DNA of 64,000 nt, taken from positions 1-64,000 of IMG/VR virus record IMGVR_UViG_3300014208_000031. One strand, given 5' to 3'. The notes below the pieces were generated by a model, which saw only the letters and a program-made list of their open reading frames with translations, did no database searches and had not been told where the DNA came from. Each line of letters begins with the position of its first letter. Positions within the stretch are counted from its first letter, which is position 1. Made by a program: the position numbers and the translations under genes. Shown piece by piece: positions 1 through 64,000 of this stretch. The DNA comes from a virus.

Positions 1-122
1 AAAATAAAAGATGGCTGGTATTGGAAGAAAAATGAAAAAGGCGAATGGGTAAAAGACCGTCCAACCAAGAAAACTAAAGATTAAATCAGTAAAAGACCAA
101 TAACAATTAAAAAAATAAAATT

Positions 123-1496
123 ATGAAACCTACTGAAATTAAAATCATTAAACAAGCTAAAAAACTATTTAAGCCATTTTGGAATGAAAATGTAAATGTC
201 ACGCCGGCTTCTGCCCTAAGAATCCGCGCGGACATGATTGAATTTTTTAATTTAGTGAAAGAAGAATATATGTATAAACTTCAAAATAAAGAAAAAGTTG
301 AAATTAGTGATGAGTTTTTAACTGAATTAATTAAAGTTGTTCCACAAACTTATCGAGTCCATATTTTTATTGGATTGGTTAATGGAGTGAGTAAGACGTT
401 AGAATTAATTTAATCAATAAAAGATGATTAGTTTAATAGCGGCGACTAAAGCAAGTATTTTATCACTAGCATTATTCGCCAATCTTAACGGATTTAATTA
501 TAATCCGAGTGTTATTAGCGATTATACTTTGTGCGAAATGACTATGGATGTTAAAGTTTTATATATTAAACGGTATAAAAATGGGGACATTGGATATTTG
601 ACTGAAAAGGGCGGGCAAATTAATATTGTTAGATTAAAAAGTGGACAGTACTTGGTTGAAGAAATAGATTTTAAAAATAAATGAAATTTTCCGGCAAAGA
701 ACTATTTAATCTAGGCATTCCTCAAAACAAAATTAAGCTATTTGTTAATAGGGAATTTGAAAACCTAGAATCTTTGTTTAACGAGTTAAATAAACAAGAA
801 GTTAAGGATAAAGAAGTCACAGGCATTTCTATACTAGAATTTATTTGGAAACATTTTAAAAGCATTTTGCCGTGGATGAATAACGGCGATTTACCAGTTA
901 AAATGAGTAAGAGTGAATTAAAAAGGGTTATGGATAATAGCGGATTATTATTTAATGGCCGCCGACCAAACTCTAAAGATGTTTTTGATTTAGACGCTGA
1001 TTTTCCTATCAAAGAACTAATTTGGTTTCCCAATAGTAAAGAAAAGAAAACTACTTGGATTTAATAATTTATGAATAAATTCGACATTATAATCTATAAA
1101 CTATTTATTTGGTGGTTGGAGCCAAAATTAATTAGTAATCCAAAACTTGCACGATGTTTTCAACAATTTATTAATCATTGGTGTCAAAAACATTTGGATT
1201 GAGCCGCGGGATAACTTTTTAAAATAAAACTAAATAATATGATTGTTCAAAAATTCTATTGGACTAATATTAATAACTTTGAAGTGTCCGCCCGATATGT
1301 AGGGCATGGAGATTTTGAAGATTTTAAAGTAGTTTTTAAATATCCGGGGATTTTATTCAAACTAATTAAATGTGATCCGGGCGAGACTATTGAAGTAACA
1401 GGCGACGAAGGAATTAAAGAAAAATATAAAGCACCTGATGAAAATGAAATTATTAGGAGTTTAATTAATAAGGCTATTGAAAATAATAAACCTTAA
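123..1496 (+). CDS. Cluster of small hypothetical early ORFs (123-413, 424-684, 681-1064, 1239-1496)
   Basis: Tightly packed co-oriented ORFs with A-rich leaders. No recognisable family except 681-1064, listed separately. Confidence 0.65.
681..1064 (+). CDS. Hypothetical protein with possible C-terminal S4-like RNA-binding motif
   Basis: KMSKSELKRVMDNSGLLFNG resembles the S4 signature S(K/R)SEARRLIxxGGVxING. Confidence 0.4.
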   Translation: MKFSGKELFNLGIPQNKIKLFVNREFENLESLFNELNKQEVKDKEVTGISILEFIWKHFKSILPWMNNGDLPVKMSKSELKRVMDNSGLLFNGRRPNSKDVFDLDADFPIKELIWFPNSKEKKTTWI

Positions 1497-1554
1497 AACT
1501 TTGGTTTTAAATTTGATAAATAAAGGATATACTTTTAAGTAAATAAATTTTAAA

Positions 1555-1646
1555 GTCCCGTGCCCCGCTCAAACGCTTCTAACGTTTTGCACATTAAATA
1601 CCGGCGGATAATCGTGTACGGGGTGAGATACCTCCACGGGACACCA
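1555..1646 (+). ncRNA. Non-canonical tRNA-like RNA, anticodon UCU (Arg), D-armless, 8/4 acceptor/T stems, long variable arm, encoded CCA
   Basis: GTCCCGTG/CACGGGAC stem followed by A-CCA; AAACG-CTTCTAA-CGTTT anticodon arm; TGCAC-ATTA...TAAT-C-GTGTA variable arm; GGGG-TGAGATA-CCTC T arm. Confidence 0.75.
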
Positions 1647-1665
1647 TTTCCAAATAAATAATAAC

Positions 1666-1947
1666 ATGAAACTTTTTAGTTTTAAATTACAATACAATCA
1701 GGGAGTTTATCACGATAGCGAATGGGAGAGAGATATTATTACTCCAACTCAAATTACGGTATTAGCTGAAAATATTAAGTCCGCGCGGACGAAAGTAATA
1801 GATTTTATGGCTGATATTTTCAAAAGGGATTATAAATATTGCAGTAATTTAAAAGTAATGGTAAATCTGGAATTGGAAAGGTTGAATGAAAATCTAAAAG
1901 AATATAAAGAGGGTGAAGAAATTATTTATGTTAGTGGAGAAGAATAA
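1666..1947 (+). CDS. Hypothetical protein
   Basis: 93-aa ORF with A-rich leader. Confidence 0.6.
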   Translation: MKLFSFKLQYNQGVYHDSEWERDIITPTQITVLAENIKSARTKVIDFMADIFKRDYKYCSNLKVMVNLELERLNENLKEYKEGEEIIYVSGEE

Positions 1948-1960
1948 AAAAACAAAAATC

Positions 1961-2200
1961 ATGAAACACATTCCTAATCTAATAATCTTAATTTTGTGGG
2001 TGGCTATGTTTGTCGTTGGAATAATTAAACAAGACTACCTAACATTTCCTTTAATGTATTTATCGTGCGGAATGGTAGTCGCGGCAATTGGAATATTACA
2101 AAATAATCGTTTTTATCCTAAAATAATTCTATTTTGGCTGCCCGGATTATTTAGTGATAAATTAACTAATTGGATTTTGAATATTAAAAATAATGAATAA
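1961..2200 (+). CDS. Small membrane protein (2 TM); likely start MKHIPN at 1961
   Basis: Two hydrophobic stretches; the internal ATG avoids overlap with the upstream gene. Confidence 0.55.
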   Translation: MKHIPNLIILILWVAMFVVGIIKQDYLTFPLMYLSCGMVVAAIGILQNNRFYPKIILFWLPGLFSDKLTNWILNIKNNE

Positions 2201-2861
2201 ACATTTATACGTTTTGGGTGATATTCATGGTGAATTTGGTCAAATTAAACAATCTCTATTAAAACTAAATAAAAATCATTGGCCCGGCGATAGTTTTAGT
2301 TTAATTCAACTAGGAGATATGGGAATTGGATTTCCGCCGATGGAAAAACATCATGGAATTTGGCTATCAATTAAAGGTGAGCCGCGCGACCCTAAAGACT
2401 TTCCTAATAATTTTCATTTCATTAGGGGTAATCACGATAATTTAAAATATTGTAATAAATATCCTAATTACTTGGGAGATTATGGATTTAATAACGATTT
2501 AGGTATCTTTTATGTATCCGGCGCGGCATCACATGATAAAGCATTAAGAAAAGAAAATATAGATTGGTGGGCGGACGAAGAATTAAGTAATCAACAATTT
2601 TATGATTGCTTGGATTTGTATAGTAAAATTAAACCCAATATTGTAATTAGTCACGAGCCGCCAGTTGTAGCTCACGCGGCAATAAGAAAAGGCTTAGAGG
2701 TTAATAGTTCTAAAACTTCTCAAGCTTTACAATCTATGTGGGAAATTCATAAGCCTAATTATTGGTATTTTGGACATCACCATCTTATACTCAATAAAAA
2801 TATCCAAGGAACTAATTTTGTTTGTGTGGCTATCAATCAAGTAGTTAAAGTGAAACGATAA
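2193..2861 (+). CDS. Calcineurin-like metallophosphoesterase
   Basis: Ordered motifs LGDIHG, LGD, RGNHD, ISHE, FGHHH. Confidence 0.9.
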   Translation: MNKHLYVLGDIHGEFGQIKQSLLKLNKNHWPGDSFSLIQLGDMGIGFPPMEKHHGIWLSIKGEPRDPKDFPNNFHFIRGNHDNLKYCNKYPNYLGDYGFNNDLGIFYVSGAASHDKALRKENIDWWADEELSNQQFYDCLDLYSKIKPNIVISHEPPVVAHAAIRKGLEVNSSKTSQALQSMWEIHKPNYWYFGHHHLILNKNIQGTNFVCVAINQVVKVKR

Positions 2862-2901
2862 AACAAGTAAATTTGTCCGCCGGAATAAACTAAAAAATGT
2901 C

Positions 2902-2931
2902 TTGACAGAATAGGGTGTTTCGTGATAGAAT
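2902..2931 (+). promoter_or_regulatory. sigma70-like early promoter
   Basis: TTGACA-N18-TAGAAT with an A-rich UP region, upstream of ORF 2980. Confidence 0.7.
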
Positions 2932-2979
2932 AAAAACGAGTGGAAATTTCCACAGTCTAAAACCTAACTAAACAAAACT

Positions 2980-3384
2980 ATGAATACTGCATATAAAAAT
3001 CTTGAACGTCAAACTTTTGAACCAAAGTCGGGAGTTAAATCAAATATGGATTCTGTGGCGCAAAGCATGGTTATTGAACCAGAATACAAAAAATCGTGGG
3101 CATTGCTTCGCCGTAATCCGAAAATTATCGCTGATTCTGTCCGTAATTCTCGCGCCGAGCAAGCCGAAAAGCTTACTAATCTTCTTACTATCTCCGAAAA
3201 ACAAAACTATGGAGTTAAGAAGTTTTTGGTAGTTAAGAAATTTCAAGGCTTGTTCGCGCCGATTGGATTCCGTCGGACGTTCAAGAAAATTGAAGATGTT
3301 ATTAAATTTGCTGCCACTGAAAATCGACAAACCGTGCGAGTTATTACTGGCGCAGTTAAAAAAGACTACCCAGTTAATAACTAA
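2980..3384 (+). CDS. Hypothetical basic early protein
   Basis: 134-aa ORF directly after the promoter, leader CTAACTAAACAAAACTATG. Confidence 0.7.
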   Translation: MNTAYKNLERQTFEPKSGVKSNMDSVAQSMVIEPEYKKSWALLRRNPKIIADSVRNSRAEQAEKLTNLLTISEKQNYGVKKFLVVKKFQGLFAPIGFRRTFKKIEDVIKFAATENRQTVRVITGAVKKDYPVNN

Positions 3385-3396
3385 ATAAACAATTTC

Positions 3397-3480
3397 GGGA
3401 TAGTGGTGGAACTGGATTACACAAGAGACTCAAAATCTCTCGGCAGAAATGCCATGCGGGTTCGACCCCCGCCTATCCCA
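3397..3480 (+). tRNA. trnL: tRNA-Leu(CAA)
   Basis: GGGATAG/CTATCCC acceptor, AGAGA-CTCAAAA-TCTCT anticodon arm, class II variable arm GGCA-GAAA-TGCC, GCGGG-TTCGACC-CCCGC T arm, discriminator A; CCA not encoded. Confidence 0.95.
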
Positions 3481-3503
3481 TATTTAACTAAATAAAACAA
3501 CCT

Positions 3504-3942
3504 ATGGACGCCAACGAATATCAAATTATTAAACTAACGTGTATTACGGAAGAAATTCAAAGTCTTAGCTGTGTGGAAATGGCGCAAAGACAATGGACAA
3601 TGGGGCGGCTACGTTTGGGAATTATTGCTTTGCGCGCAGATGCCGATAAAATCCGCCCGATTAATCCTGTTTTGTATGGTTTGATTAACAATTATAAGTA
3701 AAAATATGACTACTCAACCTAAATCTCAAAAAACTAAAGTTAAAGTAACAATCAAATACAGAATTTATTCTGTGGATGAAAAAGGAATGTTAAACCGCCC
3801 TCTTCATTCTGGATATGGTGGGAATGATTATCCTAAATATGATGATAGTAATTCAATTGAAGAAGCCGCGCGGCTAATTGAAGAAGCTGGGGATTATTCT
3901 GAATATATTATTCTTCCTGTAACAAATAGTAGTATTGGCTGA
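3504..3942 (+). CDS. Two hypothetical ORFs (3504-3701, 3706-3942)
   Basis: Co-oriented, closely spaced ORFs. Confidence 0.6.
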
Positions 3943-4048
3943 TTAACTAATTTTAAATACAAAATATGGATCATATTATTAATTCTCTTATAATTAGTTG
4001 TGTCTGTGCAGTAATTAATCTTTATATTACAATAAGAAATCTGATTAA

Positions 4049-4438
4049 ATGTCTATGAACTCTTTCTCTCAAGTAAATAAATCAGCTAAACGGGTTAGTA
4101 ATTGCTGCATTGCTGATCTAGCAACAGATAAGGAATATAAAAAATATATTTGTTGTAAATGTGGTAACAATTGCGAAACTATTTCTTTCTATGAACAACT
4201 AACTGAAAACCTAAGTAATATATTTTTAGGTGAGAAAATTCATTTAGATATTATGGATGAATCCGGCGGATTTAGAAATTCTGAAATTCTTATTCCAGCT
4301 AACAAAAAGATTACTAAAAGTTTAATTCAAAAAGTGGCAGCGAATTATCAAACTGCTGAATGCGACCCATCACCTATCCGAAATAAATTGCGTGAATATA
4401 TTAGTAAAACAGCCGCGCAGTTTGGAGTGGAATATTAA
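4049..4438 (+). CDS. Zn-ribbon fused to a stand-alone fragment resembling the RpoB lineage-specific insertion of Verrucomicrobia
   Basis: N-terminal SNCC...CCKC..C. The C-terminal LTENLSNIFLGEKIHLD...EILIPANKKITKSL...DPSPIRNKLREYI matches my recollection of Verrucomicrobia RpoB (LTE.LS.ILLGEKIPLDVV...EIIIPANRKITKTLL...DPSPIRNKI.EII). Confidence 0.7.
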   Translation: MSMNSFSQVNKSAKRVSNCCIADLATDKEYKKYICCKCGNNCETISFYEQLTENLSNIFLGEKIHLDIMDESGGFRNSEILIPANKKITKSLIQKVAANYQTAECDPSPIRNKLREYISKTAAQFGVEY

Positions 4439-4450
4439 ACATTAAAAACT

Positions 4451-5341
4451 ATGAATATCCAATCAATCAAAACAGATACTTGTGAATTCTCAATAGGAAA
4501 TTTAGTAACGGCGGATCATCCTATCACGGTTTTAAATCCAGATAGAAATTTTAAAATATTTCAAATTGAATGTGATTCCCGGCACGTAAGAGTCCGCGGC
4601 GAAAATACTATGTGGTTTGGAGAATCATTAGTTACAAAAGTAAAAGAATAGTTAAAAAATGAGAAATTTATCCTTACTAATGTGTATCGGCGCGGCTTTT
4701 ACGATTCACTCTTATCCACCCGAATTTAACTATACAATTAATAATTTAAACAAGGGTGCCGGGCGGCGGACAAAACGAAAAGTGAAAGGTTGTTCTTTTG
4801 GTCAAAGTGCTGGTCAAAAGCTAAATAAAAAATATGGATAAACTTTTCCTAACAAGAAAAAGCTACGATTATATCGTAACAAACTATCATAATTTAGCAC
4901 GGCGGTTACAAAAAGAATTTACTGTAAGAAATTGGAGTGTTGCCGGAGTTACTTATCATGGAATTAGTAATGAATTGGTAAAGGAAGTTGAGAAAAAGTT
5001 ATCTGAACAACCAGTATTAAAAGAATAAATAAAATATTATGGCACAATTTAAATATATTATTGTTGATTTGGGCGATGGGATTGAAATGCCTATCATTTT
5101 CTCTAAACTAATTAAACATGATTATATGGCAGGGAAAATGGGCGGGGTTCAATTAGTAAAGTCCGCCGGGTTTTTTAATATAGAAACGCAAGAATGTATT
5201 GCCCAAGATAATTTGGGCAATGATAAAGATGGAACCGAATTTATATTCTTTTGTTATGGAGAAAGTATTGGCTTAAAGGTAAAATCGCGCGGACAAGTTG
5301 ATTCAGATATTATTAAAAAAGATTATCAATTTGAAGTTTAA
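4451..5341 (+). CDS. Four small hypothetical ORFs (4451-4651, 4659-4841, 4834-5028, 5039-5341)
   Basis: Contiguous co-oriented ORFs. Confidence 0.6.
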
Positions 5342-5343
5342 AC

Positions 5344-5658
5344 ATGAAAACTAATAATACTCCCAATTACGATAATATCCGCGCAGCCTTAAATTCAGTA
5401 GGTAATAAACTGTTTAGAATTAAATTTACTAAACGTTCAAATGGGGAGGTTCGCGAAATGGTAGCTAGGCAAAAAGTCCGCGCGCATTTGAAGGGCGGAC
5501 AATTAAATTACGACCCTAAACAACATAATATTATTACTGTTTTTGAGTTTTTGACGGCCAAAAATAAAGAATTAGGTAAAAAGGCTGGGTATAAATCAAT
5601 TCCAGTAGAGAACATTTTAGAGATTCAGCTCGGCGGACAAGTATTTAAGTTTGACTAA
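5344..5658 (+). CDS. WYL-like/SH3 beta-barrel phage protein (DUF2693-like)
   Basis: Pattern FRIKFTKRSNGEVREM...ITVFE...YKSIPVENILEI. Confidence 0.6.
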   Translation: MKTNNTPNYDNIRAALNSVGNKLFRIKFTKRSNGEVREMVARQKVRAHLKGGQLNYDPKQHNIITVFEFLTAKNKELGKKAGYKSIPVENILEIQLGGQVFKFD

Positions 5659-5829
5659 TTATGGTTACTTATAAAATCACCGGGTTACTATACAATAGTA
5701 AAAAGAGATTCACGCGGACTACTGAAAATTTCATGTTAGCTATGGGGATTAATTTGTGGCGCGGGTCTGTTTGGAAAGTAACTAATGGTAAGAAAAAATT
5801 GATTAAACGGGTAATTAATTAAAAAATAT

Positions 5830-7076
5830 ATGAAATATCAAGTATTTGACAACGATTTACCTGCCGATTGCCATCATCACAAAATCCTCGAAAGTTGGAG
5901 TAATAGTATTTTCAATTCTTATTTAGAAGCCGTGGATTATTGTATCCAATGGCTAGGTTTAGACCCGCTATGCTTAACTAAAGAAGAATTTTCAGTAAAT
6001 ATTCCAGTTAATACTAAATATGATTATTCTGGATATGGAGATATTTTGGAAATCCGTGAAATTAACTCAGAAAATAATCCGCCGGATTATTCAAACGATA
6101 AACAAATTAAAGAGGTTAAAGGAATTGTCCGCCGGGAAAATGAAGTCGCGTAAAAATAAATAATATGAAAAAATCTAATTATATTCGTAACTGGTGGTTT
6201 AATAACTGTAATCAAAATACGTCCCGGCGCATGCTATGGCCGCCTAGTTGGTATTAAAATTTTATGAATTACACAACTTTAACTCAAAACTTTGAAATCG
6301 CGGGAGTTAATGTAGAATTTACTGATCGAGTATTTTTTGTCCATACGCCTTTGGTCGGGCGGTTTTCTTTTGGTCCGATAACTAATTCTATTAGTAATAT
6401 TAAATCCTGGAATTGGTAAGTAAAAATCGCGGATTAAACTACGGAAATAAATCTTGACAGAATTTTCCCGGCGTGGTAAAGTGGTTTTACCTATGAGCAC
6501 AAAATCCATTATCGCAACCATTCTTAATGAAAATCATGTTAATTATTTGATTGATTTAAAATTTGTTTCTTGGGAGGAAGCGTATCGCTGGATGTTTTCT
6601 CTTATTTCTATTGAACAATTTGAATATAATGAATTTTCCTTTGTTGAGGAATAAATAACTAACAAAATCAAAAATATGAAAATGAACGATACTGTTAAAA
6701 ATAAAACCGGAATTTATGATAATTATCGCCATATTGATCCGGGGACTAAAGGAATAGTAATTGGATTAAGTAAATCAAAAGCATTAGTCTCTTTTGAGAT
6801 TTCCGCCGAGACTCACCAAATGGCATTGGTTAGCCAAAATGATTTAGAAAAAATAAAATAACTATGAACTGGAAATTTGTCACCCCTGAAATCCTATTAA
6901 ATATCAATTATCTATTTAGATTTAAAAAGATAACCGACGAATATGATTATGATTACGGATTCGCGCGACTTAACGGTGATGGTATTTTAGTACTGAAAAT
7001 GAAAGGTGAAATGAAAGTCGGTTGGGATTATCAAATAAATCCTAATCAAATAGAGTATAGTTTAATTCCAGAATAA
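5830..7076 (+). CDS. Small hypothetical ORFs (5830-6153, 6493-6654, 6676-6861, 6864-7076)
   Basis: Co-oriented ORFs. The track ORF starting at 6454 probably starts at ATG 6493, because 6454 is the -35 box. Confidence 0.55.
6454..6482 (+). promoter_or_regulatory. sigma70-like early promoter (extended -10)
   Basis: TTGACA-N17-TAAAGT preceded by TGG. Confidence 0.75.
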
Positions 7077-7246
7077 CATGAAACTAATCAATTTATTCCA
7101 AAAACTTCATCCAGTCGCCCGGCAATTTATAATTATAGATATTCATATTTTGGTTTTCTGGTTGATTAACAAGTAACTTTAAAATTAACTAACAAACAAA
7201 TTTATCCGCCGAAAAAATAGGTAAAGTTACGGGCTGAAAATTTCTA

Positions 7247-7275
7247 TTGACAGCCCGGCGGATTTATGAGACAGT
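7247..7275 (+). promoter_or_regulatory. Probable sigma70-like early promoter
   Basis: TTGACA with weak -10 (TGA-GACAGT); upstream TCCGCCG-AAAAAATAG element shared with the 8096 promoter. Confidence 0.45.
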
Positions 7276-7308
7276 TTTTCTCACCTGACTCTTCAATCTC
7301 AAAAACCT

Positions 7309-8059
7309 ATGAACGAATACGATTTTAACTATCTCGAATACTATATTAATTGGGTTAGTAAGTTTCTTAACTAATAATAAAATAACATGAAATACATTTT
7401 TTCATCAGTAGCGGCAATCCTAATTATTGCTTCGTTTGGAATGACACAAGGAAATTACGGAGTATTTATTATCGGTTTTCTTATTTTTCTTCTTGGGTCA
7501 CTATGGGAAGAACATAGGAAAAAGTAGTAAGTAACTAACAATTTCAGTAAATAAACAAGCAAGCGCAAACCTAAACCCACAAAATAATAAAAGTATGAAA
7601 ATCAAAAGGAAAAATCTAAATAGTTTGGCCAATTGTCTAGCTTATCACGTTCAAGACGTTTTGGATAATATTTCGCATAATAAGTTTTCCCTTAAACACA
7701 CAGAAAAACATATTAAGAAAGTAATTATTGCATATACTAAAAATGGTAAACCGCTAGTCAAATCTTCCAAGTAATTTTAACTTAACTAATCAAGTAGTCT
7801 ATAAAAAGAAAAACTAATCAGTTAAGTTAAAATATGGAACTATCTATTATTTTTGGAATTATTGTTCTAGGTAAAATGTTTTTCGATGGAGGAAACTAAA
7901 ATGAATAAAAATACTTACAAAGTAATTGCAACCGAAGACGATATTACTATTTTTCAGCAGAAAGCCGGACAATTCTGTAATCCGCGAGTTTATAGTGGGT
8001 GGAAAAGTAGAGTTATTAAGTATCTAGTAAATAAAATGTTTAACAGGAAAGAAAACTAA
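7309..8059 (+). CDS. Run of very small ORFs below the track cut-off (starting about 7309, 7388, 7595, 7834, 7900)
   Basis: Read by eye: MNEYDFNYLEYY.., MKYIFSSVAAIL.. (2 TM), MKIKRKNL.., MELSIIFGII.., MNKNTYKV.., each with an A-rich leader. Confidence 0.45.
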
Positions 8060-8095
8060 ATAAATCCGCCGGAAAAAATAGCTAAAAATTTCGAT

Positions 8096-8124
8096 TGACA
8101 AAAACCGCACGGACGGTTTAAGAT
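8096..8124 (+). promoter_or_regulatory. sigma70-like early promoter
   Basis: TTGACA-N17-TAAGAT. Confidence 0.7.
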
Positions 8125-8441
8125 AAATTCCTCACCACTAGACCTAACTCTAGTTACTATGTAAATACTCCAATAATTAATAGTTTGTATAACTATAAGC
8201 CTAGTAGTAGGGTTAAATACTATTACTGACTTAGCCGCACCGTTATTATTATACCAACCTAATAGTAGCTAAAAGCAAAGCTAAGAAAAGATTAAAAAAC
8301 AGCGTCCGAAAATTTGAAGTTAAAATAACTAATAGATTCACAACTTCTTTACTGCCGGACACCCTGATTAAATATCAAACCAATATAGTTTAGGACAATA
8401 AAAACGATTCAAGCCTTTGTTAGTCGTTCTATAAAAGTTAT

Positions 8442-8481
8442 GAGTCCGCCGAGTCACAAGCCCGGCGGATTCTTTTTGTAC
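8442..8481 (+). terminator. Intrinsic terminator
   Basis: GAGTCCGCCG...CGGCGGATTC hairpin followed by TTTTTGTAC. Confidence 0.85.
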
Positions 8482-8566
8482 TAATGATTTATTATACTAA
8501 TACAATTAAATCCTGGTGACTCAAACAAGTAAAAAACACTGGTAAAAAATTTGTGAAAAAATGTGA

Positions 8567-8595
8567 TTGACAGAATTTGTGAGCCGTGGTAAAGT
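8567..8595 (+). promoter_or_regulatory. sigma70-like early promoter (extended -10)
   Basis: TTGACAGAATTT...CGTGG-TAAAGT with 17-bp spacer; very similar to the 6454 promoter. Confidence 0.8.
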
Positions 8596-8613
8596 GTTTT
8601 TGTAAGTGAATCC

Positions 8614-8719
8614 CGATTAGCACTCGATGACAGGAAACTGTCTTTGTGGTAAATAAATAAATCCAATAAATAAAAGGCTCGATGCCACCCTGCGAAGCTT
8701 TGCGGGGAGAGTGAGATCG
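8614..8719 (+). ncRNA. Candidate structured RNA / 5' leader (multi-stem junction)
   Basis: CGAT..CACTC pairs with GAGTG..ATCG and encloses GACAG-GAAA-CTGTC, GTGGTA/TGCCAC and CCTGCGAA/TTTGCGGG stems. Confidence 0.45.
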
Positions 8720-8866
8720 TCTTAGTAATTAGCAAGATAAATAAAGCACTTTTTACTCGGATTAAAAGAGATAGGATTAACTTACAAATTTTCCAGTAAG
8801 GAAATAGTTACTGAAATGTTAGTAAGTAGCTAGTTAGTAAACAAAGTAAATAGAAAACAAATCAAA

Positions 8867-9046
8867 ATGAAGACAAATGAAATTGTCGGATATAAGCAAA
8901 TGGTTAAGCAAGGAAAACTCACGGCGCGCGATGCGTTCAACGCTCTCGTTTCGGAAGCGAGTAAAGGCGGGCAAATTGGCCTTGCGGTTTTTCGTAGCAG
9001 TAAAGCTGCCAAGTGGCTTTGCCGCCGGATTCGTTTCAGCCGCTAA
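8867..9046 (+). CDS. Small basic protein (59 aa, MKTNEIVGYKQMVKQGKLTARDAF...)
   Basis: Read by eye; A-rich leader, higher-GC codons, directly upstream of the histone-like gene. Confidence 0.65.
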   Translation: MKTNEIVGYKQMVKQGKLTARDAFNALVSEASKGGQIGLAVFRSSKAAKWLCRRIRFSR

Positions 9047-9101
9047 TACTAATTAACAACTAACAAGCTAAGTAAATAATCTAACTAGAAAAATCTCTCA
9101 C

Positions 9102-9704
9102 ATGAAAACTAAATATATCAATCCAATGAATGTTTTTCGCCTTCAATCCGCACAAGGGATTAATGGTCAATTTGACAACAAAGGCCGCCCGATTGCGGGA
9201 ACGTTCAATACGCCGACAATCGAAGAATACAATAACGCTATTAAACAAAATAGCTATGTCGGACGCAAGATCGACGAAAACACCGACGCCGTTTCCGCCC
9301 CAAGTAATCCGGCGGCTAATACTAGTAAGGAAAATACTAATAACAAAGTCGAAATCTCCCCGGCTTTGGTTAAGGGGCGTGCAAAGCAATTGAAAAAGAT
9401 TGCCCGCGCTGCCGCGCCGAAAAAGAAATTGTCCGCCCGTGAAAAAACTTTTAATGCTAATAATAAAGCAATGGTGGCGAAAACCAAAGCGGTTGCCAAG
9501 GCGCTTAAAAAGCAAGTGAAGACGGGAATTGTGGTTATCCCGGCAAAGCCAAAGGCCAAGCTTACTAAGAAAGTTACTAAGCCAATTAAAAAGGTTGCTA
9601 AGGTAACTAATAAGAAAGCCGCGCCTGTCAAAAAGGCCGCACCAAAGGCGAACGCTAAAGCGCCGAAGACTAAGGCTAAGGCAAAGTCGAAGGGCAAGAA
9701 GTAA
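9102..9704 (+). CDS. Histone H1/Hc1-like Lys-Ala-Pro-rich DNA-binding protein
   Basis: C-terminal half made of KKAAP/KAKAK repeats. Confidence 0.75.
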   Translation: MKTKYINPMNVFRLQSAQGINGQFDNKGRPIAGTFNTPTIEEYNNAIKQNSYVGRKIDENTDAVSAPSNPAANTSKENTNNKVEISPALVKGRAKQLKKIARAAAPKKKLSAREKTFNANNKAMVAKTKAVAKALKKQVKTGIVVIPAKPKAKLTKKVTKPIKKVAKVTNKKAAPVKKAAPKANAKAPKTKAKAKSKGKK

Positions 9705-9732
9705 TTAGTTAAAAAATAACAATTCTAGGTTT

Positions 9733-9781
9733 CCCCGGTCTGTGCTTTACGAAAAGCATGGATCGGGGTTTTCTTTTGTAC
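9733..9781 (+). terminator. Intrinsic terminator
   Basis: CCCCGGTCTGTGCTTT / AAAGCATGGATCGGGG followed by a T-tract and TGTAC. Confidence 0.85.
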
Positions 9782-10026
9782 TTTTTCTATTTTATAATAA
9801 CCTAATAAATTCCTGGGTTTAACGCGGCGCGGACAAGTAAATAAGGTTTGCCGATAAAGTGGTTTGCGAAAAGAATTTCGCAGAAATTTGTGGCAAGGTG
9901 GTTTGCCTTTTTTCCAGAGTAAATCGCACTTTTTTGAAAATTTTTCTCGCTAGGGAATCAAAATCGTGAGAAAATGATTTCAGGGGAAGCAAAAAGCCGA
10001 ACCGAAAAACCTAAATAAACAAAACA

Positions 10027-11364
10027 ATGTCTCTCTTCATCACCACGAAACAAAACGGATTCTCAGGCTCGACAGAATATCATCTTGGCGCGGGACAACT
10101 TCAAACCCATATTTTAGATATGGATAAAGTAACTGCTGTTCAAGCGGATGGGGATGAATTGGAAATGATCCAAAAACAATTAGCTTATTTTCCGATTTCT
10201 CTGCGCGCCCGCGTTCAAATCTGGCGCGGCGATTTAGCAAAGTTCATCGTGGATAATGTTACACTTTAAGTAAATAATCTAAACCAAAAACCTCAAAACT
10301 AATAAGTAAATAATATGGACATTAACCAAATCCAAACTTTCGTTTCTGAAATCAATCCCGAACTTAACGTTTTGGAATTTAACCAAGTAAATAATATCAT
10401 TCATCTTAAAACCGAAGAACCGGATGGAATGATTACGGTTTGGGAATTGAAACTGGAACACAAGGGATATGCGCGGAGTCCCGAAAAAGGAAATTTTGAA
10501 ACTGAATAATTAACAAATAACTAACAACTAAAACAAACCTAACCAAATAGAAAAACCTCAATATGTACAACCAATCCAACGTCCGCCCCGAAACTGTCAA
10601 CCGCGTTAAGCAAAACCATAAAAAAGAAACTAACGTAATCAAGTCTTTCCAGCGTGCCGAGCGGATTCAGCTTCTCGAAAAAAATCTTTTGATTATTAAA
10701 GCAAGTAAAAAGAAAGGTTCGCCGCTTCTTGCTGTCGCCCGGCCCTTTCGTTCTAACGTGTTGCGGCGGGTCGCTGCTAATAACTAAATATCAAATAGTA
10801 TGAAACTGACTAACAATTCAGAAATCATCGGGTTTATTGATAAACAACTAAAAACTCCCGATGAAAAGAAACAAAAACATTTTACAGTTTTAGAGAAAGA
10901 AAGTCACACGCCGGGGCATTTTTGGGATGGAATGAGAGTTTGTAGCCGCGTGACTGATTGCGTAAATAATATCAAAACGGTAACATTTGTTCAATGCGGC
11001 GCTCCATTTGCCCGATTGACAATTGACCAGATAAAAATTGTGAGTATCGAAACTTACTAAATATCTAACTAATACTAATAATAACATGAGAAAAAACACA
11101 ATCCAAGCATACAAAGATTTTCAAAACGGAATTGCGATTGCACGTTGCCCCGCAATTTCCACAAATAAAATAGCAATAAATAGTTACAAAACCCCGATTC
11201 TTTCGCGCGGCTTTCCCGGCGAAGTAATTTTAGACGTTCAAAAGTATTCAACGACTACCACAAAACAGCAAAATACCCTGCGCGGACTTTTGATTTCCGA
11301 CGGATATAAAATGCAAGATAGAGAGGGAAAGAAGGGGAAATTCGAGATTTATACCAAAGGATAA
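10027..11364 (+). CDS. Operon of five small hypothetical ORFs (10027-10269, 10315-10509, 10563-10787, 10800-11060, 11086-11364)
   Basis: Co-oriented, A/C-rich leaders, closed by the terminator at 11414. Confidence 0.65.
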
Positions 11365-11413
11365 AAACTAAGTACTAAGTTTAAGTAAATCTCAGGAAAA
11401 CAAAACAAATTCA

Positions 11414-11460
11414 AAGATTCCGCGCCGCTGAGAAATTGGCCGCGCGGATTCTTGCTGTAC
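11414..11460 (+). terminator. Intrinsic terminator
   Basis: AAGATTCCGCGC...GCGCGGATTCTT followed by GCTGTAC. Confidence 0.7.
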
Positions 11461-11547
11461 TGGTCAAATTTCAATTGGTTTCCAAGTAGGTAAAAAAGAA
11501 TTTTCAAAGTATTTTACAGAGTAAATCGAAAAAAAGTGAAAAAAGTA

Positions 11548-11576
11548 TTGACGCCAAATTGATTTCATGGTTTATT
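11548..11576 (+). promoter_or_regulatory. sigma70-like promoter for the second histone-like gene
   Basis: TTGACG-N17-TTTATT preceded by TGG, with A-tract UP element. Confidence 0.55.
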
Positions 11577-11643
11577 GACTTCAGCGAAAGGAATTGTTCC
11601 AAGTAGCAACAACAAAAAAACAACTAAATTAGAAAGTCAAAAC

Positions 11644-12114
11644 ATGAAAGCCAATCAAAAGTATTCCATTACCGCCACTCTCCGCACTCTCAGCAAGGGC
11701 GACGGGTTTCTCCTCCCCTTCACTGAGAATCCGGTTACGGCGCACGTAGCCGCTCGCCAACTCGGCGCGAGTGTCCGCGTTTCCAAGGGTGCCAAGGGTT
11801 ATTCCGTGATGCTCACGGGAATGCCAAAGGATCGCATCGAAAAGATCGCTTACCCGATCATCAAGGGAATGAAGCTGCCGGAAAGCAATCGCGGACGCCC
11901 CACTTTGATTGCGGCGGCTGCTAAGGCGGCTAAGTCGAAGGGCAAGAAAGCCGCGCCCAAGGCGAGCAAAGCGCCCGCTAAGAAGTCCGCGCCAGCCAAA
12001 GCCACGAAGCGCCCCGCCGCTAAGAAAGTCGCGAAGGCTGCCAAGGTTGCGCCTAAGCGTGTCAACCTCGGCGGAAAGAGCGTGATTGCTCCCGCCGCGC
12101 CTTTCGTTAAGTAA
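11644..12114 (+). CDS. Second histone-like protein: globular N-terminus plus Lys/Ala/Pro-rich tail; likely start ATG 11644
   Basis: Tail AKAAKSKGKKAAPKASKAPAKK.. with an RGRP AT-hook-like motif. Confidence 0.75.
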   Translation: MKANQKYSITATLRTLSKGDGFLLPFTENPVTAHVAARQLGASVRVSKGAKGYSVMLTGMPKDRIEKIAYPIIKGMKLPESNRGRPTLIAAAAKAAKSKGKKAAPKASKAPAKKSAPAKATKRPAAKKVAKAAKVAPKRVNLGGKSVIAPAAPFVK

Positions 12115-12141
12115 GTAAAAAAGGCAAAGCGTAACACAAAG

Positions 12142-12176
12142 AGCCGCACTCGAAAGGGTGCGGTTTTTTGCTGTAC
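12142..12176 (+). terminator. Intrinsic terminator
   Basis: AGCCGCACTC-GAAA-GGGTGCGGTT followed by TTTTGCTGTAC. Confidence 0.9.
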
Positions 12177-12289
12177 TGATGCAATGCAATCGGGCGGACT
12201 TATTAAGTAAGTATAAAAGAAAGGTATTTTGTAATACGTTTGTAAAAGCGCGGGCAATTGGAATGGGATTAAAACCCGGCGGATTCATT

Positions 12290-13700
12290 TAGAATGGTTA
12301 TTATTTAACTATAAAAACACTATAGGTTGTGCTTTGTCTCACAAAGTGATATATGGGTTGTATTGGTATAGAGTAAGTAAGATTTTGACTATAGGAAGAA
12401 TATATGTAACTAAGTAAGAAATACAGAGGAATAACATAGAGAGAATAACAAGTAAGTAAGTTTATTGAATGAGATTATGGATTTAATTAGTATAGTCATC
12501 GACTTTTTAATTATTTTTCTTAATATGCACATTGACGCATATGTTTTTTTATGAATAGTATTTTGTGAATTAACCTAGTGGTAAACTCTCATTCAATCCC
12601 TATGTAAGTAAGTAAATTATGAGCAAGAAAACGTACAAAAAAGTAAGCAAAGTGGATTGAGCCGCGCAAATTGAGCCAATTAGTTAGTAAATATCTAAAA
12701 ATTTCTCTCACTTTTTGTGTTAGTCGCGTAATATGCGCCCGAAAACTAAATAAAACTGTGAATAACCCTGAGTTTTGCACAAATTAGTAAGTAATCAAAA
12801 ATGTGATAAACCCTAGGAGATTAACATTTGTATGTGAATAACCCTAGCTTCGTCTCAATTATATTTATGGGAAAAGTGTAAAGGATATTAAACATTAACT
12901 AATATAAAACAATATGAATATAACTATAACAGAAAAACAACTAGCTGAGATGATTAAACAATGGTTTGAAGAAAACACCAGTAGCTTTAACGATAGAAAT
13001 TTTACAGCACGCAACGTAGTAGCCGCCGAATTAAAGAAACAAGTAAGTAATACAGGACATTGGAGGAATAAACGTAAGTCCGCGGGCTTACGCTCGAATG
13101 TTAGCTTTCTAAAACAAATTAAAGAAGGAATAAAGAATGGGAGTATTAGGCCACCGAATTCTGAGGTGAATAAATCACCAAAAAATAATGATAGTGAAGA
13201 TGCTTTTTAAGTAAGTAAATATCCGTCCACTTTTTAAGAAAATTCCTTAATATATGTGGTTTTGCGCATATGTAAAAACTCATCTTATGAAATACAGATT
13301 CGTAAAAACTCATCCACTTTTTAAACAATTTGCGTAATATGAGGGGAAAATTTAACTAGGTAAATAATTAACATACATTAACAATTAGCCGCCGTGGACA
13401 AACAAGTAAGTAAATAGTAAATATGAGTTAAATTCCTGGGCTGTTATTAACATATATTAACTATCTCGGTGCGTGGACAATTTATTTAAGTTAAGTAAAC
13501 AATCTTTCCTGGTTAAACATTAAGTTTTATTAAGTAAATATAAAATGATTTTTCGCTTGTTGGCATGAAAGTTTATATTCTGGAAACTATAAGTAAGTTT
13601 TTTGCTAAATGGCATGAATTTAAATAAGTTAGTACGGGTTAATCTTTTCTAGCAATCCCGGCGATTATGGGAATTATATGGGCTTAACGCCCTTCCTGGT
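12290..13700. repeat. Largely non-coding repeat-rich region (candidate replication origin or terminus)
   Basis: Four TGTGAWWWA-(A/C)CCT copies (12564, 12757, 12802, 12833), two of them perfect DnaA boxes TGTGAATAA; an imperfect direct repeat about 80 bp apart near 13370/13449; (AAGT)n runs. Confidence 0.45.
12914..13210 (+). CDS. Hypothetical protein preceded by the late-type motif
   Basis: 98-aa ORF with AGTGTAAA at 12875. Confidence 0.6.
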   Translation: MNITITEKQLAEMIKQWFEENTSSFNDRNFTARNVVAAELKKQVSNTGHWRNKRKSAGLRSNVSFLKQIKEGIKNGSIRPPNSEVNKSPKNNDSEDAF

Positions 13701-13816
13701 GAAAAAATAAGTAAAAAAATCTCTTTTTCCGCTTGTGTAGGTCGCAAAAATCCCTAGATTGATTGCCAAGCGAGAGCGATTTCCCGCGAACAAAAACCAA
13801 ACCTAGAAAACTAAAA

Positions 13817-14056
13817 ATGAATCCCATCGAAAAACGCATAGAAGAAATCAAAGCTTCGCAAAAGCTGTCACCGGAAACAAAGGCGCGCATGATTGGCAAC
13901 GTGATTAACGCTTACATTGCCGAGCACGAAGAGAAGCAACGCCAAGAAGCCGTCAAAGCAAAGTGGTTTGGCTTTTTTGACCGCGCCAAGCTTGCCGGAT
14001 ATACGCCAACGAGAGAAGACATGGAACGTGTCACGCGGGGAGAATTGCCACTTTGA
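13817..14056 (+). CDS. Hypothetical protein (likely start MNPIEKR at 13817)
   Basis: Leader GAAAACTAAAAATGAA is shared with the next gene. Confidence 0.65.
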   Translation: MNPIEKRIEEIKASQKLSPETKARMIGNVINAYIAEHEEKQRQEAVKAKWFGFFDRAKLAGYTPTREDMERVTRGELPL

Positions 14057-14102
14057 AACACTGTCAGTAAAACCAAACCAAAACAAACCACGAAAACTAA
14101 AA

Positions 14103-15167
14103 ATGAAAAACTCAGACTATAAATCCACGCTAGCCGCCGTTACTAAATGCTTCGCGCACCTAGTAGGGTGCGGGGAGTTGATTCAGATGATGATTGAGGG
14201 AACGATGTCACTCTTTAAGGGTGGCGAGGGATTCAGCGGCACATTGATTGCAGAAGCGGGCAAAGGGAAAAGCGCCGTAATGATTGCTTACGGGAAAGCT
14301 TTGGAGGTGATTGGCTACGAAGTGATTTTCTGTACGCCAAGTGAATTCCGCAAAGACGGTGACGAGGTTTATGGAACGATTAAAAACATGATCTGTGAGC
14401 GCGGGAAGGAATACGCGCTTTTGATTGATGAAGCGCACGAACTTTACGGTGCGGGAAGTACGGTACAACTAAAGAAAATCGGTAGTCTCGCCATGAAAGG
14501 TTTGGACGGCAATTTCTCCGGCGGCACGATTGCCCTTGGTGACAACATGGTCGCGAGCTTTAACCGCCGCAATTGCGTTATCATGCTGGCCACTAATCAC
14601 CCTTCCCGTTTGCCCGATGCTTTGAGCGCCGAGAACGGCCGTACGGTGCGCTATGTCATGCCCGACTACACGGTGCCGCAATTGAAAACGATTTTTCGTC
14701 GTATGCTTACCCGTTTCGATTTGGAGGTGAGCGATGACAAAGCCGCTAAGCGTATCGTGGATTGTGCGCGTGGTACTGCGCGCCCCTTGGAAAAAATCAC
14801 CCGTCAACTCTCAATCACCTTGGGCAGCGGGGAGAAAGCGCGGAAAAGCGTAAAGCCCGATGATGTCACGAACGCCTTGCGCTCCCTTCAAATGTTTCCA
14901 CGCGGTCTCAACATTACTGAGATGCAGATGCTAAAGGTGCTTGCTAACGCGCCCTTGTCGGACGCTCGCCTTGGCCAGATGTTTCCCAACGTGGATAAAG
15001 CCGAGATTCGCAAGTCTCGCGCCTACCTCATGAATTGCGGTACTGAACCAGACGCTAAGGGCAAGGTCGGCATTCCTTTCGTCTCTCCCGTCGTTGGCGG
15101 TTGCGCCACCACTGACAAGGGTAAGCGTTTTCTTGCCGATTGCGCCGCCCTTGGTTTCCACGCCTAA
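14103..15167 (+). CDS. RuvB-like AAA+ ATPase (Holliday junction branch-migration helicase family)
   Basis: Walker A AEAGKGKS, Walker B LLIDEAH, MLATN (sensor 1), YTVPQL, ARGTARP (sensor 2, cf. RuvB SRGTPR), PRGL and C-terminal winged-helix ATTDKG. Start 14103 chosen from the leader. Confidence 0.8.
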   Translation: MKNSDYKSTLAAVTKCFAHLVGCGELIQMMIEGTMSLFKGGEGFSGTLIAEAGKGKSAVMIAYGKALEVIGYEVIFCTPSEFRKDGDEVYGTIKNMICERGKEYALLIDEAHELYGAGSTVQLKKIGSLAMKGLDGNFSGGTIALGDNMVASFNRRNCVIMLATNHPSRLPDALSAENGRTVRYVMPDYTVPQLKTIFRRMLTRFDLEVSDDKAAKRIVDCARGTARPLEKITRQLSITLGSGEKARKSVKPDDVTNALRSLQMFPRGLNITEMQMLKVLANAPLSDARLGQMFPNVDKAEIRKSRAYLMNCGTEPDAKGKVGIPFVSPVVGGCATTDKGKRFLADCAALGFHA

Positions 15168-15192
15168 GCGAAACAACTAAGTATCTATTCAA

Positions 15193-15612
15193 ATGAATAT
15201 TCAATTCTACGTATCTGTAACGGGAGCGAAAACTCCAAAGCAGATTGCGAAAGAAGTGGCCGAAATTGTCGCCTATCGTGACGCGTTGAAAGAGGCGGGG
15301 ATTGATTGCGACAACGCCCCACAACGCCCCATGATTGCGCGCAGTGCCTCGCCAGCATCGTTTTCCACTGACAAGACAGCCGATTGCCTTGAATTGGAGA
15401 ATCAATGGCAGGAAATGACAGGGAAAGGCTTTCGCTGCTCACCAGAAATGGCTGCAATGTTTAGCCTTCCTGATGATCGTGCCGGACGCATCGCAAAAAT
15501 GATAGAGCTAGTGAAAGCGGGAAAAGCGGTTCGTACGGTGTCAGGTTGGATGCCAAGCAATGGAGAATCCAAGGGGCAATCACAAGCGGATGATGGGGCA
15601 GAAACGTTCTAA
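15193..15612 (+). CDS. Hypothetical protein
   Basis: 139-aa ORF co-oriented after the RuvB-like gene. Confidence 0.7.
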   Translation: MNIQFYVSVTGAKTPKQIAKEVAEIVAYRDALKEAGIDCDNAPQRPMIARSASPASFSTDKTADCLELENQWQEMTGKGFRCSPEMAAMFSLPDDRAGRIAKMIELVKAGKAVRTVSGWMPSNGESKGQSQADDGAETF

Positions 15613-15750
15613 ACAAATAAACAAGTATATGATAACCCGAATCATTAATCACTTGCGTTGTATCGCAAGAAAGCTACGCTCGCACAAAGCTATCGCGCCC
15701 CACATCCACGGCATTGCCCGCGAACTATACTTAGAGAAATAAACAAATAT

Positions 15751-15939
15751 ATGTCAATCCATAGAGATATTCATAGGCTTGCGATAAGCAAAAGAAAGTA
15801 CGTTGCTAAGCAAGCAAAACGATTAGACCTAGACCTCCGCGCAAAAGAAAAGTGCAAACTAATGCTAACCATTGCGCGAGTAACAGGGGAAGCTATTGGA
15901 CTAGAAAGGGCTTTAGAGATTATGTCAGAAACTAGATAA
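15751..15939 (+). CDS. Small basic hypothetical protein (likely start MSIHRD); a short ORF 15629-15742 precedes it
   Basis: Both are preceded by similar AAATAAACAA(G/A)TATATG leaders. Confidence 0.5.
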   Translation: MSIHRDIHRLAISKRKYVAKQAKRLDLDLRAKEKCKLMLTIARVTGEAIGLERALEIMSETR

Positions 15940-15963
15940 GTAAATAAACAAGTAAGTAAAGAG

Positions 15964-16003
15964 AGAACCGTTTGCCTAATCAGTAAGCGGTTTCTTTCTG
16001 TAC
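15964..16003 (+). terminator. Intrinsic terminator closing the early region
   Basis: AGAACCGTTTGC...GTAAGCGGTTTCT followed by TTCTGTAC. Confidence 0.8.
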
Positions 16004-16630
16004 ATATAGAGTGTCCGTATTAGTCAATTCCAAGTCTAGCTATTAAGTAAGTTAGAGTTGATTGTGATAGGGTTAAGTATAGATATTGAGAGTGTTAGGC
16101 ATGGCATCCGTACTTATTGGAAGTTTGAAAAGTCATTTTCCAGGAAAACGCCGCCACGGGGTTATCTTTGTTAAAATATCTTTTTTTAATCAAAACCAGA
16201 GTAAATTTCCTATTTCTAAATAAATCTCTAAAAATCTGGTAATTTATCATATTCAGTTCTATACAAAATCAAAAAATAAAATCGGAACGTTCCCCTTGGA
16301 GACCTTTTCTCTAGAAATAAAATTTATCTTTATTTACTTGTTTGTTTCTTTATTCTACCTTTTCTCTCCAACAATAAACTTCTTTATACTACCCTACCCA
16401 TTTTTCTAAAATTCTGGAAAACATCTATATTTACTTATCTCGAAATCCAAAAAAATTCGGAAGGGTTTTCTCTGAAAACGATTTCCTCTAGAAGTCTTTT
16501 CCTAAAAACTTAAAAAATCTTATTTACTTTAGCCGCCGCGATTAAACTAAAATTAATTTTCCTTTATGTCCGAAACGATGAGGCGTCTAACATGGAAATT
16601 TACACTACTTGAGATTTTTTAAAAAATTAG

Positions 16631-16658
16631 TTTGATTATATTAAGAAAAAAGTGTAAA
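16631..16658 (+). promoter_or_regulatory. Phage late promoter motif (bipartite)
   Basis: TTTGA-N15-AGTGTAAA upstream of 16710; the AGTGTAAA core precedes most structural genes. Confidence 0.75.
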
Positions 16659-16709
16659 TAAAGTATAAGTTTTATTATATAACAAATTTAAAAGAAAAAT
16701 AAACAATTT

Positions 16710-17446
16710 ATGCCAGCACAATTTATTCAATCGCAAACGTTTGTCTTGCTTACCGGTTCTGTTGCATCTTCTGGCTCGTGGATGGATATTGACAAAACAT
16801 TTAATAATACAGTATTTTATAGATTTAGTGGATTAGCCACAGGCTCAACTGCAACATTTGTGCTGGAAGCTCGTGATCCGGCTGGTAACGGCGGATATAT
16901 TATTGATACTATTCCTTTAACTGGAGTAAATATTACGAATATTGCTACTTTTAGCACTCCTGTAACCAATGGAGTAAGAGCAAATATTCAAAATATTACT
17001 AATGGTTCAGGATATTGTTATCTAGATTGTAGTTATTAACTAATAAAAATATGTCATCACAATCTACTAATAAGTTAAGAAAAATAGGAGAATATTATCA
17101 ACCAGGGGTTACCCCTGTTGGCGCGGAAGCTGGAGCGATCTTGGTCAACAGCGCCGCTTACGAAGCCTCCCACGTTCTAAAATCTAGCAGCGGAACACTG
17201 ATTGCCGTGGTCGGCTACAACAGTGGTCCCGCGCAGTTCATCCAGCTTCACAACGCCGCGAGCCTTCCCGCCGATGCCGAAGTGCCGATTTTACTATTTG
17301 CCGTCGCCGCTACGAGCAACTTCTCACTCACCATCCCACTTACCGGCCTGCCGCTCTCGACCGGCATCGTGGTCTGTAACTCAAGCACCGGCCCGACCAA
17401 GACGATCGGAGCGGCGGATTGTTGGTTCACGGCGGTTGTGAAATAA
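16710..17446 (+). CDS. Two small beta-rich virion-associated proteins (16710-17039, 17051-17446)
   Basis: S/T/G-rich beta-type sequences downstream of the late motif. Confidence 0.55.
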
Positions 17447-18840
17447 TGGACGCCGACGCTCAAGACTACATCGACCGGCGCGCGCTGGCTGGCGATACTT
17501 TGAGCGCCGCCGATCAAGCAGCCTTCAATGCGCTGGTTGTTGAACTAAAAGGCGGCGGGCAGTGGGATAATCTGGTCGAGCTTTGGACGCCTTGCGGCGG
17601 CACCTTTACCGGGGCGATGGTGAAGCTCAAAGACTGCGGTTCGGGTAACTGCATCAATACCGATTTCGTCTCTGGCGACTTTAACGCCATCACGGGATTG
17701 CTCGGCGACGGGGTAAGCAAGCGCCTTTCTACCGGAACGATCCCAAGCGACCACGGGGTGACAGGCGCAAATATCGCGTTGGGCGTGTTTGTGAGCGGCA
17801 CCGCGGCAGACTCGCGAGGCCAAAACATTGCCCTTGGCGACGGATCAACATTCTTTTTCCCGGAGTTTTCGGGGTCGATTATTTTTAACGGCGGTTTGAT
17901 GAGTAACGCCGCCGCTACGGAGGGCTTCCACATTCTCACACGCGAGGCCGGTAACGTGTCGAAATACTTCCACAACGGCATCCTGATGGACAGCAACAAC
18001 ACGCAGGGGCCAGTATCTCCAGCGGCGGAAGTCACAGTCGGCAGCTATGGAGCGGGATTCTATTACGTGGGGCGAATCCGGTGCTATTTCATCGCCACTG
18101 ATTTACTGGAGGCCGACGTGGTAGCGATCACCGAAGCATTTGAAACCTTCGTTGGCCGTATCGCCGCCAGCCGACGCACGGGCCTATATGGTGCCTTTGG
18201 CGATTCGATCACTTTCGGACTCAACGCCTCCGATGCAGCCCACGAATACGCCTCGCTGGTTGCCACAGGGCTCAGCCTGACGCTGAGCAAGCAGGGAATC
18301 TCCGGCATACCGCTTTACGGAACCCATACCTCCTACCAATCCGGCCAGTGGTCCGTCATTTCCCGCATCTGCGACCGCGCTCCGACAAAGGTGACGCTGG
18401 CTTACGGAACCAACGACGTAAATAGCGCCGATACCAACCTCACCGCCGCAGTATTCCAGTCGTCCGCTTCTGCCACGCTCGGGCGCATCATGCGGATGTG
18501 TGGACTGACGGGCTCGGATGTGACCATCACCGGCCCGACCCGCGTGACATCGGGCTATGCAGGGCAAGGCGACGATACGCGCGCCCTGGCCTTTGCCGCC
18601 GCCGCCGAAGCTGCCGCCGTCGCCGAAGGATGCCAGTTCGCCGCCGTCCGCGCCGCCATGATCTCGGAGGCGGTGACGCCGACTGATGGCATCCACCCCG
18701 ACGACGACGGGCATGTAGTATGGGCGGATACGATTCTCGCCGCATTCGCGAGCGCCCAAGGCGCCGCCACGAGCGGTCTTGGCTCCTCCGGCCTCATCGG
18801 CGGCACCCAACTCGGCGCGGAGGGGCTTGGCCCAAGTTAA
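17446..18840 (+). CDS. ConA/LamG-like plus SGNH/GDSL hydrolase virion protein (start ATG 17446)
   Basis: SGNH blocks AFGDSIT, GISG, YGTND, DGIHP; GC-rich DNA. Confidence 0.8.
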   Translation: MDADAQDYIDRRALAGDTLSAADQAAFNALVVELKGGGQWDNLVELWTPCGGTFTGAMVKLKDCGSGNCINTDFVSGDFNAITGLLGDGVSKRLSTGTIPSDHGVTGANIALGVFVSGTAADSRGQNIALGDGSTFFFPEFSGSIIFNGGLMSNAAATEGFHILTREAGNVSKYFHNGILMDSNNTQGPVSPAAEVTVGSYGAGFYYVGRIRCYFIATDLLEADVVAITEAFETFVGRIAASRRTGLYGAFGDSITFGLNASDAAHEYASLVATGLSLTLSKQGISGIPLYGTHTSYQSGQWSVISRICDRAPTKVTLAYGTNDVNSADTNLTAAVFQSSASATLGRIMRMCGLTGSDVTITGPTRVTSGYAGQGDDTRALAFAAAAEAAAVAEGCQFAAVRAAMISEAVTPTDGIHPDDDGHVVWADTILAAFASAQGAATSGLGSSGLIGGTQLGAEGLGPS

Positions 18841-18899
18841 TTGGGATTACCGTTCACGGGTAGTAATAATGCAAGTTACTAATTTAAAAATTAAAAAAT

Positions 18900-20297
18900 A
18901 TGTCATTAATTAATACACGACAGTTGAGACAAATTTCTTCTACAAATTCTACATCTAGTTCTTCGACGAGCGTAGATTTATTTACATCATCTAAAATTAT
19001 TTATGTAACTAAAGATGCTTTAGCAACAGATACTCGCGGCAGCTATAGTAAATACGATTTTTTTAAACCGTTTGCTACTTTAGCAGCGGCAAAAACGGCG
19101 GCGGCAAGCGGAGACGTTATTTATGTAGGGCCGGGTTCTTATACGGTTACAGATAGTATATTAAAAAATGGAGTTAATTGGCATTTTGTAGTCGGGGCTA
19201 TCGTGACGTTCACTAACCCTGCTTCTGAATACGGACTACTCGATGACAATGGAGCGGCGATAACCACACGCATCAGCGGATATGGAGATTTTATTAGAGA
19301 AGAGTCTAGCAATACCGTCAGCGGGATTCACGCTAGAGTTGTTGGCGTGAAACATGCGGATACGAATGTTTTTATTCAGGCGCGAGAAATCAAATTTTTG
19401 TCAACCGCAACAACAAGTTCGGCATATTGTCTTTGGCAGGAATCTGGAGTTATGCACGTCGAGGCGAAGAGGATGTTCGCTAACGGATATACGGGTATTA
19501 TCATCGGGTGGCTTAACGGCCCCGGATTTGTGCGATGCGACGAGATGATCTGCAACGCTGCCGCTGTATATTTTCAATGCGACGCTACGCCAACAGGCGA
19601 CCTCTATATTGACGCTCAGTTCATCGATGTGACCCTTGGGGGGACATCGCAGCCAAGTTATGCGATTTGGAATAATGGAACCGATACCACCGCCGGAGTT
19701 TGGATTCGCTGTGCTGTCCTAAAGGGTACCGCGGCCACTTCCACATCTCGCTCAATTTTGTGTTCGGCTGGGTCGGGAAATAAGGTTTATGTAACTGCTC
19801 AAAAGATTTGGGGAAACGCGCAAATCGACGGAAGCGGAATCACCTACATTACAGCCGATAAATGGACAGCTACGCAAAACGGAGGCGTAAGCCAAGCATT
19901 ATTCTACAAAAGCAGTGGGAGTGGATTAACCTTCTTGTCCGTTAAACACTACGATCCATCTACATTCACGGGACACGCATGGCGAGCGGCTAGCGGCACG
20001 GTGCAAATTATTGATGGAACTTACATTGCCGCGTCTGGTGGCGGAATCTTATGTGCATCGTCGGCAGTTATTAAATTGCGCGGAATGTCCATAGATACGA
20101 CTGCTAACTCAGCGGTAAGCGCAGTAACTGTGAGCGGCGGAACATGCACCTTAATCGCTTCTGAACTTTTAGCCCACGCTTCGGGGGTAGACATAGGGCA
20201 GTCGGGAGGAACTGCTCAAGTTGCTGGCGGGTATGGAAGTGGAACCAACGGTAATTTTAGAACTAGTGGAACCGTTGGAGTCCTTGTCCCCATATAA
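18900..20297 (+). CDS. Beta-helix (pectin-lyase-like) tailspike or appendage protein
   Basis: Cap motif KPFATLAAAKTAAASGDVIYVGPGSY followed by G/S/T-rich beta repeats. Confidence 0.6.
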   Translation: MSLINTRQLRQISSTNSTSSSSTSVDLFTSSKIIYVTKDALATDTRGSYSKYDFFKPFATLAAAKTAAASGDVIYVGPGSYTVTDSILKNGVNWHFVVGAIVTFTNPASEYGLLDDNGAAITTRISGYGDFIREESSNTVSGIHARVVGVKHADTNVFIQAREIKFLSTATTSSAYCLWQESGVMHVEAKRMFANGYTGIIIGWLNGPGFVRCDEMICNAAAVYFQCDATPTGDLYIDAQFIDVTLGGTSQPSYAIWNNGTDTTAGVWIRCAVLKGTAATSTSRSILCSAGSGNKVYVTAQKIWGNAQIDGSGITYITADKWTATQNGGVSQALFYKSSGSGLTFLSVKHYDPSTFTGHAWRAASGTVQIIDGTYIAASGGGILCASSAVIKLRGMSIDTTANSAVSAVTVSGGTCTLIASELLAHASGVDIGQSGGTAQVAGGYGSGTNGNFRTSGTVGVLVPI

Positions 20298-20441
20298 TGA
20301 TTATTATTATTTCAATAATTTTTTGAAAATAAATTTAGTATATTTAAAAATAGGCAATCATTAATAAAATCTACAATCGAAAAAGTTATAAACAGAAAAT
20401 TAAACGTAATATTATTTTTTTAAAAAAATTTAATATATAAA

Positions 20442-22972
20442 TTATAATTTAACTTTATTTTCAGTGTTGACACGATTTAAATTACCATAATAATAAGTTT
20501 TATATAACTGTAAGTTATTCCAGTTTTCAGTCATAACCGACCATGCTTCCCACTGAATAGAATCAGGATAATCCTTCTCTTTTATTCTGTTGTAATTTTC
20601 TCTAGAATTTCTATATCTCATATAGGCCGCGCAGACAAAAAACTGAGAGGTTTTCTTATCCATGTTTTCGGGCGGCGGGACGTATTCAGATTTTAGCATC
20701 ATTTCTAAGTTATTCATTTTTTATAATTATTTCAAAATCAGGAAGTCCGCGCACAAAATTTATATGATGTTTATCGGGCGGCGTCCAAATCCACCCATCT
20801 CCATATTCTTCTTGCCATTTCTTCCAACCTAAAATCTTTGCTATTTCTTCTCTTTGTTTAGTTGTTAATTCATAATTAATTAAATAGTGTAAAGTATAGT
20901 AGTTAAATTTAAATTATAAAAATATGATCTCTCTACTTATTCTCTTACTTGTTCTAGTTGCTCTTTATTATATCAATCATTATATTCCTTTTACTCCTGA
21001 CTGGCTTAAAATGATTGTTGATGTAATTTTAGGACTTATTGCTGTAGTTCAAATTCTATACTTTGTTGCCCCGATGATTCCGGGAGTTGGCGGGCGATAA
21101 TTAAATTTCAAAAGACGGTTGGATTGAATCATAATAGATTTGATCCGAGCTAATCCAAGAACCGTTTAGTAAAAGTCCGTCGTCATCGGAAATATACCAG
21201 ATTTCTTGCCAGCGGTCACGCCAGAATAATAAGTCCCCGATTTTTATATTAGTAAATGGATTAAAGGTATAGTGTTTCATATTTAACTAACATTCACAAT
21301 TCCATAAGTTTTTAACACTAAGGAAAATCTGCCGCGAGGCTTCCTTATCTGTTAGTTTTTTAGTCTTTTCTTTCTTGTTAAGATTTTCTAATTCAAGATT
21401 ATCTTTTTTGGTTGGTTTTTCTATTGGTAGTATTTTCATGATTTTATCTTAGCAAAAACTTTTGAGAAGTCAAGAGATTTGATATAAAAGTTTAACCCCT
21501 TTTAGTATTATCTACTTGTTCTTTGGCTTGTTCAAAACTGACGGGTGGCCGCGCGGCCAAACGAGACATTTTATCTTTTAATTCTTGATTTGCTGGAATA
21601 ACTTTATTTCTGGGGTCTTGCTCTGGACAATCTTTATAAATAATATCTAAAGCTTTTTGTCGCCATTCTTGTCTTTCTTCATCAGATAAACTATTACAAA
21701 CCGCGCGGATTTCGGCGGCTATTCTACTTCCTTCTGTTTCTTCTGGATAAAATCTATCATCATTTCTGTCGCACGACTGCACAATAGTTAACTCAAACAA
21801 TTTATTCTTTAAATCTTTAATTTGTTGTTTTAGTATTTTGATTTCTATATTTTGATCCATATTATTTCCAAGGCAAATTAGCTATTTCCTCTGCTTCTTC
21901 TTTAGTTAATCCTTGCTCCATTAACCATTTTACCTCTTCATCAAAACCCATATGTTTATAGCCCGGCTCAGGCTCACACATAGCCCACAAAAGTATTCTC
22001 GTTATTAGGAAAACTAAAATGAATCCCGCCCAAGCCAATACAGATATTAATCTTTCCATAATTTATTAAACCTTTCTACTTTCTAATTCTAATTTCATTA
22101 TTTTTATATAATTTTCTAAAATAATATACTGAGGAGAGAAGTCTTCAACATCTTCAAATGGATATATCATCCCAATTTTTTGAATTAAAACTAATTTGAT
22201 GCTCTTGAAATTCTTTTTTTAATTTTGGCAACCATTTATTTTCTATAATATCAATAGTATTGATTAAGTGTCCGGCGGACATATCTGTAATTTTTACTAT
22301 TTGTTTGTCTTTGGTGTTCCAGTAGCTATAGTTTATTTGGTTCATTGTTTTTATTGTCTTTCAATACTTGTTCAAATCTATTTAACCAATCATTCATAAA
22401 ATCTCTATATTGATAAAACGTAGAATCTATGTTATTGGCCGCGCGAAGTATATCTTGAGCGGCGGACGCCATGTTTGAGCCGCCGCGTGAAACATCTTCT
22501 GATCCAACTAGGTATATATTTTCCATATTATTTATTTAGTAAGTAGAATATTGCAAAATCTCTATTGTTTAGTCCAGTGAACTTCCATTGTTTTAACTGC
22601 TCTGGAGTCGGGCGGACAATTTCATTGTTTTTCATCCAAACTATTTGTTCTAAAGGGGTTTTATTTATTTGACTTATGTATTCCAAAACTTTTTCTAATT
22701 CTTCTAGTTCTACTTTCATATTACTCTTTTTCTTTTACAACTAAATCTAATTCGTCTCCGACTTGAAAGTTTTTATTTATATAAATTTTATAGTCAGAAT
22801 AATATTTATGCTGATCTGTAAAAATTCTAACTTCATATAATGCCGCTAAATTTGGATTAGGCTGCCATTTTGAAATTACTATTATTTTATTCTCCGTTAA
22901 ATCAATTCTACCACAAGATGTAAATCCTAGAGTTAAAATTACAGTTAGTATTATTAGTATTTTGTTTTTCAT
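20442..22972 (-). CDS. Minus-strand cluster of small hypothetical ORFs (20442-20717, 21101-21280, 21287-21439, 21492-21860, 21862-22059, 22154-22345, 22326-22526, 22528-22719, 22721-22972 lipoprotein-like)
   Basis: Contiguous co-oriented ORFs; 22721-22972 has a GFTSC lipobox. Confidence 0.6.
20924..21100 (+). CDS. 58-aa two-TM membrane protein under a late motif, opposite to its neighbours
   Basis: MISLLILLLVLVALYYINHYIPFTPDWLKMIVDVILGLIAVVQILYFVAPMIPGVGGR, with AGTGTAAA at 20886. Confidence 0.7.
   Translation: MISLLILLLVLVALYYINHYIPFTPDWLKMIVDVILGLIAVVQILYFVAPMIPGVGGR
21446..21473 (-). promoter_or_regulatory. sigma70-like promoter
   Basis: TTGACT-N16-TAAGAT on the minus strand. Confidence 0.55.
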
Positions 22973-22976
22973 ATTT

Positions 22977-23396
22977 TTATTTATATATTACTATAAACTC
23001 ATCAGTTTGTTCAAAAAATTCATGTTTATTCCAAAAAGTTATTTTTGCCGTATTAGGATCAAGGATTGAAAAACTATTTTTGTCAAAACCTACGATTAGT
23101 ATACAGTGGCTAGACTCATAAGTTAAATTGTCCGCGCTGATTATCAAAGATTTTAAACTTATATACTTCTCGACCTGAAAAATTGATTTTAAAGTTTTAT
23201 GCCGGGTATTTAAATATTTATTGCAGGCGCGGGCGACATCCTTTAAGTATCCACCATCTTCGTCTATGTTCAGAAGTTCTATAGCGTCAAAATGATTTAT
23301 TTCGTATCCGTGATAATCACAGAGAGTCTGAAAGATTCCAGCCACGCAGGAATAGTCTGTTAGTTGCTGGAATGGAGTTACTTTAATTTGGTTCAT
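22977..23396 (-). CDS. Peptidase C39-like cysteine protease
   Basis: Q..DYSC (catalytic Cys), SHCILIVG (His), ILDPN (Asp). Confidence 0.8.
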   Translation of the reverse strand: MNQIKVTPFQQLTDYSCVAGIFQTLCDYHGYEINHFDAIELLNIDEDGGYLKDVARACNKYLNTRHKTLKSIFQVEKYISLKSLIISADNLTYESSHCILIVGFDKNSFSILDPNTAKITFWNKHEFFEQTDEFIVIYK

Positions 23397-23403
23397 CTAA
23401 ACC

Positions 23404-23431
23404 ACTATACCATACCAAAACTAAAAGTCAA
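23404..23431 (-). promoter_or_regulatory. sigma70-like promoter; near-leaderless mRNA for the C39 gene
   Basis: TTGACT-N16-TATAGT with TGG; the -10 box ends 7 nt before ATG 23396. Confidence 0.6.
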
Positions 23432-23596
23432 GTAAAATCTGCGATTTCAAATAAAAAAGTTTAATGCCGGTCGCGCGGCTAAGTTTTGGTTAAATCAAAA
23501 TAAATAAATTATTTTTTTAAAGATAAGTATATAATATTTTAAGTGTTAAAGTGTAAATATATAATTAGTTCTAAAATTGCAGTAAAAATATAAAAT

Positions 23597-24394
23597 ATGC
23601 AGAAAACAAAAAGTCGGAGTAATGCTAACAACGGAGAGAAGAAAGACAATAGCCAATTCGTGTGGCAGCGTAGTAAAATAGATTTTGAATTATCAATACG
23701 AACTAGACCAGATTTTACGGAACATCAAAAAGAAGTTATAGATTTAATCCTAAACAAGAAAAATAAAGTTACTCTTATTTCGGGTCCGGCGGGCTGTGGA
23801 AAAACAATGCTTGGGTTGTACTGCGCTTTACAATTACTTAATACAAAACGCATCTCAAAAATTACTTATTCGCGTCCAATGTTAGAATCTTCCGATCCAG
23901 GTTCTAAGCTCGGAATGCTCCCCGGATTTATTGAAAATAAGCTGGAGCCATATGCGGCGGTAATGAATTATCTTTTAGAAGAACTTTTACCAGCAGGAGA
24001 TATTAAAAAGTTAAATAGCGATGAACGAATCGAAGTTATTCCGGTTAATTATATCCGCGGATTAACGCTATCAAATGATTTTTGCATTTTTGATGAGGTT
24101 AGCTCCTTTACGCTACATGAATTAAAAACGCTTTTGTCACGCGTTGGACCCCATTCCAGAGTAATTTGTCTTTCTGACCCTGGGCAAAGTGACCTTCCAT
24201 TAAATAAACAGGGTGGATTTGAAAAACTAATTAAATTATTTGGTGACGATGCTAGTAAAGAGATGGGAATAAATACCGTTTATTTTACAGAGGAAGAAAT
24301 TGTTAGGTCTGAGATTTGTAAATTTATGGTTACAAAGTTTAAAGAACTAGACGGAACAAGAGATTTATCCAAGTCACCGATGTTTGAAAGCTAA
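23597..24394 (+). CDS. phoH: PhoH-family ATPase
   Basis: GPAGCGKT, YSRP, LGMLPG, KLEPY, YIRGLTL, DE, LSRVG, DPGQSD, IVRS. Confidence 0.93.
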   Translation: MQKTKSRSNANNGEKKDNSQFVWQRSKIDFELSIRTRPDFTEHQKEVIDLILNKKNKVTLISGPAGCGKTMLGLYCALQLLNTKRISKITYSRPMLESSDPGSKLGMLPGFIENKLEPYAAVMNYLLEELLPAGDIKKLNSDERIEVIPVNYIRGLTLSNDFCIFDEVSSFTLHELKTLLSRVGPHSRVICLSDPGQSDLPLNKQGGFEKLIKLFGDDASKEMGINTVYFTEEEIVRSEICKFMVTKFKELDGTRDLSKSPMFES

Positions 24395-25583
24395 TATGTT
24401 AAAAACTCCTACCAAGTTTATAATTTACGAAATTCTTAATTTGAAGAATGGAAAATATTATATTGGAAGAACTAAAGGAAAGAACGGAACAATAGGTCGA
24501 TGGTCAGTTCATGTTGCTCATGCCAAATACGGAGAAAGGTATAATAAAACTTATTTTGAGAAAAATGGAAAAAGCAAACAAACTGGAAACTGTTATTTTT
24601 CAAGAGCGATTAGAAAATACGGTCAAGAAAATTTCAGAGTCAGAGTTATTGATTATGCGATAGATTTTAAACATATGGTTTGGCTGGAAGGGTTTTATAT
24701 TAAATATTATAATTCTAACAATCAAAAATATGGATATAATTTGATTATAGATAGATATGGAGATGGACTAGAATTTATTTCCGAGGAAACTAGCAATAAA
24801 TTAACAAATAGTCTTCACCAAACGAAAAGAAAACCGTCTAAAAGCGGTTGGCGGGGAGTTCACTATGGAAATACGGACGGAAAGCATAATACTAATCCTT
24901 GGTCTGTATCAGTTACGTTTAAAAGAAAGCTTTTCCGTAAAAGAGTAGAAACATTAGAGATAGCTATAGACATTTCAGATAAAATTGCTTTATTTCTTTA
25001 CGGAGATAACGCGCGATTGAATTTTCCTGAAAAAATTAGCGAGTATAAAAACTCAGACTTACAAAAAACATTTGATTGGTTTATTTATACTCGTCCGGTT
25101 TCTTCAGATTTTTTAGGAGTTTTTTACAACAAAAATGATAAAAAGTTTTCTTCTAGGGTTAAAGAAATTGGCAAAGGTGAAACAAGATTATATTTAGGTG
25201 AATATGATTTAGAAATAGACGCAGCTATTATCCATGATAAAATTTGTTGGTATCTGTATAAAGATTCTTTTGTTTTGAATTTTCCAGAAAATATAGAGAG
25301 ATATGAGGAAGAAGATTTGGAAAAACTCTATAACTATTATAAAAATAGTATAAAACAATTCAATCGAGAAACTTCTTCTAATTTTCGCGGTGTATCTAAA
25401 CATGGGCAAAGAGAGAATGGTTATTGTTGGGAGGTAAGACATAACGGTTCTAGGAATAGGGGTTTTTCTACTTCTGAGATAGAAGCTGCTCAATCTTATG
25501 ATAAGAAAGCGGTAGAACTTTTAGGCTTGAAAGCTAAAACTAATTTTCCCATCGAAAATTATCTAACAATAGAAACTAATTAA
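24384..25583 (+). CDS. GIY-YIG homing endonuclease with three AP2-like DNA-binding domains
   Basis: IIYEILNLKNGKYYIGRT...GYNL; repeats S.(W/F)(R/L)GV...AA..(Y/H)DK...(L/T)NFP. Confidence 0.85.
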   Translation: MKANMLKTPTKFIIYEILNLKNGKYYIGRTKGKNGTIGRWSVHVAHAKYGERYNKTYFEKNGKSKQTGNCYFSRAIRKYGQENFRVRVIDYAIDFKHMVWLEGFYIKYYNSNNQKYGYNLIIDRYGDGLEFISEETSNKLTNSLHQTKRKPSKSGWRGVHYGNTDGKHNTNPWSVSVTFKRKLFRKRVETLEIAIDISDKIALFLYGDNARLNFPEKISEYKNSDLQKTFDWFIYTRPVSSDFLGVFYNKNDKKFSSRVKEIGKGETRLYLGEYDLEIDAAIIHDKICWYLYKDSFVLNFPENIERYEEEDLEKLYNYYKNSIKQFNRETSSNFRGVSKHGQRENGYCWEVRHNGSRNRGFSTSEIEAAQSYDKKAVELLGLKAKTNFPIENYLTIETN

Positions 25584-25586
25584 AAA

Positions 25587-25937
25587 ATGAAAAAATTCTG
25601 TTTAATGTGTGGTTCTGCTAGCGATTACCACGATCAAAAATGTGACCAATGTAATACCGTTTTCGGAACTATAAAAATTGAAACTAAAAGCGAAAGCCGC
25701 GCGAATCTAGTCCAAGTTAAACCGCCTTTAGGAATACTATCGGCGGATTTATTTAATTTAGAAAAGTCACTTAATGATCCGTCCGCGCGGATAATTGGAA
25801 ATTTCGGCGGCTCAGATTTACAGTTCGACTTCAGTGCGATTGCTCAAGATTTAGAGCGTGAACTAGAATTAAAAAAGAATGGATCAATTAAAAATTTAAA
25901 AGTTGTTAAAGGTGAAGATATTTTTAAGAAAGAATAA
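25587..25937 (+). CDS. Zn-ribbon protein
   Basis: N-terminal CLMC...CDQC. Confidence 0.6.
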   Translation: MKKFCLMCGSASDYHDQKCDQCNTVFGTIKIETKSESRANLVQVKPPLGILSADLFNLEKSLNDPSARIIGNFGGSDLQFDFSAIAQDLERELELKKNGSIKNLKVVKGEDIFKKE

Positions 25938-25939
25938 GT

Positions 25940-26974
25940 ATGGAAGATATTAGTAAAAATTTAAGTTTAGAAGATTTGCCGGGCGAGATATGGAAACCTA
26001 TAACTCATTTTGATATAGCGGAAGGACATGAGGTTTCTAATTTGGGGAGAGTTCGTTCTCGCTATAAAGAATTTAATTTAGAGAATGGTAAAAACTTTTA
26101 TATCAAAGAGAGAGTTAAAAAACAAAGTTCTAGATGCGGGTACCGTGCCGTTAGATTTACTTTAAAAGACGGTAGTAACCAATTATTTAGAGTCCACAGA
26201 ATAGTAGGTGTCACCTTTTTACCAATAGATAATTATTTAGAACTAGTAATTCACCACAAAAATTTTTGTAGAAACGATAATAGGAGTGATAATCTAGAAT
26301 GGGTGACAATTGCCAAAAATAATCGTTATACCTTTTTGGGTACTACTAAAGAATATGTAAAAAATAACCAACGACCGATTAAAGAAAAAATTAAGTTAGA
26401 AATTCCTAAAATATTTTCTTGTAAATATAGTTTAGAAGGCGAAATATGGAGGGATGTTGACGGGTTTAAAGATTGGTATCAAATATCTAATTATGGAAGG
26501 GTTAGATCGTTAGATAGATTAACTATACATAAAGATGGCGGCAACATTTACAGAAAAGGTAAATATTTAAACCCCAAATATGATAGTAACGGATATTTGA
26601 ATATAATTTTATACAAATACAATAAAGCTTATAGAAGATTACTTCATAGATTAGTAACTTTAGCTTTTTTAGAAAACCCTAATGAATTAAAAGAGGTCAA
26701 TCACAAAAACTGTAATAAGTCGGATAACAAATTAGAGAATCTTGAATGGTGTTCTCGTCAACAGAATGTTAGACACGCTGTTGAGAATAATTTATGTGAT
26801 TGCAATAACGGGGAAGGAAATCCCCTATCTAAATTAAAAAATGATGATATTTTAAGAATGCGAGAATTAAGAGATAAAGAGCATTTAAGTATGCAAAAAT
26901 TATCTAGGATTTTTAATACCACTGAAAGTAATATTTCTAGTATTCTCAATAGAAAAACCTGGAAACATATCTAA
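25940..26974 (+). CDS. Tandem NUMOD4-HNH endonuclease (two modules) with C-terminal HTH
   Basis: Two copies of GEIW...(V/I)SN(L/Y)GRVRS...HR(I/L)V...HKN...DN...NLEW. Confidence 0.9.
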   Translation: MEDISKNLSLEDLPGEIWKPITHFDIAEGHEVSNLGRVRSRYKEFNLENGKNFYIKERVKKQSSRCGYRAVRFTLKDGSNQLFRVHRIVGVTFLPIDNYLELVIHHKNFCRNDNRSDNLEWVTIAKNNRYTFLGTTKEYVKNNQRPIKEKIKLEIPKIFSCKYSLEGEIWRDVDGFKDWYQISNYGRVRSLDRLTIHKDGGNIYRKGKYLNPKYDSNGYLNIILYKYNKAYRRLLHRLVTLAFLENPNELKEVNHKNCNKSDNKLENLEWCSRQQNVRHAVENNLCDCNNGEGNPLSKLKNDDILRMRELRDKEHLSMQKLSRIFNTTESNISSILNRKTWKHI

Positions 26975-27651
26975 TGGCTAATTCTGATAGCGGTTCTGAT
27001 GACTTCTCAGGCAATATAAAACAGATAAATAATTTAATTAGTATAAAATTATCAAAATGGCATTTGTCAGCGGGGATTCCATCTATTTCACCGGAGGACA
27101 TCCGGCAATTACTTTTAATTCACGTACACCGTCAGTGGGAAAAATATAATAAGGAACTTCCTTTGGGAAATTGGTTGAACACGGTTTTAAAAAACAGAAT
27201 ATTTAATTTACAGAGAGAATTTTATCATAAATACGCCCATATTTGCGCTGGATGCCCCTCGAATTCGGGCGGACAATGTAAAATTTTTGGAAATATCGAA
27301 TCCGAGGATTGTAATTTGTATAAAAATTGGAGATTAACTAAAAAAGCATCCTATGACGTTAATTTACCCGTATCTTTAGAAAATCATCTTTTGCAAGTTA
27401 GCTCCATGCCCTTTCAAGAAATCAATTTTGATGATCAACTAGAACATTTAAAAATAAAACTCCAAACAAAACTTTCTCAAAATGACTACAAAATATTTCT
27501 AGGTTTATACATAGATAATAAAACTGAAGCTGAATTAAGTAAAGAATTGGGATATAAAATAAGTACTAAAACTGAAGTTAATAGACAGATTAAGAATGTT
27601 AAGGCTACAATTTTGGACGTTGTTAAGAAAATATTAAAAGAAGAAGATTAA
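26974..27651 (+). CDS. Phage sigma70-family RNA polymerase sigma factor with Cys-rich insert
   Basis: Region-2-like EDIRQLL...WLNTVLKNRIFNLQR; region-4 HTH LSQNDYKIF...KTEAELSKELGY; CAGC..C..C between them. Confidence 0.75.
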   Translation: MANSDSGSDDFSGNIKQINNLISIKLSKWHLSAGIPSISPEDIRQLLLIHVHRQWEKYNKELPLGNWLNTVLKNRIFNLQREFYHKYAHICAGCPSNSGGQCKIFGNIESEDCNLYKNWRLTKKASYDVNLPVSLENHLLQVSSMPFQEINFDDQLEHLKIKLQTKLSQNDYKIFLGLYIDNKTEAELSKELGYKISTKTEVNRQIKNVKATILDVVKKILKEED

Positions 27652-27738
27652 TTATGATTATATTTCATCTAATACTAGGATTTGTTATAATTTTTTCTAT
27701 AATTCAATTTATAGGTAAAGTAATTTTTAAAAATTAAT

Positions 27739-28002
27739 ATGTTAACGGTTGACGATTTAAATAAAGAAATGACTAAATTTGTCCGCGCGAACGGTCTTAA
27801 ACCAACTAAACTATTGGCTGGGCGGGTCGAATGTGAAGATATAAATTCTTGGTCTTATTTTCCTCATTTTACCAACGATGAGAAAGGCCGCGCGGCTTTA
27901 AGAGAATTTGAATTTAATAATTGGGAGAAAGAATCTCGTAAAGTTATTTTTGGTTTAGGGCTAGTTAAAGTAGATAAGCAAAGTTATTTGGAATTAAAAT
28001 AA
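27739..28002 (+). CDS. Hypothetical protein
   Basis: 87-aa ORF. Confidence 0.55.
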   Translation: MLTVDDLNKEMTKFVRANGLKPTKLLAGRVECEDINSWSYFPHFTNDEKGRAALREFEFNNWEKESRKVIFGLGLVKVDKQSYLELK

Positions 28003-28003
28003 T

Positions 28004-29110
28004 ATGTCGGAAGATAATAAAATTCAATTTTCTCAAGAAGAGCGTGATCGCGTGGCTAATTTCTGGAATTCAGAGAAGAAAGCCGGGCGAACCCCGTCCC
28101 TTGGCGACATCGTAAGTTTCTTCACGTCGGGCAAAATCACCGATCCGCGGACAAGTGAAGGAAAAAGAGTCCGGGCTATTATTTCCGCTTTAGAATTTAA
28201 ACCAGTTAAAACAGAGTGGAAGAAAGAAGAAGGAAAAACTTTTATTATCCTTTCCGACATAGATAAGGAATTCATTCGTAACAATTGCGAAAACAATAAA
28301 GTTTATCAAATGGCTATTGTTTTGTTCCCACCCGCGCCCGGCGAAAGATTACAACCATTAGGAAAAGAAGTCCGCGCGATAAATAAATATTTAGAAGAGA
28401 TTGGACATTTGGTTAAAAAAGTTGATGAACCTAAAATGGCGGAAGGGAAATACGAAGCTCCAGACAAATTTCATACGGTTTTAGCTAAAATAAATTTATA
28501 TCTTCATCAAGAACTATCAACGCATAGTATGAGCAATTATGAAAAAAAATGTATCGAGACTACAAAACAATTTCTCCACGCCCCAAGATTTGTGCAGGAG
28601 ATGAACTCGTATAGTACCGTAGAAAAAAGGGTTAGCTTAGAAGGGGATTTTATTCGTAGTGTTTATTTTAAACCTGACGCAAATCCAGAAGAAATTTCGA
28701 TGATTGTAACTTGGTGTGCGGATAATATTGAAGTTACGGACTCTAAAAGACAAGCAGAAAAACTAAAAAATCTTTTAGAAGATATAGCCGAAGATAGAGA
28801 TGGAAAAATTTCAATGTCGTTGGTTGAAAGTATAAATAACATTAATACTCATATATCGGAAGTTTTGCGTCGGCAAGAGCGTGTGTATGCACTTCTTAAT
28901 AAAGCCAGATCAAAAAGAGATGAAGAACGCGGGAATAAAACCACCAGTGTCGCCGCTCTGTTTGAAGCATTTAGAGAAGAAGAAAATCGTAAAAAAGCAG
29001 TCAGGCAGGCGGAGTTAATTAAAGAAGGAAGAAAAAATGAAGTCAAGCGTATGGAGACTTTAAGCGATACGATTTTGCTTTGTCTCGGTTTGAGTTCAGA
29101 AGAAATTTAA
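28004..29110 (+). CDS. Helical/coiled-coil protein, possible terminase small subunit
   Basis: Position two genes upstream of terL and a coiled-coil C-terminus; no diagnostic motif. Confidence 0.35.
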   Translation: MSEDNKIQFSQEERDRVANFWNSEKKAGRTPSLGDIVSFFTSGKITDPRTSEGKRVRAIISALEFKPVKTEWKKEEGKTFIILSDIDKEFIRNNCENNKVYQMAIVLFPPAPGERLQPLGKEVRAINKYLEEIGHLVKKVDEPKMAEGKYEAPDKFHTVLAKINLYLHQELSTHSMSNYEKKCIETTKQFLHAPRFVQEMNSYSTVEKRVSLEGDFIRSVYFKPDANPEEISMIVTWCADNIEVTDSKRQAEKLKNLLEDIAEDRDGKISMSLVESINNINTHISEVLRRQERVYALLNKARSKRDEERGNKTTSVAALFEAFREEENRKKAVRQAELIKEGRKNEVKRMETLSDTILLCLGLSSEEI

Positions 29111-29112
29111 TT

Positions 29113-30024
29113 ATGAATTATGTTTGTAAGATTTGTAAACAGCAGATAGAGAACAACGGGCATTTTTGGGAAACTCATCGTCAGAAAATTAGTGATTATT
29201 TTAATCAATATGACTCACGTAAGACGGTTGACGGAAAACAAGTTATTTTTAAAGAATCAATAGAAAAATACTTTGAAACAGATTTTAATTCAATTGCAGA
29301 GAGAAATACTTGGGCAAAACAAAATATAGAATTAGCGAAGGAATATTTTATTAATTTACTTATAAAAAGAAAAGAAAAGAAAAGTTTAATTTATGCTCCC
29401 GGCGAAGCATTATTGAGATTGTCTGATTTACCCAAAATAGAATGGTTTAATAAAAATTTTGATAGAGATTATAATCAAATTTGTAAAGATTTAGGTTTTA
29501 AAATAAAATATACCAATTTAAATGTTAATGTTGATTTGACTTCTAAAATTCTTGTTCAAGTCGATACTCGTGAACAAAACTCTTTGATTTTTGGCAGACA
29601 TATTGAAATAATTAGTAAAAAATTAGACTATGGAGATATTGCGTTAATAGATAATACAAAAATAGCTGTCGAAAGAAAAAGTTTGAATGATCTTTGTGGT
29701 ACAATTGGAACAAATGGATATGAAAGGTTTAAACGGGAATTGAACCGCGCAAAAAAAGATAAGGGATATTTAGTTATTCTATGCGAGTCAAGTCTAAACG
29801 ATTTTAAATCAATCGAATTTTTACCCCAAACTAAAAGAGTAAAGGCAAGTTATTCTTGGCTAGCCAAGAGAATTCGTGATTTGTATTTAGAGTTTGATAA
29901 TATACAATTTGTTTTTTGTGAAGGGAGAAAACATGCAGTAAAAATTACTGAAATTATTTTAAAATTAGGTAAAAAAATAAAAAAAACCGATATTCAATTT
30001 CTAATCGACTCTAAAAGGATATAA
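29113..30024 (+). CDS. ERCC4/XPF-family nuclease with N-terminal Zn finger (likely start ATG 29113)
   Basis: VDTREQ, LDYGDI, IAVERKSLNDL, RFKREL; N-terminal CKIC..H..H. Confidence 0.85.
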   Translation: MNYVCKICKQQIENNGHFWETHRQKISDYFNQYDSRKTVDGKQVIFKESIEKYFETDFNSIAERNTWAKQNIELAKEYFINLLIKRKEKKSLIYAPGEALLRLSDLPKIEWFNKNFDRDYNQICKDLGFKIKYTNLNVNVDLTSKILVQVDTREQNSLIFGRHIEIISKKLDYGDIALIDNTKIAVERKSLNDLCGTIGTNGYERFKRELNRAKKDKGYLVILCESSLNDFKSIEFLPQTKRVKASYSWLAKRIRDLYLEFDNIQFVFCEGRKHAVKITEIILKLGKKIKKTDIQFLIDSKRI

Positions 30025-30031
30025 TATTTAT

Positions 30032-33000
30032 ATGTCTTTTATCGAATCCCCAGCCTCGCCCAAAATTATTACAGATGTAAATGCTGAAATTTTATCCTTA
30101 CAAGGTTTTTTAGAGGATGAGCCAAATAAATATTATTTAGCGAAATTTTTAGAAAATAATTTAGCATTTACGATGAATTTACTCACGGGCGCGGATGGTA
30201 AAGGAATTGAGATGTATCCATTTCAAGAAATTTTACTCAAAATGTTATTTGACAAGGATAATGTTTTAACTATATGCGGAAGAGGTATCGGGAAATGTCT
30301 TCAGTATTCTAATTCAACATATTTAATAGAAAAAAATACGGGTTTTTCTCATATTAAAAATATTTTGCCTAATTTAAAATTTAATCAAGATGAAGAATTA
30401 GAAAATATAAATCGGTTAGAATTATGGAATGGGGACTCTTGGCAATCAACATCTAGAATTCTAAAACAGTCAAAAAAAGATAGCGCCACGGTAGTTACAA
30501 GTTTGGGGTATAAATTAGGGGGATCAACTAATCATCTGATTAAAGTTTTAGATGAAAAAATATGTAGAATAGTTTGGAAACGTTATCACGAATTAAAGAT
30601 AGGGGATAAAATTTGCGTAGATAGAAGTGAGCCCGAGTGGGAAATAGAATCTATAGAGGACGACGAAGCTTATTTTGTCGGATTGCTTTTGGGAGATGGA
30701 TGTATCTCTGCTAGAGCTTATTCTATATCTTCAGCAGATAAACAAACAATTGATTTTTGCGTAGAAAAATATAAGTGTAAAATTATTCCAGACAAAAGAT
30801 CGTCTGCGTGTTGCTCTATAAGAGTTAATACTGAAATCAGTCAATGGTATAAACAAAAATATGATTTTAAAGAGGAATTATCTTATTTCAAAAAGATACC
30901 GCAAAGAATATTAAAATCTAAAAAAGCTACAAAGAATTGCCTTCAAGGTTTATTTGATTGTGATGGGTCGGTTTGCAAAAATGGTACAATTATAGATTTT
31001 TGCTCAACCTCGGAAGAAATGGCATACCAAGTTCATACGCTGCTTCTGACTTTTGGGATTACTAGTAGAATTCGATTAAAAACAACAAAATCTAAATTTG
31101 GTAAAGCTTGGTTGGTTTATATTACCGGGGAAAATTGTAAGAAATTTATGGAGAAGATAGGTTTTAGACTATCTAGAAAAAATAATTTAGCTTTAAAATA
31201 TTTAGCGTTAAATAAAAAATTTAATACTAATAATAATGTTGTTTACGGTGCTAATGAACAGATGTCTCTTGTTAAGAAATCTTTAAAGATGATTGGTGAA
31301 ATGTCAAATGAATGGCATACCAAACATAGAAAAAGAAGAAAAAGTCAGCAGAAAGAAATTAGTTATGAACGACTAAGTAGTGTATTAGATTTTTTTAAAC
31401 GGAATGAAGTAAATAATGACATTATCAATGATTTATTGGAAATAGAAAAAACTAATTATTTTTTTGATCCAATTGTATCAATAGAATTATATCAAGATGA
31501 TTGCATTGATTTTTGTGATATTCCTAATGGAAATTGTTATTGGTCTAATGGTTTTTTAAGTCACAATACAACTATTGCCGTTTGGTTTATTGCGCTGTAT
31601 TGCATTTTATACCCTAAGACTAAGATAGGAATACTTTCACCGAGCTTTCGTAAATCACGAGATATTTACAAGGGCGTTGAGGATTTAGCTGGAATGAAGG
31701 GCGCGCATTTATTGAGACAATGTATTAAAGATAAAAAACAAGCGCCGGATTTGTGTTGGATGCAGTTTGAAAACGGTTCAGAAATATTTAGTTTGCCTTT
31801 AGGATCGAGCGGCGAAAAAATTCGCGGCTACAGATTCCAGGTCGTAATTTTGGATGAAGCCGGGTTCGTACCAGAAAAAATTATTACAAATGTTATAATT
31901 CCCTTTTTGAGTACAAACTTTGATCCAATAGAGAGAGAAAAAACCAGAAATAGAGAAAATGATTTGATTGCTAAAGGTTTAATGACGGAATCGGATAGGA
32001 TGATATATAAGAATAATAAATTTTTAGCCTTTAGTTCGGCAACATATCAATTTGAATTTTTATATCAAATGTATAAGAATTATAAAAAATCTATTCTTGA
32101 TCCAAAGCCAGACCAGTTTGCTTCTTATGGTTTATTTCAGATGAGTCATGAAGCCGCGCCGGAAGGATTATTAAATAAAGCTTCTACAGAAAATGCTAAA
32201 AATTCTCTTTCTTCAATGGAATTTCAAAAAGAATATTGCGGTCAATTTCCGGCGGACTCAGATAGCTATTTTAAGATGTCTAAAATGGAAGATGCAACCG
32301 TACCATCAGGCGAAGACCCATCTATTGAGATAGTAGGAGAGAAAAATGGTAAATATTTGGTTTCTATTGACCCCAACAGTATGAACGACGCGACCTCAAG
32401 CGATCATTTTGCGATTTCTGTATTTAAGTTAAACATGGAAGACAATACAACTGTTTTGGTTAATCAGTTTGCCGCATGTGAGCTAAATATCATAGATTAT
32501 GTTTGGTATTTTTCATATATTCTAGAAAATTTTAATGTTGTTATGGTGGTACTAGATGAAGCTGGTGGCGGGACTTTTATAAATGTTTGTAACGAATCCA
32601 TTCAATTTAAAGAAAAGAATTTAAGGTTAGAATTTTTTAGTGCAGATTTTGATGTTGATCCTAAAGAATATGTCAAAGAATTAAATAGGGCTAGACGAGA
32701 CTATAACCTAACCAGTAAAAAGATTTGCTATTCTCAATATTTTCTTAATCCATTTAAATTAGCCGCCAACGAGCATTTAAAATATTGTATTGAATATAAG
32801 AAAATGCTTTTTGCTTCAAAACCACATGAGATTAAAGAGGAAAAAATGTTGAAAACTCATATTCCAAATTTTGATAAACTTAAATTTATATCTGGAGAAG
32901 ACTTTGATCAAAAAATGTCTAACGATGATATGCAAAAAATTAGAAGACAGGATTTTATAGACCATCAAGTATTTTTAATGAAAGATGTAAAATGTCAATG

Positions 33001-33211
33001 TGCTCTTATAGAATTAAGACCAGAAGGAAACAGTATTAAACTTGAATTACCATCAAATATTCGTCGTTTGCGTGGCATTAATATGGTGCGTCGCGATTTG
33101 TGGACGAGCCTATTTTTAGGAAATTATATGGCTAAGAGATATTTTGATATGATGTCCACGGACGACAGATTCAACTATAATTCCAACTGGACTCCTTCAA
33201 TCGTAGGTTAA
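30032..33211 (+). CDS. terL: Terminase large subunit containing an intein
   Basis: Walker A GRGIGK|T split by the intein, IRG, Walker B VVILDEA, EYCGQF, nuclease motifs VSIDP and DHFAI. Confidence 0.92.
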   Translation: MSFIESPASPKIITDVNAEILSLQGFLEDEPNKYYLAKFLENNLAFTMNLLTGADGKGIEMYPFQEILLKMLFDKDNVLTICGRGIGKCLQYSNSTYLIEKNTGFSHIKNILPNLKFNQDEELENINRLELWNGDSWQSTSRILKQSKKDSATVVTSLGYKLGGSTNHLIKVLDEKICRIVWKRYHELKIGDKICVDRSEPEWEIESIEDDEAYFVGLLLGDGCISARAYSISSADKQTIDFCVEKYKCKIIPDKRSSACCSIRVNTEISQWYKQKYDFKEELSYFKKIPQRILKSKKATKNCLQGLFDCDGSVCKNGTIIDFCSTSEEMAYQVHTLLLTFGITSRIRLKTTKSKFGKAWLVYITGENCKKFMEKIGFRLSRKNNLALKYLALNKKFNTNNNVVYGANEQMSLVKKSLKMIGEMSNEWHTKHRKRRKSQQKEISYERLSSVLDFFKRNEVNNDIINDLLEIEKTNYFFDPIVSIELYQDDCIDFCDIPNGNCYWSNGFLSHNTTIAVWFIALYCILYPKTKIGILSPSFRKSRDIYKGVEDLAGMKGAHLLRQCIKDKKQAPDLCWMQFENGSEIFSLPLGSSGEKIRGYRFQVVILDEAGFVPEKIITNVIIPFLSTNFDPIEREKTRNRENDLIAKGLMTESDRMIYKNNKFLAFSSATYQFEFLYQMYKNYKKSILDPKPDQFASYGLFQMSHEAAPEGLLNKASTENAKNSLSSMEFQKEYCGQFPADSDSYFKMSKMEDATVPSGEDPSIEIVGEKNGKYLVSIDPNSMNDATSSDHFAISVFKLNMEDNTTVLVNQFAACELNIIDYVWYFSYILENFNVVMVVLDEAGGGTFINVCNESIQFKEKNLRLEFFSADFDVDPKEYVKELNRARRDYNLTSKKICYSQYFLNPFKLAANEHLKYCIEYKKMLFASKPHEIKEEKMLKTHIPNFDKLKFISGEDFDQKMSNDDMQKIRRQDFIDHQVFLMKDVKCQCALIELRPEGNSIKLELPSNIRRLRGINMVRRDLWTSLFLGNYMAKRYFDMMSTDDRFNYNSNWTPSIVG
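30296..31567 (+). mobile_element. Intein (424 aa) with LAGLIDADG endonuclease, inserted in the terminase P-loop
   Basis: Begins GK|CL and ends SHN|T; motifs FVGLLLGDG and LQGLFDCDG. Confidence 0.93.
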
Positions 33212-33280
33212 TATTTTCTATAATAAAAGTATATAGTTTAAATAAACCAAAGATTAAAGTGTAAATAAATTGTACTAATT

Positions 33281-35248
33281 ATGGCGCGCCCCAAAAAACA
33301 ACAAACACCAATCGAAATTCCAATAAATCAAGGAGTTCCAGCTAAGGTGGTTTACGAACCACATAATTTACCCGCTCAGATGTGCGGAACTTCTTACGCC
33401 GCCCAAGAATTCACTCATGAATCTCTAGCTTCAATCCCTTACAATCGGGCCGGGGACGATTGCGGAGCTTCTTCCGAATTAAGTTATCTTAAATATAATA
33501 ATTTAGTTAATCGAACAACCCCTTACTCTGAAACTAACGGTTTTTGGAATATTCGTAACTCTGTAGTTTTGTGTCAAACGGCGTGGAGGGAAGTCCCCGT
33601 TTTTAATCAAACCATAGAAACTATGACTATTTTAGCCAATACTAATATAGTTTGGCGCGGCGGCTCGGATAAATGCAAGAAGTTTTTGAAAGTTTGGTGG
33701 AACAAAATTCGCGGACATAATCTTAATGAGCAACTTTTAAGAGAATTATTTAGATCAAGTAATGTATTTGTGTACAGATATGATGGGGGGATTAAAAGTA
33801 ATAAAATCAATAAGTTTGTTTTAGGCGAAGAAACTACAGAAAAAATTAAAGATAAAGAGTTAGAAAAAAGTGAAGCCGCCAAAACTATCGACATTCCAGT
33901 TAAATACGAAGTTTTAAATCCGGCGGATATTTGTTGTGCTAGTAACTATTCTTTAAGTTTTACTCCTAGTTATTATAGGTTTTTTGATCAAAGCACTAAA
34001 CAGCGCCTATTGGAGATGCAAAAAAACAAAGATATTCCTATTAGACTAGACGAAGAGTTATTAAAGTTTTTAAAGGGCAATATTAGTGCTAAACCTTTAG
34101 AACCGGAAAAAATAAGTGCAATTTTTTACCATAAACAAGATTACGAACCTTTTGCTATGCCAATGGGTTATCCAGTATTGGAAGATATTAATCTTAAATT
34201 AGAGTTTAAAAAATGTGATACTATTGTAAGTAAAACTGTTGAATCAATTATCATGTTAGTTACTCACGGTGCCGAACCTGATAAGGGTGGAATGAATCCT
34301 ATTTTAGATACCGCATTAAAAACCTTATTTTCTACTAAGCAAACCGGGCGGACACTTATTTCGGATTACACTACTAAAATTGACTTTATTATCCCCGATT
34401 TAAAAAAGGTAATTGGTCCGGAAAAATACTTAAAACTAGACCAAGACATTAATGATGGTTTAATGAATATTTTCTTTGGTGATCAAAAGTTTGCAAATAT
34501 CATGGTCAAGTTACGAGTATTTGTAGCTATACTTACTTATGCTCAAGAATTATTAATCAATGAGTTTTTACAAAAAGAAATAAATAGGGTTTGTAAATTA
34601 GTTGGATATGGAGAGGAAGAGATACCTACGATTAAATTTTCCAAGCTACAATTGGAAGACCCTTCCCAATCTCAAAGAATAATAGCTCAATTTTCTCAAT
34701 TAGGCTTATTGAGCGCAGAAGAAACATTTGAAGCAGTAAAAACTGGTATATTCCCAACCAAAGAAGAATCTGAAAAAAGTCAAGAAAACTATAAAAAATT
34801 AAGAGATAAAGAATACTATTTCCCGTTGGTTGGCGGCTCTCAAGAAAAAGAGGCAACTGTTAATGGTCGTCCGGCGGGCTCAAGTGGAATTTCTAAGAAA
34901 AAAGTTAATCCGGGTTTTAAGGGTGGAAGTTCGGGGTCATTTGATGTTATAAAATTCAAACGAAATATTTTATTGGCTAATGAAGTAGTTAACGAAATAG
35001 AAAAAGAATATAAAGCTAAGTTTCACAGAAAAAAACTAATAGACAAAGACCAAGAGATTATCAAAATTGTTTCTACTCATTTATTTACGAATGAAGCCGC
35101 CGAGAATTGGAAAGAAAGTATTGGTAGGTATTTAAATGAGAATTTACCCGAGCCTAATATAGAAAATATTGGAATAATAGAAGAGATTAAAGAAGAAAAT
35201 GGGACGGATGAAATTACTAGTGCGTTACTAATGTGGAGTAAAATATAA
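33281..35248 (+). CDS. Probable portal protein
   Basis: 655 aa directly after terL; HKQDYEPFAMPMGYPVLEDI resembles the portal signature; late motif at 33258. Confidence 0.75.
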   Translation: MARPKKQQTPIEIPINQGVPAKVVYEPHNLPAQMCGTSYAAQEFTHESLASIPYNRAGDDCGASSELSYLKYNNLVNRTTPYSETNGFWNIRNSVVLCQTAWREVPVFNQTIETMTILANTNIVWRGGSDKCKKFLKVWWNKIRGHNLNEQLLRELFRSSNVFVYRYDGGIKSNKINKFVLGEETTEKIKDKELEKSEAAKTIDIPVKYEVLNPADICCASNYSLSFTPSYYRFFDQSTKQRLLEMQKNKDIPIRLDEELLKFLKGNISAKPLEPEKISAIFYHKQDYEPFAMPMGYPVLEDINLKLEFKKCDTIVSKTVESIIMLVTHGAEPDKGGMNPILDTALKTLFSTKQTGRTLISDYTTKIDFIIPDLKKVIGPEKYLKLDQDINDGLMNIFFGDQKFANIMVKLRVFVAILTYAQELLINEFLQKEINRVCKLVGYGEEEIPTIKFSKLQLEDPSQSQRIIAQFSQLGLLSAEETFEAVKTGIFPTKEESEKSQENYKKLRDKEYYFPLVGGSQEKEATVNGRPAGSSGISKKKVNPGFKGGSSGSFDVIKFKRNILLANEVVNEIEKEYKAKFHRKKLIDKDQEIIKIVSTHLFTNEAAENWKESIGRYLNENLPEPNIENIGIIEEIKEENGTDEITSALLMWSKI

Positions 35249-35499
35249 TGAATAAATTCCAACCAATTACTCCTAATCATCATATACATAAATTTCATAC
35301 TTGTGTTAAATTACCATTTTTAAAAGATGGATACCAAAGAATTTTAGATAAAATAAGGTACGGTCGTGCGGACTTATTATCAGTTTCAGAGTTTAATGGA
35401 TTAAAAGAGTATTTCGTTGAAATAACCTATATAAACGAATCTAAAAATAAAGCTTTGGAATTAGATAGGATAAATAAAAATAATTTAGCTAAGTTATAA
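35248..35499 (+). CDS. Hypothetical protein
   Basis: 83-aa ORF coupled to the portal stop codon. Confidence 0.5.
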   Translation: MNKFQPITPNHHIHKFHTCVKLPFLKDGYQRILDKIRYGRADLLSVSEFNGLKEYFVEITYINESKNKALELDRINKNNLAKL

Positions 35500-35502
35500 T
35501 TT

Positions 35503-37029
35503 ATGGCCGATAACCCTTTCAATATTGCGTTAAAACAACTTAGATCAGAAGAAATTTCTGGTTATTTAGTTTCAGTGTTAAATAATAATTTTACTGGACT
35601 AGCTAACTCTTATCTAGCCGGGGCTAATATTGCTCATCTCACTGGAATAGAAACTTTTACAGAACAAAAAACCTTTGTTGAAAATCCTAATGTTCCATAT
35701 TCAGGGGCTACAGGTCAAGCGCCTAGCCGATTATACGTAGATTATTCTGGCCTTCAACTTCAACTTCAGCTAAACACTTTAGTTAATCTAATGCATATTA
35801 GCGGGTCAGAATATGTAAGCGGGGAAAAAATATTTAATAAAATTTTAATAAACTCCGGAAGATTTACTGGAGTATGTGAGGTTCCTTATCCGGCCAATAA
35901 TAGTGGGGCAATTAGCTTAGAGTATCTTAATAATCAAATAGGAATATTAAATGGCGATTCTTTCGTTAAAACTAGCGGAGATCAAGTTGTTAGTGGAATA
36001 AAAAGTTTTTTTAATGGGGGGTCGGTATATTTGCCTACGGCCACGCAACCATCTGGCGGGGTTCCACTTTCTCAATTAACTAGTACTGGAACTCATATTT
36101 TAAATGTTCTAGCTGCCGCCGATACTAGTTTACAAAACCAAATAACAGCAATAACTCTAACTGGTTTGGCAAATATAACAGGGTTTGCTGGAGTAGCTGC
36201 TATAAATGGCGTATCTGGTTTTATTTTCACGCAAGGACGGGGTACTATCACCACCACTCAAAACGGAAATATACTAAGTATTAGCGGACATAGTTTTCAG
36301 CCTTATACTGGTGCATTTTTAGGTCATGTTAATGTTCTTAGTGGTGTAGATAGACAGTTTATTTCGTATGGTAATTCATATGCAGCAGTTCCATACGTGT
36401 TTACCCAATTAGAAAGTCCATCTGGAAATCCTCAATTACCATATTATGTTTCTGGAAGATCATCTAATGGATTTAATGTTATTTACTCTGGAACGGTAAA
36501 TCATAGTGGTTATGCTATTAGTTATTTTGGCTGGACCGGTTCTGGGTCAGTTATAAATGTAATACAAGGGCCACAGGGAGTATCTGGTTTGTCCGGGGCA
36601 AGTATTGTAGGTCCAGAAGGACCAGCGGGCGTATTTATTAACAGCGGAACAATAACTGGTAATTTCTATACATCTTCATATTTTCTAGATATTGTATACA
36701 CAGGAGTCGATTTGGTTAATTCATTCGTTTTTCGTCCAACGGTTATTACTGGGTGGCAAATTGCCTGCGGAACTACAGGGCGCGGCGGAGCGCATTTAAA
36801 TAGCGGATCAAGTGGCATTGTTTTACAAAGAGAACTTACGGGAAGTATAAATAAAATTGATACTTCTAATAACTCTACATTTATGGGCGGGTTTTCCTTA
36901 AATTCGGGACAGATATATAACTCCGGCTCTTATTTGTTTAATATACCCGCCTATAATAGGATTTCCATAAATATTTTAAGTGGGCTTTCTGGTTTATCCA
37001 ATCTAACTATTGGCCTGGCTGGATATTAA
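35503..37029 (+). CDS. Ser/Gly-rich fibre-like virion protein with short collagen-like segment
   Basis: Repeated (T/S)G..(T/Y/V)..G.K.F units and QGPQGVSG..GPEGPAG. Confidence 0.6.
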   Translation: MADNPFNIALKQLRSEEISGYLVSVLNNNFTGLANSYLAGANIAHLTGIETFTEQKTFVENPNVPYSGATGQAPSRLYVDYSGLQLQLQLNTLVNLMHISGSEYVSGEKIFNKILINSGRFTGVCEVPYPANNSGAISLEYLNNQIGILNGDSFVKTSGDQVVSGIKSFFNGGSVYLPTATQPSGGVPLSQLTSTGTHILNVLAAADTSLQNQITAITLTGLANITGFAGVAAINGVSGFIFTQGRGTITTTQNGNILSISGHSFQPYTGAFLGHVNVLSGVDRQFISYGNSYAAVPYVFTQLESPSGNPQLPYYVSGRSSNGFNVIYSGTVNHSGYAISYFGWTGSGSVINVIQGPQGVSGLSGASIVGPEGPAGVFINSGTITGNFYTSSYFLDIVYTGVDLVNSFVFRPTVITGWQIACGTTGRGGAHLNSGSSGIVLQRELTGSINKIDTSNNSTFMGGFSLNSGQIYNSGSYLFNIPAYNRISINILSGLSGLSNLTIGLAGY

Positions 37030-37032
37030 ATA

Positions 37033-37596
37033 ATGAATGTAATTACTACTAATAAATCTAATGGTTATTATATTCCATATTTAGAAGGTAATGCAGGAAT
37101 GACATTACTCTCTTTAGAGTCTGGCAGTAATGATGATGGATATTATTTACTTCCAAATGGATTAGATTTTGTTTTTCCGTTTTACGATATTGAATACTCG
37201 TCTGATATTTATGTTGGAACTAACTCCTATATTACATTTGGATATGGATCGACTAGTTTAAGTGCTAGCTGTAATTCTCCGGGACGAGGAATATTTTTTA
37301 ATACTAAAGATAATAGCTGTGATAACTTATATTTTCTAAAAGAAAAAAATAGATTAAGGATAAGATTTGAAGGGTATAATGCTACAAGTGGCACCCCACC
37401 GTATACATTTGTATGGGAATGCTCTTTATGGAGAAATGGTAATATTACTCTTGTAACTGGAGATATTGAGAATCTAGAAGCTTCTTTTACTGGAATGACC
37501 GATGATTTAGGAAATTGTCAGCAGTTTTCAATAAGCCCCAACAAAACGTTTGTTTTTATAAAAAATGGTAGTTTTTATAATGTTATTACTAAGTAG
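37033..37596 (+). CDS. Nidogen(NIDO)-like domain protein
   Basis: FVFPFYDIEYSSDIYVGTNSYITFG motif. Confidence 0.5.
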   Translation: MNVITTNKSNGYYIPYLEGNAGMTLLSLESGSNDDGYYLLPNGLDFVFPFYDIEYSSDIYVGTNSYITFGYGSTSLSASCNSPGRGIFFNTKDNSCDNLYFLKEKNRLRIRFEGYNATSGTPPYTFVWECSLWRNGNITLVTGDIENLEASFTGMTDDLGNCQQFSISPNKTFVFIKNGSFYNVITK

Positions 37597-37927
37597 CATC
37601 TGTTTTATATCTTTAGTATTATTTTTATTATTTGATACAAATGTTATTGCAGATTATTGTAAATTTTTAAAGTTAAATCCACCTCATTTTAAAGAGTATC
37701 TAGAGATAGAAAAGAATGGCGGCAGCGCTCACTATTTAAAGTTTGTTAGAGGTGTTTATCATAATAACTTTTTTATTAAATTAATTTCTTGTTCAACATG
37801 CTTGTCTGTTTGGCTATCTTTAATTTTATCTTTAATTTCTTTTAATCTTTTAAATTATCCGATAATTAACGCGGGCGGGCTTTTAACATATTTCCTTTTA
37901 AAACTTTTATACAAATTTTCTAGTTAA
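37565..37927 (+). CDS. Membrane protein with CxxC..W motif (DUF1360-like)
   Basis: TM segments and KLISCSTCLSVW. Confidence 0.5.
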   Translation: MVVFIMLLLSSICFISLVLFLLFDTNVIADYCKFLKLNPPHFKEYLEIEKNGGSAHYLKFVRGVYHNNFFIKLISCSTCLSVWLSLILSLISFNLLNYPIINAGGLLTYFLLKLLYKFSS

Positions 37928-37995
37928 AGTATATATTAGAATAAGCAGTTAAAATAAAATTATGAATGAAAATAAAAATATAGATAACCAATCAA

Positions 37996-38120
37996 ATCTA
38001 ACGACCCAAAGATCAGCGACAGCGGAGGAAGGCGCGATGCCTGCACGGCGGGCGGGCCAAGTGGAGGCGGAAGCAGGCAGCGTGCCTGACGTAGCTGTTC
38101 GCTGCATCGCTTGGTTAGGC
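37996..38120 (-). repeat. attC: attC site (125 bp) of the integron cassette
   Basis: Minus strand: R'' GCCTAAC, CAAGC, L'' GATGCAGC, GAACAGC ... GCTGTC, L' GCTGATC, TTTGGGTC, R' GTTAGAT; two unpaired bases in the R''/L'' arm. Confidence 0.92.
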
Positions 38121-38165
38121 GATTTGTGGAGGGATTGGAAAAAGATATTGTGCGTATCTGGCGGA

Positions 38166-38582
38166 CTATTTCTTACCGCCTTCCTGAGTTTTGGTATCTA
38201 CGCTTGGCTTTGGTATGGGATCGACAGTTATATCTTTCGTCTTTGGGTTGTTGTTGATTACGGGATTGGATATGTTGGTGCCGGTATCGTTCTGTGTAGT
38301 CTTTGGCGGCTTCATAAGAGTTTGGCAGCTAACAATACACGATGGAACGCCGAGTATGATCGTGACTACGGTGAGAGCCGTAATGACAAAAGTTAAGCAC
38401 CGAATGGATTCGTTAAGTTTAACGCTTTTTTCCGCGTAAGTTCCCGCTCGCTTATCTAGTTCCGTTAATAATTGTGCTAATGCGTCAAGAATTAGTAGCA
38501 GTCCGGGGTTCTTCCCGGACGGATCATTCTTCTTGTTAGCTTCTATTATTTTCAATAAGTCTTCGGGGTCCATTTGCGGCAT
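38166..38582 (-). CDS. Cassette gene 3: single-TM protein
   Basis: TM segment LTFVITALTVVTIILGVPSCIV; ends 45 bp before attC. Confidence 0.65.
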   Translation of the reverse strand: MPQMDPEDLLKIIEANKKNDPSGKNPGLLLILDALAQLLTELDKRAGTYAEKSVKLNESIRCLTFVITALTVVTIILGVPSCIVSCQTLMKPPKTTQNDTGTNISNPVINNNPKTKDITVDPIPKPSVDTKTQEGGKK

Positions 38583-39149
38583 TTAGTGTTTGCTGCACTG
38601 ATAGAAAATAAGTGGAATAACGAAGACGATAACAAAAGCCCATCTGAGAACGCCGAGATGAGATGTTGCCTTCTGTTGTTCTTCGACAACCTGCTTTAGC
38701 AGTTGGGATTCGCTGCTTGAAGAGAATTGCCATTTGTCGTTCTGGCAAAACTTCTTGACGGGTTTCCATTCTCCAAGGTCTTTGTGGTAGAAAAGTGTGT
38801 CGGAAGTTATGGAGCCCGCGTTCCACATTGAACGAATTTGGGCGGGTGCAAATGGGCCGCTTTGCTGGCCGTCCTTGCTTAAATAGCATTCAGCGTTTGG
38901 GTGCGGACTACTTTCTGCCTCCTCAATTGAATAATTGCTGACATACGGCGCGAACTGAGGGAACTTTTTAATCGGAATATAACTACTTCCTGACCAGAAA
39001 CCGCATTCTCGGCATAGAGCTTTAACCGTGATGCGGGTTCGTTCTTTACACAAAGCAATAATGAAATCCTCCGACTCATCTTGGATGATTTCAACCCCAT
39101 CTACTGAAATGGCATACGTCTTTGGCTTCGGATTTTTAGGTGCGGCCAT
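38583..39149 (-). CDS. Cassette gene 2: GYF_2 (DUF4339) domain protein with C-terminal TM (likely start MAAPK at 39149)
   Basis: YLSKDGQQSGPF...IRSMWNAGSITSDTLFYHKDLGEWKPV. Confidence 0.8.
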   Translation of the reverse strand: MAAPKNPKPKTYAISVDGVEIIQDESEDFIIALCKERTRITVKALCRECGFWSGSSYIPIKKFPQFAPYVSNYSIEEAESSPHPNAECYLSKDGQQSGPFAPAQIRSMWNAGSITSDTLFYHKDLGEWKPVKKFCQNDKWQFSSSSESQLLKQVVEEQQKATSHLGVLRWAFVIVFVIPLIFYQCSKH

Positions 39150-39185
39150 AAAAAGTGTAAAGGAATAGTATGAAAACAAACGATA

Positions 39186-39410
39186 CTACTTCATCAAACG
39201 CGATAGCTGGCTTGAAATCTCTTTTAGATTCTTTGACTCATTTGCGATGTTTTTGGACAGAGCAGTTAGCTCTGCACGAACTTCGGGATTCAAGTTTGGC
39301 AAATGCTCGGCAACCAGCGCATACAAACCAGAGTGAGAAGTAATTAGGTCTGAAAGATACGTCCCGAGCTTAGATGTAAAATCGAGCAAAACTTGTTCGT
39401 TGTCAGTCAT
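39186..39410 (-). CDS. Cassette gene 1: small helical protein (74 aa)
   Basis: First ORF after the crossover point, with an A-rich leader. Confidence 0.65.
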   Translation of the reverse strand: MTDNEQVLLDFTSKLGTYLSDLITSHSGLYALVAEHLPNLNPEVRAELTALSKNIANESKNLKEISSQLSRLMK

Positions 39411-39471
39411 AGTGTTGGTTTTTTTGTTTCTTAATTTACGTATGGAAATTTAGGGGAGACTTGGGGGAATA

Positions 39472-39560
39472 GCCTAACTCTTTGAACTGAGCGACGGCGT
39501 GAATAGATATAGCAAAAACCACCGATGTAAAGCGCCGTTCGCTCTAGTGAATGGTTAGAT
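39472..39560 (-). repeat. attC: Resident gene-less attC site (89 bp)
   Basis: Minus strand: R'' ATCTAAC, CATTC, L'' ACTAGAGC, GAACGGCG ... CGCCGTC, L' GCTCAGT, TCAAAGA, R' GTTAGGC. Confidence 0.92.
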
Positions 39561-39568
39561 TAATTTTT

Positions 39569-39597
39569 ATTATAAATTTTTAAATATTAAGTGTAAA
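39569..39597 (-). promoter_or_regulatory. Candidate Pc-like sigma70 promoter reading into attC and the cassette
   Basis: TTTACA-N17-TATAAT on the minus strand; the -35 box overlaps the + strand late motif AGTGTAAA (39590). Confidence 0.5.
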
Positions 39598-39604
39598 TAT
39601 AACT

Positions 39605-40303
39605 ATGAGTCTCAAATATTTAGCTATTTTTATATGTCTAGCTATTTCTTTTACCGGTTGTTCAACTGTTAAAAAAAGACAGACTAAACAAACTTCAATA
39701 TTATCCGCCGCGATAAATGATAGTATAAAAGTCGGGCGATTCGATAGAGCTAAAGAATTTTCTGATCAGTTGGTTAAATTAACTCCGCCTGTTAAAACTA
39801 AAGATAAAATCAAGGTTAATAAATTTCAAACAGTTAGGGTAAATATAGATAAAAAAGGAATATTTACTAAAGAAGAATTAATACCTGATAAGAAATTTAT
39901 AGTTTTGCCAGAAGGCTCTAAAGTAGAAAATGTTATAGTAAAGAACGATGAACAATTTAAACTAATTTTAAATGAAAATCCTAAATTACAAAAAGAAGAG
40001 CTAAAAATAGACGAAGAGCTAAAAAAGTCAGAAGAGAAAGTCAATCAAATTTTAATTGATAAGGAGAATGAATTAGAGAAGTCGCGCGGACAAAATAAAG
40101 GATTTTTCTCGTCAATCTTTGGATTTTTTAAAGGATTATTTGGGTTAGGTTTGATTGGTACAATAATAATTATAATAGCTACGGCATTTTTAGCCCCCGA
40201 ATTTTTACCAGTGATATTTACCGCTATTAAGTGGTTTTTTAAATGGTGTATTAATTTATTTGGTGGTTTGATCAGTGGAATTATGTCTTTTTTTAAAAAG
40301 TAG
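39605..40303 (+). CDS. Lipoprotein with C-terminal TM; candidate unimolecular spanin
   Basis: Signal peptide ending ISFTG|C, coiled coil, hydrophobic C-terminus; first gene of the lysis cluster. Confidence 0.6.
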   Translation: MSLKYLAIFICLAISFTGCSTVKKRQTKQTSILSAAINDSIKVGRFDRAKEFSDQLVKLTPPVKTKDKIKVNKFQTVRVNIDKKGIFTKEELIPDKKFIVLPEGSKVENVIVKNDEQFKLILNENPKLQKEELKIDEELKKSEEKVNQILIDKENELEKSRGQNKGFFSSIFGFFKGLFGLGLIGTIIIIIATAFLAPEFLPVIFTAIKWFFKWCINLFGGLISGIMSFFKK

Positions 40304-40317
40304 TGTAAATATTTATT

Positions 40318-40806
40318 ATGGAAACTACAGAAAAAACAGAAACTACTTCTAGTGAATCATCGGTAAAAATTCCCGAAAATAAAGGAAATCTTCAAGTTCA
40401 CAAAGACTTAAAAACATTTTTATTAAGTAAGAAATTATGGATGAGTGTTTTTGGTTTAAGTGTTTTATGGTTAGCTTACTGGAAACAAGTGAATTACCTT
40501 TATTCATTTAGTGCTTATCCACAAGATATGGCCGCTGTTTTGGTTCCAGCCTATATCGGATTAACTCGCGATTTCATGGTAGCATTTACTGGTGTAGTAA
40601 TGAGTTTTTTGGGTATTGAAGGTTTTGTTAGTTGGAAGCATGGTACTGAAAGTGTTATTAGTCAGGCAACTAGCTTTGTGCAGGAAAAGATTAAGGAAGA
40701 TAGAACTGAGAAAATAGATATAACCGAAAATAAAACTATTACTTATAATAATACTAAAGAAGATGATTATACTCTAGAGGAGCCGACCGAAAAATATGAA
40801 TATTAA
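40318..40806 (+). CDS. Putative holin (2 TM)
   Basis: LLSKKLW followed by two TM helices; adjacent to the endolysin. Confidence 0.6.
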   Translation: METTEKTETTSSESSVKIPENKGNLQVHKDLKTFLLSKKLWMSVFGLSVLWLAYWKQVNYLYSFSAYPQDMAAVLVPAYIGLTRDFMVAFTGVVMSFLGIEGFVSWKHGTESVISQATSFVQEKIKEDRTEKIDITENKTITYNNTKEDDYTLEEPTEKYEY

Positions 40807-41407
40807 TCAAAAAGGTAAGGATTTTATAATAAATTGGGAAACTGGTGGAAAAAATTACTATGAGAAAGTTTATAAGTCAACTTTTATTTGGCCCGAAGGG
40901 GCATCTGGTCCAACTATAGGATTTGGAATTGATTGTGCGTATTATAGTAAAAATGAACTTAAAGAAATATTCTCTCCCTATGTATCCGCCGAAGAATTAA
41001 GTTTAATTTTAGGGGCGCCTGGGAAATCTGGATCGGCGGGACAAGCATATACTAAAAAACTAAAAGGTATTATTATTACTTGGGATGAAGCCAAAGAAAT
41101 TTTTGATAAATTTACTTTACCTAAATTTACTTCTTTAGCTGAGAAGGTATTTCCAGGTGTTAATGATCTATGCGAAAATGCTCAGGCAGCAATTCTTTCT
41201 TTAGTTTTTAATCGGGGGACGGCTTTAGGTGGACAAAGACGTATAGAAATGGCAAATATTAAAAAAATGATTTCAACTAAAAATTATAAGTCTATAGCTA
41301 CAGAATTTCGTAAAATGAAAAGATTGTGGAAAAATAATCCTAATTCAGATAGTGATTTAACGGATAGGCGAGAATCAGAAGCGAAGTTAGTAGAAAGTTG
41401 TATTTAA
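40796..41407 (+). CDS. Endolysin (lysozyme/pesticin-C-like muramidase)
   Basis: WETGG...WPEGASGPTIGFGID, AILSLVFNRG, L..RRESEA. Confidence 0.85.
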   Translation: MNINQKGKDFIINWETGGKNYYEKVYKSTFIWPEGASGPTIGFGIDCAYYSKNELKEIFSPYVSAEELSLILGAPGKSGSAGQAYTKKLKGIIITWDEAKEIFDKFTLPKFTSLAEKVFPGVNDLCENAQAAILSLVFNRGTALGGQRRIEMANIKKMISTKNYKSIATEFRKMKRLWKNNPNSDSDLTDRRESEAKLVESCI

Positions 41408-41411
41408 TAAT

Positions 41412-41651
41412 ATGTTTCAAAAATTTCTAATAGATAATGCAATTAAAATATTTACTACTTTTGTAAGTTTGTTAGTGGCGGCAGGTATTTGGATCGGTCG
41501 GAGCGAAATGGAAGTTTCACATTTTAAAAAAGACCTAGAAGAACAAAAAATTGTTATTAAAAATTATGACCGTTTGATTAACCAACATGAATTTATGGTT
41601 CTTAATCATGATTACAGATTAGATAGATTAGATAATTTGTCAAGAAAATAA
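41412..41651 (+). CDS. Single-TM coiled-coil protein (lysis-associated)
   Basis: N-terminal TM and C-terminal HDYRLDRL coil. Confidence 0.5.
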   Translation: MFQKFLIDNAIKIFTTFVSLLVAAGIWIGRSEMEVSHFKKDLEEQKIVIKNYDRLINQHEFMVLNHDYRLDRLDNLSRK

Positions 41652-41696
41652 TTATTTAAAAATGCATTTTTCTCTGTAACAAGTGTAAATATAAGA

Positions 41697-42794
41697 GTGA
41701 ATATTAGAAAAATTGGATTAACTGTTGTGGAAGAATGTGGACACGGATGGAAAATATGTATTGATTGTGAGGAATTAAAATCATTAGATAATTATAGACC
41801 ATCTGCAAGAAATCAACTTATGCGATTAAAGTATTGCTCTATATGTTTAGAAAAACGTATTTCAAAAGCACAAAAAATAGCCAGAGACAATAGGCGCGGA
41901 TTTTGTGTTTTAGATGGTTACAAATATTGTGGTAGATGTTCTGAAATTAAAAACTTAGACTATTTTAGCGCGTGTAGTGCTCATGAAGACAATAAAAACA
42001 TTTATTGTAAGGGGTGTCTATCTGATATTCGGAAAGAAAATATAGATGTTATTAGAGGTCAACAAAGACAAAGATACAGAAAAGACATAACAGAATCGCG
42101 ACGAAAGAATAATGAATATAAACATAAAATTTCCTCTACTAAGCCCGCGCCAATAGATAAAAAATGTTCTATCTGTCAAGAAACTAAACTTATTAAAGAT
42201 TTTTATAAATGTAAAATGCGGCCCGACGGATATGATGTTAGGTGTAAGAAATGTGAACAAGCTAGAAAAGTAGATTTTCATTCAAAAAATAAAGAAAAAT
42301 TAAACTTAAAAAGTAGAAAATATCAAAAAGAAAACAAACAAAAATTGAACGATAAAATTAAAAATGATCCAGGTAAAAGTTTGGGTCGAAGACTTAGAAG
42401 TAGAATTTGGCACGCTCTTAAAAGAAACTCTGAAATCAAAGAAGAAAGAACTAGAGAATTAACTGGTTGTAATATAGAATTTTTACGAAAACATTTGGAA
42501 TATAAATTTCAATTAAGATATAAACATGAATTAGATTGGGATAAATTTATTAAGACGGCTGATTATGAAGTTGACCATATAATTCCTTGCGAAGCTTTTG
42601 ATTTGCACAATAAAGAGGCTCAAAAATTTTGCTTTCATTATTCTAATTTAGAAATCTTGTTAGCTGATGAAAATTACGATAAATCTGATTTCTTATTTGG
42701 TATAAGGGCGCGGCATATGGAAGAAAAATTAAACGGATCAGAAGACTGGCTCAAACTAAAAGATTGGAATCAAAATATAATTAAGTGTAAATAA
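41697..42794 (+). CDS. HNH-type homing endonuclease with three CxxC..CxxC Zn-finger repeats
   Basis: K.C..C.E.K repeats; EVDHIIPC...FHYSNL...EN..K. Confidence 0.8.
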   Translation: MNIRKIGLTVVEECGHGWKICIDCEELKSLDNYRPSARNQLMRLKYCSICLEKRISKAQKIARDNRRGFCVLDGYKYCGRCSEIKNLDYFSACSAHEDNKNIYCKGCLSDIRKENIDVIRGQQRQRYRKDITESRRKNNEYKHKISSTKPAPIDKKCSICQETKLIKDFYKCKMRPDGYDVRCKKCEQARKVDFHSKNKEKLNLKSRKYQKENKQKLNDKIKNDPGKSLGRRLRSRIWHALKRNSEIKEERTRELTGCNIEFLRKHLEYKFQLRYKHELDWDKFIKTADYEVDHIIPCEAFDLHNKEAQKFCFHYSNLEILLADENYDKSDFLFGIRARHMEEKLNGSEDWLKLKDWNQNIIKCK

Positions 42795-42797
42795 AAC

Positions 42798-44591
42798 ATG
42801 GACATTTCTAAATTTAAGTATCGTGCCTCATTTTCCTCTGTAATTAAAACAATAATTCCGGCGGAATACGATAAGTTTTTAGCTACTGCAAGTTTAAAGT
42901 CTTTACATGGCGTATTCCCGCCCGGACTAAATCCAGAAGATAGTCCTGATTTATTATATGTTGTAGCTAATGGGGCCGTTGGAAATCTTTGTAATAAAAA
43001 TGCGGACTGCATATCTAATGCCGATATTGTTAAGATTGCTCCATTTTCTATAAATAAATATCTAACCGTTGAACATAAAAGAACTGAGGGGGCGGTTGGA
43101 GCTATATCTAACTTTGGATTTTCTAAATATGGGTCTAATGAATTAATGACAGCAGAAGAAGCTATAGCATCAAATGATCCTGTGAATTGGGTTGTCGGCG
43201 GATTCATTTGGAAAATTCTTGATGAAAATTTAGCTAATTTAGTTATAGAATCTAGTGATGAAAATTCATTAAGGAGTAATACGGTGTCTTATTCGTGGGA
43301 AGTCCTTTTTTCAGATTATCATATTATGGTTGGTAGTCAAAATTTAAGTGAAGCCAAAATTATTACCGATAAAGACGAGATAGAAAAATTAAATCCATGT
43401 CTTAGAGCAAATAATGGTTCCGGTTTTAATCAAACCAAAGAACCTATCTATCGTTTAATTGTTGGTGAAATGCTTCCAGTTGGATTCTCTCTGACGAAAA
43501 ATCCGGCGGCCCATGTACAGGGAGTTTCTGTTTTAGAAGATAAGCCTACCCCGAAACAACAAGAAGAAATAATTATAAATTTAAAAGCTAATGAAAATTT
43601 AGTAACTTGCGCCGCATGTAATAAACCTTTTGATTATAATAGTGTTAGCGAAAGTTCAATGGGTGCGGTTCATTGTCCAAATTGTGATTGTACTTTAGAT
43701 CAAGAAGGAAAAGTTTTAAAAGCCTCGGATTCACAAACTAATATTATAGAGTCTTTAACTATAGAATTAGCCGTAGCGAAAGAAAAATTAGATAAATTTG
43801 AACAAAATGATAAAAATATTTCACTTTCTCAAAAAAATAGTGTAAATGATAATATCAAGAAAAATCCTGATAATGATTTAACGTCAAAAAACAAAATAAA
43901 ATCAAACAAAATGATCAAACTAAAATTTAACGATAGTGATAAAGAAGTTCTAGAAACCGCGGCTTCTACCGATGTGTATGAAATTGCTAAAGAACTTAAT
44001 AAGAAAATGACTGAGTATTCCGCCGAGCTTGATGTAAAAGCCGCCGAAGCTAAAACCGCGCAGGAAGCCTCCGCCAAACTTAAAGAAGATAGCGCCGCGT
44101 TAGCTGCTGATCTTGAAAAAGTTAAATTAGAACTAAAAAATCTTAATGAAGTCCGCGCACAAGAAAAAGTCCAAGCTGATTTTAGTGTTCGTATGGCCGA
44201 CCTCAATGAGAAATTTGAACTGGACGCTGATAAATCCAAATCCATCGCCGCGGACATTCGTGGTCTCGACGATGAAAGTTTCGCTTCGTGGCTTGCTAAA
44301 ATGCAGCCGTTCTTAGTTGCTAAGAAATTTGTTCCGTTTGAAAAGAAAGGCGATAAGGTTGACGATTCTGAGCCTGATGAAGATGGTGATGACGAGGAAA
44401 TGAAAAAAGAGAAGAAAGCTAAGGCTAAAAAAGAATGTAAGGCTTCAATCCTCGAACAAATTGCCGATCTAAAACCTTTTGGCGAAAAGATTGTTAATAA
44501 AGTCGCCGAAGGAACAAAATCGGTGGCAGACTTATTTGCTGAAGCTTTCGCAGACCTAAGCGAAGATAAAGAAAAAAATAAAGCTAAATAA
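42798..44591 (+). CDS. Probable prohead protease-scaffold fusion
   Basis: NKNAD, VEH, SYSWE, L(T)KNPA motifs; coiled-coil acidic C-terminus; two genes upstream of the MCP. Confidence 0.7.
   Translation: MDISKFKYRASFSSVIKTIIPAEYDKFLATASLKSLHGVFPPGLNPEDSPDLLYVVANGAVGNLCNKNADCISNADIVKIAPFSINKYLTVEHKRTEGAVGAISNFGFSKYGSNELMTAEEAIASNDPVNWVVGGFIWKILDENLANLVIESSDENSLRSNTVSYSWEVLFSDYHIMVGSQNLSEAKIITDKDEIEKLNPCLRANNGSGFNQTKEPIYRLIVGEMLPVGFSLTKNPAAHVQGVSVLEDKPTPKQQEEIIINLKANENLVTCAACNKPFDYNSVSESSMGAVHCPNCDCTLDQEGKVLKASDSQTNIIESLTIELAVAKEKLDKFEQNDKNISLSQKNSVNDNIKKNPDNDLTSKNKIKSNKMIKLKFNDSDKEVLETAASTDVYEIAKELNKKMTEYSAELDVKAAEAKTAQEASAKLKEDSAALAADLEKVKLELKNLNEVRAQEKVQADFSVRMADLNEKFELDADKSKSIAADIRGLDDESFASWLAKMQPFLVAKKFVPFEKKGDKVDDSEPDEDGDDEEMKKEKKAKAKKECKASILEQIADLKPFGEKIVNKVAEGTKSVADLFAEAFADLSEDKEKNKAK
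43911..44591 (+). CDS. Nested in-frame scaffold protein (226 aa)
   Basis: Internal full late promoter at 43819-43846, A-rich leader and in-frame ATG 43911. Confidence 0.65.
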   Translation: MIKLKFNDSDKEVLETAASTDVYEIAKELNKKMTEYSAELDVKAAEAKTAQEASAKLKEDSAALAADLEKVKLELKNLNEVRAQEKVQADFSVRMADLNEKFELDADKSKSIAADIRGLDDESFASWLAKMQPFLVAKKFVPFEKKGDKVDDSEPDEDGDDEEMKKEKKAKAKKECKASILEQIADLKPFGEKIVNKVAEGTKSVADLFAEAFADLSEDKEKNKAK

Positions 44592-44721
44592 TTTTAAAAT
44601 AATAATTTAAATAAATTTCATAAAAACAAAAAATTAGTGTAATATAAATATAACTAGTAATAACTAACAAAATTTTTAAACAAAAAAATCAAAGATCAAC
44701 AAATAAGAAAAAAACAATAAT

Positions 44722-45312
44722 ATGGCTACCCAAACAAATCTAACTAAGATCAGAGTCTACGAGGAACATGAAGTAATCAATCTGTATTCTACAATTGAAG
44801 GCGACCTCCCTAAAGGTGCAATTCTTGAATATGTTACTGCTGACCCCGATAATCATAACGGTTTTGGAGTGTCCTTTGGGAATGTTCCTAGTTATGCGAT
44901 TTCTAAAGATTATGTAGTTAATTGGAAGGTTCAGGCTGCGCCCGCCTATTCTAAGAAAATTGCCGGTATTCTTCTCGACACCGTTGTAACTAACCTAACT
45001 GATCCTTGGACTCTTGATGCTCGTTTTGCCGATCCCGCTAAACTCGCCGAAAAACAACTAGTTCCTTCTGGCCGCGCAATCCGATTCGTTTCTCGTGGAT
45101 ATTTTGAAGTTAGTGGTATTGATATGAGTTCTGGCTCGGCTGGCCCCGGCCCCGGTTCAGGTGTTTATCTTTCTCATTCTGGTAATGGTACTATTGCGGT
45201 GGGAAATCCCGCTGGTGACATTGGTGATCTTCGCCCTCGCATTGGAACTTGGATGACATCCACCGGAGCAAACGGTTCAGCAACCTTTAAACTATCAGTT
45301 CCTAATAACTAA
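44722..45312 (+). CDS. Probable head decoration/cement protein
   Basis: Between the scaffold and MCP; beta-rich with AGILL..V motif; T-ending codon bias like the MCP. Confidence 0.55.
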   Translation: MATQTNLTKIRVYEEHEVINLYSTIEGDLPKGAILEYVTADPDNHNGFGVSFGNVPSYAISKDYVVNWKVQAAPAYSKKIAGILLDTVVTNLTDPWTLDARFADPAKLAEKQLVPSGRAIRFVSRGYFEVSGIDMSSGSAGPGPGSGVYLSHSGNGTIAVGNPAGDIGDLRPRIGTWMTSTGANGSATFKLSVPNN

Positions 45313-45354
45313 GTTTTAACAAATTAGACAATAATTAAATAGAATAAAAATAAT

Positions 45355-46452
45355 ATGAGAAAAAAACAATTTACAATTGAACGTAATCCCAAAAGAGTTG
45401 AAATGATGAAACTCATGGCGAGTGATGATATGAATGTAGCTTATCAAGCACAAACTGCTATGGCTAAGTTCATGCGTGAATTCGTCCAACGTTTATTTGA
45501 TCAGAAAAGCACTATTTCCGGTATTTTCCGTAAGGAATATATGGCGAAAGGCGCTCCACAAACTATTTTGGTTGATCCTTACGAGGGATACGCCGAAAAA
45601 GATTTTCATGTGTGGTCAATTACAAAACCCGGCGGACTAACTTCACAAACCGTTGAAGGTCTTAGTGAATATCCTTTTGGTTATTTTAATTTAGATTCTG
45701 CTTTATATTTTGAGAAAGATTATATTGAACAGGCGCGACTTGATCTCTTAGCCAAGGGAATAAATCGTGTTGTCCAAGAGTTTGTAGCTATAGAAGAACG
45801 TTTGGGTTGGACTATGATTCTAACCGCTCTAGCCGCCGGAACTAACACAAATGGTCAAAACCATGTTATTAATTCTAATACTGCTGGTGTGTTTCAGATT
45901 GATGATTTCACCCGTCTTAAAACTTTAATTACTAGATTATATCAATCTTTTGCTTCTGGATCAATTGCCGGAGATTACGGTTTAACTGATTTATACATGT
46001 CGCCCGAACGTATGGCCGATCTTACTAGAATGTCATATAATCCTATGAATACTTATGGTATTCCTAACAGTGACGAGTCCACTTCGTTAGGTTTACCTGA
46101 TAAGATTCGCGAAGAGATTTTCCGCGCTTCAGGAACTAAAGAAATGTGGGGAGTTGAGTTTCATGAACTTCGTGAATTAGGTTTGGGTCGCAAACTAAAT
46201 GTTATTTTTGATGGAGTATCAACAAATACTCCCACTTACAATAATGCCACCCAAGACCTAATGATAGGTATGGATTTAAGTCAAGATGTAGCAATCAGCC
46301 CAGTTGAATCTGGCGACAGTGGAGAAACCGTGAAAGTAGCTGTAGATAATCAGTACTTTTATAATCGTCAAAATAAAGCCGGGTGGTTTTTTACACGTCG
46401 AAATGGTTATGCGGTAATTGATAACCGCTGGTTATGTGGACTAATTGTTTAA
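45355..46452 (+). CDS. Major capsid protein
   Basis: 365 aa after protease and decoration genes, followed by a terminator; HK97-like end pattern (AGWF..R.GYAVID). Confidence 0.8.
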   Translation: MRKKQFTIERNPKRVEMMKLMASDDMNVAYQAQTAMAKFMREFVQRLFDQKSTISGIFRKEYMAKGAPQTILVDPYEGYAEKDFHVWSITKPGGLTSQTVEGLSEYPFGYFNLDSALYFEKDYIEQARLDLLAKGINRVVQEFVAIEERLGWTMILTALAAGTNTNGQNHVINSNTAGVFQIDDFTRLKTLITRLYQSFASGSIAGDYGLTDLYMSPERMADLTRMSYNPMNTYGIPNSDESTSLGLPDKIREEIFRASGTKEMWGVEFHELRELGLGRKLNVIFDGVSTNTPTYNNATQDLMIGMDLSQDVAISPVESGDSGETVKVAVDNQYFYNRQNKAGWFFTRRNGYAVIDNRWLCGLIV

Positions 46453-46475
46453 TTAGTAAATAATACTAACAAATT

Positions 46476-46500
46476 AACGCTCTTAATTGAGTGTTTTTTT
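46476..46500 (+). terminator. Intrinsic terminator after the MCP
   Basis: AACGCTC-TTAATT-GAGTGTT followed by a T-tract. Confidence 0.7.
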
Positions 46501-46564
46501 GTGAGTAAAAATGTCTGGAAAAGGATATAAAGTTAAGGATACTTGATTGATATAAAATAAAACT

Positions 46565-48286
46565 ATGATACAAAAAGAAAAAACATTAGAAAAGTTTGGG
46601 GTCAATACGGATAATCTTCTAGACGGAAGCCATAAAAGAATCATTATAAAATGTGATTATTGCGGGGATGATACCGAAAATACCTATAAAAATTATATGA
46701 TAAGTAAAAAAAATACAGTAATAAATAAAGATTGTTGTATGAAATGTCGTGGATTAAAAGCAAAAGAGTGTAACGCCGCGCGAGATAGAACTGAAGCTGT
46801 ACAAAAGGGTAACAAACAAAGAGAGGAAACTTGTTTAGAAAAATATGGTAAAAAACATGCCAATCAGACACTAGAAATAAGAGATAAAATGGCAGAATCT
46901 CTTCGTAATAGAACACCGGAAGAAAAAGAAATTAGCAATATAAAACGCAAACAAACTTTTTTAGACAAGTATGGTAAAACTTTTGGGGAAATGTTAAAGG
47001 ATATATTTCTAGAAAAATATGGAGTTAATTATTGTCCACTTGCTCATTCGCCAGATGCTAATAAAAAACGAGAAGACACTATGTTAAAACTATATGGAGT
47101 AAAAAATATTTTTGAACTCCCGGAAATTCAAGAACAGATTAAAAAAACCTGTCTGGAGAGATATGGTTTTGAATATCATATGCAAAGAGATGAATTTAGA
47201 GAGTTGATGTCTAAAGAAGGATTTGGTTGGAATACTGAAGAATCCAGAAAAAAAATTAAAGAGACTAACTTAAAAACGTATGGATTTGAATACGCCACAC
47301 AAAACAAAGAAATTCAAGATAAAATAATTAAAACTAAAATAGAACGTGGATTTATTAACTTTGTTGAAGGCAAAACAGATCAACAATGGGCGGACGAAAC
47401 AGGAATTTCCAGAACTTATGCTAATGTATTATTAAGAAAATATGGTTCTCAGGCATTATTAAATTTTGAACGCGGTAGAACAAGTATAGAAACAATTATT
47501 AAATATATTTTAGACAATAATAATATTAAATATAAAGAACAGGAGATTTTTGTCAATGATGATAAAACTGGACATAAGCGCGCGGATTTTGTAATTGAGG
47601 ATACCAATCTAATTATTGAAGCAAATGGAACATTTTGGCATTCTGAAAACATAAGGGGTAAAACATATCATAAAGAGAAGAGAGAATTTTACTTAAAAGG
47701 GGGATACAATTGTTTATTTTTTAACGAAGATGAAATAATGTTTAAGTCACAAATTGTTGAATCAATTATTTTAAATAAATTAGGATTGACCAAAAATAAA
47801 ATAGCCGCTCGAAAGTGTCAGATTAGAGAAATTGAACCTTCAATATCTAGAGAATTTTATACAGAAAATCATTTAATGGGTAAAAGTTCTGGACGGACTT
47901 TCGGTTTATTCTATAAAGATAAATTAGTTTCTTGTATCCAATTAAGAAAAAAACAGGACGGTTATGAAATAGCAAGATTTTGTAATTTATTAAATTATAG
48001 TGTAATTGGAGGGTTTTCCAGATTATTGTCTTGTGCTGTCAAAGAACTCAACGCGAAAAAAATTATTACATTTATTGATTTAAGATACGGATCAGGAAAC
48101 TATTTACCAATTTTAGGGTTTGAGAAGCAGACGGAATATTTATCTTTTAGGTGGGTTGGTTATATTGAGACTTTTCATAGAATGCAGTTTCCCGGAAATA
48201 CAGGATTAGCAAAAGGTTACAAAAAAATATGGGACTGTGGACAGGCAAAATGGGTTAAATACATAAATTCAAAATCAAGTATATAG
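46565..48286 (+). CDS. Free-standing endonuclease with (K/R)YG repeats, PD-(D/E)XK/DUF559-like core and Hef-like C-terminus
   Basis: T.L.KYG repeats; RADF...IIEANGTFWH; IAARKC..ENHL.G..ARFC..GGFSRLL..DLRY..IWDCG. Confidence 0.7.
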   Translation: MIQKEKTLEKFGVNTDNLLDGSHKRIIIKCDYCGDDTENTYKNYMISKKNTVINKDCCMKCRGLKAKECNAARDRTEAVQKGNKQREETCLEKYGKKHANQTLEIRDKMAESLRNRTPEEKEISNIKRKQTFLDKYGKTFGEMLKDIFLEKYGVNYCPLAHSPDANKKREDTMLKLYGVKNIFELPEIQEQIKKTCLERYGFEYHMQRDEFRELMSKEGFGWNTEESRKKIKETNLKTYGFEYATQNKEIQDKIIKTKIERGFINFVEGKTDQQWADETGISRTYANVLLRKYGSQALLNFERGRTSIETIIKYILDNNNIKYKEQEIFVNDDKTGHKRADFVIEDTNLIIEANGTFWHSENIRGKTYHKEKREFYLKGGYNCLFFNEDEIMFKSQIVESIILNKLGLTKNKIAARKCQIREIEPSISREFYTENHLMGKSSGRTFGLFYKDKLVSCIQLRKKQDGYEIARFCNLLNYSVIGGFSRLLSCAVKELNAKKIITFIDLRYGSGNYLPILGFEKQTEYLSFRWVGYIETFHRMQFPGNTGLAKGYKKIWDCGQAKWVKYINSKSSI

Positions 48287-48302
48287 TATTAGAAACAACA
48301 AT

Positions 48303-48593
48303 ATGAAAACAAAAAAAATAAAAGTAGAGCCAATTACGAACGTAATCACCAATATTAAATCTATTGATGCTCTTTGGGGTATTAACACGTCTAAATATCG
48401 AGGAAAAGATTTGCAAGAATATACTAATTATATTAGTCAATTAACCAATTTTGGGCTAGAAAATCACGCAAGAGAATTAAATCTTACTTATTTACTTGAT
48501 CGCCAATCTATTATTGATGAATTAATTAAATTATACAAAAAAGACACAAATTCTCGAAATATCCCTAAAGATAAAAATATACAATCTATTTAG
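48303..48593 (+). CDS. Small helical protein, paralogue of 50015-50266
   Basis: Shared Y...I..(L/M)....L..HA.E.......R.S(I/L)I..LIK.(Y/F)K. Confidence 0.6.
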   Translation: MKTKKIKVEPITNVITNIKSIDALWGINTSKYRGKDLQEYTNYISQLTNFGLENHARELNLTYLLDRQSIIDELIKLYKKDTNSRNIPKDKNIQSI

Positions 48594-48686
48594 TTTAAAT
48601 AATTTTTCACTTTCTCCTAAAAATAGTGTAAAGTATATTGACAATTTAACAAAAGCAATTAAAATAAATAGAAAGAATTAAACAAA

Positions 48687-48989
48687 ATGGCACAGAAAAA
48701 AGAATTTAGATGGTTATCGACCGCGCCAACTGGCTCTCCTACTGGTATATCCACGCTTTATGCCGATACGTCTGGTATATTAAAAGTGGTGCGTCCCGGC
48801 GGCGATGTAGTCACCGTTGGTGGAGTATTTCAAAATATATTATCAGGTAATTTTCCCGGACAGCTAGGCACTTTCGTTACCGGACTTCAACCGTCAGTAA
48901 CCGGAAGTCTTGGAAGCACTAAGACATTTTTTGTCGTAACTGGGCCGAGCGGCGGTTCATATGCTCTGCCCGCTTACGCGATAGTCTAA
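48687..48989 (+). CDS. Small virion structural protein
   Basis: Full late promoter at 48605-48632 and terminator at 49001-49027; G/T/S-rich. Confidence 0.6.
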   Translation: MAQKKEFRWLSTAPTGSPTGISTLYADTSGILKVVRPGGDVVTVGGVFQNILSGNFPGQLGTFVTGLQPSVTGSLGSTKTFFVVTGPSGGSYALPAYAIV

Positions 48990-49058
48990 TAAGATAAGTT
49001 AATCCAATATAGTCTATTGGATTTTCTTTGATTATTTTTAAAAAATAAACACTATAAT

Positions 49059-49976
49059 ATGAATATCACCGAAACTAAATCAGTTGGTCAAAAATGGTCT
49101 GAAGAGGAAGTTGGATGGCTAAAACTAAATTATCCCATTAAGGGTGGAAATTACTGCGCTAATTATTTAGGGAGAAAGCCAAAAAGCATTATTAAGAAAA
49201 CTTCTTCTCTAAAACTACGAGTTAATCCAGATGTTACAAGCAAATTACAAAAAGAGTCTCATAGGGAAAGAAATAAAAAACGCATTTATTCGGTGAACCC
49301 TAAACAATTTTATAACATCCAAACTCCTGAAGTTGCTTATGTCTTGGGGCTTTTATGGGCAGATGGATGGATAATCAATAAACCATGTGGGCACACTGTA
49401 GCTTTAGCTTGTCAATTGAATGATTTTAATATGTTTAAACCTGTATTTGATAAAATAGGAACTTGGAAAACATACAATATAAATAGAAAAAACAGAAAAC
49501 CTGCTGGAGAATTTAAAATTAGCAACAAACCTTTAGTTCAATTCCTCATGGAAAATGACTATCTAGCGAAATCATCTTTATCTGCTTGTAAAATTCTATC
49601 TAGAATACCCGATAATTTGAAGCATATGTGGTTTAGAGGATTTTTAGATGGAGACGGGCATATTGGAAGAAAGGGTAAAATAATATCTTTTTGTAGTAGT
49701 TTTGAACAAGATTGGACTTTTTTACAGAAAATTTTAGATAAAAACGGTTTAACGTATAATATCCGAAGAAATGAGGTGATATGTAAGGATAATGGAAAAA
49801 TACATAGAAATTCTTATTTTGTTCTTCATGTTAGTTCTACGATGATTTTTGGAAATTTTATTTATAAAGACTATTTAGATAATCACATAGGTCTTCCTAG
49901 GAAATTTGAAATTTATTCTGAAATTAAAGATATTAAACCTAGAGATTATTTTCGGATATTTGATATAATTTTATAA
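49059..49976 (+). CDS. Free-standing LAGLIDADG homing endonuclease
   Basis: AYVLGLLWADG and WFRGFLDGDG. Confidence 0.9.
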   Translation: MNITETKSVGQKWSEEEVGWLKLNYPIKGGNYCANYLGRKPKSIIKKTSSLKLRVNPDVTSKLQKESHRERNKKRIYSVNPKQFYNIQTPEVAYVLGLLWADGWIINKPCGHTVALACQLNDFNMFKPVFDKIGTWKTYNINRKNRKPAGEFKISNKPLVQFLMENDYLAKSSLSACKILSRIPDNLKHMWFRGFLDGDGHIGRKGKIISFCSSFEQDWTFLQKILDKNGLTYNIRRNEVICKDNGKIHRNSYFVLHVSSTMIFGNFIYKDYLDNHIGLPRKFEIYSEIKDIKPRDYFRIFDIIL

Positions 49977-50014
49977 ATAGTGTAAAGGTCGGTAGTTACA
50001 AATATTATAAATCT

Positions 50015-50266
50015 ATGAAAAAATCTAAACTTAAACTAAATGAAATGAGTATTGCTAACGGCAAAGTATGGTTAGGAGACGAGATAGATGTGAATCACAA
50101 AACTAAACGGTCTTTGTCACTAGCTAGTTACGAAGAAAAAATAAATAAAATGAATTTACTTGATTTACAACATCATGCTGTAGAAAACCTTGTCCCTGTA
50201 AAAGAAAAACGTGAAAGCCTAATAGCTAGTTTAATCAAAGAGTTTAAAGTCCGCGGCGGACACTAA
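50015..50266 (+). CDS. Small helical protein, paralogue of 48303-48593
   Basis: Same motif as 48303; late promoter at 49959-49986. Confidence 0.6.
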   Translation: MKKSKLKLNEMSIANGKVWLGDEIDVNHKTKRSLSLASYEEKINKMNLLDLQHHAVENLVPVKEKRESLIASLIKEFKVRGGH

Positions 50267-50367
50267 ATTTAGTTACATTAAGTTTAATGTTTCTAGATAT
50301 AGAATCTTAGAAAAGTGTAAATTATACATTAGTCACAAATAATTAATATATTACATTTTAAACTTTT

Positions 50368-50709
50368 ATGAGTGTTCATTATGACTTGTCGGGAATTTCT
50401 CAGGGTTCAACCTACTCTTTAACTTTTAGGGCAGTCGATTCCGCCGGGGTTCCAGTTTCTTTATCTGGTTACTCAATCAGATCAACCATTAGAGAAAAAT
50501 ATTCTTCTACCACGGGAATAGCATCTTTTAATAGTTCTATAACTACCCCCAACTCTGGAATTTGTAATATAGCTTTAACGGCGTCCGGCGCGGCGGCTAT
50601 CGCGGCGGGAATATATTTATACTCTGTAGAAGTAGAAAATTATAGTACATTAGATGTAATTAAATTGTTAGATGGACATGCTTATGTCAATCCAGAAATT
50701 TTATATTAA
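50368..50709 (+). CDS. BppU-N-like Ig-fold virion adaptor protein
   Basis: ISQGSTY...PVSLSGY...G...IALTA..AA..AG.Y.YSVE...LLDG...V.P pattern. Confidence 0.6.
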   Translation: MSVHYDLSGISQGSTYSLTFRAVDSAGVPVSLSGYSIRSTIREKYSSTTGIASFNSSITTPNSGICNIALTASGAAAIAAGIYLYSVEVENYSTLDVIKLLDGHAYVNPEILY

Positions 50710-50718
50710 TTAATTTAA

Positions 50719-51666
50719 ATGCCTGAACCCGTAGATATAATAGTCATTGATTCGTCAATCCCTTCTGTTGTTGTACAGAATGATAGTATAAACATTGACA
50801 TTAATAACTCAATAGCTTTAAGTAATTATGTAGCAAAGGTGGAGTCGGGTCAATATTATAGTATTTATAATGTTAATAATTATTGTAATTCGGGAAATCT
50901 AAGTGGAGCCAGCGGGGTTTTACAAAATCAACTTAATAGTATATCAGGAATTGCTTTTGTACAGCTCACAGGGATAACTATTTCGGGGTCAAATGCGCTA
51001 GTTGATCTTGTAAAAATAACTGGAATCAATAATAATATTTCTATTAGCGGCAACACTATTGTTATTAGTGGTAATGATTTAAGTAATTATGCTGAATTAT
51101 CTTCTAGTAATATATTTAGTGGTTCTAATAGTTTTTATAGTTCTATTCAAATAACAAATAATGGGGCGGTGGGCGGGACACTAATTCTGCATGTTCCAGC
51201 GGGCTCACCGGCGGTTCCAAACCATAGTAAAATCCGAGCGGGTTATACGACGCAGCCAAGAACATTAACTACCCCGGACAAAGACGGATTGATCGCTGTT
51301 ATTTCTGATTTAAGTGGATATTACTTATCCGGTAATGGAGAATTATTAAGTGGAAATTTATTTCAGACGGGCGCAAATCTTTTTATAAATGATACTATTT
51401 TATCTGGTAAATTAATAAGTTTAAGTGGGGATATAACTAGAAAATACTCTACATATATTGGAAATGGAATTTCAACCGGCATAGTAGTTTCTCACGGACT
51501 AAACACTGATGATATAATTTGGAGTTGTAGAGCCACTGGACTAAGTGGAAATTATGATTTTGTTTATCCAACAGTTTTTAACAGCGGAGTAGGAAATTTA
51601 GTTTTTGGATTTGCATCGGGATTTACTCCACAAACCAATGAATATAAAGTTGTTGTAATAGGTTAA
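50719..51666 (+). CDS. Fibre-like virion protein
   Basis: SG-rich; C-terminal IGNG....VSHGLNT.D...P.TNEYKVVVIG. Confidence 0.6.
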   Translation: MPEPVDIIVIDSSIPSVVVQNDSINIDINNSIALSNYVAKVESGQYYSIYNVNNYCNSGNLSGASGVLQNQLNSISGIAFVQLTGITISGSNALVDLVKITGINNNISISGNTIVISGNDLSNYAELSSSNIFSGSNSFYSSIQITNNGAVGGTLILHVPAGSPAVPNHSKIRAGYTTQPRTLTTPDKDGLIAVISDLSGYYLSGNGELLSGNLFQTGANLFINDTILSGKLISLSGDITRKYSTYIGNGISTGIVVSHGLNTDDIIWSCRATGLSGNYDFVYPTVFNSGVGNLVFGFASGFTPQTNEYKVVVIG

Positions 51667-51674
51667 TTAAAAAT

Positions 51675-52116
51675 ATGAGAATTTTAGATCAATTAATTGT
51701 AGGTAGATCGGGTTCAACAGCTAAACTTTTTGTTGAAATAGATGCTACAGGAACGCCCGGAGTAGTAATACGCGCGGCTGCTGGTCAAGTTGCTAATTTG
51801 TTAGATATACAAAATAGTAGTGGAGCCAGCCTACTTACTATAGATAAAGATGGTAAAATAACTAATGGTGTTATTACGGGCGGTTCTATAGATAATGTTA
51901 TTATCGGCGGGACGACTCCGGCGGCGGGGACGTTTACTACGCTATCATCGACAGGCTTTTCGTGGACTCCCGCCTCGCGGGAGTTGCGACTGGCACTCGC
52001 GTATCGTGACCGACGCGCTAACGCCAACGCTCGGCTCAACCGTAGCGAGCGGAGGAAGCGCCGATGTCGTCGTCCGCAGCAACGGAACCAACTGGATCGT
52101 CACCGAAATTCTATAG
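51675..52116 (+). pseudogene. Fibre-like gene with an apparently frameshifted 3' end
   Basis: The N-terminus (IDNVIIGGTTPAAGTFTTL) and a plausible C-terminus (IVTDALTPTLGSTVASGG...SNGTNWIV) are in different frames, with AGVATGTR in the third. Confidence 0.6.
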
Positions 52117-52160
52117 AAACAGTTTAGCTTTAAATAAAAAGTATATATAAAATAAAAATT

Positions 52161-52412
52161 ATGAATAAATCACTATTAGAGAAAGAAGTTAAAGAATATA
52201 ATGAAATTATTGAACAAATTCAAAAACTACAAACCGAATTAAACAATTTGGAGCAAAAACGACTTATTAAGTTTGGGCGGATTCAATTAATCGAAGAAAA
52301 TTTATCTGAAAATAAAGACAAAAAATTTCAAGATGAAGTGATTAAGGAAATCAAAATTGATGAGGTTATTAAGGATAGTAAAAAATCTAAAGTATTAAAA
52401 GAAAAAACATAA
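52161..52412 (+). CDS. Coiled-coil protein (possible fibre chaperone)
   Basis: Heptad pattern; follows the fibre genes. Confidence 0.4.
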   Translation: MNKSLLEKEVKEYNEIIEQIQKLQTELNNLEQKRLIKFGRIQLIEENLSENKDKKFQDEVIKEIKIDEVIKDSKKSKVLKEKT

Positions 52413-52414
52413 TT

Positions 52415-52879
52415 ATGCATTTAATTGATTTATCTGAAAATTTATGGTTTGAATTGGGCGAGCCGACTGATACAAGTGTTGTTAAAATATTAAAATATTT
52501 AATTTTTCATATTGGAGATTTAAATGACTTAATAGCGGAGAATTATGTAATCTCGGGAAACGACAGCTCTCCAGAATTATCTGACGATACAGCAGCTATT
52601 TATGCTGCTCTTTATATGGATTATTATTATCAGAAACAATCTAGAGATAATCTCGGCGCAGCGGGAATTCAGGTCTTAGAAGTTCGCGAGGCCGATTCTG
52701 TAGTTAGAGTTGCTTCTAGAACTGAAGTTAGTAAAACATTTTTACAGTTAAAAAATCAAAACAAAGATTATTTGAATAAACTAGTAGATTCTTATCGGCG
52801 ATGGAAATGCGTCCCAGCGAGTTTGCATTCAAATTTTTATAATTGCGTGACATATCAAAAAACTTTACAACAGCCGTAA
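52415..52879 (+). CDS. Probable head-tail adaptor
   Basis: Helical 154 aa with a C-terminal beta hairpin (VLEVREADSVVR); position after the head module. Confidence 0.5.
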   Translation: MHLIDLSENLWFELGEPTDTSVVKILKYLIFHIGDLNDLIAENYVISGNDSSPELSDDTAAIYAALYMDYYYQKQSRDNLGAAGIQVLEVREADSVVRVASRTEVSKTFLQLKNQNKDYLNKLVDSYRRWKCVPASLHSNFYNCVTYQKTLQQP

Positions 52880-52882
52880 AAT

Positions 52883-53812
52883 ATGAATGGCATTGAAGAT
52901 TATGAAGAATTAAAAAATTTAGGCGGAGTATATTTTATATGGTGTATTCCGAATAAAAAATATTATATTGGTAGAACTAATAGTTTTATAACTAGAAATA
53001 ATAAGCATTCCAATGATTTAAAGAATCGTCTTCATAAAAATAAATTTCTTCAAGCAGATTGGAATATTTATGGAGAAGATAATTTTGTGTTTGGGGTTGC
53101 GAATGAAATTTATTATTATACTAGACAAAAAGCTGTTGAAATGGAGCAGTTTTGGTTAGATTACTATAAACCTTGGGATAGAAATATCGGTTATAATATA
53201 TCTAAAAAAGCGAATGGTTGGGATGGGAGTTTATTATCCAGAGAAGATAGAGAGAAAATAGGAATAAACATTCGTGGTAGATCATTTGAAATAGTATCGC
53301 CTAAAGGCGAATTGATAAAAAGTAAGGGTCTGAGAACTTTTTGTAGAAATAATAAAATTTCTGTAGAACCGATGAGGCTGGTTCTTGATGGGAAATTAAA
53401 ACATTATAACGGTTGGCATTTAGAGAGTACAGAAATCAATTTAACTAAATTTGAAAATTATAAATTTATTTCTCCCTCGGGGGAACTAGTTGAAATAGAA
53501 AGACTAAAACTAAAAGATTTTTGTAGAAAAAACAAAATCGGATACAGAGGAATACTTTCTATGTGGCAAAAAGTTTCTCCATATTGCGCGGGTTGGTCTA
53601 GATTTGATAATCCGCAGCATAGAATATTGTTATCTCCAAGTAATGAGATTTTTTATTTGGGCATGGGATATACCAGACAATTCGCCGAAAAACATAACTT
53701 ACATTATAGTGGTTTAAGATCAATTATTAATGGAAACTGTATAACACATCGCGGCTGGAAATATTTAGGTATGCTAAAATTGGAGAATGTTAATAATCTA
53801 TGCCCAGTTTAA
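52883..53812 (+). CDS. GIY-YIG homing endonuclease with repeated SP.GE DNA-binding modules
   Basis: GGVYFIWC...YYIGRT...R...H...EQFWLD...GYN. Confidence 0.88.
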   Translation: MNGIEDYEELKNLGGVYFIWCIPNKKYYIGRTNSFITRNNKHSNDLKNRLHKNKFLQADWNIYGEDNFVFGVANEIYYYTRQKAVEMEQFWLDYYKPWDRNIGYNISKKANGWDGSLLSREDREKIGINIRGRSFEIVSPKGELIKSKGLRTFCRNNKISVEPMRLVLDGKLKHYNGWHLESTEINLTKFENYKFISPSGELVEIERLKLKDFCRKNKIGYRGILSMWQKVSPYCAGWSRFDNPQHRILLSPSNEIFYLGMGYTRQFAEKHNLHYSGLRSIINGNCITHRGWKYLGMLKLENVNNLCPV

Positions 53813-55773
53813 TCTCTGATGCTCAAAAAAACCAAGCTGCTGAAATGATGGATAATTTAGCGCAGACTTATCAAAAATTAATTACCGTCATAACCGAAGT
53901 AGCTAATGCAACTATAATTGACGACGGTTCGTATAATTCTATGTCGGACAGAAAAGATTCTAACATAACTTATTCGGCTAACGTTCAGGAAATATACGCA
54001 CGTATAAAATTTCTTGATAAACCAGAAGATTATGCTGAATTAATTTTCGCGGGCGGAGGCGGCGGACAAGTTGGCGGAACGGCAGTTCCTTTAAGTCTAA
54101 AATTTGGAGTTATTAGATTAAAAATAGATAAACAGTATGAATCTTTAGTAGCAGGATCAAGCAAGATTATAGTAAATGGAGAAGACTGTCAATTTATTAT
54201 GAATTATGTTCCACAAAGTTTATTTGACACCAACTATTCACTTTGTTATGTAAATAGACAAAAGTAAATTTATCTGATTATGGCCACAACAAATAAAATT
54301 ACTATCAACCAAAGAGAATTTCGCGAAATAATCGGGAATGCCGCGGCTAAAATTGCGCTTGTCCCCGCGAAAAAACTTGCGGCTCAAATAGTAGAATTTA
54401 AAAAGAAAGAGTTTTTGGATGAATTTGATAGTCATGATGTCTCAACCGAAATAAAAGCCGGGGCCGAACCTAATTTTGGAATAGGAGATGCTAATGGTAA
54501 CTTATTTAGCTTTTTAGGATTTAACGCGGGGTCTGACCCAGTAGGAGATTTAAGAAGTTATTTAAATAAGTCAATAAAATTAGGACCAAGTTACGCCTAT
54601 AACAAAGGAACTAGAACTTATACGTTTAAAATTCAATTTCCAACGATTGATGAGATTAAAGAGGTTACAAATTTAGGAAATTATACAGATGACGGCTGGG
54701 GAGAAAATAGAAGCTGGGCGATTAGTATCGAAAGAGGAATTCCTGGTTTGAATCGGTATAAATATAGTTTAAATGAGAAAGAGCTTGGGGGGAATTCTAG
54801 ATCAGGGACGGGTTTGCAAAGAAAGAATATTTTGAGAAACTCTCAATATAAGCCGCGCAAGTATATTTCTGAATTATTAAAGATTCTATATAGTGTTTAA
54901 GTGTAAATTATTGTTATGATAAGTAGTTCTAATAATGATTTATATTACTCAGCTTGTCTTTATTTGCAGCATCAAATAGAACAACGCGGCGCGGCCTTCC
55001 GTAATCATAGCGGATATTACTATAAAGTAGAAGATAGAGAATTACCGAATTTAAATGTTTATGCTTTACCCTTTAAGAGTTTGATATATGATCATAGTAT
55101 TTCTGGAGCTACTATTCCCACTGGAGTTTGGGTAAATTCAAATTATGTAGTTAAAAATCAATCAGGTCTAATAGCTATTGATTATATTAATAGTCGAGCA
55201 ATATTTTCGGGCGGCTCAACTTATAGCAATTTAAGTGTTTCGGGCCGCTATGCTATCAAGGATTTCAATATTTGGCCATCGACAAAATCTGATGAAGAGT
55301 TAATTTTTGAAACTAAATACCAATTAAATCCTAGTTATAATAGAGGGTTGAGTGGAATTGATAAAAATGCATTAGTAGTCCCCGGAATATTTATAACTAA
55401 TTTAAATACCGAAAATGAAATATTGGCTTTTGGGGGATTACTTGAAAACACTACAAATATCCACTGTGTTATTTTGGCGGACAGTAAGGATCAACTCGAT
55501 GCGGTTGGCGGACTTCTGGCGGACGAAAAATATAGTTCTTTCCCGGTATTTAGCAAAACCCCATTAAATTATTACGGGGATTATAAAAGTGGTAATTATA
55601 ACTATATTGACTATATTGGTCCGACTAGTGGGCAAAACTTAGCTTTTATAGATGATGCAAGTTTTTATAGATTAAGCAGTAAAGATTTTAGTGATAAATA
55701 TCCAGACCTCAAGGCTGGCTTCTGTGAGTTTCACTGTAAGATGGTTAAGACAGTTAACCGATCAATATATTAA
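53800..55773 (+). CDS. Neck / tail completion genes (53800-54267, 54280-54900, 54916-55773)
   Basis: Order between the adaptor and tail tube; functions inferred from synteny only. Confidence 0.5.
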
Positions 55774-55900
55774 AGAAAACGAAGAAAAATTTCACTATTA
55801 AGAAAAAAAAGTGTAAATAGTTATACAGATTTAAGAAATTTATAAAAATAAACAATTTTTCAGAGTAAAAGAATTATAAAACACAGAAGGAAAAACTAAC

Positions 55901-57010
55901 ATGCCCAGAAATAGAACTATTAGTCAAAGTGAAGCGTTATTCGTAGGACCAATTACGGGGGTAGCTACTGGTTATCATTTAAATATTGGCGGAACAGGTG
56001 GCGTAAATTTAGTTCGGCAGCTTCACAGAGTTCAGACAATTGGCTATTCTGCCAGTGTGACTAGAACTCCCGTTAACCAATATGGTCAACTAGATGCGTT
56101 AGAACGTATTATTCTAGAAGCTCCTACGGTATCACTTAATTTTGATTATCTAGTAGCTAACACTTATAATGCTAATACTTTAGGATTTACAACTGACGGT
56201 AGTGCGTCGGTCGTTTCGGGTATTCTTACTAAAGCATCTGACGAACGTAACTATTTCGTGGTTACGAGCCGGGAGGGTTCAGACATTATAAATAATACGA
56301 CCGATGCAGATTCTACTAAATTCACTACAGCAGTCGGAAACGGATTTATTTCCAACTTCAGTGCTGAGGGCTCCGTTGGTAATTTTCCAGTGGAACGTGT
56401 TACTGTAGCTGGTCTTAATTTAGTTACATATATCGGTTCTACTGGTCTTGCTAACCCAGCCATTGTTCCCTCTGGTGGGCAGCGAGTTTCTACTTTAGGG
56501 GTAAATAACTTTACTATTCCTAGTGCGGTAAGTGGAGTTGATGGTGCTGTATCAGCAATCCGTCCCGGTGATATTACTTTAAATATTCCCGCTGCCGTAT
56601 TCGGTCCAGCCGTAAGTGACTTAAAAATTCAAAGTTATAATATTAGCGTTCCTCTATCTCGCCAGCCACTTACTAAACTTGGATCACCATTTGCGTTCTC
56701 ACAAGAAATTCAATTTCCAATTGATGTAACTCTGGCAGTCGAAGCTGATCTAGGTGATATGATAACGGGCGATCTTTCGTTGTTATACTGCACCGATTTG
56801 GCCCAACAAATTGACATAGATTTACGTCGTCCTCAGTGTGGCGGTGGCGGACCTATCGCGGTTCGTTATCGTTTAGTGGGCTGCAAACTTGATACTTACA
56901 ACACAACTAGTTCAATAGGAGCTAATAAACGTGTGAGCCTCAACTACGTTACAACTCTTGGTGGCCCACAAGCAACGAATGGGCTCTTCGTGAGCGGCTC
57001 AATCCAGTAG
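55901..57010 (+). CDS. Major tail tube protein
   Basis: Full late promoter at 55790-55817 and terminator at 57031-57060; two beta-rich halves (RVQT..YS..VTRT.VNQYGQ / KIQSYNIS..LSRQ.L.KLGS). Confidence 0.75.
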   Translation: MPRNRTISQSEALFVGPITGVATGYHLNIGGTGGVNLVRQLHRVQTIGYSASVTRTPVNQYGQLDALERIILEAPTVSLNFDYLVANTYNANTLGFTTDGSASVVSGILTKASDERNYFVVTSREGSDIINNTTDADSTKFTTAVGNGFISNFSAEGSVGNFPVERVTVAGLNLVTYIGSTGLANPAIVPSGGQRVSTLGVNNFTIPSAVSGVDGAVSAIRPGDITLNIPAAVFGPAVSDLKIQSYNISVPLSRQPLTKLGSPFAFSQEIQFPIDVTLAVEADLGDMITGDLSLLYCTDLAQQIDIDLRRPQCGGGGPIAVRYRLVGCKLDTYNTTSSIGANKRVSLNYVTTLGGPQATNGLFVSGSIQ

Positions 57011-57085
57011 ATATAGTTAATTTTTAATTTACTGAAAGAAATAAAAGTCTTTCAGTTTTTTAAAGGATATAATGTATTATTACAT

Positions 57086-58294
57086 ATGAATATACTACCA
57101 GAGTCAGAAGTTAAAATAAAACAATTTTATATTGCCGATAAATTATCTATTAGAAGAATATCTCAACTATTAAAAATTGACGAGAGACGTATTTCCAAAA
57201 TTCTAAAACGATTAAAAATCCCTATTAGGACTACTCAATATACTAGTAGGAAATATAATTTAAACGAAAATTATTTTGAGAAAATTGATACTCCCGAAAA
57301 ATCACAAGTATTAGGAATGATATATGCTGACGGATGCTTATCTAAAAGAACAGAAAGGTCTAAGGCTTTATCTATTATTCTTAGAGAGCCCGACAATGAT
57401 TATTTGGAGTTTATAAAAAATCAAATGGAATATACGGGACCAGTCAATAGAATAAATCCAAAAGGTAAGAATGCCTTTTACTATATTTTAGCTGTTACTT
57501 CAATAAAAATATTTGATGATTTAAGTTTAATAGGATTAACAGAAAGAAAATCTTTAACTATAGGCTTTCCAGACGAAAGCAAAGTTTCTCAGAACTTGTG
57601 GAAATATTTTATAAGAGGATATTTAGAAGGTGATGGAAGTATCTTCAATATTCGCAAAGACAAGAAAAATAAGAATGGAAAAAGTAGATTTCTAAGTGGA
57701 TATGTATCATTTTGTGGGACAATGGAATTTTTACTTAAACTACAAAGTATATTAGAATTAAAATTACAAATAAAATCTTCCATTTCTCGAAAGAAAAAAT
57801 TAGAACAACGAAATATAAATTCTCATTCATTAAGAATTTCTGGAAATTTACAAGTTATGAAATTTTTAGATTGGATTTATGAAGACTTTAAGTTTGTTAT
57901 GCCGCGAAAACATCAAAAATATTTAGATTTAAAGAGCGATATAGAATATCGAGAATCAATTAAAGATCAACTATTAGAAGAAAAAAGAGAGCTTTGTCGA
58001 ATTTTATCTACCGGACGAAAACATACAGAAGAAACTAAGAAAAAATGTAGAGATAAAAATATAGCACATGCAAGTTTACATAAAAATAAAGAAAGATGGG
58101 CTATTAGCCCTGATGGTATCATTTATCATATTAAAGGGATTAATCCATTTTGCAAGGAGTTTAACTTAACTGGTCCTTATTTTGGTAAAATTACTCACTT
58201 AGATTATCCACCCGGTCATAAATGTCAAGGTTGGATAAGATATGATTTTGACCCAAACAATCCGCCAGCCGAATATATAAAAAAGTTTTACTAA
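57086..58294 (+). CDS. LAGLIDADG homing endonuclease with NUMOD3-like motif
   Basis: VLGMIYADG, FIRGYLEGDG, GRKHTEETKKK. Confidence 0.9.
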   Translation: MNILPESEVKIKQFYIADKLSIRRISQLLKIDERRISKILKRLKIPIRTTQYTSRKYNLNENYFEKIDTPEKSQVLGMIYADGCLSKRTERSKALSIILREPDNDYLEFIKNQMEYTGPVNRINPKGKNAFYYILAVTSIKIFDDLSLIGLTERKSLTIGFPDESKVSQNLWKYFIRGYLEGDGSIFNIRKDKKNKNGKSRFLSGYVSFCGTMEFLLKLQSILELKLQIKSSISRKKKLEQRNINSHSLRISGNLQVMKFLDWIYEDFKFVMPRKHQKYLDLKSDIEYRESIKDQLLEEKRELCRILSTGRKHTEETKKKCRDKNIAHASLHKNKERWAISPDGIIYHIKGINPFCKEFNLTGPYFGKITHLDYPPGHKCQGWIRYDFDPNNPPAEYIKKFY

Positions 58295-58378
58295 TTTAAA
58301 TTTCATATTCCCTTAAAAATAGTGTAAAGATAGATAGCCCTAAAAAGCAAGGAATAAGAAGTTTTTTACATTAAAAAT

Positions 58379-58657
58379 ATGCACAACCAGGATCAAGACG
58401 AAGTTATTAGATTTCAACTACAGCGAATTTTTGCGGTATTAGGCCGCGGATTACTTGTTATGGTAGAGGATTTAAAAAGTGTTCACGATAATAACTTTAA
58501 TAAGCTCCAAGACAATTTGCCGCCCGAATGCGGGCCAGTTGTTGACATGAGTAATTATTTTGATAATAGTAGATATAATTGGTGTAGAAAAAGGATTTTG
58601 GACCAAGTAAATAGCTCAAAGAGAGACTTGGAAGAAATTTTAAAAAATACTAAATAA
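58379..58657 (+). CDS. Hypothetical late protein
   Basis: Full late promoter at 58301-58328. Confidence 0.65.
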   Translation: MHNQDQDEVIRFQLQRIFAVLGRGLLVMVEDLKSVHDNNFNKLQDNLPPECGPVVDMSNYFDNSRYNWCRKRILDQVNSSKRDLEEILKNTK

Positions 58658-58658
58658 T

Positions 58659-59537
58659 ATGTCTAGATTGATATTTTTTGAAGAAAATGATAAGGATTTT
58701 ATGGTTTCTGAATATTCTAAGGGTATAACTTTATTACAAATTGGTAAAAAATTTGGAGTTAATCCACATACTATTAGGCGAGTATTATTAGAAAAGAACA
58801 TAAAAATAAAAACCCGCTCAGATGCTAGAAGAGAATTCTTCTTTGATCAAGATTATTTCAAAATCATAGATACTCCCGAAAAGGCACAGATTTTAGGATT
58901 TATTTATGCGGATGGGAATGTTTGTGGTGGACAGTTGAATATTGTATTAGCATCAAGAGACAAAGATTATCTCTATCAGATTAGCCGAGCTTTAAATTAT
59001 GAAGGAAAAATTACCGATAAAACACTATTGCCGGGCGACGGTCTAGGTAAAAATATTTGTTTTAGTTCTAGGTTGAGTGTTAGGTCAATTAAAATGATTG
59101 GAGACTTAAATAAAAAGGGTGTTTTCCCAGCAAAATCTTTGACTTTAAAATTCCCTACACCAGATCAGGTTCCTAACTATCTGCTTTCTCACTTTATCAG
59201 AGGTTATTTTGATGGGGACGGAAGTATTTGTATCGTTAAAAAGGATGCTACAATGACTTTTTGTGGAACTATGGAATTTCTTAAATCAATACAGTTAATT
59301 ATTAAAAATGAATTAAATGTTAACTCTTATATACGAAACCAAAGTGTTTATAAAAATACGTCTTCAAATATAAATTCTTTTATTCTAACGGTAGGAGGGA
59401 ATAAACAGGTAAAAAAATTATATTACTGGTTATATGAGAATTTTTCTTTCTCGTTAAAAAGGAAATTAGATAAATTTTTAGAATTAGAAAAATTATATCA
59501 CGATAATATTATTAAATCAAAACTAAAGAGTTATTAG
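58659..59537 (+). CDS. LAGLIDADG homing endonuclease (related to 57086)
   Basis: ILGFIYADG, FIRGYFDGDG; shares IDTPEK.Q.LG and FCGTMEFL with 57086. Confidence 0.9.
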   Translation: MSRLIFFEENDKDFMVSEYSKGITLLQIGKKFGVNPHTIRRVLLEKNIKIKTRSDARREFFFDQDYFKIIDTPEKAQILGFIYADGNVCGGQLNIVLASRDKDYLYQISRALNYEGKITDKTLLPGDGLGKNICFSSRLSVRSIKMIGDLNKKGVFPAKSLTLKFPTPDQVPNYLLSHFIRGYFDGDGSICIVKKDATMTFCGTMEFLKSIQLIIKNELNVNSYIRNQSVYKNTSSNINSFILTVGGNKQVKKLYYWLYENFSFSLKRKLDKFLELEKLYHDNIIKSKLKSY

Positions 59538-59549
59538 AACAATGAAACT

Positions 59550-60829
59550 GTGAATAGATTTACTTTTATAAAATCACTATTTTTAACTTTAGCCGCGGCG
59601 GCTATTCCGTTTAAATCAAACAAACCAAAATTTGGACACTATGATGTTTCTAAACCTCCATATCCAAATATGAGAATGGGCGATTGGATTTGCGTGAGCG
59701 AAAATAGCTCTGACATGATGCAAAATAAATGTATTATGGAGGCCGATGATATTGAAGGTTGGATTAGATATTGGCCCACGGACGATAAAGGACATTTAAC
59801 TGATTACGTCGAACATATTCGTAAATCCGGCGGAAACATGTATGAGAATAACCTTAATTTTAGAATCGTTTATAAAGGAAAAGATAAAAGATTTTTACAA
59901 TATTCTTAACAATTTCAAAACAAAAGTATATTATATCTTATAAACCATATGTATCAAAATAAATATATGAAACAAAAACCTTTACCTAAAACCGAAAAAC
60001 AAATACGTTTAATTATTGAAGATAGATTATCTTTACAGTCAACCAGCCGATCTTTAGAACTTTACAGGCTTCCTTCAATTTCATTAAACTATTTTGAGTC
60101 CGCCGATTTCGCGCGGATTTATGAAACTTGGGATGAATTTCGGAAACGCAGCTTCCTAAAAACCGTGGCCGGTGAATATCAGTATTTTCTTAAAGGATTT
60201 ATTGAGAGAAATTTAAGTCAAGAACTAGCAAGTTAATGAATCCGCGCGATTTTACATTTTGGTTGCATGGATATTTTGAACTTAGTAACTCAAATAATTT
60301 ATCCGCCGGACAAGTTCAGGAAATTAGAAATCATTTGGATTTAGTATTTAATAGAAATATTCTATCTTTCAAGTTATCTCAATACCCCGATCCTCTTAGA
60401 CAAACTAATATAGAGCGTGCATCCGCCGGATTACCACCCTTGTATTGTTAATTATGACTCCTAATAACTATCAAAAACATTTAACGCGCGGCTCAATTTT
60501 AACATTTCAAGAAATAATGACAGGGCAAACCTCTAAACCTAAATAAAATAATGACAAGTGAACAATATGTAAGTTGGCTGGACGGATTCCTTTCTGCGAT
60601 TAACGGAAATGAATTAACTATTAGCCAGATGAATTTGATTAAGACTAAATTAGATAGTGTTTTTAATAAGGTAACTCCGCCGGTTATTTCTGGCAATATT
60701 TCTACTTGTGGTTATTATAACCATAATCCGGCAAATTTCAATTATAATTATTTATCATATGGCGGATTAAGTGGATTATCTGGAGTATCGGTGCTAGATT
60801 TCTATCAAAACATACCAATAACCTGTTAA
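59550..60829 (+). CDS. Accessory ORFs inside the tail module (59550-59909, 59949-60236, 60236-60451, 60551-60829)
   Basis: The first has a Tat-like N-terminus (MNRFTFIKSL); the last two are paralogues. Confidence 0.55.
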
Positions 60830-60869
60830 TTTAACAAACAAAACTAAGGAATAAGAAAAATAAAAAAAT

Positions 60870-62735
60870 ATGCGCGAACTATTTTCATATAATTTACTCT
60901 ATAAGGTCAAAGAAGACGTGACCGAAGAATTAGAACCCGGTAAAAAAACAATTACTACTAAATTAGTAGAGAAACCGGTAAGGGTAATTTTAAAAGAGCA
61001 AAATAGGGCAGATATGTCGGCTGCAAATAGCGTTTATCAAATTGAATGGTCCGACGCGATCAGAAAAGGGATTTTGCCCCGTAGTCTAATTAGTAAGAAA
61101 TTTCGTGAAAGTGAAGGAATTTTAACTCCAAATGAGATTAAAGCGTTAGAAGAGATTAACAAAATTATTGAGGATGTGAAGGACGAATACCAAACTATCA
61201 ATTCCAAAGAAACTAAATCTAAAGAAGATGAAGATAAAATTCAAGAATTAATGGAGAAATTTAGTTGGGCTAATGAACAATTAGCATCGCTAGAAGAAGT
61301 TAACGAGTCACTTTTTCAGAATTCGGCGGAAAATTTAGCATGGTCAAAACAATTAATGTTTAATATACTCAATCTTTCCCACGTTGAGTTTGTCCCCGGC
61401 AAAATTATTCCTTACACTCAAGGTGACACGTTGGATGAAAAATTAGAATATTTAGATAAAATCGCGGCGGACGAATCAAGCGATGAATCAAAAGAAAAGG
61501 CTAGATTATATGATGAAATTTTAAGTATTAACACTGAATTTTTAAAATTAGTTTCAACTGGAAAAGTGACTAAAGAACAATTTCCTGCGATCCGTGAAAG
61601 TATTGAAAAGAAAGAAGTTAAAATCGAGCCGCCCGCCGAGGAAGTTAAAAAAGAGTCTAAAATTGAAGTAATTCCGGCGGAAGATAAAATAGTTTAATTT
61701 TAGATAGTTAGCTTGTGAAATATCATGCTAAATGAATCTGAAATAGTTTTCCTTAGAAAAATCTACGCGGAATTGTGCGCAGGTTATTCTATCTATGATT
61801 TAAACAGTAAAGAGTGTTATATAAGACATTTTGGTATTATTGATGATTTACAAACCGACACCCTCTACACAAATCAACTAAATAAATTAAAACAAAAAAA
61901 AGTTTTTACCGAGTCCGAAAAACTTAACTATCTCATAAAAAACGAACTTTGGGATAAAAAACAAGAAGAAAAAATTAAGTTTGTTCAGGAAACTTTAAAA
62001 GATTTATATACAAATAAACGAAAAGTTTTTAAGCCAGCGGATATTGAGTTTTATCGTGGTCAAATAGAGGAAAACGAGAAGTTTTTAAATAAAATATTGG
62101 TAGAACGGTGGAATTTGTTAGGTGAAACCGCCGAGGTCTTGGCAAGAAAATCTAGTGATTTATTGTTAATTAAAAAGTCATTTTTTAAAGATGCTGGGCT
62201 AAAAAAACCTTTTCATACAGATAAGCAATTTGAAGATTTGTCCGCCGAGGAGGTTGACAGCCTTTTTTCACTATACAATAAATTTCAAAATGATGTTAGT
62301 GAAAAAAATATTAAAAAAATTGCTGTCCAGAGATTTTTTCATGACCTTTATTTTTTAAGTCAATCGCCGACCGACTTCTTTGGAAAAAGTTTAATACAGA
62401 TGACTCATGTACAATCTAAATTACTCATATACGGCGGATATTTTAAGGGTATATTAGAAAATAATAGTATTCCAGACGATATTATGGACAATGCAGAAGC
62501 CATCGAAGAGTGGGCGTCAGGAAGAAAAAATATCGTTGAAGTTATAGAAAAACAAGAGGCGTCCGGCGGAGATAATGCTGTAGTAAGTTTGCCTGGTGTA
62601 AATAAGGAAATTTTGAAACGGTACGGGATTGATAATCCACAGGGAAATGCTAACGACCAAAAACTTGCAACTAAATTAAAAGAATCGGGTGGAGAGTTAT
62701 CAACTCAACAGATGATAGAATTGGGTCTTGCTTAA
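60870..62735 (+). CDS. Two probable tail assembly chaperones (60870-61697, 61725-62735)
   Basis: Acidic helical proteins between the tail tube and the expected tape measure gene. Confidence 0.5.
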
Positions 62736-63718
62736 ATCTGATAATCCCGCCACTCGCCGGAATCGTAACGAGATTTGAATGCGTTAAATTGTTCTCGGGT
62801 GTTGTTTCTATTCCCATAAAGATGGTGAAATAAATCATGAACTTCAATTGATAATGTTATTCCGTTGTCTAGTTCATACCTTTTTTCTTTACACCAATTA
62901 TATCCTTCTAAATGGTGGGCGCAAATTTTCTGGCCTTTAATTCCTGTTAATTGACAGGTTCTATTATCGCGTTTAAAAACTTGTATTTTCCATTCCATAT
63001 ATTCTGGTAAATAATTTCTTTTTCCATAATTAGCAAGTCTAGCCCTTTCTTCTTCGGAAATATCTTTACGCCAATTAGGATGATTTTCTTTCTTTTGGTT
63101 ATTGTCTCGTTCAATTTTTAAACATCCACAGGATTTGGTATTAGAACTTTTAAGATGTTGACTAGATACAATAATTTCTTTTCCACAATCACATAGGCAT
63201 GTATATTGAGCCACAAAATTTTTAGTATGATGATATGATATAACTTTCAATCTGTTGAATTTTTGACCTATTATATTTTTTCTGTTACCAATTAAGCATC
63301 CACAACTTTTTGTTGCCCCCGATATTAATCTTCCGGTTTGAACTACAGTATAATTACCACATTCACATAGGCAATTCCAATAACATCCTTTTGCTCCTTT
63401 GGCGTCTTTTCCACTGTTTCTACGAGAAAGATTCAAAGCTGTTAATTTGACAAATTTTTGATTAGTTAGGTCTATGTATCTAGATTGATTTCTTTCTATT
63501 ATTTTTGACAGGTTTAAACATCCGCAACTTTTAGTTGAGCTAGATTTTAAACTAGTTCCAACAACAATTGTTGTTGTAGTTTTATCTTCAGAACATTGAC
63601 ATAGACATTTCCAATTAGCGCTTCTGTTTTTATCGACATGTGAAAATTCGATAACAGTTAATCTGCTAAATATTTGTCCGGTTAAATCCTTAATTCTTTT
63701 GTTCGGAATTAAGTTCAT
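62732..63718 (-). CDS. HNH homing endonuclease with three DLTGQ.F.RL.V...C.C.CG...SCGC repeats
   Basis: Repeats plus VFKRD...AHHL...DNGITL...HDLFH. Confidence 0.88.
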   Translation of the reverse strand: MNLIPNKRIKDLTGQIFSRLTVIEFSHVDKNRSANWKCLCQCSEDKTTTTIVVGTSLKSSSTKSCGCLNLSKIIERNQSRYIDLTNQKFVKLTALNLSRRNSGKDAKGAKGCYWNCLCECGNYTVVQTGRLISGATKSCGCLIGNRKNIIGQKFNRLKVISYHHTKNFVAQYTCLCDCGKEIIVSSQHLKSSNTKSCGCLKIERDNNQKKENHPNWRKDISEEERARLANYGKRNYLPEYMEWKIQVFKRDNRTCQLTGIKGQKICAHHLEGYNWCKEKRYELDNGITLSIEVHDLFHHLYGNRNNTREQFNAFKSRYDSGEWRDYQI

Positions 63719-63866
63719 TTTCTTTAATCAAATTTTCCACGGCCATTGTTACGAGTTGTGTTCGCGTGTAATTTTTTCTTTCAGCTAATTCTTGTAGCTT
63801 TTCTACCAACTCGGGATCGAAAAAATAATTCTCGCGAATTTTTTCTTTTTTTGTTTTTATTTTCAT
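63690..63866 (-). CDS. Ribbon-helix-helix (CopG-like) regulator, 58 aa
   Basis: Read by eye: RENYFFDPELVEKLQELAERKNYTRTQLVTMAVE; overlaps the HNH start. Confidence 0.7.
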   Translation of the reverse strand: MKIKTKKEKIRENYFFDPELVEKLQELAERKNYTRTQLVTMAVENLIKENELNSEQKN

Positions 63867-63951
63867 ATAGTTTTATATCCTTTTAGCTATATTTATTTAC
63901 ACTTAATTCTGATAAAAATGAAGAAATATTTTAAAAAAGTTTAATAAAAAT

Positions 63952-64000
63952 AGTGTAAATACTATATAACTAATTAAAGGAACAAGAAATAAACTAAATG
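63952..64000 (+). promoter_or_regulatory. Late motif and leader ending in ATG (63998) of the next gene, probably the tape measure
   Basis: AGTGTAAA at 63952; the window ends with ATG. Confidence 0.55.

Follow-up and report, generated by a model that had tools for sequence, protein, structure and literature searches.

A free phage homologue of the beta-i9 tip of Verrucomicrobiota RNA polymerase and its possible action as a competitive mimic

The phage gene and its surroundings

An uncultured phage, known from an IMG/VR record of 167,664 bases with a CheckV completeness of 100%, carries a small gene (4049..4438, plus strand) whose product resembles in part an insertion of the bacterial RNA polymerase beta subunit. 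The question raised by this locus is where such a fragment came from and what a free copy of it could do during infection. The gene lies in the window, that is, the whole stretch of 64,000 nucleotides that was analysed, and the phage genome also encodes a large terminase, homing endonucleases and a tail-fibre-like gene. The whole open reading frame comprises 129 aa, and its translation agrees with the residues quoted in a preliminary description of this DNA. By alignment, the second ATG (4055) is the start in the database copy P0002 and in the orthologues P0003-P0010; since these proteins begin at the second Met, the true start is probably 4055 and the product is 127 aa long.

The GC content of the reading frame (31.5%) is close to that of the window (34.6%) and differs from that of rpoB segments (43-60%). 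This agrees with the earlier remark that the gene is AT-rich like the phage, and the phage-like composition, unlike that of rpoB segments, indicates that the acquisition is old. The domain is present in a single copy in the phage genome, and a search with profile A2 found no second copy there. The gene sits within a run of small co-directional ORFs without family matches, shortly preceded by a tRNA-Leu(CAA) gene at 3397-3480. Upstream of this block of small ORFs and tRNA-Leu, a consensus scan gives a candidate host-type promoter (2902..2931, plus strand; TTGACA, an 18-nt spacer and TAGAAT, with TG; 11/12 matches); the number of host-type promoter matches in the region overall is not above that of shuffles. 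The phage-specific promoter word AAAGKATATA occurs nine times in the window, against 1.1 expected, with zero copies between 1532 and 30013. This promoter pattern, on the host side a consensus match only, fits a gene block that would be early and host-transcribed.

The preliminary description had seen no other RNA polymerase subunit in the window, and this holds for the whole record of 167,664 bases: domain 6 of beta (PF00562) and domain 2 of beta' (PF00623) are both absent from it, while all 14 control genomes gave matches in the same searches. The search for T7-type RNA polymerase (PF00940) gave no match in the phage, and its control likewise matched in no genome, hence this result is uninformative. 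Two sub-threshold matches to sigma-70 region 2 were obtained among the phage ORFs.

Homology to the beta-i9 insertion of RpoB

The C-terminal part of the product (aa 44-129; 4178..4435, plus strand), a domain of approximately 85 residues that includes short stalk remnants, is a homologue of the beta-i9 tip of RpoB (profile A2, E 3.8e-39; AF2 pLDDT ~95). Among 5.8 billion proteins searched, full-length RpoB of the Verrucomicrobiales type was matched at E values of 9.5e-10, 2e-8 and 3e-7, one of the three being named by NCBI as a Verrucomicrobiales MAG; the same search returned approximately ten orthologues (124-142 aa, 49-61% identity) and three further small proteins with other N-termini. In a pairwise BLASTP comparison, residues 41-126 of the phage protein (P0001) align with RpoB 911-992 at 45% identity over 86 residues (E 7e-21). 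The close resemblance to the Verrucomicrobia insertion near beta-i9, which had been proposed earlier, is thus borne out.

Within RpoB, the match falls in Pfam Rpb2 domain 6 (PF00562), where this RpoB is about 140 residues longer than the profile. When RpoB 800-1090 was aligned with PDB chains, the alignment of the Thermus, Mycobacterium and Bacillus polymerases broke into two parts that leave out RpoB 889-1005; E. coli beta 850-1121 spanned the region. This insertion, beta-i9 in the nomenclature of Lane and Darst, is also called SI2 or dispensable region II, and it has been labelled dispensable since the 1980s. In E. coli, beta-i9 corresponds to residues 938-1042 and it is absent from Thermus (Opalka et al. 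2010, PMC2939025). Since the polymerases that lack beta-i9 skip 889-1005 and the phage match covers 911-992, the match falls wholly inside beta-i9. The phage domain is a homologue of beta-i9 (SI2) in its Verrucomicrobiota form.

The phage protein is 45-59% identical to the distal part of the insertion in Verrucomicrobiota, and its elements follow one another in the same sequence: helix, two strands, helix, strand, helix. On the other hand, it is a free protein of 127-129 aa, whereas the insertion is part of a subunit of 1250-1350 aa; the two long stalk helices are shortened to about 13 and 17 residues, and a Cys-rich segment stands in place of the N-terminal stalk. The tip of E. coli beta-i9, a short 'hook', is unlike the phage domain. 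The reading frame has no significant Pfam, PHROG or PADLOC family (PHROG matches reach only E 0.03-0.08), Pfam finds no Rpb2 core or catalytic domain in its 129 aa, and the PADLOC models match neither P0001 nor the RpoB tip nor two other phage versions. Similarly, the phage protein has no match among PDB sequences by phmmer or in 50,697 GenBank phage records by tblastn.

In the AF2 model, calculated from a 110-row alignment, residues 45-129 are predicted at a pLDDT of ~95. The first 'ladder' helix remnant of beta-i9 (aa 47-59; 4187..4225, plus strand) is a helix in the model and aligns with RpoB 914-926. It is followed by the alpha/beta tip unit (aa 60-106; 4226..4366, plus strand), in which model and alignment place strands 68-70, 79-82 and 103-105 and helix 90-98, and by the second ladder helix remnant (aa 109-125; 4373..4423, plus strand). 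The structural comparison proposed earlier was of no help: Foldseek returned zero matches in the PDB at E<=0.001. A wide VIA-align search reached a best Z of 5.2, with unrelated helical proteins (channel segments); the beta-i4 fragment 3e7h followed at Z 3.6, and the weak RNA polymerase beta rows in this search are also beta-i4.

The tip unit carries the motifs GEKxPLD, PANRKITK and DPSP. RpoB tips share a set of invariant residues (GEKxPLD, G74, E79, PANRKITK, K95, DPSPxRNK and E116), most of them polar, charged or proline. Their retention is 80-100% in the clade of phage proteins that share the Cys-rich N-terminus (the Zn-ribbon clade); among the remaining copies outside RpoB, small or fused, it is ~57-98%. 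Because the polar residues invariant in RpoB are retained, it is suggested that a binding surface, and not the fold alone, is conserved. The window copy departs from this pattern at two otherwise invariant positions, P65 being replaced by H and R86 by K, and its hairpin loop is longer by four residues (75-78).

More distantly, the tip profile shows weak similarity to the BBM2 repeats of beta-i4 and to one module of beta'. The BBM2 insertion modules of RNA polymerase beta and beta' were reportedly described by Iyer et al. in 2004. The best match to a BBM2 profile has an E of 3.8e-4 (Francisella 6wmp_C), with weaker matches to Vibrio 3e7h and Pseudomonas-type chains, all of which are marginal, and the common pattern is D-x-V-x(2,3)-T-G-E-x-I-x-x-A-x(3)-I-T. 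This similarity extends over ~30-45 residues only, and the close relation of the tip is to beta-i9 of one phylum and not to BBM2 at large. These matches are consistent, if marginally so, with the tip being a distant unit of the BBM/BEAN type at the position where E. coli carries its short hook. BBM/BEAN insertion modules of RNA polymerase beta and beta' occur in several proteins (PMC11515920).

The N-terminal region (aa 1-43; 4049..4177, plus strand) consists, in order, of a conserved basic motif, CC, a variable loop and CxxCxxxC. Five Cys are conserved in the ten orthologues, with the pattern CC-(14 to 32)-CxxCxxxC, which would supply the Cys ligands of two knuckles as in a zinc ribbon or knuckle. 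The region has no Pfam or PHROG match, and residues 1-44 have an AF2 pLDDT below 50. Of the earlier reading of the protein as a zinc ribbon followed by an RpoB-like part, the Cys pattern and the homologous domain have thus held up, but a zinc fold is not confidently predicted. The segment may form a zinc knuckle or ribbon capping the shortened helical stalk.

Occurrence of the tip in host polymerases, phages and other proteins

More than 592 matches to the domain were obtained when one genome per species was scanned, and the best 80 of these are almost all labelled Verrucomicrobiota, with Verrucomicrobiales, Akkermansiaceae, Roseibacillus, Chthoniobacterales, Opitutales and Limisphaerales among the groups. 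Three of these best 80 bear odd labels; the tip of one of them (L022, 'Actinomycetota') is identical to Chthoniobacter tips. The isolate Persicirhabdus sediminis has its match within an ORF of 1295 aa, followed by an ORF of the size of rpoC. The domain was found exactly once in 296 of 301 representative genomes of the phylum, in open frames of rpoB size (~1250-1350 aa), and no extra tip copies were found among the 301. Based on these results, the preliminary suggestion that the domain points to the host phylum was upheld, and we infer that the phage infects Verrucomicrobiota. The domain thereby offers a sequence-based host assignment for a group of large uncultured phages. Assignment to an order was rejected, because identities differ by only a few percent between orders and the tree is a polytomy there.

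Across 28 RpoB segments (alignment A4), the tip is nearly invariant between orders, and the flanking stalk helices are variable. Such conservation in the tip of an exposed insertion argues for a binding function. To our knowledge, a function has been assigned to few of the large lineage-specific insertions in bacterial RNA polymerases. In E. coli, beta-i9 is a flexible arm that extends ~65 Å from the flap without a fixed position on the enzyme, it lies away from nucleic acid in models, and binding of unidentified regulators has been proposed for it (PMC2939025). Its deletion there causes mild phenotypes only, and its role has been called unclear (bioRxiv 10.1101/2020.06.16.155770).

Copies outside RpoB were collected by a profile search of 1.84 billion cluster representatives, which gave 378 representatives at E<=1e-3 and 222 at E<=1e-10. 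The best 150 of the 378 were combined with proteins from the earlier searches, and the resulting 164 sequences were sorted by architecture through comparison with full RpoB. Plain rpoB fragments account for 37 of the 164; in another 17 the flanking sequence also partly matches RpoB, 49 contain little beyond the domain, and the remaining 61 have unrelated sequence of 25 residues or more. The last two groups include some frameshifted pieces of rpoB. In particular, P0022, P0023, P0024, P0030, P0042 and P0044 were discarded as real architectures, as tip identities of 92-100% to RpoB together with low-complexity tails make them probable frameshifts.

Stand-alone copies of the tip, for which a survey of other phages had been proposed, occur in at least seven phage-like contigs besides the window (GC 30-61%), where the domain lies in arrays of small co-directional ORFs. 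On a 41.8-kb contig (L084), as in the window, the homologue is preceded by a Metallophos gene. L085 and L086 (78.8 kb) carry a 187-aa version; L097 (165 kb) also encodes RtcB, ribonucleotide reductase and endonuclease VII; L098 and L099 are phage-like contigs of 215 kb and 57 kb with the tip; and L105, an IMG/VR contig, has a 108-aa version. Proteins of 84-108 aa that are close to the bare domain are found on phage-like contigs of 165, 215, 57 and 18 kb, which suggests that the bare domain is sufficient in some phages. A scan of IMG/VR added two further viral contigs, a number that is an undercount since exact peptide patterns were needed.

The tip is also fused to cellular proteins of very different kinds. 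Many of these have Sel1/TPR repeats, one of them with ankyrin repeats as well, and one Sel1 fusion is encoded 3.5 kb from the BREX genes brxA, brxB, brxC and brxE. Another fusion is to a sacsin-type ATPase, which PADLOC matches to Tiamat TmtA (E 1e-55) and whose gene adjoins that of a DrmD-like SNF2-HEPN helicase. A third is to an ABC-type ATPase (AAA_15/AAA_21) matched to NsnB of Menshen (4.5e-36) and AriA of PARIS (6e-23), encoded directly 3' of hsdR-hsdM-hsdS (type I R-M). In addition, the tip is joined to a Ser/Thr kinase of 1290 aa with PADLOC matches to mad6 and PD-T4-6 at ~1e-45, which may reflect the kinase fold alone. Four of the defence contexts are informative. One further copy with other architecture is annotated in an NCBI Chthoniobacterales MAG. 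The tips of the kinase and of several Sel1 fusions are 81-91% identical to RpoB tips, and such identities point to recent, repeated capture by the fusions.

In a FastTree tree of 221 domain sequences (88 columns), resolution is low. The Zn-ribbon phage proteins, ten in all, group as a single clade (support 92), which a long branch places outside the core RpoB cluster; a second, loose group takes in most of the remaining small phage-type copies, and several cellular fusions sit on short branches within subclades of RpoB. Compared with the most similar RpoB tip, members of the Zn-ribbon clade reach 58-67% identity and the other small phage copies 43-69%. Four divergent RpoB tips of the phylum are set apart from the rest of the tree by one branch (support 99); should these four genomes be true outgroups, the direction of transfer would be from host to phage and from rpoB to the fusion proteins. 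The tree is consistent with phages having captured the tip once or a few times long ago and with repeated recent duplications within bacteria.

Possible action of the free tip

The reading that is tentatively favoured, at a probability of roughly 0.45, is that the phage protein competes, as a free mimic, with the polymerase tip and binds the natural partner of that tip. Under this reading, a piece of the host beta subunit, namely the distal 'hook-and-ladder' tip of beta-i9 with remnants of the stalk, would have been captured and built into a small protein. The protein would probably be made early, from host-type promoters, in a phage without a polymerase of its own. The mimic would then bind whatever usually binds the beta-i9 tip and so withdraw or block it; candidates are a regulator of the host, a further component of the transcription machinery and a defence sensor. 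The reading is put forward because the conserved polar residues are kept and because other phages carry the bare domain. Together with the fusions to defence-type proteins, the same two observations make a decoy more plausible, and we infer such an action for the phage protein from sequence comparison. A point against it is that there is no known partner of the beta-i9 tip, in any bacterium, for a decoy to titrate. The specificity of the window copy may have drifted, as indicated by P65H, R86K and the 4-residue loop insert. The Cys-rich N-terminus, conserved throughout the Zn-ribbon clade, could instead carry the actual activity; likewise, the presence of the domain in many cellular proteins other than RpoB leaves room for a general adaptor with a partner unrelated to transcription.

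Three other functions of the free tip have to be weighed against competitive mimicry. The tip might bind the host polymerase itself, either the native tip or the site of the tip on the enzyme or on sigma, and thereby alter transcription or displace other proteins. A phage without its own RNA polymerase must reprogram the host enzyme, this one has a phage-specific promoter word and sub-threshold sigma-like ORFs, and the same tip on very different cellular proteins is what a shared docking handle would produce; moreover, the extra N-terminal module kept in the Zn-ribbon clade is possibly the part delivered. However, the domain-only phage versions have nothing to deliver, and beta-i9 of E. coli has no fixed position on the enzyme (PMC2939025). 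Docking is considered rather unlikely. The predicted complex of the RpoB beta-i9 segment (A4) with phage residues 40-129 (A3) scored 0.00, which counts neither for nor against it. It is quite improbable that the free phage tip blocks, or else triggers, host defence proteins in which a copy of the tip is integrated. Tips are indeed fused to TmtA-like, NsnB/AriA-like and mad6/PD-T4-6-like kinase proteins and to a Sel1 protein near brx genes, and several of these tips are close enough to RpoB to indicate recent and repeated capture. But only four contexts are informative, the kinase match may be generic to the fold, and such proteins are rare (a second copy was present in 0/301 representative genomes).

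The fold may also have been taken from rpoB and re-used for an unrelated purpose, for example as a module with a new specificity for nucleic acid or protein. The distant place of the tip in the BBM2/BEAN class, which is present in several proteins (PMC11515920), would suit such a scaffold, as would the long branches and the 58-67% identity of the Zn-clade copies and the two altered invariant positions of P0001. What makes re-use a poor prospect is that RpoB, phage and fused copies have retained the same residues, mostly polar, charged or proline, and that these match the set invariant in RpoB, which is not expected after a change of purpose. Far less credible than any of these is that the gene is a non-functional remnant of rpoB or a piece of a multisubunit RNA polymerase encoded by the phage. 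Split beta and beta' subunits can be encoded by phages with large genomes, as reportedly happens in the multisubunit polymerases of jumbo phages. Nevertheless, the frame is intact in ~10 orthologues at 49-61% identity with the invariant residues in place, and the composition is phage-like with a single copy per genome, which does not suit a remnant. A piece of a phage polymerase was rejected, since no catalytic beta or beta' domain (PF00562, PF00623) occurs in this genome, whose completeness is rated at 100%, with matches in 14/14 control genomes, and since the similarity is confined to a lineage-specific insertion.

Known phage proteins offer a partial parallel to the favoured competitive mimic. 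T7 Gp2, T4 AsiA and Alc, and Xp10 p7 are small phage proteins that bind host RNA polymerase. SPO1 Gp44 is another small phage protein of this kind (PMC8208478). The present protein is similarly small and probably early, its phage also depends on the host polymerase, and it may act on the transcription machinery. In contrast, T7 Gp2, AsiA and the others are not derived from a polymerase subunit, and no similarity to known phage RNA polymerase binders was found by sequence, Pfam or PHROG. A closer analogy in principle is poxvirus K3L, a stand-alone mimic of the S1 domain of eIF2-alpha that serves as a pseudosubstrate decoy for PKR. In both cases, a virus holds a free copy of a domain of an essential host housekeeping protein, and competition for a partner is proposed; the two differ in kingdom, protein and machinery, and the partner of K3L is known.

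Plant NLR immune receptors carry integrated decoy domains, and the fusions of the tip to TmtA-like, NsnB/AriA-like, kinase and Sel1 proteins are reminiscent of these. This likeness concerns the cellular relatives and not the phage gene, and a sensing role of the fused tips is a hypothesis. A wider proposal, which at present appears rather unlikely, is that the beta-i9 tip is a contested surface between phage and host, on which phages of several lineages would deploy free decoys or competitors and bacteria would deploy baits or sensors, repeatedly duplicated from their own rpoB, within immune proteins. If it were true, it would be a bacterial counterpart both of K3L-type mimicry and of the integrated decoys of plant NLRs, and it would give a first functional handle on a lineage-specific RNA polymerase insertion. 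Such a conflict would also imply that phages have turned a piece of the host polymerase into a new class of host-takeover or anti-defence protein, and that bacterial immunity uses a sensor domain of a new kind. In the literature searched, with subscription journals mostly outside it, no description was found of a phage-encoded copy of an RNA polymerase insertion, of phage BBM modules, or of a polymerase-derived domain or decoy in defence proteins. The near-invariance of the tip across the phylum, its copying by phages with the polar residues retained and its re-copying into defence-type proteins argue that the tip has an important partner, for which the small phage protein would be a ready affinity reagent.

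N-terminal motif and the possible reach of the tip unit

In the protein of the phage gene (4049-4438, + strand), the N-terminal motif (A)RVSNCC, at residues 16-20 (4094-4108), aligns to (D)VRVSSRK of RpoB, the residues that stand just before beta-i9 and lead into the insertion. The distance from the motif to the first conserved helix is also similar, at about 37 residues in the phage protein vs 41 in RpoB. The first stalk helix may have given rise, in situ, to the Cys-rich cap; on the other hand, the shared residues are only three, and the likeness could be due to chance.

A second alignment concerns a Bacteroidota-type RNA polymerase, whose beta-i9 (9n9p_C, about 940-965; entries 9n9p/9n9q, with 8dkc similar) aligns weakly to about 935-960 of RpoB P0016. 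This weak alignment passes through the tip, along GE-x-V/I-L-P-x-x-KK-x-T, and suggests that a diverged form of the same tip unit may exist beyond Verrucomicrobiota.

Tip copies in bacterial defence-type proteins

On metagenome contigs outside the window, the beta-i9 tip of RpoB is found copied at one end of defence-type bacterial proteins. These are an NsnB/AriA-like ATPase placed after hsdRMS (L081, 8001-10142); a Tiamat TmtA-like protein adjoining a DrmD-like SNF2-HEPN helicase (L090, 4109-7657); a Ser/Thr kinase of 1290 aa (L083, 951-4823); and a Sel1 protein with BREX nearby (L108, 9001-10317). The tip domain is absent from every PADLOC model.

Upstream phosphoesterase and candidate sigma factors

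Upstream of the phage gene lies a calcineurin-like phosphoesterase (2193-2861, + strand; Metallophos, E 2e-9), and a Metallophos gene is likewise found upstream of the homologue in a related phage contig, L084 (2936-4485). The gene before the Metallophos gene in L084 has a metallo-beta-lactamase fold and matches Apyc1 (anti-Pycsar) weakly.

Two ORFs match sigma-70 region 2 at 18.3 and 21.4 bits, below the cut-off of 24: one at 26974-27651 (+ strand; Pfam E 0.0078), and the other outside the window, at 163893-164021 (- strand) of the whole phage record. Both are candidate divergent phage sigma factors, and such factors would fit the existence of the phage-specific promoter word AAAGKATATA.

Other features of the window

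The segment 14001-20000 forms an island whose GC is far higher than the rest (0.43-0.53 vs about 0.31 elsewhere), which may be recently acquired DNA; it carries ORFs 13917-15167, 17419-18840, whose match to a tail-fibre PHROG is weak, and 18900-20297. In the 1059-aa large terminase ORF (30032-33211, + strand), the terminase PHROG match is limited to residues 482-894; for the long N-terminal portion, the PHROG matched is one of unknown function. At least four homing/HNH endonuclease-type genes are present in the 64 kb (24384-25583, 25940-26974, 46565-48286 and 57086-58294; PHROG, and Pfam NUMOD4 and HNH_3), and a PhoH-like ATPase is encoded at 23597-24394.

Follow-up and report, generated by a model that had tools for sequence, protein, structure and literature searches.

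How can an integron gene cassette come to lie in the genome of a phage that has no recombinase to put it there? The question is raised by a 64-kb stretch of DNA (the window), part of a 167.7-kb phage record with a G+C content of 33%. Between two phage genes it carries two attC sites and, between these, three genes of foreign composition. In a preliminary description the locus was taken for a landing pad, a solitary attC kept by the phage as a trap into which the integron integrase (IntI) of a host, acting in trans, can load cassettes.

Two attC sites

The sites, attC1 (39472-39560, 89 nt) and attC2 (37996-38120, 125 nt), are on the minus strand, 1.35 kb apart, at the coordinates where the preliminary description had placed two canonical attCs. 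Each forms an imperfect palindrome. R and L boxes and an unpaired central spacer are present, the extrahelical bases are confined to one arm, and the terminal part is variable. The core sites R'' (RYYYAAC) and R' (GTTRRRY) stand in inverse orientation at the ends, as ATCTAAC and GTTAGGC in attC1 and as GCCTAAC and GTTAGAT in attC2. In both, the R box measures 7 bp and the spacer 5 nt, and the 5' arm of the L box carries two additional unpaired bases, as seen in DNA folds and in the alignment to a covariance model. This model, R1, was built from 27 array attCs in Verrucomicrobial MAGs, several of them beside intI, and the sites for it were picked with a pattern from the 5' half of the phage's own sites; its structure comprises 24 pairs, nine of which show compensatory changes among the array attCs. 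R1 matches attC2 with 53 bits (E = 2.5e-12) and attC1 with 43.4 bits (E = 1e-9), both at full length and with all core pairs retained, the spacer being 5 nt long as against 7-9 nt. These are the only full-length matches in the window, and the search of the remaining 104 kb of phage sequence gave none; the covariance-model check of the whole genome that had been proposed earlier finds these two sites and nothing else. Rfam contains no attC family, and no family there matched. By sequence, fold and covariance model attC1 and attC2 are genuine integron attC sites. The G|TT exchange is visible as a sequence signature, and recombination of the folded bottom strand by IntI is predicted.

The two sites differ in composition. 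With a G+C content of 0.64, attC2 is typical of its family, as judged from 179 family sites. By alignment, attC1 belongs to a short subclass of the family (about 89-93 nt), and its G+C content of 0.46, with 0.31 in the loop, is below that of every full-length site among the 179 (minimum 0.48; loop median 0.60), a comparison that involves a loop of just 29 nt and a family sample chosen by the phage-site pattern. In attC1 decay is confined to the distal stem, and the core stems have been preserved. Because the composition of its loop has shifted toward AT, we favour the view that attC1 has resided in the phage for longer and that attC2 is a fresh arrival.

The cassette and its genes

Excision between the two G|TT crossover points would release a cassette of 1476 bp (38002-39477, minus strand), just as had been described. 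It begins with TTAGGC and closes with the G of the R' box of attC2; since its start complements GCCTAA of attC2, closing the circle would again yield an R box that is complementary to itself. Three co-oriented open reading frames on the minus strand are followed by attC2. The insert has a G+C content of 41-50% against 26-30% in the flanks, the cassette as a whole 0.44 against 0.33 in the phage, and the third codon positions of its three reading frames 0.47-0.48 against 0.20-0.27 in the neighbouring phage genes.

The first gene, c74 (39186-39410, minus strand), was present in the list of open reading frames and was called as a gene on a Logan contig of the same phage (L002). It encodes a helical protein of 74 aa with no Pfam domain above cut-off and no match in PHROGs, PADLOC or NCBIfam; the ESM Atlas offered a generic helical hairpin and nothing more specific. 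The second, c188 (38583-39149, minus strand; 188 aa), has a GYF_2 domain at residues 89-132 (PF14237, E = 1e-12) and a C-terminal membrane helix. Its stop directly abuts the start of c138 (38166-38582, minus strand), whose product of 138 aa has one membrane helix and a low-complexity tail. An antisense reading frame of 144 aa (37962-38396, plus strand), called on L002 and on an ENA contig (L001), was set aside for c138, for which a conserved homologue exists.

This homologue (P0126; 42% identity, 85% coverage) is itself a single-gene cassette between attCs of the same family on two short contigs not assigned to a replicon (L194 and L195). The reading frame of this bacterial cassette has a G+C content of 0.39, so that no amelioration is required to account for the 0.44 of the phage cassette. 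Homologues of c188 (49-63% identity) are on short GC-rich contigs, and on those that could be read (L003-L007 and L193) no attC of the phage-site family was found near them. The comparison with bacterial integron arrays suggested in the preliminary description thus gives a cassette homologue for c138 and, on the contigs that could be read, none for c188. No usable clue to the function of the cargo came from PHROGs, PADLOC, NCBIfam or the ESM Atlas. Cassettes with three reading frames are unusual. Nevertheless, judged by its boundaries and its attC, the insert is a genuine integron gene cassette, and its cargo is a predicted small operon of membrane-associated proteins.

The phage and its host

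The sharp shift in G+C content at both module boundaries might be thought to betray a chimeric assembly of phage and bacterial reads, and the attCs to be chance palindromes. However, identical phage/cassette junctions recur on two separately assembled contigs, L001 (63 kb) and L002 (10 kb), at 99.99% identity, and the module-bearing stretch is present in runs of two groundwater studies. Syntenic phage genes continue on both flanks, and the R1 E-values of 1e-9 to 1e-12, with no further match in 168 kb, argue against chance palindromes. We regard an artefact as next to impossible, and the chimerism that the preliminary description had named as fatal to its claim did not materialise. No RNA run was among those listed for the phage stretch.

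The phage is large and probably virulent. Its host phylum is probably Verrucomicrobia, because a phage reading frame of 129 aa resembles an RpoB insertion of Verrucomicrobial MAGs, with 51-52% identity in four of the five MAGs tested and 48% in the fifth. Profile searches with TIGR02249, PF00589 and PF00239 over the entire 167.7-kb record returned nothing: intI and all tyrosine and serine recombinases are absent, which extends to the complete record what had been stated earlier for the window. As it encodes no integrase at all, the phage would depend on host IntI in trans for recombination at its attCs.

The attC family of Verrucomicrobial integrons

A pattern common to attC1 and attC2 matched more than 120 genome contigs, nearly all from Verrucomicrobiota, and the matches are often arrayed, with up to 12 copies in 8 kb. 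In one MAG (G003, contig C8) an attC array extends from 292252 to 304972 and an intI gene, scoring 468 bits against a cut-off of 265, lies 1 kb away at 305981-306931. Two further MAGs (G002 and G005) have a similar arrangement of array and intI, and intI above cut-off was present in six of the nine MAGs tested. Over its full length attC2 shares 80.8% identity with an attC in the G003 stretch with the array beside intI (L172). A looser pattern from the 5' half gave mostly chance matches in IMG/VR; attCs supported by R1 were found at five of 79 loci, all on GC-rich contigs. By their sequence attC1 and attC2 belong to the attC family that fills integron arrays of Verrucomicrobiota. The sedentary chromosomal integrons of G002, G003, G005 and other MAGs have the same R'' and L'' sequences, the same two extra bases, site lengths of 89-125 nt and the G|TT cassette logic in common with the phage. 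Unlike them, the phage module has no intI, attI or long array, lies in a context of 33% G+C and has its promoter-like site within phage DNA.

Flanking phage DNA

On the attC2 side the next phage gene, p120 (37565-37927, plus strand), is 68 bp from the site; homologues are present in five distant relatives (L183, L186, L187, L316 and L317; 51-65% portal identity). On the other side p232 (39605-40303, plus strand) begins 44 bp from attC1. In L183, L187 and L317 p232 homologues follow directly after p120 homologues with gaps of 3-18 bp and no attC between them. There is no attC at the corresponding locus in L186 or L316 either, and hence none in any relative readable there. The relatives were obtained solely through a protein database: megablast of the locus against 50,697 GenBank phages found no match, and IMG/VR scans with single proteins (p187, c188 and the portal) no relatives. 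An exact 28-mer from the start of p232 was absent from JGI metagenomes and IMG/VR, and a 22-mer of attC1 from JGI metagenomes. With these searches no variant with an empty site or another cassette was found in any assembly; a single cassette state is known, from three near-identical assemblies.

The gap between attC1 and p232 contains two promoter-like elements. A phage motif, TTAAGTGTAAATA (39587-39599, plus strand), is located just 5' of the start of p232. It occurs six times in the window against 0.44 expected and is conserved in L183 and L187, at the same position relative to the p232 homologue. Overlapping it on the minus strand, a sigma-70-like promoter (39569-39597; TTTACA, 17 nt, TATAAT) agrees with the consensus in 11 of 12 positions and points into attC1 and the cassette. 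Transcription of the cassette would start at this site in the phage flank, which would act as the integron promoter Pc; it is, however, a consensus match within AT-rich DNA, the best of 13 in the region where the scan would be expected to give 7.6.

Flank homology with the relatives indicates that attC1 borders directly on ancestral phage DNA at its R'' end, in agreement with the preliminary description, in which this end met AT-rich DNA 44 bp from the next phage gene. Crossover by IntI takes place at the G|TT of R' only. It follows that at least one joint of the module was not made by IntI.

How did the cassette enter the phage?

The original case for insertion into an empty attC was that the ends of the two sites are swapped, each R'' matching the R' of the other site. 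The swap is present, and so much of the argument stands. As proof of site-specific insertion it does not: among 92 pairs of neighbouring attCs in ordinary arrays the inner ends are complementary in 78 and the outer ends in 49 (53%), so swapped ends are not diagnostic of an empty site having been filled.

The same count speaks for a rival history in which a ready-made attC-cassette-attC piece of a host array was captured in one step by illegitimate or template-switch recombination, perhaps with breaks at the bases of the two hairpins, IntI never being used and the neat ends and matching outer boxes being coincidence. Such a capture needs fewer events, accommodates the R''-side joint, which is beyond IntI chemistry, and agrees with the absence of attC from the locus in relatives. 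There is also a precedent. Two distant relatives, G006 and L316, bear attC clusters at other loci, and that of L316 has five cassettes and an upstream boundary inside a truncated attC. This is a clear capture of an array fragment, so that array fragments evidently enter this phage clade without a neat site-specific event. On the other hand, both breakpoints would have to fall near the attC ends, with a margin of some 4-16 nt beside R'' and of no more than 68 nt beside R', and two sites arriving jointly from one array would not be expected to differ as the outlier attC1 and the typical attC2 do. We consider one-step capture possible, though rather doubtful.

Alternatively, IntI might have inserted a circle of two cassettes at a secondary site (attG, GWT), the body of the first cassette being deleted later. 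Recombination of attC with attG is efficient and forms small CALINs and SALINs (Loot et al., bioRxiv 10.1101/2022.09.11.507474), and the right-hand boundary is exactly at G|TT in the phage, in G006 and in L316. But this route demands an additional precise deletion and makes the outer complementarity a matter of chance in AT-rich DNA. For the R'' side it is ruled out, because the sequence from the conserved phage promoter motif to attC1 lacks a G and can accommodate no G|TT joint. As an account of the whole module it is very improbable.

The history to which we give roughly an even chance has two steps and makes the module an integrase-less cluster of two attCs (CALIN) with one cassette of Verrucomicrobial origin in a large phage. 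First, integron DNA would have become part of the phage genome by way of one or more joints not made by IntI. attC1 would then have been resident long enough for its unconstrained loop to drift to the AT-richness of the phage while its R and L boxes remained paired. In a later infection a free cassette circle, its attC folded, would have been joined to attC1 at G|TT by host IntI, bringing in the three-gene cassette with a fresh attC2. Wherever the host makes IntI, excision or exchange of the module would remain possible. Such a history fits the composition of the two sites, attC1 an outlier (0.46; loop 0.31) and attC2 typical (0.64), the whole core stems of attC1 with only the distal stem decayed, and the complementary outer ends. 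Against it, outer complementarity arises by chance in about half of cases, the composition argument depends on a loop of 29 nt and a set of family sites drawn with a phage-derived pattern, and one array-fragment capture, as documented in L316, takes fewer events. Neither an empty site nor another cassette was seen in any assembly, the readable relatives all lack attC at the locus, the readable GYF homologues are not beside attCs of the phage-site family, and a cassette of three reading frames is unusual.

The two-step history does not imply that the phage profits from its attC. That an empty attC is kept as a trap is plausible. The full landing pad, in which a solitary attC is under selection and host IntI loads and unloads cassettes between the fibre and lysis genes, is in our view unlikely. 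The preserved core stems of attC1 in spite of the drifted loop, the strong promoter-like site just upstream in a Pc-like position and the attC clusters of two distant relatives speak for it, and phage attCs are known to recombine with IntI1 (Qi et al. 2023, PMC9892861). But the site is missing from all five relatives read at the locus, and there is no conserved pad, because the clusters of the relatives occupy other loci. The empty site was never observed, and the one cassette state comes from three near-identical assemblies. The preliminary description had itself taken absence from related phages as evidence against a maintained site, and in these relatives, distant as they are, absence is what we found. 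The landing-pad reading as a whole is partly supported; its adaptive claim of a solitary attC kept as a trap is not.

Comparison with known systems

A CALIN has at least two close attCs and no integron integrase nearby, and this is the composition of the phage module. It is not a complete integron, which has intI, attI and Pc beside its cassettes: intI is absent and the promoter-like site is in phage DNA. To our knowledge attI cannot be recognised by sequence. Morons are independently transcribed accessory genes inserted between phage core genes. Like them, the module is of foreign composition and separates a conserved pair of adjacent genes, lies on the opposite strand and has a promoter-like site of its own; unlike it, morons have no sites for site-specific recombination at their ends.

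SALINs and attG insertions (Loot et al., bioRxiv 10.1101/2022.09.11.507474) are likewise isolated cassettes far from any integrase. As in SALINs, expression would depend on a nearby resident promoter and excision would be possible if IntI were supplied. An attG insertion, however, leaves a single attC, the opposite boundary being the start of the cassette itself, whereas the phage module has a complete upstream attC that abuts phage DNA at R'', a joint that the attG route does not yield.

Phage CALINs were published in 2023, with the proposal that their carriers can draw on the cassette pool and shuttle cassettes (Qi et al. 2023, PMC9892861). They too consist of at least two co-oriented attCs with cassettes in phages without intI, and host-supplied IntI is presumed. 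The groundwater phage differs in that the donor attC family and an intI-bearing host phylum have been identified, in that its attCs differ in apparent age and in that two relatives have separate clusters. It is an uncultured, Verrucomicrobia-linked phage of 168 kb known from sequence alone.

Our results leave the picture drawn by Qi et al. unchanged and extend it to uncultured environmental phages. They provide a clean natural case of an integron cassette crossing from a chromosomal array into an integrase-less phage, and an unusual one, in that one can name both the attC family of the donor and the probable phylum of the host. Separate attC clusters in three related phages suggest recurrent traffic in the group rather than a one-off event. 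More speculatively, and with rather little confidence, the clade of AT-rich virulent phages of about 160 kb may be an integrase-less extension of the integron of Verrucomicrobiota, attC1 being an old docking site under selection. If so, resident attCs fronted by phage promoters would be loaded and unloaded by host IntI during infection, and cassettes would move both ways between arrays and lytic phages. Short of this, the locus hints that an attC, once in a phage, can last and be used again, and it offers a concrete system for the action of host IntI on phage DNA and for the roles of cassettes that encode small membrane proteins.

The insert and the phage

The phage record (167,664 bp, GC 0.33, CheckV completeness 100%), whose first 64 kb make up the window, carries on its plus strand genes for a terminase with an intein, the portal, a fibre-like protein, p187 and p120 before the insert, and p232, p162, a lysozyme and more structural genes beyond it. 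The insert is bounded by p120 (stop 37927) and p232 (start 39605) and reads on the minus strand attC1 (39560-39472), c74, c188, c138 and attC2 (38120-37996). The preliminary description, made from the sequence, proved exact in its coordinates, its R''/R' heptamers and the limits of the cassette (38002-39477, minus strand; 1476 bp when cut at G|TT). GC content is 0.41-0.50 in the insert versus 0.26-0.30 in the flanks, and GC3 is 0.47-0.48 in the three cassette ORFs versus 0.20-0.27 in phage genes. A chimeric assembly is argued against by identical junctions on a 63-kb ENA contig and a 10-kb Logan contig, each differing from the window by one base per 8-12 kb, and by the presence of the insert stretch in runs from two groundwater studies (2018 and 2022).

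The large terminase (30032-33211, plus strand, 1059 aa) contains an intein with a LAGLIDADG endonuclease. The intein is also present in the related phage contigs L183 and L187; the terminases of the relatives L185, L316 and L317 are intein-free (626-631 aa).

The claim that no integrase is visible can be extended to the whole record, in which neither an integron integrase nor any other tyrosine recombinase nor a serine recombinase was found. Because the phage, which is probably virulent, lacks any recombinase, recombination of its attC sites must rely on a host enzyme.

Identity of the attC sites and the likely host

A pattern common to the 5' halves of attC1 and attC2 had matches in more than 120 contigs of a species-representative genome collection. 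Nearly all belonged to Verrucomicrobiota (Chthoniobacterales, Verrucomicrobiae), and many were arrays, in which as many as 12 copies fall within 8 kb. An integron integrase above the NCBIfam curated cut-off was present in six of nine MAGs with the pattern. The MAG G003 shows the textbook integron layout: its array (292252-304972, minus strand) stops 1 kb short of an intI (305981-306931, 468 bits) that is divergently oriented. The Verrucomicrobial MAG G005 (C19:1-14000) differs from G003 in having intI (12653-13534, minus strand) and cassettes on one strand, with the gene directed at the attC array.

In an alignment of 27 array attCs the R box is 7 bp long, the spacer asymmetric and the loop variable, the L box has two bases unpaired in its 5' arm, and 9 of 24 pairs show compensatory changes. 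The covariance model built from these sites matched the phage at full length exactly twice, at attC2 (53 bits) and attC1 (43.4 bits), and not at all in the other 104 kb; the training sites were collected with a pattern drawn from the phage sites, while their 3' halves, pairing and intI context are independent of it. Over its whole length attC2 is 80.8% identical to an attC in L172, the stretch of G003 with the array beside intI. As far as sequence can decide, we regard the attC identity of both sites as settled.

Sites of the same family also occur on 36 IMG/VR contigs (L128-L163), several of them as arrays of 7-12 sites. With the exception of L142 (GC 0.33), most of these contigs have a GC content of 0.45-0.65 and an attC region not distinct from its surroundings; prophage calls may have taken in host arrays, or the contigs may be misclassified.

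The host is likely a member of the Verrucomicrobiota, as suggested by two lines of evidence. One is the taxonomy of the attC family. The other is a stand-alone phage ORF of 129 aa (4049-4438, plus strand) that resembles an insertion carried within domain 6 of RpoB by Verrucomicrobial MAGs; of the five tested, four have it at 51-52% identity to the phage protein and one at 48%. The ORF has the look of an insertion domain copied from the RNA polymerase of a host, which makes it a useful host marker.

Cassette genes and their predicted expression

c188 encodes a GYF_2 domain and a C-terminal membrane helix. Its homologues (49-63% identity) lie on short GC-rich contigs, and those with readable DNA carry no attC of the phage sites' family. 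A single homologue of c138 was detected (42% identity); on the short contigs L194 and L195 it forms a single-gene cassette with family attCs before and after it (40-46 bits). At least part of the cargo thus belongs to the cassette pool. The homologue also indicates that c138 is a real gene. A 144-aa ORF (37962-38396, plus strand), called instead of c138 on the ENA and Logan assemblies of the phage, starts in the phage flank and runs antisense across attC2 and c138; it is probably spurious, since c138 has the conserved homologue. The bacterial cassette ORF has a GC content of 39% and its attC 66%, so the composition of the phage cassette needs no amelioration. None of the libraries searched gave an assignment of cargo function. 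A three-gene cassette without internal attC is unusual.

The best sigma-70-like match of the region (TTTACA, 17 nt, TATAAT; 11/12) lies in the phage flank at 39597-39569 (minus strand). Transcripts from this predicted promoter would have their 5' end in the first bases of attC1 and continue through it into the cassette. The candidate would be the equivalent of Pc, though a consensus match in AT-rich DNA does not in itself speak for function.

Boundaries and history of the insert

In the preliminary description attC1 was interpreted as a solitary site kept by the phage as a landing pad, and the swapped ends of the two sites as the sign of insertion into it. The heptamers are as described but the pattern is ordinary. 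Among 92 neighbouring attC pairs in arrays, the R' of the first site is complementary to the R'' of the next in 78, and the outer boxes are complementary in 49, the latter because ATCTAAC/GTTAGAT and GCCTAAC/GTTAGGC dominate the family. Outer complementarity at the phage locus is compatible with a landing pad but barely discriminates.

The 44-bp gap between attC1 and p232 contains a promoter-like motif, TTAAGTGTAAATA, which with at most one mismatch has six matches in the window versus 0.44 expected (23547, 33255, 39587, 42781 and 54897 on the plus strand, 63894 on the minus strand). The copies at 33255, 39587 and 42781 lie just 5' of the starts of portal, p232 and p597, and the motif occurs in relatives too, making it a candidate phage promoter. 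The sequence of the gap can be aligned with the corresponding position in L183 (84% identity across 38 nt), and the match stops some 4 nt short of R''. In established integron chemistry the sole point of strand exchange by IntI is G|TT in R'. The joint between R'' and phage DNA is consequently not an IntI product, and any model must include at least one event independent of IntI. Insertion into an attG site would not fit this side, given the lack of a G between the motif and attC1.

The two sites also differ in composition. attC1 has a GC content of 0.46 (loop 0.31), while 179 family sites have a minimum of 0.48 and a median loop GC of 0.60; the one family site that falls about as low measures 66 nt and has hardly any loop. 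attC2 is typical of the family (GC 0.64, loop 0.72). Aligned with its short subclass, attC1 has kept the R box, L box and proximal stem and lost the GC-rich distal stem. This hints, from few bases, at the AT shift expected of a longer stay in a genome of 33% GC. With the same proviso, a joint arrival of the two sites would hardly account for the asymmetry. We favour, with about an even chance of being right, a history of two steps, in which attC1 would have become resident through a joint not made by IntI and host IntI would later have inserted the present cassette there.

Capture of a complete attC-cassette-attC fragment in a single event is less probable than this. Such captures have a parallel in the related phage contig L316 (ENA ERZ19570319 scaffold_23, 119 kb, GC 0.34; portal 51% identical). 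Upstream of PhoH it carries five full attCs and five cassettes (1177-4100), and this array is a raw fragment whose upstream boundary lies inside an attC with its 5' half missing and whose downstream boundary is the end of R'. Its attCs are 84-86% identical to those of genome-collection contigs, including a Chthoniobacter sp. MAG. G006, a more distant relative represented by a 51.7-kb fragment, shares many genes with the phage (25-58% identity; portal about 32-36%) and has two attCs and one 90-aa ORF at a different locus (C1:19128-19691, equal to 3482-4045 of L142, IMGVR_UViG_3300046778_000197). Its outer R boxes, TTCTAAC and GTTAGAA, depart from the canonical sequence yet are again complementary; no recombinase was found in the fragment. 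Integron DNA is thus acquired repeatedly in this clade, in at least one case as a raw piece of an array.

At the p120-p232 locus itself, related phages showed neither an empty site nor other cassettes. In L183, L187 and L317 only 3-18 bp lie between the p120 and p232 homologues, in L186 and L316 the two are separated by other genes, and none of the five has an attC there. This shows that the site is no ancient feature conserved in the group; on recent history these relatives, with the nearest portal homologues at 51-69% identity, are too distant to inform. Within the favoured two-step history, attC1 might have been kept by selection as a trap, but this is improbable. What stands of the landing-pad interpretation is that the attCs and the cassette are real, that the phage has no recombinase and that attC1 hints at persistence; the swapped ends barely bear on it, and the site's absence from relatives and the R'' joint weaken it.

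Attachment-site clusters lacking an integrase (CALINs) are already known from phages. Qi et al. 2023 (PMC9892861) described 17 in temperate and virulent phages, found that IntI1 recombines five of six phage attCs tested and proposed that CALIN phages can reach and spread cassettes. Loot et al. (bioRxiv 10.1101/2022.09.11.507474) reported SALINs, which are cassettes standing alone, along with small CALINs and insertion at attG. The present case adds a named donor attC family, a likely host phylum and recurrence within a phage clade, together with a hint that an attC can persist in a phage.
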